A stretch of 64,000 bases of DNA from Pecten maximus (Eukaryota), in the NCBI RefSeq assembly GCF_902652985.1, contig NC_047019.1, positions 30,504,001 through 30,568,000 of the forward strand. The letters are read 5' to 3'. Made by a program: the position numbers and the translations under genes. Under the pieces are notes generated by a model that made no database searches, had not been told where the DNA came from, and worked only from the letters and a program-made list of their open reading frames with translations. Shown here in pieces: positions 1 through 64,000 of the stretch (the stretch's first letter is position 1; each line of letters starts with the position of its first letter).

Positions 1-324
1 CTAATTTCTATTCATTTATTCAACCTGAGAGTCTTTTTCCTGAAAACTTGGTGTTATTTTCACACATGAATATTTAAAGATTCAATACCTAAACAAAAGA
101 CAAGTTATGATCCTTATTTTTGATGAACTTATTGTCCTATATGCAGCTATTGGAGTTTCCATGATAGAAAATTTCAGTCCTTGACCTCTAAATGACCTTG
201 ACAGCATCATCGATCTAGTGTCTGGATCTTCATTCTACCAATTGTTCCTAAATTGTAAAGCATTGTGTAGGGCATTATGAAATAGCCGCTCAAGGAGTCG
301 GGCAGTCAATGATCACGACTGTTT
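1..324 (+). mobile_element. Possible 3' part of a Helentron-like non-autonomous element (cut by window edge)
   Basis: CTTGACC/TGACCTTGA motifs resembling the central repeats of the HINE at 19.2-20.0 kb; ends in stem-loop CAGTC-9nt-GACTG (303-321) followed by TTT. Confidence 0.3.
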
Positions 325-813
325 ATGGTTGTAGCAAAATTATGTATCAATTTCAGTAAATCATAGAAAACACAATGTATGAATGCGGTTAAAGTCCTAA
401 TTCAGACTCGTTCCCTTCCGCAAGGTTATACTGACAACTATTTATCATTCCATACACATACGAGGGATACCCATATATAATACTCGCAATGTTACTTCGT
501 GGTTATTTCTTTCCATAAATGGTATAATCCACAATGAGATATTGGCCGTCAGAGAAATATTGCGGAGGAACGAGACGAGGGCAAATTGGAAGTAGATGGG
601 GAAGAGTTTTGAGATAACATGGCCCCCTGACACAGGTGGCATATCTGTTATTCACAATGCATGCATTTATACGACATTTCAAATTACTGTAGTATTACTC
701 TCTTACGATTCTTTAAATTATGTGAAATCAATAGGGCTAAACAATCCATCTTCTAAGTTGTAGTGGTGTTTTCATTCTTTTGTGCATGCTACATGTATTC
801 CAATTAACGCATA

Positions 814-1875
814 CCTTACTGGATCAACAAAATTATACTGATCAATAGAAATCTTACTGGATCAATAAAATTATACTGATCAACAGAAACCTTACTCGAT
901 CAACAAAATTATACTGATCAACAGAAACCTTACTCGATCAACAAAATTATACTGATCAACAGAAACCTTACTGGATCAACAAAATTATACCGATCAACAG
1001 AAACCTTACTGGATCAACAAAATTATACTGATCAACAGAAACCTTACTGGATCAACAAAATTATACCAATCAACAGAAACCTTACTGGATCAACAAAATT
1101 ATACCAATCAACAGAAACCTTACTGGATCTACAAAATTATACTGATCAACAGAAACCTTACTGGATCTACAAAATTATACCAATCAACAGAAACCTTACT
1201 GGATCAACAAAATTATACTGATCAACAGAAACCTTACTGGATCAACAAAATTATACCAATCAACAGAAACCTTACTGGATCAATAAAATTATACTGATCA
1301 ATAGAAACCTTACTGGATCAACAAAATTATACTGATCAGCAGAAACCTTACTGGATCAACAAAATTATACCAATCAACAGAAACCTTACTGGATCAACAA
1401 ATTATACCAATCAACAGAAACCTTACTGGATCTACAAAATTATACTGATCAACAGAAACCTTACTGGATCAACAAAATTATACCAATCAACAGAAACCTT
1501 ACTGGATCTACAAAATTATACTGATCAACAGAAACCTTACTGGATCAACAAAATTATACTGATCAACAGAAACCTTACTGGATCAACAAAATTATACCAA
1601 TCAACAGAAACCTTACTGGATCTACAAAATTATACTGATCAACAGAAACCTTACTGGATCAACAAAATTATACTGATCAACAGAAACCTTACTGGATCAA
1701 CAAAATTATACTGATCAACAGAAACCTTACTGGATCGACAAAATTATACCAATCAACAGAAACCTTAATGGATCAACAAAATTATACCGATCAACAGAAA
1801 CCTTACTGGATCAACAAAATTATACTGATCAACAGAAACCTTACTGGATCAACAAAATTATACCAATCAACAGAT
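814..1875. repeat. 38-bp minisatellite, ~28 copies (CTTACTGGATCAACAAAATTATACTGATCAACAGAAAC)
   Basis: Visible tandem array; the unit is a diverged dimer of ~19-mers sharing TACTG(G)ATCAACA. Confidence 0.97.
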
Positions 1876-2075
1876 ACTTTGCATAGATTTGTGTATGCTG
1901 TATTATTTAAATTGTTCTCTACTTTTTTATATCAATGGTCCAAAATGGCAATACCACATGTAAATGATGTCACCACCGTTACTTTGATCCCTCAATGGGA
2001 GTCCTAGAAGGACGAAACACTGCTCTATGGTGAAGCTCCATTTTTTTAGCTCTTTATTCGACCTAACTTTCAATT

Positions 2076-2262
2076 TATATGCATAAAAACGGTGAGCCCA
2101 ACACGGAAATTCATTCAATGGTCCAATCTATTGGAGAGCGTTGTTTACATGTTTCAGCTATAGGGTAGCCATCATCAGAACCTGTAGATGTAAACAACGC
2201 TCTCCAATAAATCGGACCATTGAATGAATCTCTGTGTTTGGCTCACCGTTTTTATACATATA
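2076..2262. repeat. Long inverted repeat: 75-bp arms (2076-2150, 2188-2262), 37-nt loop
   Basis: Reverse complement of the right arm matches the left arm at 69/75 positions, no gaps. Confidence 0.95.
2143..2181 (-). ncRNA. Minimal type I hammerhead ribozyme motif (Penelope-like-element style)
   Basis: Minus strand: GUU-CUGAUGA-U-GGCUA-CCCUA-UAGCU-GAAAC-AU-GU-A-AAC. Full core, 5-bp stem II, palindromic stem III (ACAUGU), GUA triplet, only 3-bp stem I. Confidence 0.7.
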
Positions 2263-2829
2263 TTACCTGGATTTTTTGGTGAGACCTCCTGTATACACCT
2301 GTATCCACGGTAGATTAGTCTGGATCACTACGATTCTTTACCTTTCGTGTCTCCATCCCCCCTTCCGTACTGATTTAACTTTTAATTTGATTTAAAACAT
2401 GCTAATATCTTGTGTTTCATTTGTTCAATCATTTGATGACATCACCAATTTAAAATGATGATATTATTAATTCATTTTAAACTAATGATATTATTAATTC
2501 ATTTTAAACTAATGTAAAGATACTTTCCTGCATACTTAAATTTTAGAGCATTAATTATGATATTTCAACAGCCATGGTAAATTTCGACAGCTACAATAAG
2601 AAAATAATATAAAGACAGAGTCAATCTTGATGCACACCGCTGTATGGTATGTTGCTCTTCTCTATACTTTTCGCCTTTTTCCTCTTAAGATTATTAAATC
2701 ATTTGTTATTCACAAAAAATTCCTTTACTTTTCTTTTTTCGGATCAGTCTGAAAACTTAAGATACAAAACTACAGACAAACAAGAACCTACAAATACATT
2801 TCAAGAAGAGTTTAAAGATTAACACAGAA

Positions 2830-3375
2830 ACATCTTCAACTGTTAAAATACAAGATGATCATCTGTCATCTGTCAGCCATTATTTTCTTTATTCCATCGC
2901 AATTAGGAGATAAAGGAAAATGTACCTTGGTAAGAAGTTCCACAGAGGCCTTTCAGAGAAATAGCATTAATAAAGCAAAAATTGTAGATAGTCACCTGTT
3001 GGATCAGTCTAAAATTTGATAATGTACAACAAGGATTCAAGGGAATTATCACATATACGAAATCAGGGAAATATGCATTAGATATAGTTTCTACAAAATA
3101 GCATCTAAATTTCCTGATCAGTCTCAGAATTGATCATGCCTAACTATAGGAACAAGTGGTAACATAATTATGAATATGAGAAATCTATGAAATACTTACT
3201 GAGACAAGTAATTAAGCATCAACTGCCAAATTCGAAATGGCCATTTGTCAGCTATTTTGTTTTACGATTGTTTTAGAGTCCATTAAGGGGCACCTGCATA
3301 TGCAATTTAAGAAAGATCTATAATGTACATTCTGAGAAACAGCAACAGCAATCCTCAACTGTCACAATCATAAAA
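2830..3375. mobile_element. Degenerate interspersed element with diverged internal repeats
   Basis: Recurrent TCAACTG..AAAT..AA.ATGGCCAT.TGTCAGC.ATT-like motif at ~2836, ~3218 and partially ~3356; termini not identifiable. Confidence 0.3.
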
Positions 3376-3665
3376 TAGAGATCAAGACTAAACACAATAA
3401 CCCCAGCCATAATTCAGCTCAATTATTTCAGGCAAAAAGTGTTTGATAAGAATACTGCAGTTTAACATACAGTAGAGCATGTCAGAGACTGGTATCTATT
3501 TTTATATATATTTTAGTAATTTATGGTAAGTTGAAAGTTCTTGAGAAGGAATCAGGATACAGTGACCTACTTTATTTTCAGTGAAGTATTCAGGAAATTG
3601 TGAAAATGAATATTTTAATGAATTGAGTTATGTATTTCACAGTGAGAATAAGATGTAATGTTGCC

Positions 3666-3796
3666 ATTTGTGTGATATTGAATGGTGTACTTAATTTGGG
3701 TGATATTGAATATTGTACTTAATTTGGGTGATATTGAATGTTGTACTTAATTTGGGTGATATTGATTGTTGTACTTAAATTGTGTGATATTGAATT
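3666..3796. repeat. 28-bp minisatellite, ~4.5 copies (GTGATATTGAATGTTGTACTTAATTTGG)
   Basis: Visible, period 28. Confidence 0.9.
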
Positions 3797-5852
3797 TTAC
3801 AGTGTTGAATATGAGTGAAAAAGAAGTGGGTAATGACTGTAAATGATAGTGGGTTTTTTTACAATGTAACTGTGACTTAATGAATTATGCAATGGATAAA
3901 TGCTGAAGCAGCTTGAAGACTCACAAGTATGCAGGACATGTTATGTATGATTCTAGTGCAAAGAAAAGTCTCAAATAAAAACTATTAAAACTTAGAACCT
4001 GTGATTTCAACACATTAATCAGATTTAGTGAAATACAAAGGAGCTTCAAAATTGTTTCGTCATGTTTCCAAGCAAATATATATGTTAAATTCTTAAATAA
4101 ATAATGTTATCCTGTGAAAAATGTCTGACAGATGCAAAGCAAAGAATGTAGTTTTCTAGAAACCCCATGACACTTACGATCTAGTACTGCTGGTAGAATT
4201 TCACACCGTACACTATTTATTGAGCTGAAAAATTGACATTATATATCCGCACAACGTAAAACTGCAGCTTGATTTTGCAAATACTCAACATTGTATTATT
4301 GGTGTAGGTGGGAACAATGTGTTTAAAGCTATTTGTTTTATTGACGAGAGGAACCAGATTATTGATAGTAATCACATGTGCGTGCAATGCTAAAGAAATA
4401 TTAACAGAGCAAACAACAGCCATGTATAGACTACATGGGAAAATAAAAATATGCATGGAATTCCCAACAGAAAATCACTGTTATTGGAAATTGCAGAAAC
4501 ATCAGATTTACTGCAGAAAGTGCTTGCAATTATTATGGCAAATCAATATCAATTAAAAACTCCCAATAGATACTCTGGCTATTCAATTAACATACCCTTC
4601 GTTTGGTGTTGCTGTAATATATACCCCAGCAACTCAATTAACACTCGCCCTGGTGTCCATTTGAGGGTGTATATATGATTATCGAGCCTGTATAATTTAC
4701 ATGAACAGTCTAAATATACACAGTTTTCAAGAACAAAAACAAATCATTTGTTACCAGTTTTCACATAGCAGCTGACTGTAGGAATGCTTCATGTATCACA
4801 ATGAATCCTCAAAAGACTTTGGTCACACCGTTTAACTCACAGCGTCTCTCTCATCTCTCTGGACTCCTCATGGCCTTATGTCCTAGTTTTCAAACTGACA
4901 CTTCATCAACGAAGACATGTATACATTGTACCTCAGTTCATCCTAACCTGAAGTACCTTACGACCAGAAGATTCTAGTGGCTGCATACTTTGTAAAACGG
5001 ATGGTAAACATACCAAGCTGTCAACATAGGTCTGTCACACACTAAGGCCACAGTGGCTGTAATACATGTATTTTACACAAACACTATTTTAATATGTCTC
5101 CAGACAAAGATTATTGGCATCTCATCAGATGTGACACAGCATCTGATTCAGAACCACAAAATATCAATCAATAATGTAGCAAAAAATGTTACATAGAAAA
5201 TCCACTGACCTTTGACATAGCCTCCACAGACCATCTGTGACAGGGAGAGCTACACTACAGTGGTCCTATAGCTAGGCCACATAACAGTTAGCACACAGAC
5301 CAATCACTAGGTAACTCTTTATATCCACAACTGGCAGTCACAGGCTTGGTGCATCCTTTCATCCTGCACTTTCATCTTTTTTGATTTCTCATCATGGTGC
5401 TACAAAAGGAGTGCAAAGCCATGGTTGACGACTTTAGAGTATTTCCAGTACTGGAGTATGTGGGGGCTCTGTGTACACTGACTGGATCCAGCCTCTCTCA
5501 TACACACCACGATCCTCACTGGTTATATTTTAACAGTATAATCAATGGAGAGCCAAGTCAATGGAAACCTACAGGAAACCCTAGCCTGATACATGTATGT
5601 AAAGACATGCTGTAGATGCTTATCTCTCCACCAGCTTACAATCCTACGTTAGTACTACAGACTACAGGTTTGCTGTGATTGGCTGTTTACCACCAGGACA
5701 CCCTCAAGGACAGACATCAACAAAGATTACAGGCAACAAGACAGACATCACAGGTGATTGGCCTCTCAGCAATAGATACATGTACACAGATACTTCACAG
5801 GATAGACACCTACTTGGACAGATAGAACAGGAGAGTAGCCACAGGCGTATAG

Positions 5853-8037
5853 CCACACGGACAGACAGTACAGGACAGTAGATACAGGAGTGTAGACACG
5901 AGGACAGACAGTACAGGACAGTAGATACAGGAGTGTGGACACAAGGACAGACAGTACAGGACAGTAGATACAGGAGTGTAGACACGAGGACAGACAGTAC
6001 AGGACAGTAGATACAGGAGTGTAGACACAAGGACAGACAGTACAGGACAGTAGATACAGGAGTGTGGACACAAGGACAGACAGTACAGGACAGTAGATAC
6101 AGGAGTGTAGACACAAGGACAGACAGTACAGGACAGTAGATAGAGGAATGTGGACACAAGGACAGACAGTACAGGACAGTAGATACAGGAGTGTGGACAC
6201 AAGGACAGACAGTACAGGACAGTAGATACAGGAGTGTAGACACAAGGACAGACAGTACAGGACAGTAGATACAGGAGTGTGGACACAAGGACAGACAGTA
6301 CAGGACAGTAGATACAGGAGTGTAGACACAAGGACAGACAGTACAGGACAGTAGATACAGGAGTGTGGACACAAGGACAGACAGTACAGGACAGTAGATA
6401 CAGGAGTGTAGACACAAGGACAGACAGTACAGGACAGTAGATACAGGAGTGTGGACACAAGGACAGACAGTACAGGACAGTAGATACAGGAGTGTAGACA
6501 CAAGGACAGACAGTACAGGACAGTAGATACAGGAGTGTGGACACAAGGACAGACAGTACAGGACAGTAGATACAGGAGTGTAGACACAAGGACAGACAGT
6601 ACAGGACAGTAGATACAGGAGTGTAGACACAAGGACAGACAGTACAGGACAGTAGATACAGGAGTGTAGACACAAGGACAGACAGTACAGGACAGTAGAT
6701 ACAGGAGTGTAGACACAAGGACAGACAGTACAGGACAGTAGATACAGGAGTGTAGACACAAGGACAGACAGTACAGGACAGTAGATACAGGAGTGTAGAC
6801 ACAAGGACAGACAGTACAGGACAGTAGATACAGGAGTGTAGACACAAGGACAGACAGTACAGGACAGTAGATACAGGAGTGTGGACACAAGGACAGACAG
6901 TACAGGACAGTAGATACAGGAGTGTGGACACAAGGACAGACAGTACAGGACAGTAGATACAGGAGTGTGGACACAAGGACAGACAGTACAGGACAGTAGA
7001 TACAGGAGTGTGGACACAAGGACAGACAGTACAGGACAGTAGATACAGGATTGTAGACACAAGGACAGACAGTACAGGACAGTAGATACAGGAGTGTAGA
7101 CACAAGGACAGACAGTACAGGACAGTAGATACAGGAGTGTGGACACAAGGACAGACAGTACAGGACAGTAGATACAGGAGTGTGGACACAAGGACAGACA
7201 GTACAGGACAGTAGATACAGGAGTGTAGACACAAGGACAGACAGTACAGGACAGTAGATACAGGAGTGTGGACACAAGGACAGACAGTACAGGACAGTAG
7301 ATACAGGAGTGTGGACACAAGGACAGACAGTACAGGACAGTAGATACAGGAGTGTGGACACAAGGACAGACAGTACAGGACAGTAGATACAGGAGTGTGG
7401 ACACAAGGACAGACAGTACAGGACAGTAGATACAGGAGTGTGGACACAAGGACAGACAGTACAGGACAGTAGATACAGGAGTGTGGACACAAGGACAGAC
7501 AGTACAGGACAGTAGATACAGGAGTGTAGACACAAGGACAGACAGTACAGGACAGTAGATACAGGAGTGTAGACACAAGGACAGACAGTACAGGACAGTA
7601 GATACAGGAGTGTGGACACAAGGACAGACAGTACAGGACAGTAGATACAGGAGTGTAGACACAAGGACAGACAGTACAGGACAGTAGATACAGGAGTGTA
7701 GACACAAGGACAGACAGTACAGGACAGTAGATACAGGAGTGTAGACACAAGGACAGACAGTACAGGACAGTAGATACAGGAGTGTGGACACAAGGACAGA
7801 CAGTACAGGACAGTAGATACAGGAGTGTAGACACAAGGACAGACAGTACAGGACAGTAGATACAGGAGTGTGGACACAAGGACATACAGTACATGACAGT
7901 AGATACAGGAGTGTAGACACAAGGACAGACAGTACAGGACAGTAGATACAGGAGTGTGGACACAAGGACAGACAGTACAGGACAGTAGATACAGGAGTGT
8001 GGACACAAGGACAGACAGTACAGGACAGTAGATACAG
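5853..8037. repeat. 43-bp minisatellite, ~51 copies (ACACAAGGACAGACAGTACAGGACAGTAGATACAGGAGTGTRG)
   Basis: Near-perfect array with one common A/G dimorphic site; source of three stop-free minus-strand pseudo-ORFs. Confidence 0.98.
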
Positions 8038-8046
8038 AAACATTTA

Positions 8047-10110
8047 CAAACATCACAGGAGATTAGACATATGGACAGACATCACAGGAGATCAGACACA
8101 TTGACAAACATCACAGGAGATCAGACACATTGACAAACATCACTGGAGATCAGAAACATTGACAAATGTCATAGGTGATCAGACACATTGACAAACATCA
8201 CTGGAGATTAGACATATGGACAGACATCACAGGAGATCAGACACATTGACAAACATCACAGGAGATTAGACACATGGACAAACATCACAGGAGATCAGAC
8301 ACATTGACAAACATCACAGGAGATTAGACACATGGACAAACATCACAGGAGATCAGACACATTGACAAACATCACAGGAGATCAGACACATTGACAAACA
8401 TCACTGGAGATCAGAAACATTGACAAATGTCACAGGAGATCAGACATATTGACAAATGTCACAGGAGATCAGATACATGGACAAACTTCACAGGAGATCA
8501 GACACATTAACAAACATCACAGGAGATCAGACACATTGACAAACTTCACAGGAGATCAGATACATAGACAAACGTCACAGGAGATCAGACACATGGACAA
8601 ACGTCACAGGAGATTAGGCACATTGACAAACGTCACAGGAGATCAGACACATTGACAAACATCACAGGAGATCAGATACATGGACAAACATCACAGGAGA
8701 TCAGACACATTGACAAACATCACAGGAGATCAGACACATTGACAAACATCACAGGAGATCAGATACATGGACAAACATCACAGGAGATCAGATACATGGA
8801 CAAACATCACAGGAGATCAGACACATTGACAAACATAACAGGAGATCAGATACATGGACAAACATCACAGGAGATCAGATACATTGACAAACGTCACTGG
8901 AGATCAGATACATAGACAAACGTCACAGGAGATCAGACACATTGACAAACGTCACAGGAGATCAGACACATTAACAAACATCACAGGAGATCAGACATAT
9001 TGACAAACATCACAGGAGATCAGACACATTGACAAACATCACAGGAGATCAGAAACATTGACAAACATCACAGGAGATCAGACATATTGACAAACATCAC
9101 AGGAGATCAGAAACATTGACAAACATCACAGGAGATCAGACACATTGACAAACATCACAGGAGATCAGAAACATTGACAAACATCACAGGAGATCAGACA
9201 CATTGACAAACATCACAGGAGATCAGATACATGGACAAACATCACAGGAGATCAGACACATTAACAAACATCACAGGAGATCAGATACATAGACAAACAT
9301 CACAGGAGATCAGACATATTGACAAATGTCACAGGAGATCAGATACATGGACAAACGTCACAGGAGATCAGACACATGGACAAACGTCACAGGAGATCAG
9401 ACACATTGACAAACATCACAGGAGATCAGATACATGGACAAACGTCACAGGAGATCAGACACATGGACAAACGTCACAGGAGATCAGATACATGGACAAA
9501 CATCACAGGAGATCAGATACATGGACAAACATCACAGGAGATCAGACACATGGACAAACGTCACAGGAGATCAGATACATGGACAAACATCACTGGAGAT
9601 CAGACACATGGACAAACATCACAGGAGATCAGACACATTGACAAACATCACTGGAGATCAGACACATTGACAAACTTCACAGGAGATCAGACACATTGAC
9701 AAACATCACTGGAGATCAGACACATTGACAAACATCACTGGAGATCAGACACATTGACAAACATCACTGGAGATCAGACACATTGACAAACATAACAGGA
9801 GATCAGACACATTGACAAACATAACAGGAGATCAGACACATTGACAAACATCACAGGAGATCAGATACATGGACAAACATCACAGGAGATCAGACACATT
9901 GACAAACATCACAGGAGATCAGACACATTGACAAACATCACAGGAGATCAGACACATTGACAAACATAACAGGAGATCAGACACATTGACAAACATCACA
10001 GGAGATCAGACACATTGACAAACATCACTGGAGATCAGACACATTGACAAACGTCACAGGAGATCAGACACATTGACAAACATCATAGGAGATCAGACAT
10101 ATTGACAAAC
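8047..10110. repeat. 29-bp minisatellite, ~70 copies (GACAAACATCACAGGAGATCAGACACATT)
   Basis: Visible; abuts the 43-bp array. Confidence 0.98.
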
Positions 10111-12760
10111 ACGTGTCACAGAAGAGTAGATACATGTTTAAAGAATATTATATTAAGACAGATAGACAGTAATTGGACATGCCACAGGAAAGCAGACACA
10201 TTGACAGACACCAAAGAGATAAGACACTATAGTTAGACACCATACTAGAAGACATATCAGTATGAAGAAATAACCATTTCCACCACATAAAACACTTAGT
10301 AGTAGTATACTGCCTCACTACCAGTATATGTTACAGACATCTATGTCTGCTCCTAAACTATCCCTGTTCTCTCATCATAACAGGGCCGTGTTTGTACGCT
10401 ACAACCTCTATTTTCACAGCATCTCAATAATCCTCTTCTGAATATATTCTTTGTTTTTTTTTTTTCTTTTGTCTAAATGTTCACATGGTGGCAAACCAGT
10501 ACAGCATTCATTGACAAAAATGTGCCCAGTGATTTGTACATGTTGATACTACACCAATGTGCTGTCCTGTGTGGTATTATCAGTATATGTATCCCTGTGT
10601 GACTGTCTGTATCCTAGAACTAATCTCACTTTCCTAAATGTTTAAAACTAGAACATCATCCTACAGTCTGTTTGAAGCCCCAGGCTGATGATGGTGCGAT
10701 AATGACTAATTGTCTGGCCATAGCCTCACATTCTCTCTGTCGAGCTTTAAAGTTCAGGAGACATATTTCATCTTCCCTGTACTCTCCTCATAGTCCTTAT
10801 AAATTCCTCATCTCAAAATGGCATAAAGAGAACATTTTTATGATTTCAAAAAAAAGGAGAAACATATTTTTTTACAGACATGCTCTTCAGTAACCATCCA
10901 ATGGTATCTTTAGTGCCTCCCAATGTGTTAAATAGTGAAATAATTTATTAACTTCACCACACCATTTTACAGAGAAATTGAGTCATACCTGTATTTTGAA
11001 GAAGTCAATGAAGCAGTCTAATTGCTTTAATTGATCTTTGATGACATGGGTGGTCTCATTAGCAAGGTCAAGGTAATCTCTCAAGGTCAAGGTGGACTTT
11101 ATTTTGACTGTTCTACCAATATCAAAAGACTCTTCAAACTTATTAAAAAATAAAAGACATATTAAGTCACTTTCAATACATTGAAAAAGGGAACATTTAC
11201 TTCCTTTAAGTTATTTCAAGCAAATTCAAAAGATAACTGCTATAACCACTTATACTTCACATGGGATTTATTTTTGTGTTTATATGCGAGGAGAGTTAAT
11301 TACCTTTGGTATTCACGATTATTGGTATGGAAATAACAAATCTGGATGGTAGTTAGCTATAGATTACAAATATGGGAGTCTTGCAGAATCCACAACTCTT
11401 AATGGTCATTGTTCGTGAATTTAAAGTAATTTCTAGATTAGCGCTCACAAAATAATGTATGCGTGAATATATCTGAAGAGGTATGTTCGGGAAGTAAAAT
11501 TTTCATGTAATATATGTGATTTACAGAATTTTTACTTTAACTAATACATCTTCACTTGAGCTGTTTTCATATATAACACAATCAAAGTTGAGTTTTTTTT
11601 CACCTCTGTTCAAAAGTAAGCTCTTCACTTTCAACTTCTAAAACATTCCAAATTGCTATTTTCTCATCTAACACATTCAAAATTGAGCTATTTTCTCTTC
11701 TAATACAATCGAAAATGAAGTTCCCCTGAAGTAACTATCAACACACTAACAGGTGAACTATTTCCACTAGTCCCTCTGTTCTATATAATTACACTAGTTC
11801 CCGTGTTGCATTCATTAATTGTTGATGGACACATATTGCAAATTTATTATGCAGTGAGTCAGTTGTAGTATTCATCTTGCTAATAGTTTTTATTATTTTC
11901 AAAATCTTGTTAGAAATTGGGCTTCTTCCTGATCATGTCTGAAACCAAGAGATTTTGACATCTGTGACCTAACGGACTGTAATCCCAGCATTATACACCA
12001 TGTGTACACATATTCCGTGTAAAGGAGCAACGAGAAGCTGGATCGTCCCCTACAATGAGATTTACTAAATGGTTTAGTGGACAGATCAGTATTTAGTGTG
12101 GAGGTAAATAGAGTTGTCTGCATTGAGAAATGATCCAAATGACATTGTACAGTCTTGTAGACAACATTATAAACATTACGGACTGGGGCCACAGTGAATA
12201 CAGACCTTGATGAACTCCTTTAATTTGATTTTGACCAATACAAAGTGGAGGTTAATAAAAATATACAGGCCTATAAATCTTCATATCCCCCGCAATAATG
12301 GCTGATGAGAATGTTTACTATTTAGTCATCAAGATACAAAGAAGCTGTGTTATCTATGAGAGGGATCAAAGTTCAGATGTACCCACGATATAATTACAAT
12401 TTTAAGCAGTTAACATAGAAAGATATGTTCAAATCAATAAAGCAATTACACTTTGGTCACTGACATAACCATCAACCTCTCAACATGACAATTTTTAAAC
12501 TGGTTACATACTTAGTCCTATTTCACGTACAAAACACAACTGTAGCCTGTCTGACATAATACACTTTAAACCAAGCATAAGACTCCGATAATTGACCAGT
12601 TTCAGTTGAAACTATTACAACATAAACCAACATTACTATAAATAAACTGCTGGATCGTCTCCCAATACATCAGGTTTTACGACCTCCTGTTTTGTAGTCG
12701 GTTACAAGTGTCTTTGTATGACTGTATATGCTGGTGTAGAGTTGAAATAGTTGTTATAAA

Positions 12761-14082
12761 CAGGAACAGGGGGTATCACACAGGAGTATCACCACCCAAC
12801 ATGTACAGTAACAGGGACTATCACCACCCAGCAGTAACAGGGGGTATCACACAGGAATATCACCACCCAACAGTAACAGGGGGTATCACCACCCAACAGT
12901 AACAGGGGGTATCACCACCCAACAGTAACAGGGACTATCACCACCCAACAGTAACAGGGACTATCACCACCCAACAGTAACAGAGGGTATCACCACCCAA
13001 CAGTAACAGGGACTATCACCACCCAATAGTAACAGGGACTATCACCACCCAACAGTAACAGGGACTATCACCACCCAACAGTAACAGGGACTATCACCAC
13101 CCAACAGTAACAGGGGGTATCACCACCCAACAGTAACAGGGACTATCACCACCCAACAGTAACAGGGACTATCACCACCCAACAGTAACAGGGACTATCA
13201 CCACCCAACAGTAACAGGGACTATCACCACCCAACAGTAACAGGGGGTATCACCACCCAACAGTAACAGGGACTATCACCACCCAACAGTAACAGGGACT
13301 ATCACCACCCAACAGTAACAGGGACTATCACCACCCAACAGTAACAGGGACTATCACCACCCAACAGTAACAGGGAGTATCACCACCCAACAGTAACAGG
13401 GACTATCACCACCCAACAGTAACAGGGACTATCACCACCCAACAGTAACAGGGACTATCACCACCCAACAGTAACAGGGACTATCACCACCCAACAATAA
13501 CAGGGACTATCACCACCCAACAGTAACAGGGACTATCACCACCCAACAGTAACAGGGACTATCACCACCCAACAGTAACAGGGGGTATCACCACCCAACA
13601 GTAACAGGGACTATCACCACCCAACAGTAACAGGGACTATCACCACCCAACAGTAACAGGGACTATCACCACCCAACAGTTACAGGGACTATCACCACCC
13701 AACAGTAACAGGGACTATCACCACCCAACAGTAACAGGGACTATCACCACCCAACAGTAACAGGGACTATCACCACCCAACAGTAACAGGGACTATCACC
13801 ACCCAACAGTAACAGGGGGTATCACCACCCAACAGTAACAGGGACTATCACCAACCAACAGTAACAGGGACTATCACCACCCAACAGTAACAGGGACTAT
13901 CACCACCCAACAGTAACAGGGACTATCACCACCCAACAGTAACAGGGACTATCACCACCCAACAGTAACAGGGACTATCACCACCCAACAGTAACAGGGA
14001 CTATCACCACCCAACAGTAACAGGGGGTATCACCACCCAACAGTAACAGGGAGTATCAAACAGGAGTTGACACCACCCAACA
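12761..14082. repeat. 26-bp minisatellite, ~48 copies (CAGTAACAGGGACTATCACCACCCAA)
   Basis: Visible; GGGAC/GGGGG unit variants. Confidence 0.98.
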
Positions 14083-14460
14083 GGACATTTGTCAATAGAT
14101 TGATATATGTTGTTATAAACTAACTTCTGATGCCTGTGTGGCAATATCCTAAAGTGTACCAATATTGGTGCTGAACATCCCTTCTATGTGATGTAGTGTC
14201 TGTATATATATATAGGATCTTATTTCAGTTTCCATTTGTTTAGGTGATTTATGAAGCAATTCAGTAAGAATTTTTCATTTTAGTCAGTTTCTGATCAATA
14301 TTTTTTGTGATTCTTATACTCTAGATCTAGCTTGACTCCATTGAGTGACGATTGTGATTTCACAATTACAGGTCATGATACTAACTGAACTCAGTAATGA
14401 TATGTATTCACTCATCCTGGTAATAACAGGTGTATTAATTAATTGATAATTATAGTTACA

Positions 14461-15100
14461 TGTATATCCACTGTTCACAGTAATTACAGGTACATTTAAA
14501 AGTTCGGTATAATAACAGGTATATCCACTGATCACAGTAATTACAAGTGTATCTACTGTTCACAGTAATTACAGGTGTATCTACTGATCACAGCAATTAC
14601 AGGTGTATTCACTGATCACAGGTGTATCTACTGTTCACAGTAATTACAGGTGTATCTACTGATCACAGTAATTACAGGTGTATTCACTGATCACAGTAAT
14701 TACAGGTGTATCTACTGATCACAGTAATTACAGGTGTATTCACTGATCACAGTAATTACAGGTGTATTCACTGATCACAATAATTACAGGTGTATCTACT
14801 GATCACAGTAATTACAGGTGTATTCACTGTTCACAGTATTTACAGGTGTATTCACTGATCACAGTAATTACAGGTGTATTCACTGATCACAGTAATTACA
14901 GGTGTATTCACTGATCACAATAATTACAGGTGTATCTACTGATCACAGTAATTACAGGTGTATTCACTGATCACAATAATTACAGGTGTATCTACTGATC
15001 ACAGTATTGACAGGTGTATTCACTGTTCACAATAATTACAGGTGTATTCACTGTTCACAGTATTTACAGGTGTATTCACTGATCACTATAATCACAGGTG
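14461..15100. repeat. 28-bp minisatellite, ~22 copies (CACAGTAATTACAGGTGTATTCACTGAT)
   Basis: Visible, degenerate at the left edge. Confidence 0.96.
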
Positions 15101-15688
15101 TTGCCTCAAAATATACGCTCAAAATTAAGCTAAATTGCAGATTTAATTATCAGTGTTCATACATCATGATTAACAGTGTCATAAAAAGATAACACAGTAA
15201 AGTTTGTTGTACATAGATTGATGGCTTTATAAAGCTGTTCTGTAGTAGGACAATCCTCAGAACACAATTATTACTCTATATCTAGTAGGTTTGTATCATA
15301 GAGTGCATCATTTGATAACAGCAAGGAAAAATATTTCCAATTTCTAGATATAAATCATCTATAAATGTTGCCTGCAGCATAGAAATCTTTCAGTAATGAA
15401 TTTCTGGTTTCCAAAATAGTTATACAGGCATGGAGAGCTACTGACCAAACCCAATAAGGCGAGGCATTTCACTGGAGCATAAGTGTGTGATGATGCTGAT
15501 AATGATAGGCAGGCCCATGAAATTACCATCAGATTTGGTTAAGTAGACAGCAGTCCATATCACTTCAGGGAGACAAGACTCTGACAACATTACCCCACAA
15601 TGTCTTCCGATCCTCCATTGATCCAAGATTCAATTAAAAGTATTGCCATAATGACAATACCTTCCATAGAGACACAGGGGGAGTAATG

Positions 15689-18488
15689 AAATACTCACCC
15701 CTCCCTTACTATCACCACCATCAAATACTCATCCCTCCCTACAGTCACCACCATCAAATACTCACCCCTCCCTACAGTCACCACCATCGAATACTCATCC
15801 CTCCCTACAGTCACCACCATCAAATACTCACCCCTCCCTACAGTCACCACCATCAAATACTCAACCCTCCCTACAGTCACCACCATCAAATACTCAACCC
15901 TCCCTACAGTCACCACCATCAAATACTCAACCCTCCCTACAGTCACCACCATCAAATACTCAACCCTCCCTACAGTCACCACCATCAAATACTCACCCCT
16001 CGCTACAGTCACCACCATCAAATACTCACCCCTCGCTACAGTCACCACCATCAAATACTCACCCCTCCCTACAGTCACCACCATCAAATACTCAACCCTC
16101 CCTACAGTCACTACCATCAAATACTCACCCCTCCCTACAGTCAACACCATCAAATACTCACCCCTCCCTACAGTCACTACCATCAAATACTCACTCCTCC
16201 CTACAGTCACCACAATCAAATACTCACCCCTCCCTACAGTCACCACCATCAAATACTCACCCCTCCCTACAGTCACAACCATCAAATACTCACCCCTCCC
16301 TACAGTCACCACCATCAAATACTCAACCCTCCCTACAGTCACTACCATCAAATACTCACCCCTCCCTACAGTCAACACCATCAAATACTCACCCCTCCCT
16401 ACAGTCACTACCATCAAATACTCACCCCTCCCTATAGTCACAACCATCAAATACTCACCCCTCCCTATAGTCACCACCATCAAATACTCACCCCTCCCTA
16501 CAGTCACAACCATCAAATACTCACCCCTCCCTACAGTCACCACCATCAAATACTCAACCCTCCCTACAGTCACTACCATCAAATACTCACCCCTCCCTAC
16601 AGTCACCACCATCAAATACTCACGGTCCCCTCCCTACAGTCAACACCATCAAATACTCACCCCTCCCTACAGTCACTACCATCAAATACTCACCCCTCCC
16701 TATAGTCACAACCATCAAATACTCACCCCTCCCTACAGTCACAACCATCAAATACTCACCCCTCGCTACAGTCACCACCATCAAATACTCACTCCTCCCT
16801 ACAGTCACCACCATCAAATACTCACCCCTCCCTATAGTCACAACCATCAAATACTCACCCCTCCCTACAGTCACCACCATCAAATACTCACCCCTCCCTA
16901 CAGTCACCACCATCAAATACTCAACCCTCCCTACAGTCACCACCATCAAATACTCACCCCTCCCTATAGTCACAACCATCAAATACTCACCCCTCCCTAC
17001 AGTCACCACCAACAAATACTCACCCCTCCCTACAGTCACCACCATCAAATACTCACCTCTCCCTACAGTCACCACCATCAAATACTCACCCCTCCCTACA
17101 GTCACCACCATCAAATACTCACCCTCTCCCTACAGTCACTACCATCGAATACTCATCCCTCCCTACAGTCACTTCCATCAAATACTCACCCCTCCCTAGT
17201 CACCACCATCAAATACTCACCTCTCCCTAGTCACCACCATCAAATACTCACCCCTCCCTACAGTCACCACCATCAAATACTCACCCCTCCCTACAGTCAC
17301 TACCATCAAATACTCTACCCTCCCTATAGTCACAACCATCAAATACTCACCCCTCCCTACAGTCACAACCACCAAATACTCACCCCTCCCTATAGTCACA
17401 ACCATCAAATACTCACCCCTCCCTACAGTCACCACCATCAAATACTCAACCCTCCCTATAGTCACCACCATCAAATACTCAACCCTCCCTATAGTCTCAA
17501 CCATCAAATCCTCACCCCTCCCTATAGTCACAACCATCAAATATTTACCCCTCCCTACAGTCACAACCATCAAATACTCACCCCTCCCTACAGTCACCAC
17601 CATCAAATACTCACCCCTCCCTACAGTCACTACCATCAAATACTCACCCCTCCCTACAGTCACAACCATCAAATACTCACCCCTCCCTACAGTCACCACC
17701 ATCAAATACTCACCCCTCCCTACAGTCACAACCATCAAATACTCACCCCTCCCTACAGTCACAACCATCAAATACTCACCCCTCCCTACAGTCACTACCA
17801 TTAAATACTCACCCCTCCCTAGTCACCACCATCAAATACTCACCTCTCCCTAGTCACAACCATCAAATACTCACCCCTCCCTACAGTCACCACCATCAAA
17901 TACTCACCCCTCCCTACAGTCACAACCATCAAATACTCACCCCTCCCTATAGTCACAACCATCAAATACTCACCCCTCCCTACAGTCACCACCATCAAAT
18001 ACTCACCCCTCACTACAGTCACAACCATCAAATACTCACCCCTCCCTACAGTCACTACCATCAAATACTCACCCCTCCCTACAGTCACCACCATCAAATA
18101 CTCACCCCTCCCTACAGTCACCACCATCAAATACTCACCCCTCACTACAGTCACAACCATCAAATACTCACCCCTCCCTACAGTCACCACCATCAAATAC
18201 TCACCCCTCCCTACAGTCACTACCATCAAATACTCACCCCTCCCTACAGTCACCACCATCAAATACTCACCCCTCACTACAGTCACTACCATCAAATACT
18301 CACCTCTCCCTACAGTCACCACCATCAAATACTCACCCCTCCCTACAGTCACCACCATCAAATACTCACCCCTCACTACAGTCACCACCATCAAATACTC
18401 ACCCCTCACTACAGTCACAACCATCAAATACTCACCCCTCCCTACAGTCACTACCATCAAATACTCACCCCTCCCTATAGTCACAACC
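15689..18488. repeat. 33-bp C-rich minisatellite, ~85 copies (AAATACTCACCCCTCCCTACAGTCACCACCATC)
   Basis: Visible; source of the (YSHHHQILTPP)n and (MVVTVGRGEYL)n pseudo-ORFs. Confidence 0.98.
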
Positions 18489-18673
18489 AGGCACGTGTCT
18501 GCTAATCATAATATAGACATGTTTAATTGATAACAAACTGGGTGTTCTGTAAACATTTATTCTGCACATTTTCAAGGCAACTTAAACTTTTCTAATTCAA
18601 TATTTGTGAAGCAAAACAACATAATAAACACATTAAAGATGATGTAATCCATGGTAACTAACTGCCTTTGAAG

Positions 18674-18742
18674 AATAAACATTGAGACAAGCACACAGTA
18701 CCAGGTGGGAATACCAGACGGAGCCAGCATGACAGATACCAG
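18674..18742 (+). CDS. Candidate 69-nt symmetric (phase 2-2) coding exon, peptide INIETSTQYQVGIPDGASMTDT; product unknown
   Basis: Good donor CAG|GTATGT at 18743, CTAAC branch-like motif upstream, open frame, locally higher GC; weak acceptor (TTTGAAG). Confidence 0.25.
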
Positions 18743-19216
18743 GTATGTAATCTTCATGTGTAAATGATTTCATTAAATGCAACATATATTTAAAATGTGG
18801 GCATAATCTAGTTGGAGACTGAGACTTTCAGACACTTAATTTATCATCATGACTTAATTTAAGTTGATTTGCATCCTTTCATATCTTGTAAACTCAAATT
18901 AACTCTGGGGAAATCTAACCAAAAATTTCTCAGTACATGATTCAAGAACTGTATAACTTTCTAAGTGCTATAATGATCATGAGTGGAAACAAAAAGCCTT
19001 CCTTTTTCGACATATTAATATGTACCAATATTATGTAAGGTCAGTAAAATCAAATTACACTATATCAAACTCTTGATAACTCGAAGACCCTGCTTGATCT
19101 AGTCTCACCAGTAAAATTACACTCGGTTATCTCAAATACTCAGGATGTCTCAAAATGCTTTTATGACATGACTGACTTTGAGAAAACGAGGTTCTACTGA
19201 TGTTGTCTAATTGAGA

Positions 19217-20056
19217 CAAGAATTCCACAGAAGTGGATGTGCCGCCTGCTCTGCAAGCTAGGATTTGAATTTTTTAAAATCAAACTTATCTGCTTTGCAA
19301 ATCAAAACAAGTTTCATACAAGTGTTTTTCATACAGAAACAAGAAAGGACTATACAAAGTTTGAGTTTGATTGGCTGAAGGGAACTCGAGTTATTGCATG
19401 GAAACCAATTTTCTATTAATACTAACAGTGACCTTGACCTTTGACTTTTTAACCTGAAAAGCAATCCCAAGCAAACACTTTTGATAAGGAAGCATTGTGT
19501 GAAGTTTGAGTTTGATTGGCAAAGGGAACTTGCATGGAAACCAATTTTCTATTAATAATAACAGTGACCTTGACCTTTGACCTTTGAACATCAAAACTTA
19601 ACACAATCCTAAGCAAGCACTTCCTATAAGAAAGCAATGCATCAAGTTTGAGTTTAATTGGCCCAAGGGATCTCAAGTTATCGAAAGCAAACCTATTTTC
19701 TATTTATAGAAGCAAGGACCTTTGACCTTTGAACCTGAAAAGCAATCCCAAACAAGCACTTTTGGTATTAGGAAGCACTGTGTGAAGTTTGAGTTTGATT
19801 GGCTGAAGGTAACTCGAGTTATTGCATGGAAACCAATTTTCTATTAATAGAAATTGACCTTGACCTTTGACCTTTGAACCTGAAAAGCAATCCCAATCAA
19901 ACACTTTTGGTAAAGAAGCACTGTATGAAGTTTGAGTTTGATTGGCCAAAGGGAACTCAAGTTACTGGACGTAAACCATTGTGCTGAAGACGCCGCCACC
20001 GACACTGCTGATGCCGACATAGTAATACCTACTGTCACCTTTTCAAGGCGACACAC
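19217..20056 (-). mobile_element. Non-autonomous Helentron-associated element (HINE/DINE-1-like), 840 bp
   Basis: Subterminal IRs TGTGCCGCCT (19238-19247) and AGGCGACACA (20046-20055); partner IR TGTCACCTT (20033-20041); terminal stem-loop TCCAC-AGAA-GTGGA (19224-19237); GCC-type microsatellite ~19990-20017; ~4.5 central repeats of ~143 bp; inserted in an A-run (TT on minus) with no TSD. Confidence 0.85.
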
Positions 20057-22626
20057 AAACGAGGTTCTACTGATGTTGTCTAATTGAGAAAACGAAGTTC
20101 TACTGATGTTGTCTAATTCAAATTATCAAGCTGAATTAAAGACTACCACTCCTGATGCAATGACCTTTTTTGACCATTGCTCTCTGGTGCTCTATCTTTA
20201 TTTTTTGACCATTGCTCTCTGGTGCTCTATCTTTATGGTATAAAGACAATGACAAAGTCACTACCAACACGACATAAATGTCATGGCATCGAAAAGATTC
20301 CTGGAAGATCCATAGAAAGTTAGAGGACATTAGAGATCATCAGAGGTCATTAAAGGTCAACGGAGGCCATTAGAGATCATCCAAGGTCACTCATCTGTCA
20401 TCATCTACCAGTAAAGGCAGACAACTCTGATGCTTAAATTGTTACATTTCCTGAGACTCAAACTTCAGCAGGGTCACTTGTGCGTTTCTTACTTCAAGCC
20501 CCTCCATTGGTTTATCTCCCCTTGATCTGCAATGCTATACCATTACACACACTCCAAGACCTCAGAAAATCAGGTTGGAATATGCTTCCCAATGAAGATA
20601 TTTTACACCACCCAGAACACTGTATAGTGTAAAATACAATGGGTGCCCAGTGATTTTCTCTGTAGGAGCTGACAGGGTACTAATTGTATGGCACTTACCT
20701 CCAGAGTATTGGGTCTGCGAGCCCTTGCTTCCGGACACTCAGTTAGGGATGGAATCAATACAATTCTAATTCTCACATCAATTTTACATCCAAATATACA
20801 CGAACAGCAAGTAAGATTAATTGGTTCCCATGGGTAGGCAACACCTTACTCTACTTATGGTCACTATCTTAACCAATATACCCAGTGTCTTGCAGCCCAC
20901 ACCAGAATATCATGGGGTATTTTCACCAAACAAGGTATTACAATTAAATAGTTTCAATACAAGTGTCAAATATTTGAAACCTCTTACAAATTTGAAAACA
21001 TGTCTACCATGTTTTTCAACAAGGTGATATTTATATTTGCTTACCAACAACAAAGGCAAGCTCCTTACAAAACCTAGCAGTGTAACATTTGTCCTTGATA
21101 GTACAAACCAGTGTTTACATATTTTCAGTACAAACATTTTGATTGAATTAACATGGAGCAGCCAACAAAGGGTTAGAGTATGAGGTATGATTTGCTGGGT
21201 ACTACCAGACCTTGGTGCCTTTTCATTCTGTAGACAGTACTTGTGACACACATGCTACATTTCTACCTGGAGCCTGTCAAACACCTTCTTACAATACAGC
21301 CATAAATACAGGCTTTTAAGGTCCACATATCTCAACTGCCTGTTTCTTATTCTGAAGTTGGATTTGCATTCAGGAGCTAAACATTTAATTTTTAATTCAA
21401 ACAGGATTTTGTCCCACCTCATTAAATGTCTCATCGCCCTAATCCAAACATCATAATTTCTAGTCGGCCTGTAATGGATTTTCACAGTTCATCTTTTATA
21501 CTCCAGGAATTGAGTTAAAAAGAAAATTTAATGACAATGTGTGATTTCTTGATAGCATTATCATACAAGTCCTAATTTTATCTTTATTGAGCTTGACTGA
21601 ATATTGTATTTCCGTGATGCCTACGTTAACACAATCCATACCCAAGATAGGTGTAGCGTGAGAAAACAAAATGCTGCCTATTGATCAGGAACAGCTCACT
21701 ATTGATAGATCTCCATTATAACAAATGTAATCAAACGTTGGCAAATCTTGTGTAAAACAGCCGTAAGAGGATCTATAAATCCTCCATGCTTCAGTGAACA
21801 GGAATACGTTTGGCACGCAAGTGACCAACATGCTCAAAGAATCTCTTCTCTTAGCGACTCAAAGGTCCTGTACACACAATCAACAATATCTCTCACCTTC
21901 TCGCATGTATGTCTCTTAAAAAAAAAGATTTATCAAAACATCATTGTCAGTTATTTGTAGCAATAGAACATGATTGTAATGTAAATTGTCTTATTAAGGA
22001 AAAGTCTGTCTTAAAAACAAGTCGATTTATAATCATAATAACCGATGAACAAATGTCAGCATCATGTATCATTCACTATGAAAAGATGACAGCCAGATTT
22101 GTGAGTTAAGTAACAGGGAAGTAACATGTTGGAAATTGATTAACAATAAAAGTCCAGTGTAAGTCCAAAGGACAGGAACGCTAGTATGGCACAGCCAATA
22201 TTTGCATACTCTGTCAGGAACTGGAGATAATTAATTACTGAGGAGTACAGCATAATCACAGAATTTGAATGTCTCTAATTAGATGTTTACGACATCCCAG
22301 AATGTTATTGCTATCAAGAATCAATATGTTACGCTAACGTCAACATTACGAGTGGGATATACATTGTACATATCGTTACAACTCACACCGATGACAGGCT
22401 CCCGATTAACCCACTCTGGTCCTCGTCAGTAAGATACAAGTACATAATAAACACTACAAAAGAATCAAATCACTTTAATTCAAGTATTCATCAATTCAAC
22501 CATTCCTTTCAACCATAGAAATTGAATAGTAAAGAGAGTGGGTGTTATGTTTATATTTGTTGAACTGTTTAACAATAAAGACAAACACTTGCAGCAAGAG
22601 ACTTGTTACCACAACACAACACAGCT

Positions 22627-23018
22627 GTACTGGTATATTGTGTATGTATCAACACAGGGTACTGGTCTATTGTGTATGTATCAACACAGGGTACTGGTAT
22701 ATTGTGTATGTATCAACACAGGGTACTGGTCTATTGTGTATGTATCAACACAGGGTACTGGTATATTGTGTATGTATCAACACAGGGTACTGGTATATTG
22801 TGTATGTATCAACACAGGGTACTGGTATATTGTAAATGTATCAACACAGGGTACTGGTATATTGTGTATGTATCAACACAGGGTACTGGTATATTGTGTA
22901 TGTATCAACACAGGGTACTGGTATATTGTGTATGTATCAACACAGGGTACTGGTATATTGTATCAACACAGGGTACTGTTATAGTGTATCAACACAGGGT
23001 ACTGGTATATTGTATCAA
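22627..23018. repeat. 32-bp minisatellite, ~12 copies (GTACTGGTATATTGTGTATGTATCAACACAGG)
   Basis: Visible. Confidence 0.96.
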
Positions 23019-24050
23019 TGTCACAATAGTTTTAAACATACATTTTCATTACAAAGTTTATATATTAGTTGCAAGTAATATAATAACATTTTACCTAACC
23101 AAGTATCAATAACAATTAACCTTTTACTAAGTTACCTCATGAACTACTATATTAATGAATATATCAGGCATATACAGGTGAGCATACTAACAAGTCATTC
23201 GAGCTAAACCCAGAGTTCTACACCTTAAATATTGACACAAGGTGAAAGACCTCCCCTTACAAACACTTTTCTTGTATACAACTTCATAGCATAAGTTGGT
23301 AATATCTTGACTTGCTGATCACAGATTTTCGTAGTTAACATAGGCAACAGCTGAAAGACTACATCACCTTTCATCCCCTACTTGTGAAAATGTTTAAAGT
23401 ATAAGTTCTATGGAGAGAGTCCCTTCATCTCTATAAATTAACATATTAAACCAGATAACAACAAACTGTAATATCATACAGTTGTTTAACATCTATTTCA
23501 GTCAAAAAACTAAAATCATTGGTTTAAATTCTAAAATAGCGATATGCAGTCTTTTGCCGTTGATGAAACTTGCTGGAAGTGATTTCCAATGTGAGGTTCT
23601 AATGATGGCAAATGTAGTGAAGAAATATTCCCCCTTGATAACTAGGTCTCCGTTTGATGCTATTCTAAAATGATAAACACATGAAAAAGTATGTATAAAG
23701 TAAATCAGTACTAACCTGTACGGTATGTACGTACTTCTTTGTTGGTCCAGTATCCTAACGAGTATAGTCACAGTTGTACTGTGAGGATAGAGTCAGTCCA
23801 ATGATATTCTAGCTTATCCTATAATATTCAGACAATTATAAAGATCAGCTGATAATCAGTTGTGGTCAGAAATCAATGCTGTACACAGTACAGTGGACTC
23901 TCATCATTGTCAGCTATAGTAATTAAAATCTACCAGGTCCAACTAATTAAATCTACTTTCAGTGTTACAGTAGTGGTGAGGGTGTTACATCAGACACTTG
24001 ATCAGGAGGATTCTGGTGTGTACATGATAATCAACTGAGGACAACATACA

Positions 24051-25553
24051 GTACAAACAGAGGACAGTTCCATGATCCTTGGTACAAACAGAGGACGATT
24101 CCATGATCCTTGGTACAAACAGAGGACAGTTCTATGACCCTTGGTACAAACAGAGGACGGTTCTATGATTCTTGGTACTAACAGAGGACGATTCCATGAT
24201 CCTTGGTACAAACAGAGGACGGTTCTATGATCCTTGGTTCAAACAGAGGACGATTCCATGATCCTTGGTACAAACAGAGGACAGTTCCATGATCCTTGGT
24301 ACAAACAGAGGACGATTCCATGATCCTTGGTACTAATAGAGGACGGTTCTATGATCATTGTACTAACAGAGGACGGTTCTATGATCCTTGGTACTAACAG
24401 AGGACGATTCTATGATCCTTGGTACTAACAGAGGACGGTTCTATGATCCTTGGTACTAACAGAGGGCGGTTCTATGATCCTTGGTACTAACAGAAGAAGA
24501 TTCCATGATCCTTAATTGGTACTAACAGAGGACGATTCCATGATCCTTGGTACAAACAGAGGACGATTCCATGATCCTTGGTACAAACAGAGGATGATTC
24601 CATAATCCTTGGTACTAACAGAGGACGATTCCATGATCCTTGGTACTAACAGAGGACGATTCTATAATCCTTGGTACTAACAGAGGACGGTTCTATGATC
24701 CTTGGTACAAACAGAGGACAGTTCCATGATCCTTGGTACTAACAGAGGATGGTTCTATGGCCCTTGGTACTAACAGAGGACGATTCCATGATCCTTGGTA
24801 CAAACAGAGGACGGTAACATGATCCTTGGTACTAATAGAGGATGGTTCTATGATCATTGGTGCTAACAGAGGACGATTCCATGATCCTTGGTACTAACAG
24901 AGGACAGTTCTATGATCCTTGGTACTAACAGGGGACGGTTCTATGATCCTTGGTACTAACAGAGGACGGTTCTATGACCCTTGGTACTAACAGAGGACGG
25001 TTCTATGACCCTTGGTACTAACAGAGGACAGTTCTATGATCCTTGGTACTAACAGAGGACAGTTCCATGATCCTTGGTACTAACAGAAGACGGTTCTATG
25101 ACCCTTGGTACTAACAGAGGGCGGTTCTATGATCCTTGGTACTAACAGAGGACAATTCCATGATCCTTGGTACTAACAGAGGGCGGTTCTATGATCCTTG
25201 GTACTAACAGAGGGCGGTTCTATGATCCTTGGTACTAACAGAGGACGATTCCATGATCCTTGGTACTAACAGAGGACAGTTCCATGATCCTTGGTACTAA
25301 CAGAGGACGGTTCCATGATCCTTGGTACTAACAGAGGACAGTCACATGATCCTTGGTACTTACAGAGGACAGTTCCATGATCCTTGGTACTAACAGAGGA
25401 CGTCCATGACTCCTTGGTACTACAGAGTTCTATGATCCTGGACAACAGAGGCTTCTATACCCTTGGTACTAACAGAGGACGGTTCTATGACCCTTGGTAC
25501 TAACAGAGGACTGTTCTATGACCCTTGGTACTAACAGAGGACTGTTCTATGAT
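24051..25553. repeat. 31-bp minisatellite, ~48 copies (GTACTAACAGAGGACGGTTCTATGATCCTTG)
   Basis: Visible, several variant positions. Confidence 0.97.
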
Positions 25554-25562
25554 TGTTTCTAT

Positions 25563-25681
25563 GGACTGAAGACTTGTAGTCACATGAAAGTTTTTACGGG
25601 CTGAAGATAGTCACATGACTGTTAGTATGGATTGAAGACAGTCACATGACTGTTAGTATGAATTGCAGACAGTCACATGAC
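25563..25681. repeat. ~31-bp short tandem repeat, ~3.5 copies, with ACAGTCA-CA-TGACTGT palindrome
   Basis: AGTCACATGA recurs four times at ~31-bp spacing. Confidence 0.8.
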
Positions 25682-25829
25682 CCTAAGCTATCTTTCGTTG
25701 TCAGTTACTTATCATGAAGTCCTATGATATCCTAATGTCCCTATTGAAGACAAGTAGAATCCTTGCCTCTATTATCCTAACCTGAGTGATAAGGTTTTTC
25801 AATGTCCATTCAATATCCACAGACCACCA

Positions 25830-26230
25830 CTCCAACCCACTCATCCAATCCAACCCATCCCATCCCACCAACCCCATCCCTCCCCCTATACCCATCCCAC
25901 CAATCCCATCCCACCAACCCCATCCCTCCCCCTATACCCATCCCACCAACCCCATCCCACCAACCCCATCCCTCCCCCTATACCCATCCCACCAACCCCA
26001 TCCCTCCCCCAATACCCATCCCACCAACCCCATCCCTCCCCCAATACCCATCCCACCAACCCCATCCCTCCCCCTATACCCATCCCACCAACCCCATCCC
26101 TCCCCCTATACCCATCCCAACAATCCCATCCCACCAACCCCATCCCTCTCCCCATCCAACCCATCCCATCCCACCTTTCCTTCATATCCCTTCTATCCCA
26201 CCAATTCCATCCCACCCCCACTTCCTCCCA
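25830..26230. repeat. C-rich ~32-bp repeat (CCCATCCCACCAACCCCATCCCTCCCCCTATA); G-run-rich minus strand
   Basis: Visible; repeated GGG to GGGGG tracts on the minus strand. Confidence 0.93.
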
Positions 26231-27370
26231 AGTGATTGACAATCTTGTTAAGTGTAGGACTAACGTGGGGGACAAATCAATGACCTGTGGGAGAAAGTCA
26301 AATCTGAAGATCTAAACAGGTTGCTATGTTTAATTACAGAATGTCATTTTGATTTGCTAAGATTTATGAAATCAAACACGAAAAAGTACAATCAATACTT
26401 TGAGTCCAAACCAGTTTCACAAATGGCTATGCAAATAGATAATAATGTCATTTATATTCAATTTCTCTATTTTTTTTTTTTTTTTTAAGATGTAATCAGT
26501 ATTTGAAATGGTTAGAAAATCTGTCGAGGTTTTCGGTAATGACATTCACAAAATCAATGGCCCTCACACAGTCCATCAACAGTTTTACTCCACTTCCAAG
26601 TCCTTCAGGCCTAAATTTGTTAAAGATTGTTTTGAATGGATATAAAAACTGACAGTCCTATAGGCTGTTTCTATTACAAAACTAATCCAAAATTTGAACA
26701 TTGGAAGATTAGAAGCAGTGTTTTCTATCAGATTTTCTATCCCGTCTGGTATTTGTGCATCCTAACATGTATAGTGCCCTTTCCAGAAACTATCTCCGTT
26801 CTAGGACAAAACATAGCGCATTTAAATAGTGTGGGATTTATCAGGGAATTATCAAATCATATAAAGTCATAATGTACCTCTATTACTCCCATACTTTAAT
26901 ACCTCTGGGTTTTCTCCCCATCACGACATGGGTAGGTCATTTCCTCTCATAATAATGTGGGTAGGTCATTTTTGTATTATGAACTTTGCCATCTAATCAA
27001 TAGCTTTTTAAACCAATATTGCTTGTGACAACATTAAAAATTGACAACTTGATGTAATTGGTGTGAACAACCCCCTCTCTTTAAGTCTCACACAACAGTA
27101 CAACATCTGTAAAAAAAACCAATATACATCTTAGAGAGCATTGCAGTGTCGTTTAACATGCACAGTCACGGCAGGGCACAGGCTCACATGACACTGCTAA
27201 TGTCTGTCTGCACCAGATTCTCATAAATACTGGACAAACTGCTGCTATGAATATTCATGACTTAATGAATGGTTTACATCATCAATGTTCTTTTGCATAG
27301 CTGGACACAATGGCCTTGACCTAACTCACCATAACCTTTGAACTTCCATTACCTGTTGCTCACTATAGGG

Positions 27371-27478
27371 TGGCCAGGTTTAATGTTCAATTGGTTGCAA
27401 TAACTCTGTCTTAAGTTTGGAGGTCCGAGGTTCGAGTCCCAGTCAGGTTGTTAATCATTTCTTTCATTACACATTGAC
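27371..27478 (+). mobile_element. tRNA-derived SINE-like relic or tRNA pseudogene
   Basis: Canonical Pol III B box GGTTCGAGTCC at 27429-27439, degenerate A-box-like segment ~45 bp upstream; no complete cloverleaf. Confidence 0.45.
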
Positions 27479-27613
27479 CAGAACCAAGTGATGTTAACTA
27501 ACCCTGGATATCTGTATGAAGAATCTCCCACCTCATCATCAGTCCCCATTCTAACATAATAAGAAAACTACATTATCCTAAGAAAAAAGTGCTAACTGCT
27601 AAGTGTAAAAGAA

Positions 27614-27918
27614 ATCTGGAGTGACTTACGAAGGGATTCCTCTTTGACCAGTCTGAAGTAACTAAAGGAGGGATTCCTCTTTGACCAGTCTGGAATGACT
27701 TACAGAGGGATTCCTCTTTGACCAGTCTGGAGTAACTAAACGAGGGGTTCCTCTTTAACCAGTCTGGAATGACTAAACGAGGGATTCCTCTTTGACCAGT
27801 CTGGAATGACTAAACGAGGGATTCATCTTTGACCAGTCTGGAGTAACTTATGGAGGGATTCCTCAATGGACCGGTCTGGAATGTTTTACGAAGGGATTCC
27901 TCCTTGACCAGTCTGGAG
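27614..27918. repeat. 37-bp minisatellite, ~8 copies (CTGGAATGACTAAACGAGGGATTCCTCTTTGACCAGT)
   Basis: Visible, moderately diverged. Confidence 0.93.
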
Positions 27919-29133
27919 CAACATGTGGAGTATTAATTACTAACTATAGTTTGTTCTTTTGGGAAAAGTATAACCTAACACTGTAGCAGACTTCTGAATG
28001 GTAAATAATTATCACACTTATTTGTTGATAATTGGTCTAAACATGAGGTATTATATCAGAACAGCCCAGAGCCTAGCCACAGCGGTGGGTACAAAATCAA
28101 TCCCATTCCACATACATACCTTAAACTGTTACTGGCTCTGTCAGTATACTGGGAATGTACTCTAATGAGTCCTGAAGACTCCATCAACAAATGTTACCTT
28201 ATACTGGAGCTATTTAAGATTCTGAAGAGTGGAAATTAAAATCCAGGCTGATGTGCATATTTGACCGTGGCCAACACCATGTTGCTGACTCTGAATGGCT
28301 TTCTGATGTCAATTTTTACATTGAATTATTTAGACTTAAGATAGCAATTTTGACAGTCCAACACAAAAATTTGGAGCATTTTACCATTCCAGAACCTGTA
28401 TTTATCCCAAATTGTTGTTTTCAATGACAATACCACTTCATCAACAAGCTATGCCAATCAATACATGTAATGACTGTGGAATCAGATTTATAAAGATGCT
28501 TTCTGAGGAAATGTTTTTAAACCTTGAATTTCCTGTCTTTAACAGGAGTAATTACTATTGTTAATGATACCTGTTGATTTCCACATGACAAGTAACGTCC
28601 TCAAATCATCGCAGCAATGATGACATCATATGGCATTGAATATAACCGTGAATGCCAAAGGAATAAATATATTTTTAAATGCCATAAATACTAAAAAAGA
28701 TACCTAAATCATACAATTTAACAGTTACGTTGTTAAATATCTTTTAGTGTGGACTTAAAAGAACATATAGCTGTATAAAATCAATGAGGATCTCATAAGA
28801 CATACTTTTTACAGGATACCATTGTATAGCGACATCACTTTACCATTAACCAGTATATACATTGCAAACTGTCACCATCATTTTAAAGCTAGTCTGGCTA
28901 GCTGACTGGGGACCAGACCTCCCACTGTGGAATCTCACCAGTGGTTCAATGATTATGTATGTTTAACAGTCAATCAATTTGATAGGGATAATTAATTTTA
29001 TTACCAAGTCACTTGATTATTAATTTGACCTATTTTAAATTTCTTGCTCAATTTTATTCTGATAGGCATGTTTCCTGAAGATCATGATCAGGCTGATCAC
29101 CAGTTGGTATGAGCTAGTCTTTGAACATTGAAG

Positions 29134-30810
29134 CAAGGTAACAAAGCTATCAGAAGTCAACAAGGTCTATCAGTAATCATCAGGTGATGACATCAAGGTA
29201 ACAAGGTCTATCAGTAATCATCAGGTGATGACATCAAGGTAACAAGGTCTATCAGACGTCATCAGGTGATGACATCAAGGTAACAAGGTCTATCAGGTGA
29301 TGACATCAAGGTAACAAGGTCTATCAGGTGATGACATCAAGGTAACAAGGTCTATCAGGTGATGACATCAAGGTAACAAGGTCTATCAGGTGATGACATC
29401 AAGGTCACAAGGTCTATCAGTAATCATCAGGTGATGACATCAAGGTAACAAGGTCTATCAGTAATCATCAGGTGATGACATCAAGGTAACAAGGTCTATC
29501 AGACGTCATCAGGTGATGACATCAAGGTAACAAGGTCTATCAGGTGATGACATCAAGGTAACAAGGTCTATCAGGTGATGACATCAAGGTAACAAGGTCT
29601 ATCAGGTGATGACATCAAGGTCACAAGGTCTATCAGGTGATGACATCAAGGTCACAAGGTCTATCAGTAATCATCAGGTGATGACATCAAGGTCACAAGG
29701 TCTATCAGGTGATGACATCAAGGTCACAAGGTCTATCAGAAGTCATCAGGTGATGACATTAAGGTAACAAGGTCTATCAGAAGTCAACGAGGTCTAGCAG
29801 GTGATGACATCAAGATAACAAGGTCTATCAGGTGATGACATCAAGGTCACAAGGTCTATCAGTAATCATCAGGTGATGACATCAAGGTAACAAGGTCTAT
29901 CAGAAGTCAACGAGGTCTATCAGGTGATGACATCAAGGTCACAAGGTCTATCAGGTGATGACATCAAGGTCACAAGGACTATCAGTAATCATCAGGTGAT
30001 GACATCAAGGTAACAAGGTCTAGCAGGTGATGACATCAAGGTAACAAGGTCTATCAGGTGATGACATCAAAGGTAACAAGGTCTACAGGTGATGACATCA
30101 AGGTAACAAGGTCTTTCAGTAATCATCAGGTGATGACATCAAGGTAACAAGGTCTATCAGAAGTCAATAGGTGATGACATCAAGGTAACAAGGTCTATCA
30201 GGTGATGACATCAAGGTAACAAGGTCTATCAGGTGATGACATCAAGGTGATGACATCAAGGTAACAAGGTCTATCAGGTGATGACATTAAGGTAACAAGG
30301 TCTATCAGGTGATGACATCAAGGTAACAAGGTCTATCAGGTGATGACATCAAGGTGATGACATCAAGGTAACAAGGTCTATCAGGTGATGACATTAAGGT
30401 AACAAGGTCTATCAGGTGATGACATCAAGGTAACAAGGTCTATCAGGTGATGACATCAAGGTAACAAGGTCTATCAGGTGATGACATCAAGGTAACAAGG
30501 TCTATCAGAAGTCATCAGGTGATGACATTAAGGTAACAAGGTCTATCAGACGTCATCAGGTGATGACAACAAGGTCTATCAGGTGATGACATCAAAGTAA
30601 CAAGGTCTATCAGAAGTCATCAGGTGATGACATCAAGGTAACAAGGTCTATCAGAAGTCATCAGGTGATGACATCAAGGTAACAAGGTCTATCAGGTGAT
30701 GACATCAAGGTGATGACATCAAGGTCACAAGGTCTATCAGGTGATGACATCAAGGTAACAAGGTCCATCAGGTGATGACATCAAGGTAACAAGGTCTATC
30801 AGAAGTCATC
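29134..30810. repeat. Modular 31/41-bp minisatellite (ATCAGGTGATGACATCAAGGTAACAAGGTCT with optional 10-bp module)
   Basis: Visible; optional ATCAGTAATC/ATCAGAAGTC/ATCAGACGTC module and 14-bp sub-duplications. Confidence 0.97.
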
Positions 30811-33204
30811 ACTGATAATCTTACAAATCCTATCATTGTTATCAACATTGATAACCTTACAAATCCTATCATTATTATCACCACTGATAACCATTCGTCT
30901 TGCTACTCCTATTGGCGTTAATTGTTTCATTTATTTACATAGGAGCTATGGATAAATGAAATGCTTGTTTCTGTTGTAAAGGCTGTGTATTACCTCACCT
31001 GTCAGAGAGAAAAATCCGGAATCATTAGTGCTCACAGGTGTTTAATGAGCCCATGATATTCAGCTTGTAGGACCTGATTAATTTGAGAAATCCGTTTGAA
31101 TTGACTGGGAGGTTGTTATCAAGTTTTCATGTCAATTCTGGTTCCCCATTGTCTACATCGTTCCAAAAACAGACAAACAAATCAGCACATTTATGTTTAA
31201 TTTCTTTAAATAAGCAATTTTGATGCATCAAATTGAAGCATTTGCATGACTTTCTTTCAAGAGAATATCACTTTTTAAATATAAATTGTTCTCCCAGTAC
31301 TCAGTTGGGCAAAATACCATTTATACAGAACCATGTCCTATCTGTAAATCCATCAAGATAACAAGAATACCATGAACAAATCCCGAAATCATTACACATC
31401 TGAGAGCAGCTCTCGATCCATCCAGGATTTAGCATTGTCACTACATTGTCACTATACTTCACTACAGCTGTTCATTTCTACCATGGAAAAAAATGTCCTT
31501 GATTGAAAAAGGATTTCTTCTTTTTTACTTACCATATCTACATAAGGGCGAAACATGAAAAGGGTTGGCTTATGGCTAGGCAATGAAAGTATCATCTTTA
31601 CTGAACTGCAACAGAAACGAGTGGGCTTATTACAAGGCATGGGCTAATATTTCTGGATAAATCTAGTATACTTAATGTACCCACTGTTTTAGATATAAGA
31701 CCTATATCCTGTTAAACATGTATCATCAGGCATTTATATAATGTCCCAATAATTATTATGTCATTACAACTTTGAAATTCCTACCACCTGCATCATAATT
31801 TCTATTTGTGCGCATAAATTACTCAACTTGAACTGTCGATGTCAAAATAACCATCACAAATGACAATACAATGTATATGCTTAACTTGCCAAACATGCCA
31901 GTATTAGTTGGACATAGGTCCCTATCATCACCACGGCAATAAACCAACATGCACCATTACCCAGCATGCACCATTACCCTCAGACATGAGAAGCTCATAA
32001 AGGCATGCCTCTACAAAGCCTCTACATGTCCCTTCCTTCCAACTTCCTGTCCATACTCCAACCCATCACTGATGTGCCCAGCAGATACAAATGTGCTGTG
32101 AAATGTATCCACTTTGTACCTCTATATCTCGATGTGAAGTCATCAATGACAGGGCTTGGAGAATAATGTGCGAGCGGTGGTGAGGGATGATAGATACAAT
32201 AAAAGGAGGTATGGAGAGTAAACGGGATTGTCTAATTGGTCTCTGTATCAGCTAGGACCAATATAAATAGTAATGCCTATATAATCTCACCAGATCCTGT
32301 GTGACGTGCCTGAACCACCAGAGACATCTCTGCTACCTACCAGCCATTTCTCCACCCATAAACCCAATCACAAACACAAAATACTTATTCCCAATTTATC
32401 TATTTATTTATAGTTATTTATGTTTTAGAATTATTCTATTTTTCTAATTAGACATGATATTTTCTTTATCTCCATGTAAAAGAAAGCACATTATATGCTT
32501 GGATCATTCTGCCACAGTCACAGGAACATCAGGAGCAATGTAGCCATTACAACACATTTCAAACAAGGCGCAAAGCAGGGAATGGATTTTAAATTACAGT
32601 GAAAGCAGTTCAAAATATATTAGACAAATTCAACATGGTCCCATAGAAACTTCAGGAAATTTACTCCTGTCAACATTTTATGAAAATGAATGGAAGCTGC
32701 AAACAATAAACTTCCCCTGACATAAATTTATCTCCCCTTGTTTGTGGAGCTAAGCATTACAATTTTATAAACTGGTGGTTATATCAATGCATCCATGGTT
32801 CAATCATGACAGTTTGCTTTCTGAATGCTTTACTTGAAACTTTCCACATGGCTAAGAGATCACACGCACTTCCATCAAAATTGAATAAGATATAATCTCA
32901 GGCCTTTCTTTGGTCCAGGACATAACTCATTTACACCACCAAACACTGGTGCTAATTGCCATGGTGAAAGTACAAAGAAAACCAAATTTGTCACAAGTAC
33001 TTGACACACAGATTATACTGCTGACATTTAATTCTGTGACATGTCTGTGTGGAATCAGGATCACTTACATAATATTGTCTGTGACATTCCAATATGTGTT
33101 TTGTCAGTATCAGAATTTGAAGTGAAAACGAAAGCATCAGTTTATAGACAGGTTCTTTTCGTATCTAAGGCAAAAGGGTTTCAAGATCTGAAAAATGGCT
33201 TCAA

Positions 33205-36200
33205 GTCAGATGTTATCTAAATTGTACGGTATGTATAATGCCAGAAAGAGTCTGGACGGTATAGTTTCTAAGGTTGGAGATATCCTGATTATATGTTATC
33301 TGAGGTTATATGAAGACTATGTTATCTATGGTTGGACAGTATACAGACTGTATGTTATCTATGGTTGGACAGTATACAGACTGTATGTTATCTATGGTTG
33401 GAGGGTATACAGACTGTATGTTATCTATGGGTGGAGGGTATACAGACTGTATGTTATCTATGGTTGGACAGTATTCAGACTGTATGTTATCTATGGTTGG
33501 GGGTATACAGACTGTATGTTATCTATGGTTGGAGAGTATACAGACTTTATGTTATCTATGGTTGGAGAGTATACAGACTGTATGTTATCTATGGTTGGAG
33601 GGTATCCAGACTGTATGGTATCTATGGTTGGAGGGTATACAGACTGTATGTTATCTATGGTTGGAGGGTATCCAGACTATGTTATCTATAGTTGGAGGGT
33701 ATACAGACTGTATATTATCTATGGTTGGAGGGTATCCAGATTGTATGTTATCTATGGTTGGAGGATATCCAGACTGTATGTTATCTATGGTTGGAGGGTA
33801 TCCAGACTGTATGATATCTATGGTTGGAGGGTATACAGACTGTATGTTATCTATGGTTGGAGGGTATACAGACTGTATGTTATCTATGGTTGGAGGGTAT
33901 ACAGACTGTATGTTATCTATGGTTGGAGGGTATACAGACTGTATGTTATCTATGGTTGGAGAGTATACAGACTGTATGTTATCTATGGTTGGAGAGTATA
34001 CAGACTGTATGTTATCTATGGTTGTAGGGTATACAGACTGTATGTTATCTATGGTTGGAGGGTATACAGACTGTATGTTATCTATGGTTGGAGGGTATCC
34101 AGACTGTATGTTATCTATGGTTGGGGGTATACAGTCTGTATGTTATCTATGGTTGGAGGGTATACAGACTCTATGTTATCTATGGTTGGACAGTATTCAG
34201 ACTGTATGTTATCTATGGTTGGAGGGTATACAGACTCTATGTTATCTATGGTTGGACAGTATACAGACTGTATGTTATCTATGGTTGGAGGGTATACAGA
34301 CTGTATGTTATCTATGGTTGGGGGGTATACAGACTGTATATTATCTATGGTTGGAGAGTATACAGACTGTATGTTATCTATGGTTGGAGGGTATACAGAC
34401 TCTATGTTAGCTATGGTTGGACAGTATTCAGACTGTATGTTATCTATGGTTGGAGGGTATCCAGACTGTATGATATCTATGGTTGGAGGGTATACAGACT
34501 GTATGTTATCTATGGTTGGAGGGTATACAGACTGTATGTTATCTATGGTTGGAGGGTATACAGACTGTATGTTATCTATGGTTGGAGGGTATACAGTCTG
34601 TATGTTATCTATGGTTGGAGGGTATACAGACTGTATGTTATCTATGGTTGGAGGGTATCCAGACTGTATGTTATCTATGGTTGGAGGGTATCCAGACTGT
34701 ATGTTATCTATGGTTGGAGGGTATACAGACTGTATGATATCTATGGTTGGAGGGTATCAAGACTGTATGTTATCTATGGTTGGAGGGTATCAAGACTGTA
34801 TGTTATCTATGGTTGGACAGTATACAGACTGTATGTTATCTATGGTTGGAGGGTATACAGACTGTATGTTATCTATGGTTGGAGGGCATACAGACTGTAT
34901 GTTATCTATGGTTGGAGGGTATACAGACTGTATGTTATCTATGGTTGGGGGGTATACAGACTGTATGTTATCTATGGTTGGAGAGTATACAGTCTGTATG
35001 TTATCTATGGTTGGAGGGTATACAGACTCTATGTTATCTATGGTTGGACAGTATTCAGACTCTATGTTATCTATGGTTGGAGGGTATACAGACTCTATGT
35101 TATCTATGGTTGGACAGTATACAGACTGTATGTTATCTATGGTTGGAGGGTATACAGACTGTATGTTATCTATGGTTGGGGGTATACAGACTGTATATTA
35201 TCTATGGTTGGAGAGTATACAGACTGTATGTTATCTATGGTTGGAGGGTATACAGACTCTATGTTATCTATGGTTGGACAGTATTCAGACTGTATGTTAT
35301 CTATGGTTGGAGGGTATCCAGACTGTATGATATCTATGGTTGGAGGGTATACAGACTGTATGTTATCTATGGTTGGAGAGTATACAGACTGTATGTTATC
35401 TATGGTTGGAGGGTATCCAGACTGTATGTTATCTATGGTTGGAGAGTATACAGACTGTATGTTATCTATGGTTGGAGGGTATACAGACTGTATGTTATCT
35501 ATGGTTGGAGGGTATACAGTCTGTATGTTATCTATGGTTGGAGGGTATACAGACTGTATGTTATCTATGGTTGGAGGGTATCCAGACTGTATGTTATCTA
35601 TGGTTGGAGAGTATACAGACTGTATGTTATCTATGGTTGGAGGGTATCCAGACTGTATGTTCTCTATGGTTGGAGAGTATCCAGACTGTATGTTATCTAT
35701 GGTTGGAGAGTATACAGACTGTATGTTCTCTATGGTTGGAGGGTATCCAGACTGTATGTTATCTATGGTTGGAGGGTATCCAGACTGTATGTTATCTATG
35801 GTTGGAGAGTATACAGACTGTATGTTATCTATGGTTGGAGGGTATCCAGACTGTATGTTATCTATGGTTGGAGGGTATCCAGACTGTATGTTATCTATGG
35901 TTGGAGGGTATACAGACTGTATGTTATCTATGGTTGGAGGGTATACAGTCTGTATGTTATCTATGGTTGGAGGGTATTCAGACTGTATGTTATCTATGGT
36001 TGGAGGGTATCCAGACTGTATGTTATCTATGGTTGGAGGGTATACAGACTGTATGTTATCTATGGTTGGAGGGTATACAGACTGTATGTTATCTAAGGTT
36101 GGAGGGTATACAGACTGTATGATATCTATGGTTGGAGGGTATCCAGACTGTATGTTATCTATGGTTGGAGGGTATACAGACTGTATGTTATCTATGGTTG

Positions 36201-39200
36201 GAGAGTATACAGACTGTATGTTATCTATGGTTGGAGGGTATACAGACTGTATGTTATCTATGGTTGGAGAGTATACAGACTGTATGTTATCTATGGTTGG
36301 AGAGTATACAGACTGTATGTTATCTATGGTTGGAGGGTATACAGACTGTATGTTATCTATGGTTGGAGGGTATACAGACTGTATGTTATCTATGGTTGGA
36401 GGGTATCCAGACTGTATGTTATCTATGGTTGGGGGTATACAGACTGTATGGTATCTATGGTTGGAGGGTATACAGACTGTATGTTATCTATGGTTGGAGG
36501 GTATACAGACTGTATGTTATCTATGGTTGGAGGGTATACAGACTGTATGTTATCTATGGTTGGAGAGTATACAGACTGTATGTTATCTATGGTTGGAGGG
36601 TATACAGACTGTATGTTATCTATGGTTGGAGAGTATACAGACTGTATGTTATCTATGGTTGGAGGGTATACAGACTGTATGTTATCTATGGTTGGAGAGT
36701 ATACAGACTGTATATTATCTATGGTTGGAGGGTATACAGACTGTATGTTATCTATGGTTGGACAGTATCCAGACTGTATGTTATCTATGGTTGGAGGGTA
36801 TACAGACTGTATGTTATCTATGGTTGGAGAGTATACAGACTGTATGTTATCTATGGTTGGAGGGTATACAGACTGTATGTTATCTATGGTTGGGGGGTAT
36901 ACAGACTGTATATTATCTATGGTTGGAGGGTATACAGACTGTATGTTATCTATGGTTGGAGGGTATACAGACTGTATGTTATCTATGGTTGGAGGGTATA
37001 CAGACTGTATGTTATCTATGGTTGGGGGGTATACAGACTGTATATTATCTATGGTTGGAGAGTATACAGACTGTATGTTATCTATGGTTGGAGGGTATAC
37101 AGACTGTATGCTATCTATGGTTGGAGAGTATACAGACTGTATGTTATCTATGGTTGGACAGTATACAGACTGTATGTTATCTATGGTTGGAGAGTATACA
37201 GACTGTATGTTATCTATGGTTGGAGGGTATCCAGACTGTATGTTCTCTATGGTTGGAGGGTATACAGACTGTATGTTATCTATGGTTGGGGGGTATACAG
37301 ACTGTATGTTATCTATGGTTGGAGGGTATACAGACTGTATGTTATCTATGGTTGGACAGTATCCAGACTGTATGATATCTATGGTTGGAGGGTATACAGA
37401 CTGTATGCTATCTATGGTTGGAGAGTATACAGACTGTATGTTATCTATGGTTGGAGGGTATACAGACTGTATGTTATCTATGGTTGGGGGGTATACAGAC
37501 TGTATATTATCTATGGTTGGAGGGTATACAGACTGTATGTTATCTATGGTTGGAGGGTATACAGACTGTATGTTATCTATGGTTGGAGGGTATACAGACT
37601 GTATGTTATCTATGGTTGGGGGATATACAGACTGTATATTATCTATGGTTGGAGAGTATACAGACTGTATGTTATCTATGGTTGGAGGGTATACAGACTG
37701 TATGCTATCTATGGTTGGAGAGTATACAGACTGTATGTTATCTATGGTTGGGGGTGTACAGACTGTATGCTATCTATGGTTGGAGGGTATACAGACTGTA
37801 TGCTATCTATGGTTGGAGAGTATACAGACTGTATGTTATCTATGGTTGGAGGGTATCCAGACTGTATGTTATCTATGGTTGGAGGGTATACAGACTGTAT
37901 GTTATCTATGGTTGGAGGGTATACAGACTGTATGTTATCTATGGTTGGAGAGTATCCAGACTGTATGTTATCTATGGTTGGAGGGTATACAGACTGTATG
38001 TTATCTATGGTTGGAGGGTATACAGACTGTATGTTATCTATGGTTGGAGAGTATACAGACTGTATGTTATCTATGGTTGGAGGGTATACAGACTGTATGT
38101 TATCTATGGTTGGAGGGAATACAGGCTGTATGTTATCTATGGTTGGAGGGAATACAGGCTGTATGTTATCTATGGTTGGAGGGTATACAGACTGTATGTT
38201 ATCTATGGTTGGGGGTATACAGACTGTATATTATCTATGGTTGGAGAGTATACAGACTGTATGTTATCTATGGTTGGAGGGTATACAGACTCTATGTTAT
38301 CTATGGTTGGACAGTATTCAGACTGTATGTTATCTATGGTTGGAGGGTATCCAGACTGTATGATATCTATGGTTGGAGGGTATACAGACTGTATGTTATC
38401 TATGGTTGGAGAGTATACAGACTGTATGTTATCTATGGTTGGAGGGTATCCAGACTGTATGTTATCTATGGTTGGAGAGTATACAGACTGTATGTTATCT
38501 ATGGTTGGAGGGTATACAGACTGTATGTTATCTATGGTTGGAGGGTATACAGTCTGTATGTTATCTATGGTTGGAGGGTATACAGACTGTATGTTATCTA
38601 TGGTTGGAGGGTATCCAGACTGTATGTTATCTATGGTTGGAGAGTATACAGACTGTATGTTATCTATGGTTGGAGGGTATCCAGACTGTATGTTCTCTAT
38701 GGTTGGAGAGTATCCAGACTGTATGTTATCTATGGTTGGAGAGTATACAGACTGTATGTTCTCTATGGTTGGAGGGTATCCAGACTGTATGTTATCTATG
38801 GTTGGAGGGTATCCAGACTGTATGTTATCTATGGTTGGAGAGTATACAGACTGTATGTTATCTATGGTTGGAGGGTATCCAGACTGTATGTTATCTATGG
38901 TTGGAGGGTATCCAGACTGTATGTTATCTATGGTTGGAGGGTATACAGACTGTATGTTATCTATGGTTGGAGGGTATACAGTCTGTATGTTATCTATGGT
39001 TGGAGGGTATTCAGACTGTATGTTATCTATGGTTGGAGGGTATCCAGACTGTATGTTATCTATGGTTGGAGGGTATACAGACTGTATGTTATCTATGGTT
39101 GGAGGGTATACAGACTGTATGTTATCTAAGGTTGGAGGGTATACAGACTGTATGATATCTATGGTTGGAGGGTATCCAGACTGTATGTTATCTATGGTTG

Positions 39201-41958
39201 GAGGGTATACAGACTGTATGTTATCTATGGTTGGAGAGTATACAGACTGTATGTTATCTATGGTTGGAGGGTATACAGACTGTATGTTATCTATGGTTGG
39301 AGAGTATACAGACTGTATGTTATCTATGGTTGGAGAGTATACAGACTGTATGTTATCTATGGTTGTAGGGTATACAGACTGTATGTTATCTATGGTTGGA
39401 GGGTATACAGACTGTATGTTATCTATGGTTGGAGGGTATCCAGACTGTATGTTATCTATGGTTGGGGGTATACAGACTGTATGGTATCTATGGTTGGAGG
39501 GTATACAGACTGTATGTTATCTATGGTTGGAGGGTATACAGACTGTATGTTATCTATGGTTGGAGGGTATACAGACTGTATGTTATCTATGGTTGGAGAG
39601 TATACAGACTGTATGTTATCTATGGTTGTAGGGTATACAGACTGTATGTTATCTATGGTTGGAGAGTATACAGACTGTATGTTATCTATGGTTGGAGGGT
39701 ATACAGACTGTATGTTATCTATGGTTGGAGAGTATACAGACTGTATATTATCTATGGTTGGAGGGTATACAGACTGTATGTTATCTATGGTTGGACAGTA
39801 TCCAGACTGTATGTTATCTATGGTTGGAGGGTATTCAGACTGTATGTTATCTATGGTTGGAGAGTATACAGACTGTATGTTATCTATGGTTGGAGGGTAT
39901 ACAGACTGTATGTTATCTATGGTTGGGGGGTATACAGACTGTATATTATCTATGGTTGGAGGGTATACAGACTGTATGTTATCTATGGTTGGAGGGTATA
40001 CAGACTGTATGTTATCTATGGTTGGAGGGTATACAGACTGTATGTTATCTATGGTTGGGGGGTATACAGACTGTATATTATCTATGGTTGGAGAGTATAC
40101 AGACTGTATGTTATCTATGGTTGGAGGGTATACAGACTGTATGCTATCTATGGTTGGAGAGTATACAGACTGTATGTTATCTATGGTTGGACAGTATACA
40201 GACTGTATGTTATCTATGGTTGGAGAGTATACAGACTGTATGTTATCTATGGTTGGAGGGTATCCAGACTGTATGTTCTCTATGGTTGGAGGGTATACAG
40301 ACTGTATGTTATCTATGGTTGGGGGGTATACAGACTGTATGTTATCTATGGTTGGAGGGTATACAGACTGTATGTTATCTATGGTTGGACAGTATCCAGA
40401 CTGTATGATATCTATGGTTGGAGGGTATACAGACTGTATGCTATCTATGGTTGGAGAGTATACAGACTGTATGTTATCTATGGTTGGAGGGTATACAGAC
40501 TGTATGTTATCTATGGTTGGGGGGTATACAGACTGTATGTTATCTATGGTTGGAGGGTATACAGACTGTATGTTATCTATGGTTGGAGGGTATACAGACT
40601 GTATGTTATCTATGGTTGGAGGGTATACAGACTGTATGTTATCTATGGTTGGGGGATATACAGACTGTATATTATCTATGGTTGGAGAGTATACAGACTG
40701 TATGTTATCTATGGTTGGAGGGTATACAGACTGTATGCTATCTATGGTTGGAGAGTATACAGACTGTATGTTATCTATGGTTGGGGGTGTACAGACTGTA
40801 TGCTATCTATGGTTGGAGGGTATACAGACTGTATGCTATCTATGGTTGGAGAGTATACAGACTGTATGTTATCTATGGTTGGAGGGTATCCAGACTGTAT
40901 GTTATCTATGGTTGGAGGGTATACAGACTGTATGTTATCTATGGTTGGAGGGTATACAGACTGTATGTTATCTATGGTTGGAGAGTATCCAGACTGTATG
41001 TTATCTATGGTTGGAGGGTATACAGACTGTATGTTATCTATGGTTGGAGGGTATACAGACTGTATGTTATCTATGGTTGGAGAGTATACAGACTGTATGT
41101 TATCTATGGTTGGAGGGTATACAGACTGTATGTTATCTATGGTTGGAGGGAATACAGGCTGTATGTTATCTATGGTTGGAGGGAATACAGGCTGTATGTT
41201 ATCTATGGTTGGAGAGTATACAGACTGAATGTTAACTATGGTTGGAGGGTATACAGACTATGTTATCTAAGGTTGGAAGGTATACAGACTGTATGTTATC
41301 TATGGTTGGAGGGTATACAGATTGTATGTTATCTATGGTTGGAGGGAATACAGACTGTATGTTATCTATGGTTGGAGAGTATCCAAACTGTATGTTATCT
41401 ATGGTTGGAGAGTATACAGACTGTATGTTATCTATGGTTGGAGAGTATACAGACTGTATGTTATCTAAGGTTGGAGAGTATCCAGACTGTATGTTATCTA
41501 TGGTTGGAGAGTATACAGACTGTATGTTATCTATGGTTGGAGGGTATACAGACTGTATGTTATCTATGGTTGGAGGGTATACAGACTGTATGTTATCTAT
41601 GGTTGGAGAGTATCCAGACTGTATGTTATCTATGGTTGGAGGGTATACAGACTGTATGTTATCTATGGTTGGAGGGTATACAGACTGTATGTTATCTATG
41701 GTTGGAGGGTATACAGACTGTATGTTATCTATGGTTGGAGGGTATACAGACTGTATGTTATCTATGGTTGGAGAGTATACAGACTGTATGTTATCTATGA
41801 TTGGAGGGTATACAGACTGTATGTTATCTATGGTTGGAGGGTATACAGACTGTATGTTATCTATGGTTGGAGGGAATACAGGCTGTATGTTATCTATGGT
41901 TGGAGAGTATACAGACTGAATGTTAACTATGGTTGGAGAGTATACAGACTGTATGGTA
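33205..41958. repeat. 33-bp satellite, ~260 copies (TATGTTATCTATGGTTGGAGGGTATACAGACTG), with 3033-bp higher-order duplication
   Basis: Visible; largely stop-free in all three + frames; identical ORF pairs offset by 3033 bp. Confidence 0.99.
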
Positions 41959-42163
41959 TTCTAAAGTATCAAGGGTCTGTGGATTTCACAAGATGGAAAC
42001 TAGTATTGGCGGGTATCCACAGTTAGGGGGGAGGGGTATCCTGTGTCTATAAGCAATTCTTGCCAATCAATATTTCATTGCTTATCTGACATCTGATTTG
42101 AGTGGCCAGTCGTCTGTGACTAAAGTTTGTCAAGGGAGCTATGATAACAGTGAGAGCTCAGCT

Positions 42164-42559
42164 TTAAGGAGACTTATAACCCTGAGGATTGATCTGAAAC
42201 AAACAAAATTCTAGCATTGTATTTTGAGAAAAGAAACAAGAATGAGCCAGAAAAAAAGTTTCTAAATGATTAAACTGGAAGTTGTCTGCAGATGGTTGAT
42301 TCCCCATGAGAATATGTCTATGTATGTTTTGCGTAACTGCAAAATTGGCAAGGTGGTCATTTACACTTTCGACAAATTCTGATTTATCACTGGGACAATT
42401 CAATATATCCTCCTGGGCTTTAACTACCTTTTCCCTGCCTGGTACGACGACAATGTTGTTGTACCCAGGATGGACATCCTTATATAAAGGAAAGGGCAGA
42501 TTGTCTTCCCAGACATTTGGGCTAAACCGGTAACTCCCAGAATACATCTGTCTCCCCAA
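42164..42559 (-). CDS. Non-repetitive 131-codon open frame; possible coding exon or gene/TE fragment, product unknown
   Basis: Longest ORF outside tandem repeats, protein-like composition; no recognised domain or convincing splice sites. Confidence 0.25.
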   Translation of the reverse strand: MGRQMYSGSYRFSPNVWEDNLPFPLYKDVHPGYNNIVVVPGREKVVKAQEDILNCPSDKSEFVESVNDHLANFAVTQNIHRHILMGNQPSADNFQFNHLETFFLAHSCFFSQNTMLEFCLFQINPQGYKSP

Positions 42560-43132
42560 CTTAGGATATAACTAGGTTACCATGACAGTCCAATCTACGC
42601 CTCACATACCAATACCCAATAATCATGTTTGCTTAACATCTTGAATTTGTATGGAAATAACATAGCACGATTTGTTAGTTTTTATGTCGCTTTTGAAGTC
42701 ACAAGATTCCTCTACTGTTTATATCAACAACCAAGAAATCCGTTGATATTTTTTCGACAGAATCGAAGTCAATATGTTCTTTTCAATATCGAATTGAATG
42801 GCAGCCTAGAGAGATCCTCTTAAACGGAAGAATGTTTGTTTATTTGTTTGTTTGCTGTGCTTTTCACCCTGTGAACTTCCAGGGTCATTTTGAGGAGGGG
42901 TCTCCTTGTAGTAGTTGGTGACTATGGAAGGCCTGAGCCATCCAGGGCAATTAGGATTAACAGTCTAACCCAAGGACACAACCACAAGAACACAGACTGG
43001 CCAATTTCTCAGCTTCTGCCAAACAAAAACTGGCACAGGTAGGGAGCGTCCATCCACACATCTCCGATCTTCACAATTTATAATATACAGTTGATGCTAT
43101 TCCTGACTAGGTTAACATTGAGGGTAGTAGTT

Positions 43133-43248
43133 TGATGTTGGAAAGTACTTATTAGGATATCTCTACTGGCTCAAGTGTGATGTTGGGTAGTATTTATTAG
43201 GATATCTCTACTGGCTCAAGTGAGATGTTGGGTAGAATTTATTAGGAT
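43133..43248. repeat. ~44-bp tandem repeat, ~2.5 copies
   Basis: GATGTTGG...TTATTAGGATATCTCTACTGGCTCAAGTG repeated. Confidence 0.85.
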
Positions 43249-43305
43249 AACTATAGGAGGAAATAGTATTCGCTTTGCATGTTATAATAAAGGTCAAGTT
43301 AATTT

Positions 43306-44675
43306 TCAGACCCTCTTTGTCCTTGTCAATGTATATCAGACGCCATGATCAACCTCAGACCCTCTTTGTCCTTGTCAATGTAAATCAGACTCCATGATCA
43401 ACCTCAGACCCTCTTTGTCCTTGTCAATGTATATCAGACTCCATGATCAACCTCAGACCTTTGTCCTTGTCAATGTATATCAGACTCCATGATCAACCTC
43501 AGACCTTTGTCCTTGTCAATGTATATCAGACACCATGATCAACCTCAGACCTTCTTTGTCCTTGTCAATGTATATCAGACTCCATGATCAACCTCAGACC
43601 TTCTTTGTCCTTGTCAATGTATATCAGACGCCATGATCAACCTCAGTCCTTTGTCCTTGTCAATGTATATCAGACGCCATGATCAACCTCAGACCCTCTT
43701 TGTCCTTGTCAATGTATATCAGACGCCATGATCAATCTCAGACCTTTGTCCTTGTCAATGTATATCAGACGCCATGATCAACCTCAGACCTTCTTTGTCC
43801 TTGTCAATGTATATCAGACTCCATGATCAACCTCAGACCTTTGTCTTTGTCAATGTATATCAGACGCCATGATCAACCCCAGACCCTCTTTGTCCTTGTC
43901 AATGTATATCAGACTCCATGATCAACCTCAGACCTTCTTTGTCCTTGTCAATGTATATCAGACTCCATGATCAACCTCAGACCTTTGTCCTTGTCAATGT
44001 ATATCAGACACCATGATCAACCCCAGACCCTCTTTGTCCTTGTCAATGTATATCAGACTCCATGATCAACCTCAGACCTTCTTTGTCCTTGTCAATGTAT
44101 ATCAGACTCCATGATCAACCTCAGACCTTTGTCATTGTCAATGTAGACTCCATGATCAACCCCAGACCCTCTTTGTCCTTGTCAATGTATATCAGACTCC
44201 ATGATCAACCTCAGACCTTCTTTGTCCTTGTCAATGTATATCTGACACCATGATCAACCTCAGACCTTTGTCCTTGTCAATGTATATCTGACTCCATGAT
44301 CAACCTCAGACCTTTGTCCTTGTCAATGTATATCAGACTCCATGATCAACCTCAGACCTTCCTTGTCCTTGTCAATGTAGACTCCATGATCAATCTCAGA
44401 CCTTTGTCCTTGTCAATGTATATCAGACATCATGATCAACCTCAGACCTTCTTTGTCCTTGTCAATGTATATCAGACACCATGATCAACCTCAGACCTTT
44501 GTCCTTGTCAATGTATATCTGACTCCATGATCAACCTCAGACCTTTGTCCTTGTCAATGTATATCTGACTCCATGATCAACCTCAGACCTTTGTCCTTGT
44601 CAATGTATATCTGACTCCATGATCAATCTCAGACCATTGTCCTTGTCAACGTATTTCAGACACCATGATCAACCT
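43306..44675. repeat. 46/49-bp minisatellite, ~29 copies (CAGACC[TTC]TTTGTCCTTGTCAATGTATATCAGACTCCATGATCAACCT)
   Basis: Visible; 3-bp length dimorphism. Confidence 0.97.
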
Positions 44676-46254
44676 ATCAGCCTATACTCACAAAATGGTG
44701 TGAGATTGTAACATAAGCCACAGTTTAAGTCATTCATTAAGTTTGGGACTTCTGGGCATCCTCTCTAGAGATCAGTCAAGAGTTCTTCCTTCATTGGCAC
44801 TTTAAGGAGTAGTACTGGCATGGCAAAGGAAAATCTATCTCTTAAGGAAGTGTTCTACAGCAGTGAATCCTCACAAATTAGATACAAGAGTGCATGTACT
44901 TTATACTAAAAAGTCACATTTCAACAAAACACCTATAAAACTCTTTATACAGAATTTTTTTAATAAATCATTATGGTTCTTATTCAAAACCAAATGTGTT
45001 CAATCTCTTTTTAATTGGATGTCTGAAATACATAGTTTGTTACAGTTTTTTCACAGTCAGGTCATTTATCGCATGTATTTCAGGTGAACTTTTACATAAA
45101 AAGCCATATGTAGGTTGTCGTGGCGGGGACATGGTTAATATTGATCAGGAGACACCACTGGTTTGATGCTAACCTCAATGGGAATGTCCTGATGTATAGA
45201 CCGGAAGTACATTAGAGTTAAATGACACAAACGGATAACTACAGACCGTGGTGATACACTCCAAACTGGGAAATGTGAATAAGAAGAGTAGATAGCTATC
45301 CAGGAAACTGTGAAGTTATTGACAGGGATATAGGTATTAAAGTGGCAGGTAGCAATGGACAAACAGCAATTAAAACGATTTCAAGGGAGAATTTATAAAG
45401 GTGAAAAGTAGCGAGAGCCACATAACACTGACAAAGATGTGACCTGGAGACAAATGCTGATAGTAAAATGTACCTGATGACAATAGATATAGTGACTCTC
45501 TTCACCATTGGATGAGAGGAAGCTAGGTGGTGCTCCAATGACCGCTGACTCAATTAATCGGGTATACTGGTATGCCCGCTGTAAACTCAAAAAACTACAT
45601 ACAATAATGTCTGCTTATTACAAGATCCCAAATTTGGCTCGACCTATGACCTATAACAAACTTCGGGTATACAAACTATGGTCCTCTGGTCTTGAGCAGG
45701 TTTTACTATGTCCAATCAAATGATTCTAATGAATTTTATAAAAATGAATAATCATTATATGAGAAATGTGAGGTCAAGCAGTTTTAGGGAGTATCGATAC
45801 AATACTCTTAGAGTAATAGCACGATTACCATGGCAAACGTGCCTTGGACAACAGACAACATGGCCAATGTCAAACAGTACGTAATTGGTATACTTGGCAG
45901 CACCTTGTAACTACTCACATTACATTAGCTATCATTATTTCATATTCAAATAATCATCTTGACTTGCTCCATAAAGTAGGGTTGTTTTATGGAGCTAACA
46001 TAAGCAGGACCTTAAGGTGGCCACACTATGGTAAGGTTATGACAGTTTGATGTAGACATATTCTAGGTTGGTGATAATTATTTATCAGTCAGCATGGCGA
46101 GATAAACATTAACTACTATGGAACAATAAAAACACTAATGTGGTTCATTTTACTAGTACATAAAAATAATTGAGTAATGATGACTACAAATGGCTATAGC
46201 CTTCTGCAGACATAGAGATCAGACAACCCATTTAAACAGACCTCAAGAGACAGC

Positions 46255-47540
46255 TAGGGAGACCACACAGCCCTTTATTTACAGGGATATAACATACCTC
46301 TGTACATTTACAGGGAGATCACACAGCCCTCTATTTACAGGGAGATCACACAGCCCTCTATTTACAGGGATATAACATACCTCTGTACATAGGGAGATCA
46401 CACAGCCCTCTATTTACAGGGATATAACATACCTCTGTACATAGGGAGATCACACAGCCCTCTATACATAGGGAGATCACACAGTCCTCTATTTACAGGG
46501 ATATAACATACCTCTATACATAGGGAGATCACACAGCCCTCTATTTACAGGGAGATCACACAGCCCTCTATTTACAGGGAGATCACACAGCCCTTTATTT
46601 ACAGGGATATAACATACCTCTGTACATAGGGAGATCACAGACCTCTATACATAGGGAGATCACACAGCCCTCTATTTACAGGGATATAACATACCTCTAT
46701 ACATAGAGAGATCACACAGCCCTCTATTTACAGGGATATAACAGACCTCTGTACATAGGGAGATCACACAGCCCTTTATTTACAGGGATATAACATACCT
46801 CTGTTCATAGGGAGATCACACAGCCCTCTATTTACAGGGATATAACATACCTCTGTACATAGGGAGATCACACAGCCCTCTATTTACAGGGATATAACAG
46901 ACCTCTGTACATAGGGAGATCACACAGCCCTCTATTTACAGGGATATAACATACCTCTGTACATAGGGAGATCACACAGCCCTCTATTTACAGGGATATA
47001 ACATACCTCTGTACATAGGGAGATCACACAGCCCTCTATACATAGGGAGATCACAGACTTCTAAACATAGGGAGAGCACACAGACCTCTATACATAGGGA
47101 GATCACACAGACCTCTATACATAGGGAGATCACACAACCCTCTATACATAGGGAGATCACACAGCCCTCTATACATAGGGAGATCACAGACTTCTATACA
47201 TAGGGAGATCACACAGTCCTCTATTTACAGGGATATAACAGACCTCTGTACATAGGGAGATCACACAACCCTCTATTTACAGGGATATAACATACCCCTA
47301 TACACAGGGAGATCACACAGCCCTCTAAACACAGGGAGATCACAAAGACCTCTATACATAGGGAGATCTCACAGACCATTGTACAGGGAGATCACTCAGA
47401 TCTCTATAGACAAGGTGATGAAACAGCCCTCTAGAGACTGGGTCAGATCACACAGACCTTAAATTATAGACAGGGAGATCACAAAGACTTCTATGAACAG
47501 CTAGATCATACAGCCCTCTATACACAGGGATATCACTCAG
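46255..47540. repeat. Composite 27+25-bp (52-bp dimer) minisatellite (AGGGAGATCACACAGCCCTCTATTTAC / AGGGATATAACATACCTCTGTACAT)
   Basis: Two related monomers alternate; degenerate right edge. Confidence 0.95.
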
Positions 47541-48302
47541 ATGTCTATATATAGATCATTGACTTGAAACCATCAACAGTCCCTATAGGACGAATAGCAG
47601 GACAAAGTAATGACTATATACATTTGCATATTTTATCCAAAATATTTTTTTCACTTGGAACATAAAATCCTTCCACCAAGTATGAATATCTTACACAGAG
47701 CAACATCCCCACTCCAGCATGTAAGTACCATACCAGACCTACATTACAGTCACATGGAAGGCGTAAATAATAAGCAAGATTATCAAAATGCTCAATTAAC
47801 ATATTTTCCAAATAGCCATAAAATAACAGATAAAACTGTGTTTCTTAATTGGATAACTAATGAGCTGGCTGCCCTATCACTATAGTAACCAGAACTGTAA
47901 CTTTAAATACAGGTACTAATGACAAAATGGTCACCCTTCCCCTGCTCCACTTCACAGTTTATGATGTAGACCAGTACCATGCATGTAATATATTTGTTTA
48001 GATAATAGGATACTCGTTAGTTTTCCAAGTAGAGTAACACATATTGTTATGCTTGGAAATTATTCTGAGTCACAAACAAGAAATATCTTTAAAAAAGATA
48101 AACGGCATCGTGTTAATGCTGGTGGTTATAATGTAAAACTGCTGGTGAAATAAGTTAACGAACTACATTGTAATTAAAAAATGCGCAGTTTCAGCACGGA
48201 TAACAAAATTATATCAGTTTGAATCATTTTTGGTGATAATAAGACTGGAAATGTGTCATTTGAATAGATGCATCCACTTATTCAGCTTGCATTCAATTTA
48301 AA

Positions 48303-49207
48303 AGGGACATCACGGTAAAAACGTTGCAATTTTCACTGAATGTACGCGATTTGTTTCTTTCCAGTTATGTTTCTGTGCTGTCCCAATGTTCACAGTCAAT
48401 CCCTATGTCCAGCTTGACCAGTCGATTTAGTTGGGAAGCCCCCTCTAAATTTAGCACGGAAATTATTTTTAAATCATTACGTGACTGTTTTGAAATCGTG
48501 GCAGCACAAACACACGATAGTTTACAAGGCGATATCTATATTCCATCTGGGTTAGTTGGATAACAATATTATACAGTGGTTTAAATGTTAAATAACACGT
48601 TCTGTATATATTAATTAAAATTACGGCACACATATTTATGTGTAAATAAGAGTAAACATTGTTCATATAGTATAGTGACAGTAGCGATGTACTGGTACAG
48701 ACTGTATAAATATTACGAGTTTGTGGAACTATTACAGAGTTTGTGTTAATATTACCGAGTTTGTGTAAATATTACTGAGATTGTGGAAATCTTACCGAGT
48801 TTGTGTAAATATAACCGAGATTGTCATAACCTACTATCAAAGAATTAAGCAGAATACGAGCGGCGTCGGTATTACTGCTGTTTTCATGTTTGAACTGTTA
48901 CAGTCTATTGTACTGCTTCCCAAGTTTAATTCTAGGATTGTGTTTGACCCATTTCCCTATTATTCTCTTCATTGCGGAAGCTGTTATCGTTTTCAACCGC
49001 AGTCGATTCACATATTGGAAGCCATTTTTGTGTCCATGTGTTTATTCAGATTGTTGATCAGCGAATTGTGATAACCTTTTAATAATTGATAATTGATGTT
49101 TTTATGTACCTTCATCATTGAATTCGAATGGTTATTGTTTAGAAAGTTACTTTTTTAAAAGATATACCCAAAATACAAAATAAATATTGGTTTACCGTGA
49201 GGTCCCT
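48303..49207. mobile_element. MITE, Kolobok/T2-like (TTAA target, AGGG termini), 905 bp
   Basis: 17-bp TIRs AGGGACATCACGGTAAA (48303-48319) and TTTACCGTGAGGTCCCT (49191-49207), 16/17 match; TTAA right flank, TAAA left flank; internal ~20-bp tandem repeats ~48705-48830. Confidence 0.8.
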
Positions 49208-49947
49208 TTAACTTTGTTTCGTTTTTAACTGTATATCTGCATTTTGCATTGACCGCTACATTGCCCAATCACATACTTCATCTTGACCAGTAACGCCACC
49301 TGTCGCGTCATATCCGGGGCCAAAACAAAATTAGACAGCTATGCCGAAAAATACTGTACCTGTTATTAAACGATTCAAAATGTCAAATAGTTTGGAACAT
49401 CTGGGCAATTTGGAGTCCTTTCAATTGTATCAATCATTTTGTCCATTTTATCATTTCCTATTATTTTTTCTTAGACAAGGTCATGAGACCAAAAGGCCAT
49501 ATAAACATAGATGGTTGTTTATTTGTATGCTATTAAATTGGTACCTTCTCCTGGTCTCTAGGGGTTTTGTTTGAAAGGTGTTAGAAATAGTCGTGACTCC
49601 AGGCATCTGAAACGAGGAATCATGTACAACCTTATGTTGCTAGGCAATGATAAAAAAGCCATGGCGTGGCAGTCAGTGATTAGTCAGGCGAAATACGTAA
49701 TGGCCAAATGTTTTCTCCAAAATGTTTTTTCAGAGCAAAAAAGATAGTTGATGGTCTGTGTGAAATGTATTTAATGGTGTTTTCTGTCCTTGAATTAGTA
49801 ACATATGAAGGTCCCCATTATCACAAGTTACGTAACATTTTATTAGTAAGCTACTAGTTATTTGTATGACCTACAGCATACAATCCGCCATCCTTAGCTC
49901 CGATGTAAATCCTATTTAATCTATTTTTTCTTCTCTTTTCCTCTCAG

Positions 49948-50135
49948 CTATACCAAAATGTTTTCTCTTTCCAAGATGTGAAGTGTTAAAAGATACATCA
50001 GCTGTTTTATTCGATTGAACAGCCACATGCACAGTGTAAAACCCAAGAAAATGCCAGTAGAGGAAGCAACATCAAAGAGCATCCCCAGGATCAATACTAC
50101 CACTCGGCTCTTCCAATCAGCGTAGTTGGGGACCT
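49948..50135 (+). other. Candidate non-coding/UTR exon (188 nt)
   Basis: Long polypyrimidine tract ending CTCTCAG (49924-49947); donor CT|GTAAGT (GT at 50136); stops in all three + frames. Confidence 0.4.
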
Positions 50136-50764
50136 GTAAGTCATATACTGCCCAGTGCAGTAGAACAGTCAGCACTGTTTGGGACACACCAGCTTTCTAC
50201 TGCTTCAAGCTGATCAGTCAGAAATGCATTTCCCAGCTCTCCTTATTTGGGAGACACTCTAAATGTTTATTCCTTAATTAAGATGTAATTTAGTAAATCT
50301 TCATTAATGTTCATGATTTTATAAATTCTAAAAGTCCATCAGAATGAACTGCTTAGAATATTTTGTTTGAAGATATTAATTCATTTTAAGTTCATCTCTG
50401 AATTAACTTCAGGAAACTTGAAAAATTTTGAACTTGCCTAATCTCCCACATGGATTCCAAAAAGATGGCAACTGATTAATTTTGGCTTGAAACCTGTATA
50501 CTCTGATCAGAATTTCGTTAGACCTGTGTATTGCTGCTCAAGCATTTAAAAGTAAAAGATTAGTGAGCAAGGTTTTAGGCATTAATGTTTTTTAAGGAAT
50601 TTTTGTTTGAAACTGATGATCAAAAAGCTTGGTTGGGGATTCTCTTATACACACTAGAACCAATCATTTATTTCAGTATATCTATCTTGAAAATGTGTTT
50701 GAGCAGATCAGTTGCTTCCTTCTTAATCATTCTTACAATGAAAAACCATAGAGAAAAATACCTT

Positions 50765-51190
50765 AATCTCCCTACAGACAGTCCTGGTGTAGATGTGTTA
50801 TATAGAACCACCATAACACAGGTGTATCTACCGTAATCTCCCCTACAGACAGTCCTGGTGTAGATGTGTTATATAGAACCACCATAACAGGTGTATCTAC
50901 CGTAATCTCCCTACAGACAGTCCTGGTGTAGATATGTTATATAGAACCACCATAACACAGGTGTATCTACCGTAATCTCCCTACAGACAGTCCTGGTGTC
51001 GATGTGTTATATAGAACCACCATAACACAGGTGTATCTACCGTAATCTCCCCAACAGACAGTCCTGGTGTAGATGTGTTATCTACTGTAGTCCCCCTACA
51101 GACAGTCCTGGTGTAGATGTGTTATATAGAACCACCATAACATAGGTGTATCTACCGTAATCTCCCCTACCAGACAGTCCTGGTGTAGGT
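50765..51190. repeat. ~70-bp tandem repeat, ~6 copies
   Basis: CAGACAGTCCTGGTGTAGATGTGTTATATAGAACCACCATAAC... repeated, one internally deleted copy. Confidence 0.95.
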
Positions 51191-52510
51191 CCATAACATA
51201 AATGGATTTCTTTTAAAATCTGGAAAAAACATATTTTGCTTAATTCTGGAAAATGTCTTCTGAATAAACTTTTCTTTCTTTTAAATCTCCAAAGTACATA
51301 TTATAAGATATCCATATTAGTTGTATGTGTAAACAACTAAGTACAAACCACAACAAACACAACTTACAGAAGTGTTACTATGGCAACAAATAACCTAACT
51401 GAATTAATTGCTGCGACTTAGATACAGATGTCCTGAAAGTTCTACCAGCTGTCTATCAGGTTGAAGTGAGGAAATGAAGAATTTTATGATAACTGATATA
51501 AAATGGTAATCTCATCTGAGTTCCTAAAGATTTCAGGAACTATTTTCCCGTTTAGTTAGGGAAATAATTAATACCGTACTCAACCTAACAAGTTATGTTA
51601 GTGCAGCATAAATTGGGGATGTTACAGTAACTGTATACTCTTCAACAATTCTCCAAACACTGACAGATGATTTGTTGAAGTAAGATGATAAATCATACAG
51701 AAGAGATGAGACGCACACACCAGAAACTGATAAGGACATTTCTAACGGAAGGAGCACACTTATTAGGCCAGCTACAGTAAGATGGCCTGGATGAGGAAAT
51801 CTTCAATTTTCCAACTTCCTTTCCTAATTATGTATTAAATCATGCTATAATAAATAAATTTAACCAATACCTGAACACTTGATTTAATACCTGAGAACGT
51901 GATATAATCAACTTTTCCATTTCAGTTTAAAAGCAATCTAATAAAAATAATTAATGCTGAAATTATTTAGTGATTTAATTACATTCTCATTTCAAACAAA
52001 CGGGGAATTTGTGTACTTACAGACTGTTAATTTCATTGGAAATAAAAATAAAAACAGGTCGATGATGTCATTGATATCCCCTTCCTTTCCTACCCTTACT
52101 AGACAAGCCAGGTTTAGTCCAATGTAAAGTTAGAATCATTCAAATTAAATTAATGCTGCAAAAGTTGACAATACAAAACTGTTTAAAAGTACCATCCATT
52201 TCTACTTCTAGTTATACCCAGATATGCAATTCTTCTTAATCCAATTTGGGCCTAAATTTAGTACATGTATTCCATTTTGTATAACGAGATCACAGAAGCA
52301 ACAGATACGGTTAGAGAGTAGCTGTCATTGGGATACTGCTAGGATTGATACTCCCAGTTGTGGAAGCTGAATTTTAACTGCATATATATGGATGAGACGA
52401 TTTCTTCTAAACCAAGTCACTGAGGCATAAAATGAATATAGTTAACATTCAATAGCCACAACATTGATTCATAGAAGCTGCATCATTTATATATGTTAAA
52501 TGTATAATCA

Positions 52511-55007
52511 TAACACTGTTGACTACCCAGGTAACACTGTTGACTACCTAGGTACCACTGTTGGCTACCCAGGTAACACTGTTGACTACCCAGGTAACAC
52601 TGTTGACTACCCAGGTAACACTGTTGGACTACCCAGGTAACACTGTTGACTACCCAGGTAACACTGTTGACTACCCAGGTAACACTGTTGACTACCCAGG
52701 TAACACTGTTGACTACCCAGGTAACACTGTTGACTACCCAGGCAACACTGTTGACTACCCAGGTAACACTGTTGGGTACCAAGGTAACACTGTTGACTAC
52801 CCAGGTAACACTGTTGACTACCCAGGTAACACTGTTGACTACCCAGGTAACACTGTTGACTACCCAGGTAACACTGTTGACTACCCAGGTAACACTGTTG
52901 ACTACCCAGGTAACACTGTTGACTACCCAGGTAACACTGTTGACTACCCAGGTAACACTGTTGACTACCCAGGTAACACTGTTGGCTACCCAGGTAACAC
53001 TGTTGACTACCCAGGTAACACTGTTGACTACCCAGGTAACACTGTTGACTACCCAGATAACACTGTTGACTACCCAGGTAACACTGTTGGGTACCCAGGT
53101 AACACTGTTGACTACCCAGGTAACACTGTTGGGTACCCAGGTAACACTGTTGGGTACCCAGGTAACACTGTTGGGTACCCAGGTAACACTGTTGGGTACC
53201 CAGGTAACACTGTTGGCTACCCAGGTAACACTGTTGGGTACCCAGGTAACTCTGTTGACTTGCCAGGTAACACTGTTGACTACCCAGGTAACACTGTTGA
53301 CTACCCAGGTAACACTGTTGGGTACCCAGGTAACACTGTTGGGTACCCAGGTAACACTGTTGACTACCCAGGTAACACTGTTGGCTACCCAGGTAACACT
53401 GTTGACTACCCAGGTAACACTGTTGACTACCCAGGTAACACTGTTGACTACCCAGGTAACACTGTTGGCTACCCAGGTAACACTGTTGACTACCCAGGTA
53501 ACTCTGTTGACTACCCAGGTAACACTGTTGACTACCCAGGTAACACTGTTGACTACCAGATAACCTCTGTTGACTACACAGGTAACACTGTTGGTACCCA
53601 GATAACACTGTTGGGTACCCAGGTACACTGTTGACTAACCCAGGTAACACTGTTGGGTACCCAGGTAACACTGTTATGGGTACCCCTGTAACACTGTTTG
53701 GGTACCCAGGTAATCCACTGTTGGGTACCCAGTAACACTGTGGCTTACCCAGGTAACACTGTTGGGTAACCAGGTAACTCTGTTGACTGCCAGGGTAACA
53801 CTGTTGGACTACCCAGGTAAACACTGTTTGACTACCCAGGTAACACTGTTGCGTACCCAGGTAACACTGTTGGGTACCCAGGTAACACTGTTGGCTACCC
53901 AGGTAACACTGTTGGCTACCCAGGTAACACTGTTGACTACCCAGGTAACACTGTTGACTACCCAGGTAACACTGTTGACTACCCAGGTAACACTGTTGAC
54001 TACCCAGGTAACACTGTTGACTACCCAGGTAACACTGTTGGGTACCCAGGTAACACTGTTGGGTACCAAGGTAACACTGTTGGGTACCCAGGTAACACTG
54101 TTGACTACCCAGGTAACACTGTTGACTACCCAGGTAACACTGTTGACTACCCAGGTAACACTGTTGGGTACCCAGGTAACTCTGTTGACTACCCAGGTAA
54201 CACTGTTGGCTACCCAGGTAACACTGTTGACTACCCAGGTAACACTGTTGACTACCCAGGTAACACTGTTGACTACCCAGGTAACACTGTTGACTACCCA
54301 GGTAACACTGTTGACTACCCAGGTAACACTGTTGACTACCCAGGTAACACTGTTGGGTACCAAGGTAACACTGTTGGGTACCAAGGTTACACTGCTGACT
54401 ACCCAGGTAACACTGTTGGGTACCCAGGTAACACTGTTGGGTACCCAGGTAACACTGCTGACTACCCAGGTAACACTGCTGACTACCCAGGTAACACTGC
54501 TGACTACCCAGGTAACACTGTTGGGTACCAAGGTAACACTGTTGGGTACCAAGGTTACACTGCTGACTACCCAGGTAACACTGCTGACTACCCAGGTAAC
54601 ACTGTTGACTACCCTGTTGACTACCCAGGTAACACTGTTGACTACCCTGTTGACTACCCAGGTAACACTGTTGACTACCCAGGTAGCACTGTTGACTACC
54701 CAGGTAACACTGTTGACTACCCAGGTAACACTGTTGGGTACCCAGGTAACACTGCTGACTACCCAGGTAACACTGTTGACTACCCAGGTAACACTGTTGA
54801 CTACCCAGGTAACACTGTTGACTACCCAGGTAACACTGTTGACTACCCAGGTAACACTGCTGGGTACCAAGGTAACACTGTTGACTACCCAGGTAACATT
54901 GTTGGGTACCAAGGTTACACTGTTGGCTACCCAGGTAACATTGTTGGGTACCAAGGTTACACTGTTGGCTACCAAGGTAACACTGTTTGGTACCAAGGTC
55001 AACACTG
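52511..55007. repeat. 21-bp minisatellite, ~118 copies (CCAGGTAACACTGTTGACTAC)
   Basis: Visible; GACTAC/GGGTAC/GGCTAC variants. Confidence 0.98.
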
Positions 55008-56214
55008 AAGCATCAAATATATAGGTCACATTCACCATCACCAACAGTTTTCTGTTAGTGTGAAGTACTAATATACATAGATATGGACAGTTAACCTGCT
55101 GCATGGATAGACCATGTAAAATATCTATTTCTAATGTAAGTACAAACATCAATTTGATTTCCATTCATGTCTCTTAACATATCTCCATTTCTCTCATTGT
55201 ACAGAGAACAGTACAAACTGATCTAATTCCAGAAGGCTTCCACAAACATGTTCTTATCTAAATATAATAATCTTTGCATCATACAGTGAAGCTGGCTGAG
55301 AATGGGACCACTGGTCTACGTTGTAAATACACAATTGTAACATTGGTTTATATGGTGTAATTATTTTCCATAATCTGTTTAGTTACTTTTGGTATGGCAT
55401 CATTAACTTCTAAGGCAATATCAATTACTAAAACAATTTTATTGTATCAGTTTGTAGGGAATAGACATCATGGAGGCTGTATATAGGCTAGTACTATTGC
55501 CTGGTAACACTGGTATAGACCAGTAGATCTGGACATTCCTACCAGTTTAATACCTGGTGTAAAGCGTTATTAGTCTTCAGCAATGAACAATTTTAACAGC
55601 AATTTTTTTATCATCGAATTGTAAGTAGAACAACACATATTTTGTGTGTAATTGGAACTACTAATGCCAGGGTTAGTACAATTTGTATTTGTTATTGTCA
55701 CGGTTCTTGTCTTATATTGTTATATAAGAACATATTGTTCTATCATAACAAACCGTAGTCATAATTATTTTCTGACCTTTTATTGCATGACTATCACACC
55801 AAAGAAAAAACTTTTTCCCATTAACAATTCAGAAGCTTAAGGACTTCATGAGAAAACATTTCTAATTCAAAATCTCATTTGACCTCAAAGATTACTTTGA
55901 CTTTAAAGTTAGCAGGCTTCAGGATCTGACCAGAAGGCTGTAACCTCTTTTGTCATGAAATTGCATATTAAACCATATTAATTTTCAGTTAATGTTGCTT
56001 ATTTCTGTGGAATTTCTAGTTGTGGAGAACTGTGGGGCCTTTTCTAACCATCAGAATGTGCCCCAAAACATATAATGACATCAATGAAGTGATTTCATTA
56101 CAATATATGTTTTTGAAATAAAGAACACTTCAAAGGTTTGCATAGGCACACAAGATATTAGCACCTTTCAATATAAGAGTCAGATACTGTAGAGCCAAAA
56201 AATGAATTAAATTT

Positions 56215-56263
56215 CATCATACAGCTGTTTCATCCCTCTAGGACTCATCAGTGATGTTAGGGA
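56215..56263 (-). ncRNA. Hammerhead ribozyme, array unit 1 (intact core)
   Basis: CUGAUGA, 4-bp stem II, GAAAC, palindromic ACAGCUGU, GUA triplet, stem I CAUCA/UGAUG. Confidence 0.85.
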
Positions 56264-56409
56264 CATCATACAGCTGTTTCATCCCTCTAGGACACATCAG
56301 TGATGTTAGGGACATCATACAGCTGTTTCAGCCCTCTAGGACACATCAGTGATGTTAGGGACATCATACAGCTGTTTCAGCCCTCTAGAACACATCAGTG
56401 ATGTTAGGG

Positions 56410-56459
56410 ACATCATACAGCTGTTTCATCCCTCTAGGACTCATCAGTGATGTTAGGGC
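56410..56459 (-). ncRNA. Hammerhead ribozyme, array unit 5 (intact core)
   Basis: As unit 1; 6-bp stem I ACAUCA/UGAUGU. Confidence 0.85.
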
Positions 56460-57144
56460 CATCATACAGCTGTTTCAGCCCTCTAGAACACATCAGTGAT
56501 GTTAGGGACATCATACAGCTGTTTCAGCCCTCTAGAACACATCAGTGATGTTAGGGACATCATACATTTGTTTCACCCCTCTAGGACACATCAGTGATGT
56601 TAGGGACATCATACAGCTGTTTCAGCCCTCTAGGACTCATCAGTGATGTTAGGGACATCATACAGCTGTTTCGTCCCTCTAGGACTAGTCAGTGATGCCA
56701 GGGACATCATACAGCTGTTTCATCCATCTAGAACACATCAGTGATGTTAGAGACATCATACAGCTGTTTCATCCATCTAAAACACATCAGTGATGTTAGG
56801 GACATCATACAGCTGTTTCATCCATCTAAAACACATCAGTGATGTTAGGGACATCATACAGCTGTTTCAGCCCTCTAGGACTAGTCAGTGATGCCAGGGA
56901 CATCATACAGCTGTTTCATCCATCTAGAACACATCAGTGATGTTAGGGACATCATACAGCTGTTTCATCCATCTAGAACACATCAGTGATGTTAGAGACA
57001 TCATACAGCTGTTTCATCCATCTAAAACACATCAGTGATGTTAGGGACATCATACAGCTGTTTCAGCCCTCTAGGACTCATCAGTGATGTTAGGGACATC
57101 ATACAGCTGTTTCAGCCCTCTAGGACACATCAGTGATGTTAGGG

Positions 57145-57194
57145 ACATCATACAGCTGTTTCATCCCTCTAGGACTCATCAGTGATGTTAGAGA
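57145..57194 (-). ncRNA. Hammerhead ribozyme, array unit 20 (intact core)
   Basis: As unit 5; 5' flank CUCUA is fully complementary to loop II UAGAG. Confidence 0.85.
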
Positions 57195-57286
57195 CGCCAT
57201 ACAGCTGTTTCATCCATTAAGTGTTGCCTAGGGAGTGACAGAGGAAACTGAAATAGGTTGAAAGAAATGTTATTGGGTAAAGAAAA

Positions 57287-57671
57287 GATATTGGGGCCAG
57301 TGAGTGGTAGTTTTAGTATTGGGACCAGTGAGTGGTAGTTGATAGTATTGGGACCAGTGAGTGGTAGTTGATAGTATTGGGACCAGTGAGTGGTAGTTGA
57401 TAGTATTGGGACCAGTGAGTGGTAGTTGATAGTATTGGGACCAGTGAGTGGTAGTTGAGGGCATTGGGACCAGTGAGTGGTAGTTGAGGGCATTGGGACC
57501 AGTGAGTGGTAGTTGAGGGCATTGGAACCAGTGAGTGGTAGTTGAGGGCATTGGGACCAGTGAGTGGTAGTTGAGGGCATTGGGACCAGTGAGTGGTAGT
57601 TGAGGGCATTGGAACCAGTGAGTGGTAGTTGAGGGCATTGGGACCAGTGAGTGGTAGTTGAGGGCATTGGG
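57287..57671. repeat. 29-bp minisatellite, ~13 copies (TGGGACCAGTGAGTGGTAGTTGA[TAGT/GGGC]AT)
   Basis: Visible; two variant blocks. Confidence 0.96.
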
Positions 57672-58053
57672 ATAGCAGACAGATAACAACTGTTAAGCTA
57701 CAATTACAACTTCTGATTGTTTGTGGTCATAGTGAAAATGCAATGCTGCCATTGGGAATCATTAACGATTCATGCAGAACTCCAATCCTACTGTCAGCAA
57801 CTGTTAAGTACACTTCATCAAGTTTGACAAATTTGCTATGGCAGAGAAGTGAAGCATCATGGTGCTTTTTTAGGCTTCGTCTGCTCTTCATTCTGATGGT
57901 GTCCACCATCGGCCAGCTGCCAAATCTCTAAATGGGAATCTGATCTAGACACAACACCAGCCAGCCATAACTATTATGTGGATGAAGATGTTTCGCCATG
58001 CAGTGTCATAAAAAAAGGATGTGATTTGTTTATTTTCTTTTCATCCATGTCAG

Positions 58054-58192
58054 GTATTAGCAGCACAGACCTAATGAGACGAGCAATATTCCTGCGACTT
58101 TCTAAACGGGCATTCGCCTAGTTGGTGCCCTTGTGGGTCAGAGACCTGCGTAAGATTTACAATCTCAGACCCACCGGAGGGGATAAAAACAT
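58054..58192 (+). other. Candidate exon (139 nt), non-coding or stop-containing
   Basis: Pyrimidine tract ending GTCAG (58053); donor AT|GTAAGT (GT at 58193); GC/CpG-richer than flanks; stops in all frames. Confidence 0.4.
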
Positions 58193-58489
58193 GTAAGTAT
58201 GTGTTTAAAACTCAGCATAGGAACCTTCCACTGGGCATATCTGACAGAAAAGCATTGATTTTGTTATCACTGTAGTCCAGTGTATACACTTTACTTTTCT
58301 TCAATTTCACGATTACTGAACAACAAATAATTTACAATTGGAAAAAAACAATAAAGTCAAAGGCTGCAGTTTGGTGGAATTGTAAATCCTCATAGTTGTA
58401 TCAGATAACATTTTTTTTTCTTTTAAGATTTTAAACTCAAATTTACCTGACTGACACAAATGCCTGTCAATGTCACTTATACTTATTGC

Positions 58490-59570
58490 CTTTCAACATC
58501 TCATCACCTCTCAACACCTCTCAACATATCTCTTAATGCCTCTCAACATCCATCAATACCCATCAACCTCACTCATTATCTATCAACATCTCCAAATGTC
58601 CATCAACATCTCACATTACCCATCAACATCTCTCAACGCCCATCAACATCTCTCATTGCCCTGCCCATCAATATCTCTTATTGCCCATCAATGTCTCTCC
58701 TTGCTCATTAACATCATTCATTGTCCATCAACATATCCCATCAACATCCATCATTGCCAATCAACATCTCTCATTGCCCGTCAACATCTCTCATTTACCA
58801 TCAACATCTCTCATTACCCATCAACATCTATCATTGCCCTGCCCATCAATATCTCTCATTGCCCACCAACATCCATTATAGCCAATCAACATCTCTCATT
58901 GCCCTGCCCATAAACATCTCTCATTGCCCATTTATGATTCTCATTTGCCATCAACATCCCTCATTGCCCATCAACATCTCGTATTGTCCATCAACATCTC
59001 CTATTGTCCATCAACATCCCTCATTGCCCATTAACATCTCCCATCAACATCTCCTATTGTCCATCAACATCTCCTATTGTCCATCAACATCTCGTATTGC
59101 CCATCAACATCTCTCATTTACCAACAACATTCTCTCATTGCCCATCAATATGTCTCACTGCCAATCAACATCTCCTATTGTCCATCAACATCCCTCATTG
59201 CCCATCAACATCTCCCATCAACATCTCCTATTGTCCATCAACATCTCCTATTGTCCATCAACATCCCTCATTGCCCATCAACATCTCCCATCAACATCTC
59301 CTATTGTCCATCAACATCTCCTATTGTCCATCAACATCTCCTATTGTCCATCAACATCTCCTATTGTCCATCAACATCTCGTATTGCCCATCAACATCTC
59401 TCATTTACCAACAACATCTCTCATTGCCCATCAACATCTCTTATTTCCCATCAACATCTCTTATTGCCCATCAATATCTCTCACTGCCCATCAACATCTC
59501 TCATTGTCCATCAACATCTCTCATTACCCATCAATATCTCCCATCATCATCCCATATTGCCCATCAACAT
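58490..59570. repeat. Degenerate ~20-bp minisatellite, ~50 copies (CCATCAACATCTCTCATTGC)
   Basis: Visible; most regular at 59170-59400. Confidence 0.95.
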
Positions 59571-60896
59571 CTTTTATTACCCCTTATTACCTCTCACCAT
59601 TTCTCATCACATCTAAACATCTCTTAAATCACTTAACATTTCCCACCAAATCCTGACACATCTTACCATCTCTCAATGTTCCAATCACACATTACAAGTG
59701 TCACCAATATATAACCATGCAGTCCACACATATTCACACATTCCTAGGAGTTCCATTCCATTTTGATATAGCAACGTACAAAGAACACATTGGTTATAGT
59801 GATGTTTGCTGAAAGTTGAATGTAAAAGATTACAGATATGCAAATCATGTGAACATCAAGCAACTGTGAAAGGTAAAGCCTCCATGATATCAAACAACAA
59901 GTAAACTCCATTAGAATCACAGATAAACACTAGCAATTAGTATATTACAGGATATTGCATAATGACTGATAGTTTGTAATGCACTAGCAGCTAGCTAGAT
60001 TTTACTCGGAGAAGCTGACACTCCAATATATTGGTAGGATGTAGTATCTGAGGGTACGGTACATCACCAATAACACAATCTTTTGTGCTGATAAGAGGCT
60101 GAAGAATTAAAACAAATACAGAAATCTTTTTATTCTGGATCTTGTTGGAAGCAAGTGTTCTATGAGTTTAAATCAACACCAAAGTGGCAAAGAAAGTTCA
60201 ACAAAAATAAAATGCTTCTGTGGCTGAATGTCTCATCTCTGCGGGTAATCACTATGGTTTTCTGCAATATTCAATAAGATTTTACAGAAGGGCACATGTG
60301 GTGATGGCCAATCAGCTGATCCATCACATGTCCAATCCATCAATCTACAGTACTGGTGTATGGCCTTAACACACAGCTTTAAGGTCAAACTCATTCTATT
60401 TCGAAAACAATTCTCCTTCTTCTTTTGGCAAGCTCAAATATTTTACTTTTCAACAAGTATTTTTCATATTTTTGTAATTAAACAATATTTAATAATAATA
60501 ATAAAAAAAACATAATCAAGTTGTGCAAAATATCACCCACAGAACTTGGTGAATTTTCTGAGATTCAAGGATACATGAATATTTTTTCCAATTTTAAGGT
60601 TTTAAAATTGATAATACCCGCTGATATTTTTGGTACTGGTAATATAATTCATTCAAAAACATCTCCCAATCATCCAGTCATCATTCCTGATTCAGTTCCT
60701 CTACCACACAATCTGAAGTACTCTCAGGGAAAATCTGAGATGTTCACAAGAGAAAGGATAAAAAAGTACTCATAACATTTTGTGATGATTGACAGTCAAA
60801 GTTACTATCAATACAACAATTTATGTTCTTTTTAATTTGATTGAATAGCCATTATGAGATCATCCACCAGATGGAGAAGAGAGATAAAACTGGCCC

Positions 60897-60935
60897 CTGA
60901 CCAATCTACTGACCAATCTACTGACCAATCTACTG
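60897..60935. repeat. 12-bp x3 repeat (CTGACCAATCTA)
   Basis: Visible. Confidence 0.85.
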
Positions 60936-61110
60936 GCGTAACAAAAGGATTATAAAAGTTTGATCTACCTTAAGTATCCCCTCGGTCTGACCGGACAACG
61001 TCCTGCAGTACCAAAATGGTTACTCCTGTTAGTATGAATTCTGAAAGTAAATGAAAAAACAAAACCTTAGATAAAGAATTGTACAGTCTTATAGTCATAT
61101 GTAGTTACAA

Positions 61111-61576
61111 ATGATGACATAGTAATGGTCTTAACTGTGATTTGTAGAAATTACAGCAATGATGACACTGCTATGGTCTTAACTGTGATTTGTAGAAATT
61201 ACAGCAATGATGACGTAGTTATGGTCTTAACTGTGATTTGTAGAAGTTACAGCAATGATGACACTGCTATGGTCTTAACTGTGATTTGTAGAAATTACAG
61301 CAATGATGACATAGCTATGGTCTTAACTGTGATTTGTAGAAGTTACAGCAATGATGACACTGCTATGGTCTTAACTGTGATTTGTAGAAGCTACAGCAAT
61401 GATGACATAGCTATGGTCTTAACTGTGATTTGTAGAAGTTACAGCAATGATGACATAGCTATGGTCTTAACTGTGATTTGTAGAAGTTACAGCAATGATG
61501 ACACTGCTATGGTCTTAACTGTGATTTGTAGAAGTTACAGCAATGATGACTTAGCTATGGTCTTAACTGTGATTTG
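61111..61576. repeat. 48-bp minisatellite, ~10 copies (ATGATGACATAGCTATGGTCTTAACTGTGATTTGTAGAAGTTACAGCA)
   Basis: Visible; ACTGCT/ATAGCT variants mostly alternate. Confidence 0.97.
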
Positions 61577-64000
61577 AATTTTTGATCCAAACAGCTAAAC
61601 CTACTTGTTATGGAAATGGCTGTATAAAACACAGTGCCAGACATTTAAAAGGAAAGTCATACAGATTCACAGTTAGCATGCATGCACACCAATATAGAAC
61701 AATTAAATTGCAGATTGAAATGTCAACATAGAAATCAACTGATTTGGATTTCTGAAAGAGGAAACTTTCAACAGCAAGCCTGGCTGTTAATCAGTATAAA
61801 CCTCTACCAATCAGGTAGCCATATTGATAGCTTGTGGGAGTATGGAGTAATTGTCACTTTAAAGTCGAATTTTTCACACAAAATGGATGGATGTCATAAA
61901 TAATGTAAATAACATTTTTAGTGATGTTGTTTTGTATTTCCATATCTCTATTATCATTGATAACAATGTGACATAAATAGGTGTTAAACCAATTAACTAG
62001 AAACTTCACCACTTTAAGCCATTATAGGACAGATTACATTTATATACCACAGGACAGTAACAATTAAAAGTTTTAAACAATAAAGTGAAATGAAAAAAAA
62101 AAAAAAAAGCAAAGCATACAAAAAACTTACTTTACCAGCCGATCAGATTACATACATATAATTTTAACTCCTTAAGTAATCACAAGACAGAAAGCTTTCT
62201 AAGCCAATAAAACAGTAGATTATGGGTTACAACCAATCATAGGAATGGTAGTATTGCATTGTCACATTATTTTTATATCCAATCCTACAGCACTGTTTGG
62301 AATGATAGATATAGCACATGTAACCATAGCCACATGATAACACAGAAGATGATGTTGTACAATAATCATAAAGGTTTCAACAAATGATGATTCAGGATAA
62401 TGACAGAGACCACCATAAAAATTAGTTCCACCAATCACATTACAGATAACGTTAGAAAATTTCTGATTTCAACCAATCAAGGGTACAGACAATATGCCAG
62501 AAGATAGATTTGACACACAAACTTCATCTATACTTTACTTTTACGTATGTGTCTGTAAATCAACGGCAAAACCTATTAAACTCAAAACACTACGATGTAG
62601 ATATCTCATACAATTTACCATTTAAGTAATATTTCAGCTCTATTTTGAAATAAACCATGAATTCCAATACTAGGGTTCTCGTAGAATCATGTTCTATAAA
62701 GTAGACATTAGAAGCGGTAGAAAACATCTTGTTTTATCTTAAAGCAATTCCCAGTCACATTCTTGAAAGTATATGTAGAACCCTGTATACATTATAGACA
62801 TGTGTGAATATTGATGTTTAATTAGCAAAACAAATCCCTCCCCCCAAAAAAAATCACTCTTTCTGAAAAGCGAGAAGAAAATGTGTCTGATTTTTTATAG
62901 AATTCATTCCAATTCGTCTATAAACTAATTTGTCAATCAAATTGGAGAAGCAATCAAGATGATTACAATTTCCCCGAAATCTAAGGTTTTTAATCCAAAA
63001 TACAGCTAATCTGTAGGGTTTGTTGGAGATATCCACAATACAATGTGTATACCAGGTTTGGTTGAAATGATATTGATATGTTTAGAGAAACTGAGCTGAA
63101 CAGGAAACTTTTAATTGCCAATAGATATTTTTTGCTCTAACATATCAAAATCGTCAAAAATTTTTTTGAAATAATTAAATTTTATCTTTGTTAGTTTAAG
63201 TGAAATTTTATTAAATCCAAACAGATGAATGTAAATATAGACTGTGCCATGATGTAACAATAACATTCAATTGAGAAGTTGCTTCATGCTAATTTTGTCC
63301 AAATATTGAAAATAAGCCATCATCAATGACAAAGTTACCTTTTTCCATCACCACAATTACTTAAAACAATATCTTCAATGTGTTTTGTCAACATCTATTA
63401 ATACTTATTAGATTTATTTACCAATAAAGAAAAATCTTGATGGCTGCATGGTCCAAGAAAACTTCAAGTTATTTCAATTTTCAGAGAAACAAAATTTGTA
63501 TTCAGTAGTTCATATCAACATTTTTTGACCTGAGAAGCAATCCTAAAATTATTGAATTTCTACAATATATAAAGGCGTTTCGTCCTTTTTTGGATAATTT
63601 CTCTCGGTTTAAAGGAATTTCCACATAAACCAAATACCAGACAGCAGACATAACGATCTACTTATGGCAGCAAAACAAACAGAGAGAAAAACAAATACCT
63701 CGAACCTTATACCTCTCTGTATACCAAATACAAAGAAATCCTCTTAGGTGAACAAAATACCTCCTTGTATCACTAACCGTCCTCATACAGCATGTTCCAT
63801 CTTCCTCGTGAAAGTCAAAATTGGCTGGTATAAGATAAATTAGGTCAAAAATGCCTCAATGTATCCAAGGCTACAGGAATGATCGGTTTTGTATAAATCC
63901 CATGATATACAGATGACCTTCCAGTAGTGGGACAAGGATACATCCAATTCAGTCAAATTTCTTTTCAAAATCACATAAGCCAATAGGACATCTCAACTGA

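What the first reader, a model, noticed from the sequence alone, without database searches (positions are those of the whole stretch)
56215..57215. Satellite made entirely of hammerhead ribozymes: 49-nt unit = one ribozyme, no spacer
Seen: each minus-strand unit reads UCCCUA-ACAUCA-CUGAUGA-GUCC-UAGAG-GGAU-GAAAC-AGCU-GUA-UGAUG, giving stem I (ACAUCA/UGAUGU), the CUGAUGA box, stem II, GAAA, stem III and a GUA cleavage triplet in correct hammerhead order; 20 head-to-tail units. Established: hammerheads occur in newt satellite 2, schistosome Sm-alpha, cricket pDo500, non-LTR retrozymes and Penelope-like elements, where monomers are much longer than the ribozyme itself. Inference: a minus-strand transcript would self-process into 49-nt monomers or multiples with 5'-OH and 2',3'-cyclic phosphate ends, possibly circularisable, i.e. 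a minimal ribozyme-only retrozyme. Alternative: a Penelope-derived hammerhead passively amplified in a minisatellite-prone region.
Basis: partly seen in the sequence, partly recalled or inferred. Interest (0 to 1): 0.93.

Follow-up and report, generated by a model that had tools for sequence, protein, structure and literature searches.

The report
Decayed hammerhead-ribozyme satellite in scallop
A 1-kb run of 49-base repeats in the king scallop genome descends from a self-cutting hammerhead RNA and belongs to a family of thousands of such units carried by a small mobile element, but this copy is mostly mutated and nothing shows that it still works.

Summary
The array is real: 20 head-to-tail 49-nt units at 56215-57215, with the ribozyme sense on the minus strand. 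"Made entirely of ribozymes" overstates this copy. Only 5 of 20 units keep the CUGAUGA box, 13 carry A9U and 2 carry CUGACUA. One unit (56220-56268) is fully canonical. No unit reaches an Rfam gathering score.

The array belongs to a family spread across the genome (Pecten maximus assembly). 3,772 units carry an exact stem I plus CUGACGA plus GUCC word, on all chromosomes. The family's majority unit is a canonical type I hammerhead, and units in other arrays pass Rfam RF00163.

Arrays sit between two conserved arms that start and end at the two halves of stem I. The arms therefore occupy the loop 1 position, where a classical non-LTR retrozyme carries its body. The 49-nt unit looks like a retrozyme monomer that lost its body.

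Genomic copies decay neutrally. The lethal G8A change is as frequent as the harmless C7U change, and arrays with dead cores expand just as well, so arrays grow at the DNA level. Expression could not be tested. Other first-stage notes of this scan flagged sister arrays in the same genome. Verdict: a new variant of a known kind, and this copy is a relic.

The parts
56215..57215 (-). Array of 20 full 49-nt hammerhead-derived units (57199 down to 56220), plus the UGAUG that opens the downstream arm
   Evidence: TRF period 49, 20.4 copies. Unit list. RF00008 and RF00163 sub-threshold matches on the minus strand only.
56220..56268 (-). The only fully canonical unit: 6-bp stem I, CUGAUGA, stem II GUCC/GGAU, GAAAC, AGCU loop, GUA
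   Evidence: Best Rfam match at 56222-56276, 41.1 bits against a gathering score of 48.5. The predicted hammerhead fold is -16.5 kcal/mol against -19.7 for a competing fold.
56416..56464 (-). Unit with an intact core box and stem II, and one mismatch at the top of stem I
   Evidence: RF00008 39.6 bits.
57151..57199 (-). Unit with an intact core box and stem II; stem I weakened (UGGCGU)
   Evidence: RF00008 35.6 bits.
56105..56219 (-). Conserved downstream arm of the element. It starts with the 5' strand of stem I (UGAUG) and homology to other loci ends about 110 nt later.
   Evidence: nhmmer E 1e-25 with a profile built from other loci. Alignments. At least 40 copies in the genome, the closest at 88% identity directly after sister units on C7.
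57216..57290 (-). 5'-truncated remnant of the conserved upstream arm, ending in a degenerate partial first unit (57200-57235)
   Evidence: nhmmer matches profile positions 212-286 only, E 7e-6. Sequence. It is cut off by the 29-bp minisatellite at 57290-57672.
2000..2447 (+). Second, 5'-truncated copy of the same element: a partial hammerhead (from stem II to the cut site) followed by the downstream arm, which is split by an insertion of about 170 bp with inverted ends
   Evidence: nhmmer hits at 2006-2080 and 2376-2447; sequence.

Best explanation
This is a decayed, 5'-truncated copy of a non-autonomous, retrozyme-type repeat of the king scallop, in which the hammerhead itself has been tandemly amplified. 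The founder unit was a canonical metazoan type I hammerhead: 6-bp helix I, 4-bp helix II, and a 2-bp helix III capped by the palindromic loop AGCU. In the full element the ribozyme block lies between two conserved arms. These arms begin and end at the two strands of helix I, which is where a classical non-LTR retrozyme carries its body of a few hundred nt. The 49-nt unit is that monomer with the body reduced to a 5-nt loop (inferred). Once such a unit was duplicated, arrays grew and homogenised locally by unequal exchange or replication slippage, whether or not the ribozyme worked (shown by the mutation pattern). New loci were seeded by copying array plus arms together, probably through RNA with 5' truncation (inferred). 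In an intact array, neighbouring ACAGCUGU palindromes would pair into an 8-bp helix III and cutting would follow each GUA (inferred from known double-hammerhead behaviour). In this window 15 of 20 units have lost the core, so at most a few junctions could still cut.
For: The array and its parse are confirmed. The family is genome-wide: at least 295 matches on nearly all chromosomes, 2,993 exact junction plus stem I words, 3,772 exact stem I-CUGACGA-GUCC words and 959 exact canonical 3' halves; reversed-pattern controls gave 0. Other arrays pass Rfam RF00163: 33 units at 34.1-37.8 bits in 6 loci. The majority unit over 43 arrays is the canonical hammerhead, and each array has private changes, often in the core. 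Arms: 18 of 38 arrays have the downstream arm adjacent, 12 of 38 have the upstream arm starting at variable profile positions, and only 2 arm hits lie in the opposite orientation. Arms link successive ribozyme blocks in L066, L038 and L049. Decay is neutral: invariant core sites are 11.6% changed against 7-14% in loops. Genome-wide, harmless C7U has 271 units at 27 loci on C1-C4, and lethal G8A has 553 units at about 26 loci. The window's dead-core signature occurs at 8 other loci. A 196-bp higher-order period lies within the array. The architecture matches published canonical metazoan type I hammerheads (PMC4209133).
Against: No RNA evidence: only contigs of uncertain library type were available. 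The reading of the arms as a retrozyme body rests on three loci and on the junction positions. The two arm profiles share no significant terminal similarity, and the exact ends and target-site duplications were not found. No reverse transcriptase or Penelope-like ORF lies within 3 kb of the sampled arrays. About half of the sampled arrays show no arm at a given end. Half of my array sample was picked by similarity to the window or by hammerhead score, so it is not unbiased; the 20 C1 arrays and the whole-genome pattern counts are.
Confidence: 0.78

Rival explanations
1. One reading: a working, ribozyme-only minimal retrozyme. Minus-strand transcripts of this array self-process into 49-nt monomers or multimers that may circularise and seed new arrays.
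For: The motif order and cut sites are correct. The family consensus dimer folds into a hammerhead with an 8-bp helix III between neighbouring units. Some arrays elsewhere are mostly intact, for example L055 with 14 of 21 units complete. Retrozyme circular RNAs are abundant in a mussel (PMC7229834).
Against: In this array 15 of 20 units lack the core box, and the best unit is predicted to prefer a competing fold by about 3 kcal/mol. Conserved arms flank the arrays, which rolling-circle copies of a 49-nt circle would not carry. There is no selection against lethal core changes, and dead arrays expand. There is no expression evidence.
Confidence: 0.08
2. A DNA transposon of the Helentron non-autonomous (HINE) kind, as in oysters, that happens to carry a hammerhead-derived satellite as its central repeat. 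The arms would be its left and right flanks.
For: Bivalve HINEs carry central tandem repeats in a fixed orientation between flanks of 50-100 bp, sometimes with two different arrays (PMC7492417). Several loci here have a second, unrelated minisatellite beside the ribozyme array: the window at 57290-57672, and L051 and L055.
Against: No conserved palindrome or hairpin was found in the downstream arm. The upstream arm is truncated at variable points, as in retroelements. The arms join the array exactly at the two strands of helix I. Sub-terminal inverted repeats were not tested, for want of exact ends.
Confidence: 0.1
3. Host-selected function: the array is kept because ribozyme cutting or the repeat RNA serves the scallop.
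For: None specific. Arrays often lie near ordinary genes.
Against: Neutral decay of core positions and symmetric CpG decay. This copy is mostly dead.
Confidence: 0.02
4. Chance resemblance: an ordinary minisatellite that merely looks like a hammerhead.
For: The window is 50.6% minisatellites.
Against: Rfam E-values reach 3e-7 here and sister arrays pass the curated threshold. Reversed-pattern controls gave 0 against hundreds to thousands of hits.
Confidence: 0.01

Closest known systems
Metazoan non-LTR retrozymes (Cervera and de la Pena 2020, PMC7229834), including the mussel family
   Same: Type I hammerhead in head-to-tail genomic repeats of an invertebrate, dispersed in many loci. The helix sizes are those described for canonical metazoan type I hammerheads: I 6 bp, II 4 bp, III 1-2 bp with a 2-4 nt palindromic loop (PMC4209133). 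The arms sit where the retrozyme body sits.
   Different: Published monomers are 150-450 bp, each with one ribozyme (350-390 bp in mussel). Here the repeating unit is 49 bp, the ribozyme alone, and blocks of 2 to more than 60 ribozymes lie between the arms. Circular RNA is not shown.
Hammerhead satellites: newt satellite 2, Schistosoma Sm-alpha, cave-cricket pDo500
   Same: Satellite-like tandem DNA whose transcripts carry a type I hammerhead with a weak helix III that works in a double-hammerhead arrangement.
   Different: Those monomers are roughly 330-500 bp with long non-ribozyme parts (from my knowledge). Here there is no spacer beyond a 5-nt loop.
Penelope-like element pLTR hammerheads and PLE-derived retrozymes (PMC4209133; Li et al. 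2026 preprint, 10.64898/2026.07.22.740005)
   Same: Hammerhead on a retroelement-like repeat with 5' truncation and partial tandems. The preprint lists vertebrate retrozyme consensus lengths down to 51 bp, so ribozyme-sized repeat units have been tallied before.
   Different: No RT/GIY-YIG ORF was found near the sampled arrays. PLE minimal hammerheads have a longer helix II and a shorter helix I, unlike this canonical type. The 51-bp case is not described in the preprint.
Oyster Cg_HINE elements (PMC7492417)
   Same: Bivalve mobile elements with central satellite-like arrays in a fixed orientation between short conserved flanks, scattered through euchromatin.
   Different: Their repeat units are about 160-180 bp without ribozymes. 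Their flank hallmarks (sub-terminal inverted repeats, a 3' palindrome) are not seen in the downstream arm here.

Membership tests
Hammerhead ribozyme (Rfam CL00010: RF00163 type I, RF00008 type III) | Conserved core CUGANGA ... GAAA with A15.1-U16.1 and a cut site H17 | tested here: inconclusive
   GAAAC and GUA are present in all 20 units. CUGANGA is present in 5 of 20; 13 have A9U and 2 have CUGACUA. The feature is met by 5 units and failed by 15.
Hammerhead ribozyme (Rfam CL00010: RF00163 type I, RF00008 type III) | Three helices around the core in the right order | tested here: met
   Stem I has 6 bp and stem III has 2 bp plus the AGCU loop in nearly all units. Stem II has 4 pairs in units with GGAU and is broken in units with GGCU. 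Rfam aligns the full model length.
Hammerhead ribozyme (Rfam CL00010: RF00163 type I, RF00008 type III) | Score at or above the curated gathering threshold | tested here: not met
   Window: no hit at gathering; the best is 41.1 against 48.5 (RF00008) and 22.5 against 34 (RF00163). Sister arrays do pass: 33 units at 34.1-37.8 bits for RF00163.
Hammerhead ribozyme (Rfam CL00010: RF00163 type I, RF00008 type III) | Self-cleavage in the presence of Mg2+ | not testable with these tools
   Needs in vitro transcription of natural copies.
Non-LTR retrozyme | Type I hammerhead within head-to-tail genomic repeats, in many dispersed loci | tested here: met
Non-LTR retrozyme | Monomer of about 150-450 bp with one ribozyme and a self-paired body | tested here: not met
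   The unit is 49 bp. A body-like sequence exists only as arms around whole arrays.
Non-LTR retrozyme | Expressed as linear and circular monomer RNAs | tested here: inconclusive
   Only contigs of uncertain library type were available. They show family sequences but no ends or strand.
Penelope-like element derivative | Sequence shared with the pLTR of an autonomous PLE (RT plus GIY-YIG) in the same genome | not tested
   No RT ORF lies within about 3 kb of the arrays in the held loci.
Helentron non-autonomous element (HINE) | 3' palindrome and sub-terminal inverted repeats in the flanks | tested here: not met
   No conserved inverted repeat or consensus hairpin in 12 aligned downstream arms. 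Sub-terminal repeats were not assessable without exact ends.

The most novel reading that the evidence does not exclude
The intact sister arrays of this family (not this decayed copy) are transcribed and cut themselves into 49-nt RNAs that are nothing but one closed hammerhead, some of them circular. That would be the smallest natural self-processing repeat RNA, a retrozyme stripped to its ribozyme. It would show how a mobile element's ribozyme can turn into a satellite and then into ordinary minisatellites.
Probability: 0.2. Interest if true: 0.8.

Novelty: new variant of a known kind. Interest (0 to 1): 0.5.

Why it matters
Hammerhead-bearing tandem repeats have been known since newt satellite 2. 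They are now read as retrozymes whose monomers carry a few hundred nt of body. In the scallop the same type of ribozyme repeats with no body at all, in thousands of units, still framed by what looks like the split body of the parent element.

That gives a natural series from retrozyme to ribozyme-only satellite to dead minisatellite. Derived arrays of 39, 42 and 43 bp are already visible. It also gives a clean population-genetic read-out that catalysis is not needed for array growth. For ribozyme biology it offers natural all-ribozyme multimers for testing double-hammerhead cutting and the lower size limit for circular RNA. I found no paper on this in scallops. A 2026 preprint tallies 51-bp retrozyme consensus lengths in vertebrates without describing them.

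Tried and rejected
- **RNA evidence.** The look-up of sequencing runs listed only Logan contigs with a guessed library type, and none was on record as holding the stretch as RNA. Laying four runs gave short contigs from related arrays with 4-7 differences, and no ends or strand. This is inconclusive, not negative.
- **Terminal redundancy.** I tested whether the end of the downstream arm is homologous to the start of the upstream arm. The local alignment score was 21 against a shuffle mean of 19.2, so this is not supported.
- **Conserved 3' hairpin.** Two loci showed a 9-10 bp stem with a 25-nt loop, but RNAalifold on 12 arms found no shared structure. Rejected.
- **Covariation in stems I and II.** Over 602 distinct units, double changes were near the independence expectation. 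This adds no support, as expected for neutrally decaying copies.
- **244- and 292-bp spacings.** Spacings of variant units elsewhere looked like long monomers, but they equal 5 and 6 units minus 1-2 bp, so I did not count them.
- **Arms beside other minisatellites in the window.** Only the remnant at 2000-2447 matched.
- **Adjacent retroelement ORFs.** None found; the neighbouring ORFs are host genes.

Full report
**The observation**

Tandem Repeats Finder reports 56215-57215 as a 49-bp repeat with 20.4 copies, 92% matches and no indels. I read the minus strand and cut it after every GUA. This gives 20 units of exactly 49 nt (57199 down to 56220), preceded by a degenerate partial unit and followed by UGAUG.

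- UGAUGU, loop CCCUA, ACAUCA (helix I)
- the CUGAUGA box
- a 4-bp helix II
- GAAAC
- the tetraloop AGCU, closing a 2-bp helix III
- GUA

The units are not uniform. Five keep CUGAUGA, 13 read CUGAUGU (A9U) and 2 read CUGACUA. Several also have GGCU, which breaks helix II. Three units keep the box and all helices, and only 56220-56268 is perfect.

Rfam finds nothing at its gathering scores in the whole window. With an E-value cut-off, the five box-bearing units match RF00008 at 35-41 bits (best E 3e-7, gathering 48.5). That match uses a helix III formed between the ACAGCUGU palindromes of neighbouring units. A9U units match at 16-28 bits, or match RF00163 at 22.5 bits. From my knowledge of the classical mutational work on minimal hammerheads, changes at A9 cut activity strongly. 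I could not check a number in the papers I could read.

**The genome and the family**

The assembly has 918,306,378 bp in 3,983 scaffolds, the longest of 60,076,705 bp. These are the published figures for Pecten maximus (PMC7191990).

The same repeat is everywhere in it:

| Search | Result |
|---|---|
| Three window units as DNA query | at least 295 matches on nearly all chromosomes |
| Exact junction plus helix I word | 2,993 |
| Exact word for the helix I 3' strand, CUGACGA and GUCC | 3,772 |
| Exact 32-nt pattern from the core box to the cut site, with canonical helix II GUCC/GGAC | 959 |

Reversed-pattern controls gave 0 for each of the three exact-pattern searches.

The majority unit over 43 arrays (835 units) differs from the window's consensus. 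It has N7 = C, A9, loop 2 UAGAA and a G10.1-C11.1 pair, so it is a textbook hammerhead. Units in six other arrays pass the curated threshold of RF00163, type I: 33 hits at 34.1-37.8 bits over the full model.

The helix sizes are those given for canonical metazoan type I hammerheads: I 6 bp, II 4 bp, III 1-2 bp with a 2-4 nt palindromic loop, thought to act as dimers (PMC4209133). The window's array is therefore a derived, damaged subfamily. Its signature (CUGAUGU followed by a UAGA loop) occurs in only 23 units at 9 loci.

**The arms**

The arrays are not naked. Downstream of the last GUA, many loci share about 110 nt that begin with UGAUG. Upstream, many share up to about 190 nt that run into CCCUA-like letters, the 3' strand of helix I and the core box.

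I built profiles from these flanks and counted arrays whose end lies inside the fetched DNA:
- The downstream arm is adjacent to 18 of 38 such arrays.
- The upstream arm is adjacent to 12 of 38.
- The arms are always co-oriented with the ribozyme, apart from two hits.
- The upstream arm starts at very different profile positions (2 to 212). This looks like 5' truncation.

In the window the downstream arm is 56219 down to about 56105 (E 1e-25). Only the last 75 nt or so of the upstream arm remain (57290 down to 57216). Beyond that lies an unrelated 29-bp minisatellite. The closest paralogue, on C7, has sister units (92%) followed directly by the arm (88%).

One arm starts with the 5' strand of helix I and the other ends with its 3' strand. 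Together they occupy loop 1, which is where a type I retrozyme carries its body. In L066 a single hammerhead, the start of the downstream arm, the upstream arm and a 15-unit array follow one another. L038 has a single-hammerhead copy between both arms next to a 5-unit copy. L049 repeats array plus a short body three times at 828 bp.

I therefore read the 49-nt unit as a retrozyme monomer whose body shrank to a 5-nt loop. This step is inference.

**How the arrays grow**

In 20 arrays on C1 chosen only by an exact helix I word, 11 have no unit with an intact core. Each array has its own fixed changes, often in invariant positions. Per-site change is 11.6% at invariant core positions against 7-14% in loops and about 8-12% in stems.

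The two CpGs of the unit give a built-in test, because deamination hits both strands alike. C7 to U is harmless and G8 to A is lethal.

| Scope | Harmless change | Lethal change |
|---|---|---|
| My sample, first CpG | C7U in 19 arrays | G8A in 16 arrays |
| My sample, second CpG | C11.1U in 14 arrays | G12A in 24 arrays |
| Whole genome, first CpG | CUGAUGA: 271 units, 27 loci on C1-C4 | CUGACAA: 553 units, about 26 loci on C1-C4 |

Copies therefore decay neutrally, and arrays with dead ribozymes expand at least as well as live ones. Inside the window's array, identity at a lag of 196 bp (0.938) exceeds that at 49 bp (0.928). This fits duplication of four-unit blocks. Array growth is thus a DNA-level process. 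Dispersal of array plus arms is a separate step whose mechanism I can only infer.

**Folding**

A dimer of the family majority unit has the hammerhead as its minimum-energy fold, with an 8-bp helix III between neighbouring palindromes. Natural units are less clear. A sister unit from L055 and the window's best unit both prefer a helix between GUCC on the loop 1 side and the 3' strand of helix II. For the window's best unit the hammerhead fold is -16.5 against -19.7 kcal/mol. Folding during transcription could still favour the ribozyme, so this is a caution rather than a verdict.

**What could not be shown**

The public runs on offer were contigs with a guessed library type. They contain family sequence but show no ends or strand. 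No retroelement ORF lies near the sampled arrays, and their neighbours are ordinary genes. The downstream arm has no conserved hairpin, which argues against an oyster-type Helentron carrier (PMC7492417). Exact ends and target duplications were not found.

**Comparison and novelty**

The nearest known things are the non-LTR retrozymes of invertebrates (150-450 bp monomers, circular RNAs abundant in mussel; PMC7229834) and the classical hammerhead satellites. A 2026 preprint proposes that animal retrozymes derive from Penelope-like elements. It lists consensus lengths from 51 bp upward in vertebrates without describing the short ones.

I found no paper that links hammerheads with scallops, or that describes a ribozyme-only repeat in bivalves. 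Other first-stage notes of this scan flag sister arrays in the same genome. My searches confirm that such arrays are numerous.

I class the family as a new variant of a known kind, and this particular array as a relic of it.

Noticed in passing
window 1-64000: 50.6% of the window is tandem repeats: more than 20 unrelated minisatellites with units of 20-70 bp, the largest being 262 copies of a 33-bp unit at 33318-41959. All long open frames lie inside these repeats, and no ordinary gene was seen.
   Followed up: partly
window 2086-2254 (+): An insertion of about 170 bp with inverted ends of about 20 bp or more (MITE-like) splits the downstream arm of the second, truncated hammerhead element at 2000-2447. 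That element lies 125 bp after a 38-bp minisatellite (813-1874).
   Followed up: no
window 57290-57672: A 29-bp minisatellite (13 copies, 97% alike) abuts the truncated upstream arm. Several sister loci (L051, L055) also carry a second, unrelated minisatellite beside the ribozyme array.
   Followed up: no
G000 C1:53903339-53903514, C1:2229115-2229707, L035 downstream flank: Arrays with periods of 39, 42 and 43 bp still carry the helix I or core words of the 49-nt unit. The ribozyme satellite seems to be turning into shorter, non-ribozyme minisatellites.
   Followed up: no
L049:2475-4805: Higher-order repeat of 828 bp: 12-14 ribozyme units plus a body of about 120 nt made of the downstream arm, three times in a row.
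   Followed up: partly
window 56221-56277 (-) and L055:2897-2953: The letters GUCC occur twice in each unit (end of helix I 5' strand and helix II 5' strand). GGAC can therefore pair with either, giving a predicted inactive alternative fold about as stable as the hammerhead.
   Followed up: partly
L066:4488-4634 (+) against L066:2588-3826 (-): An inverted partial copy (upstream arm plus one unit) lies about 660 bp from the main element. This arrangement recalls the inverted truncated copies described for Penelope-like elements.
   Followed up: no
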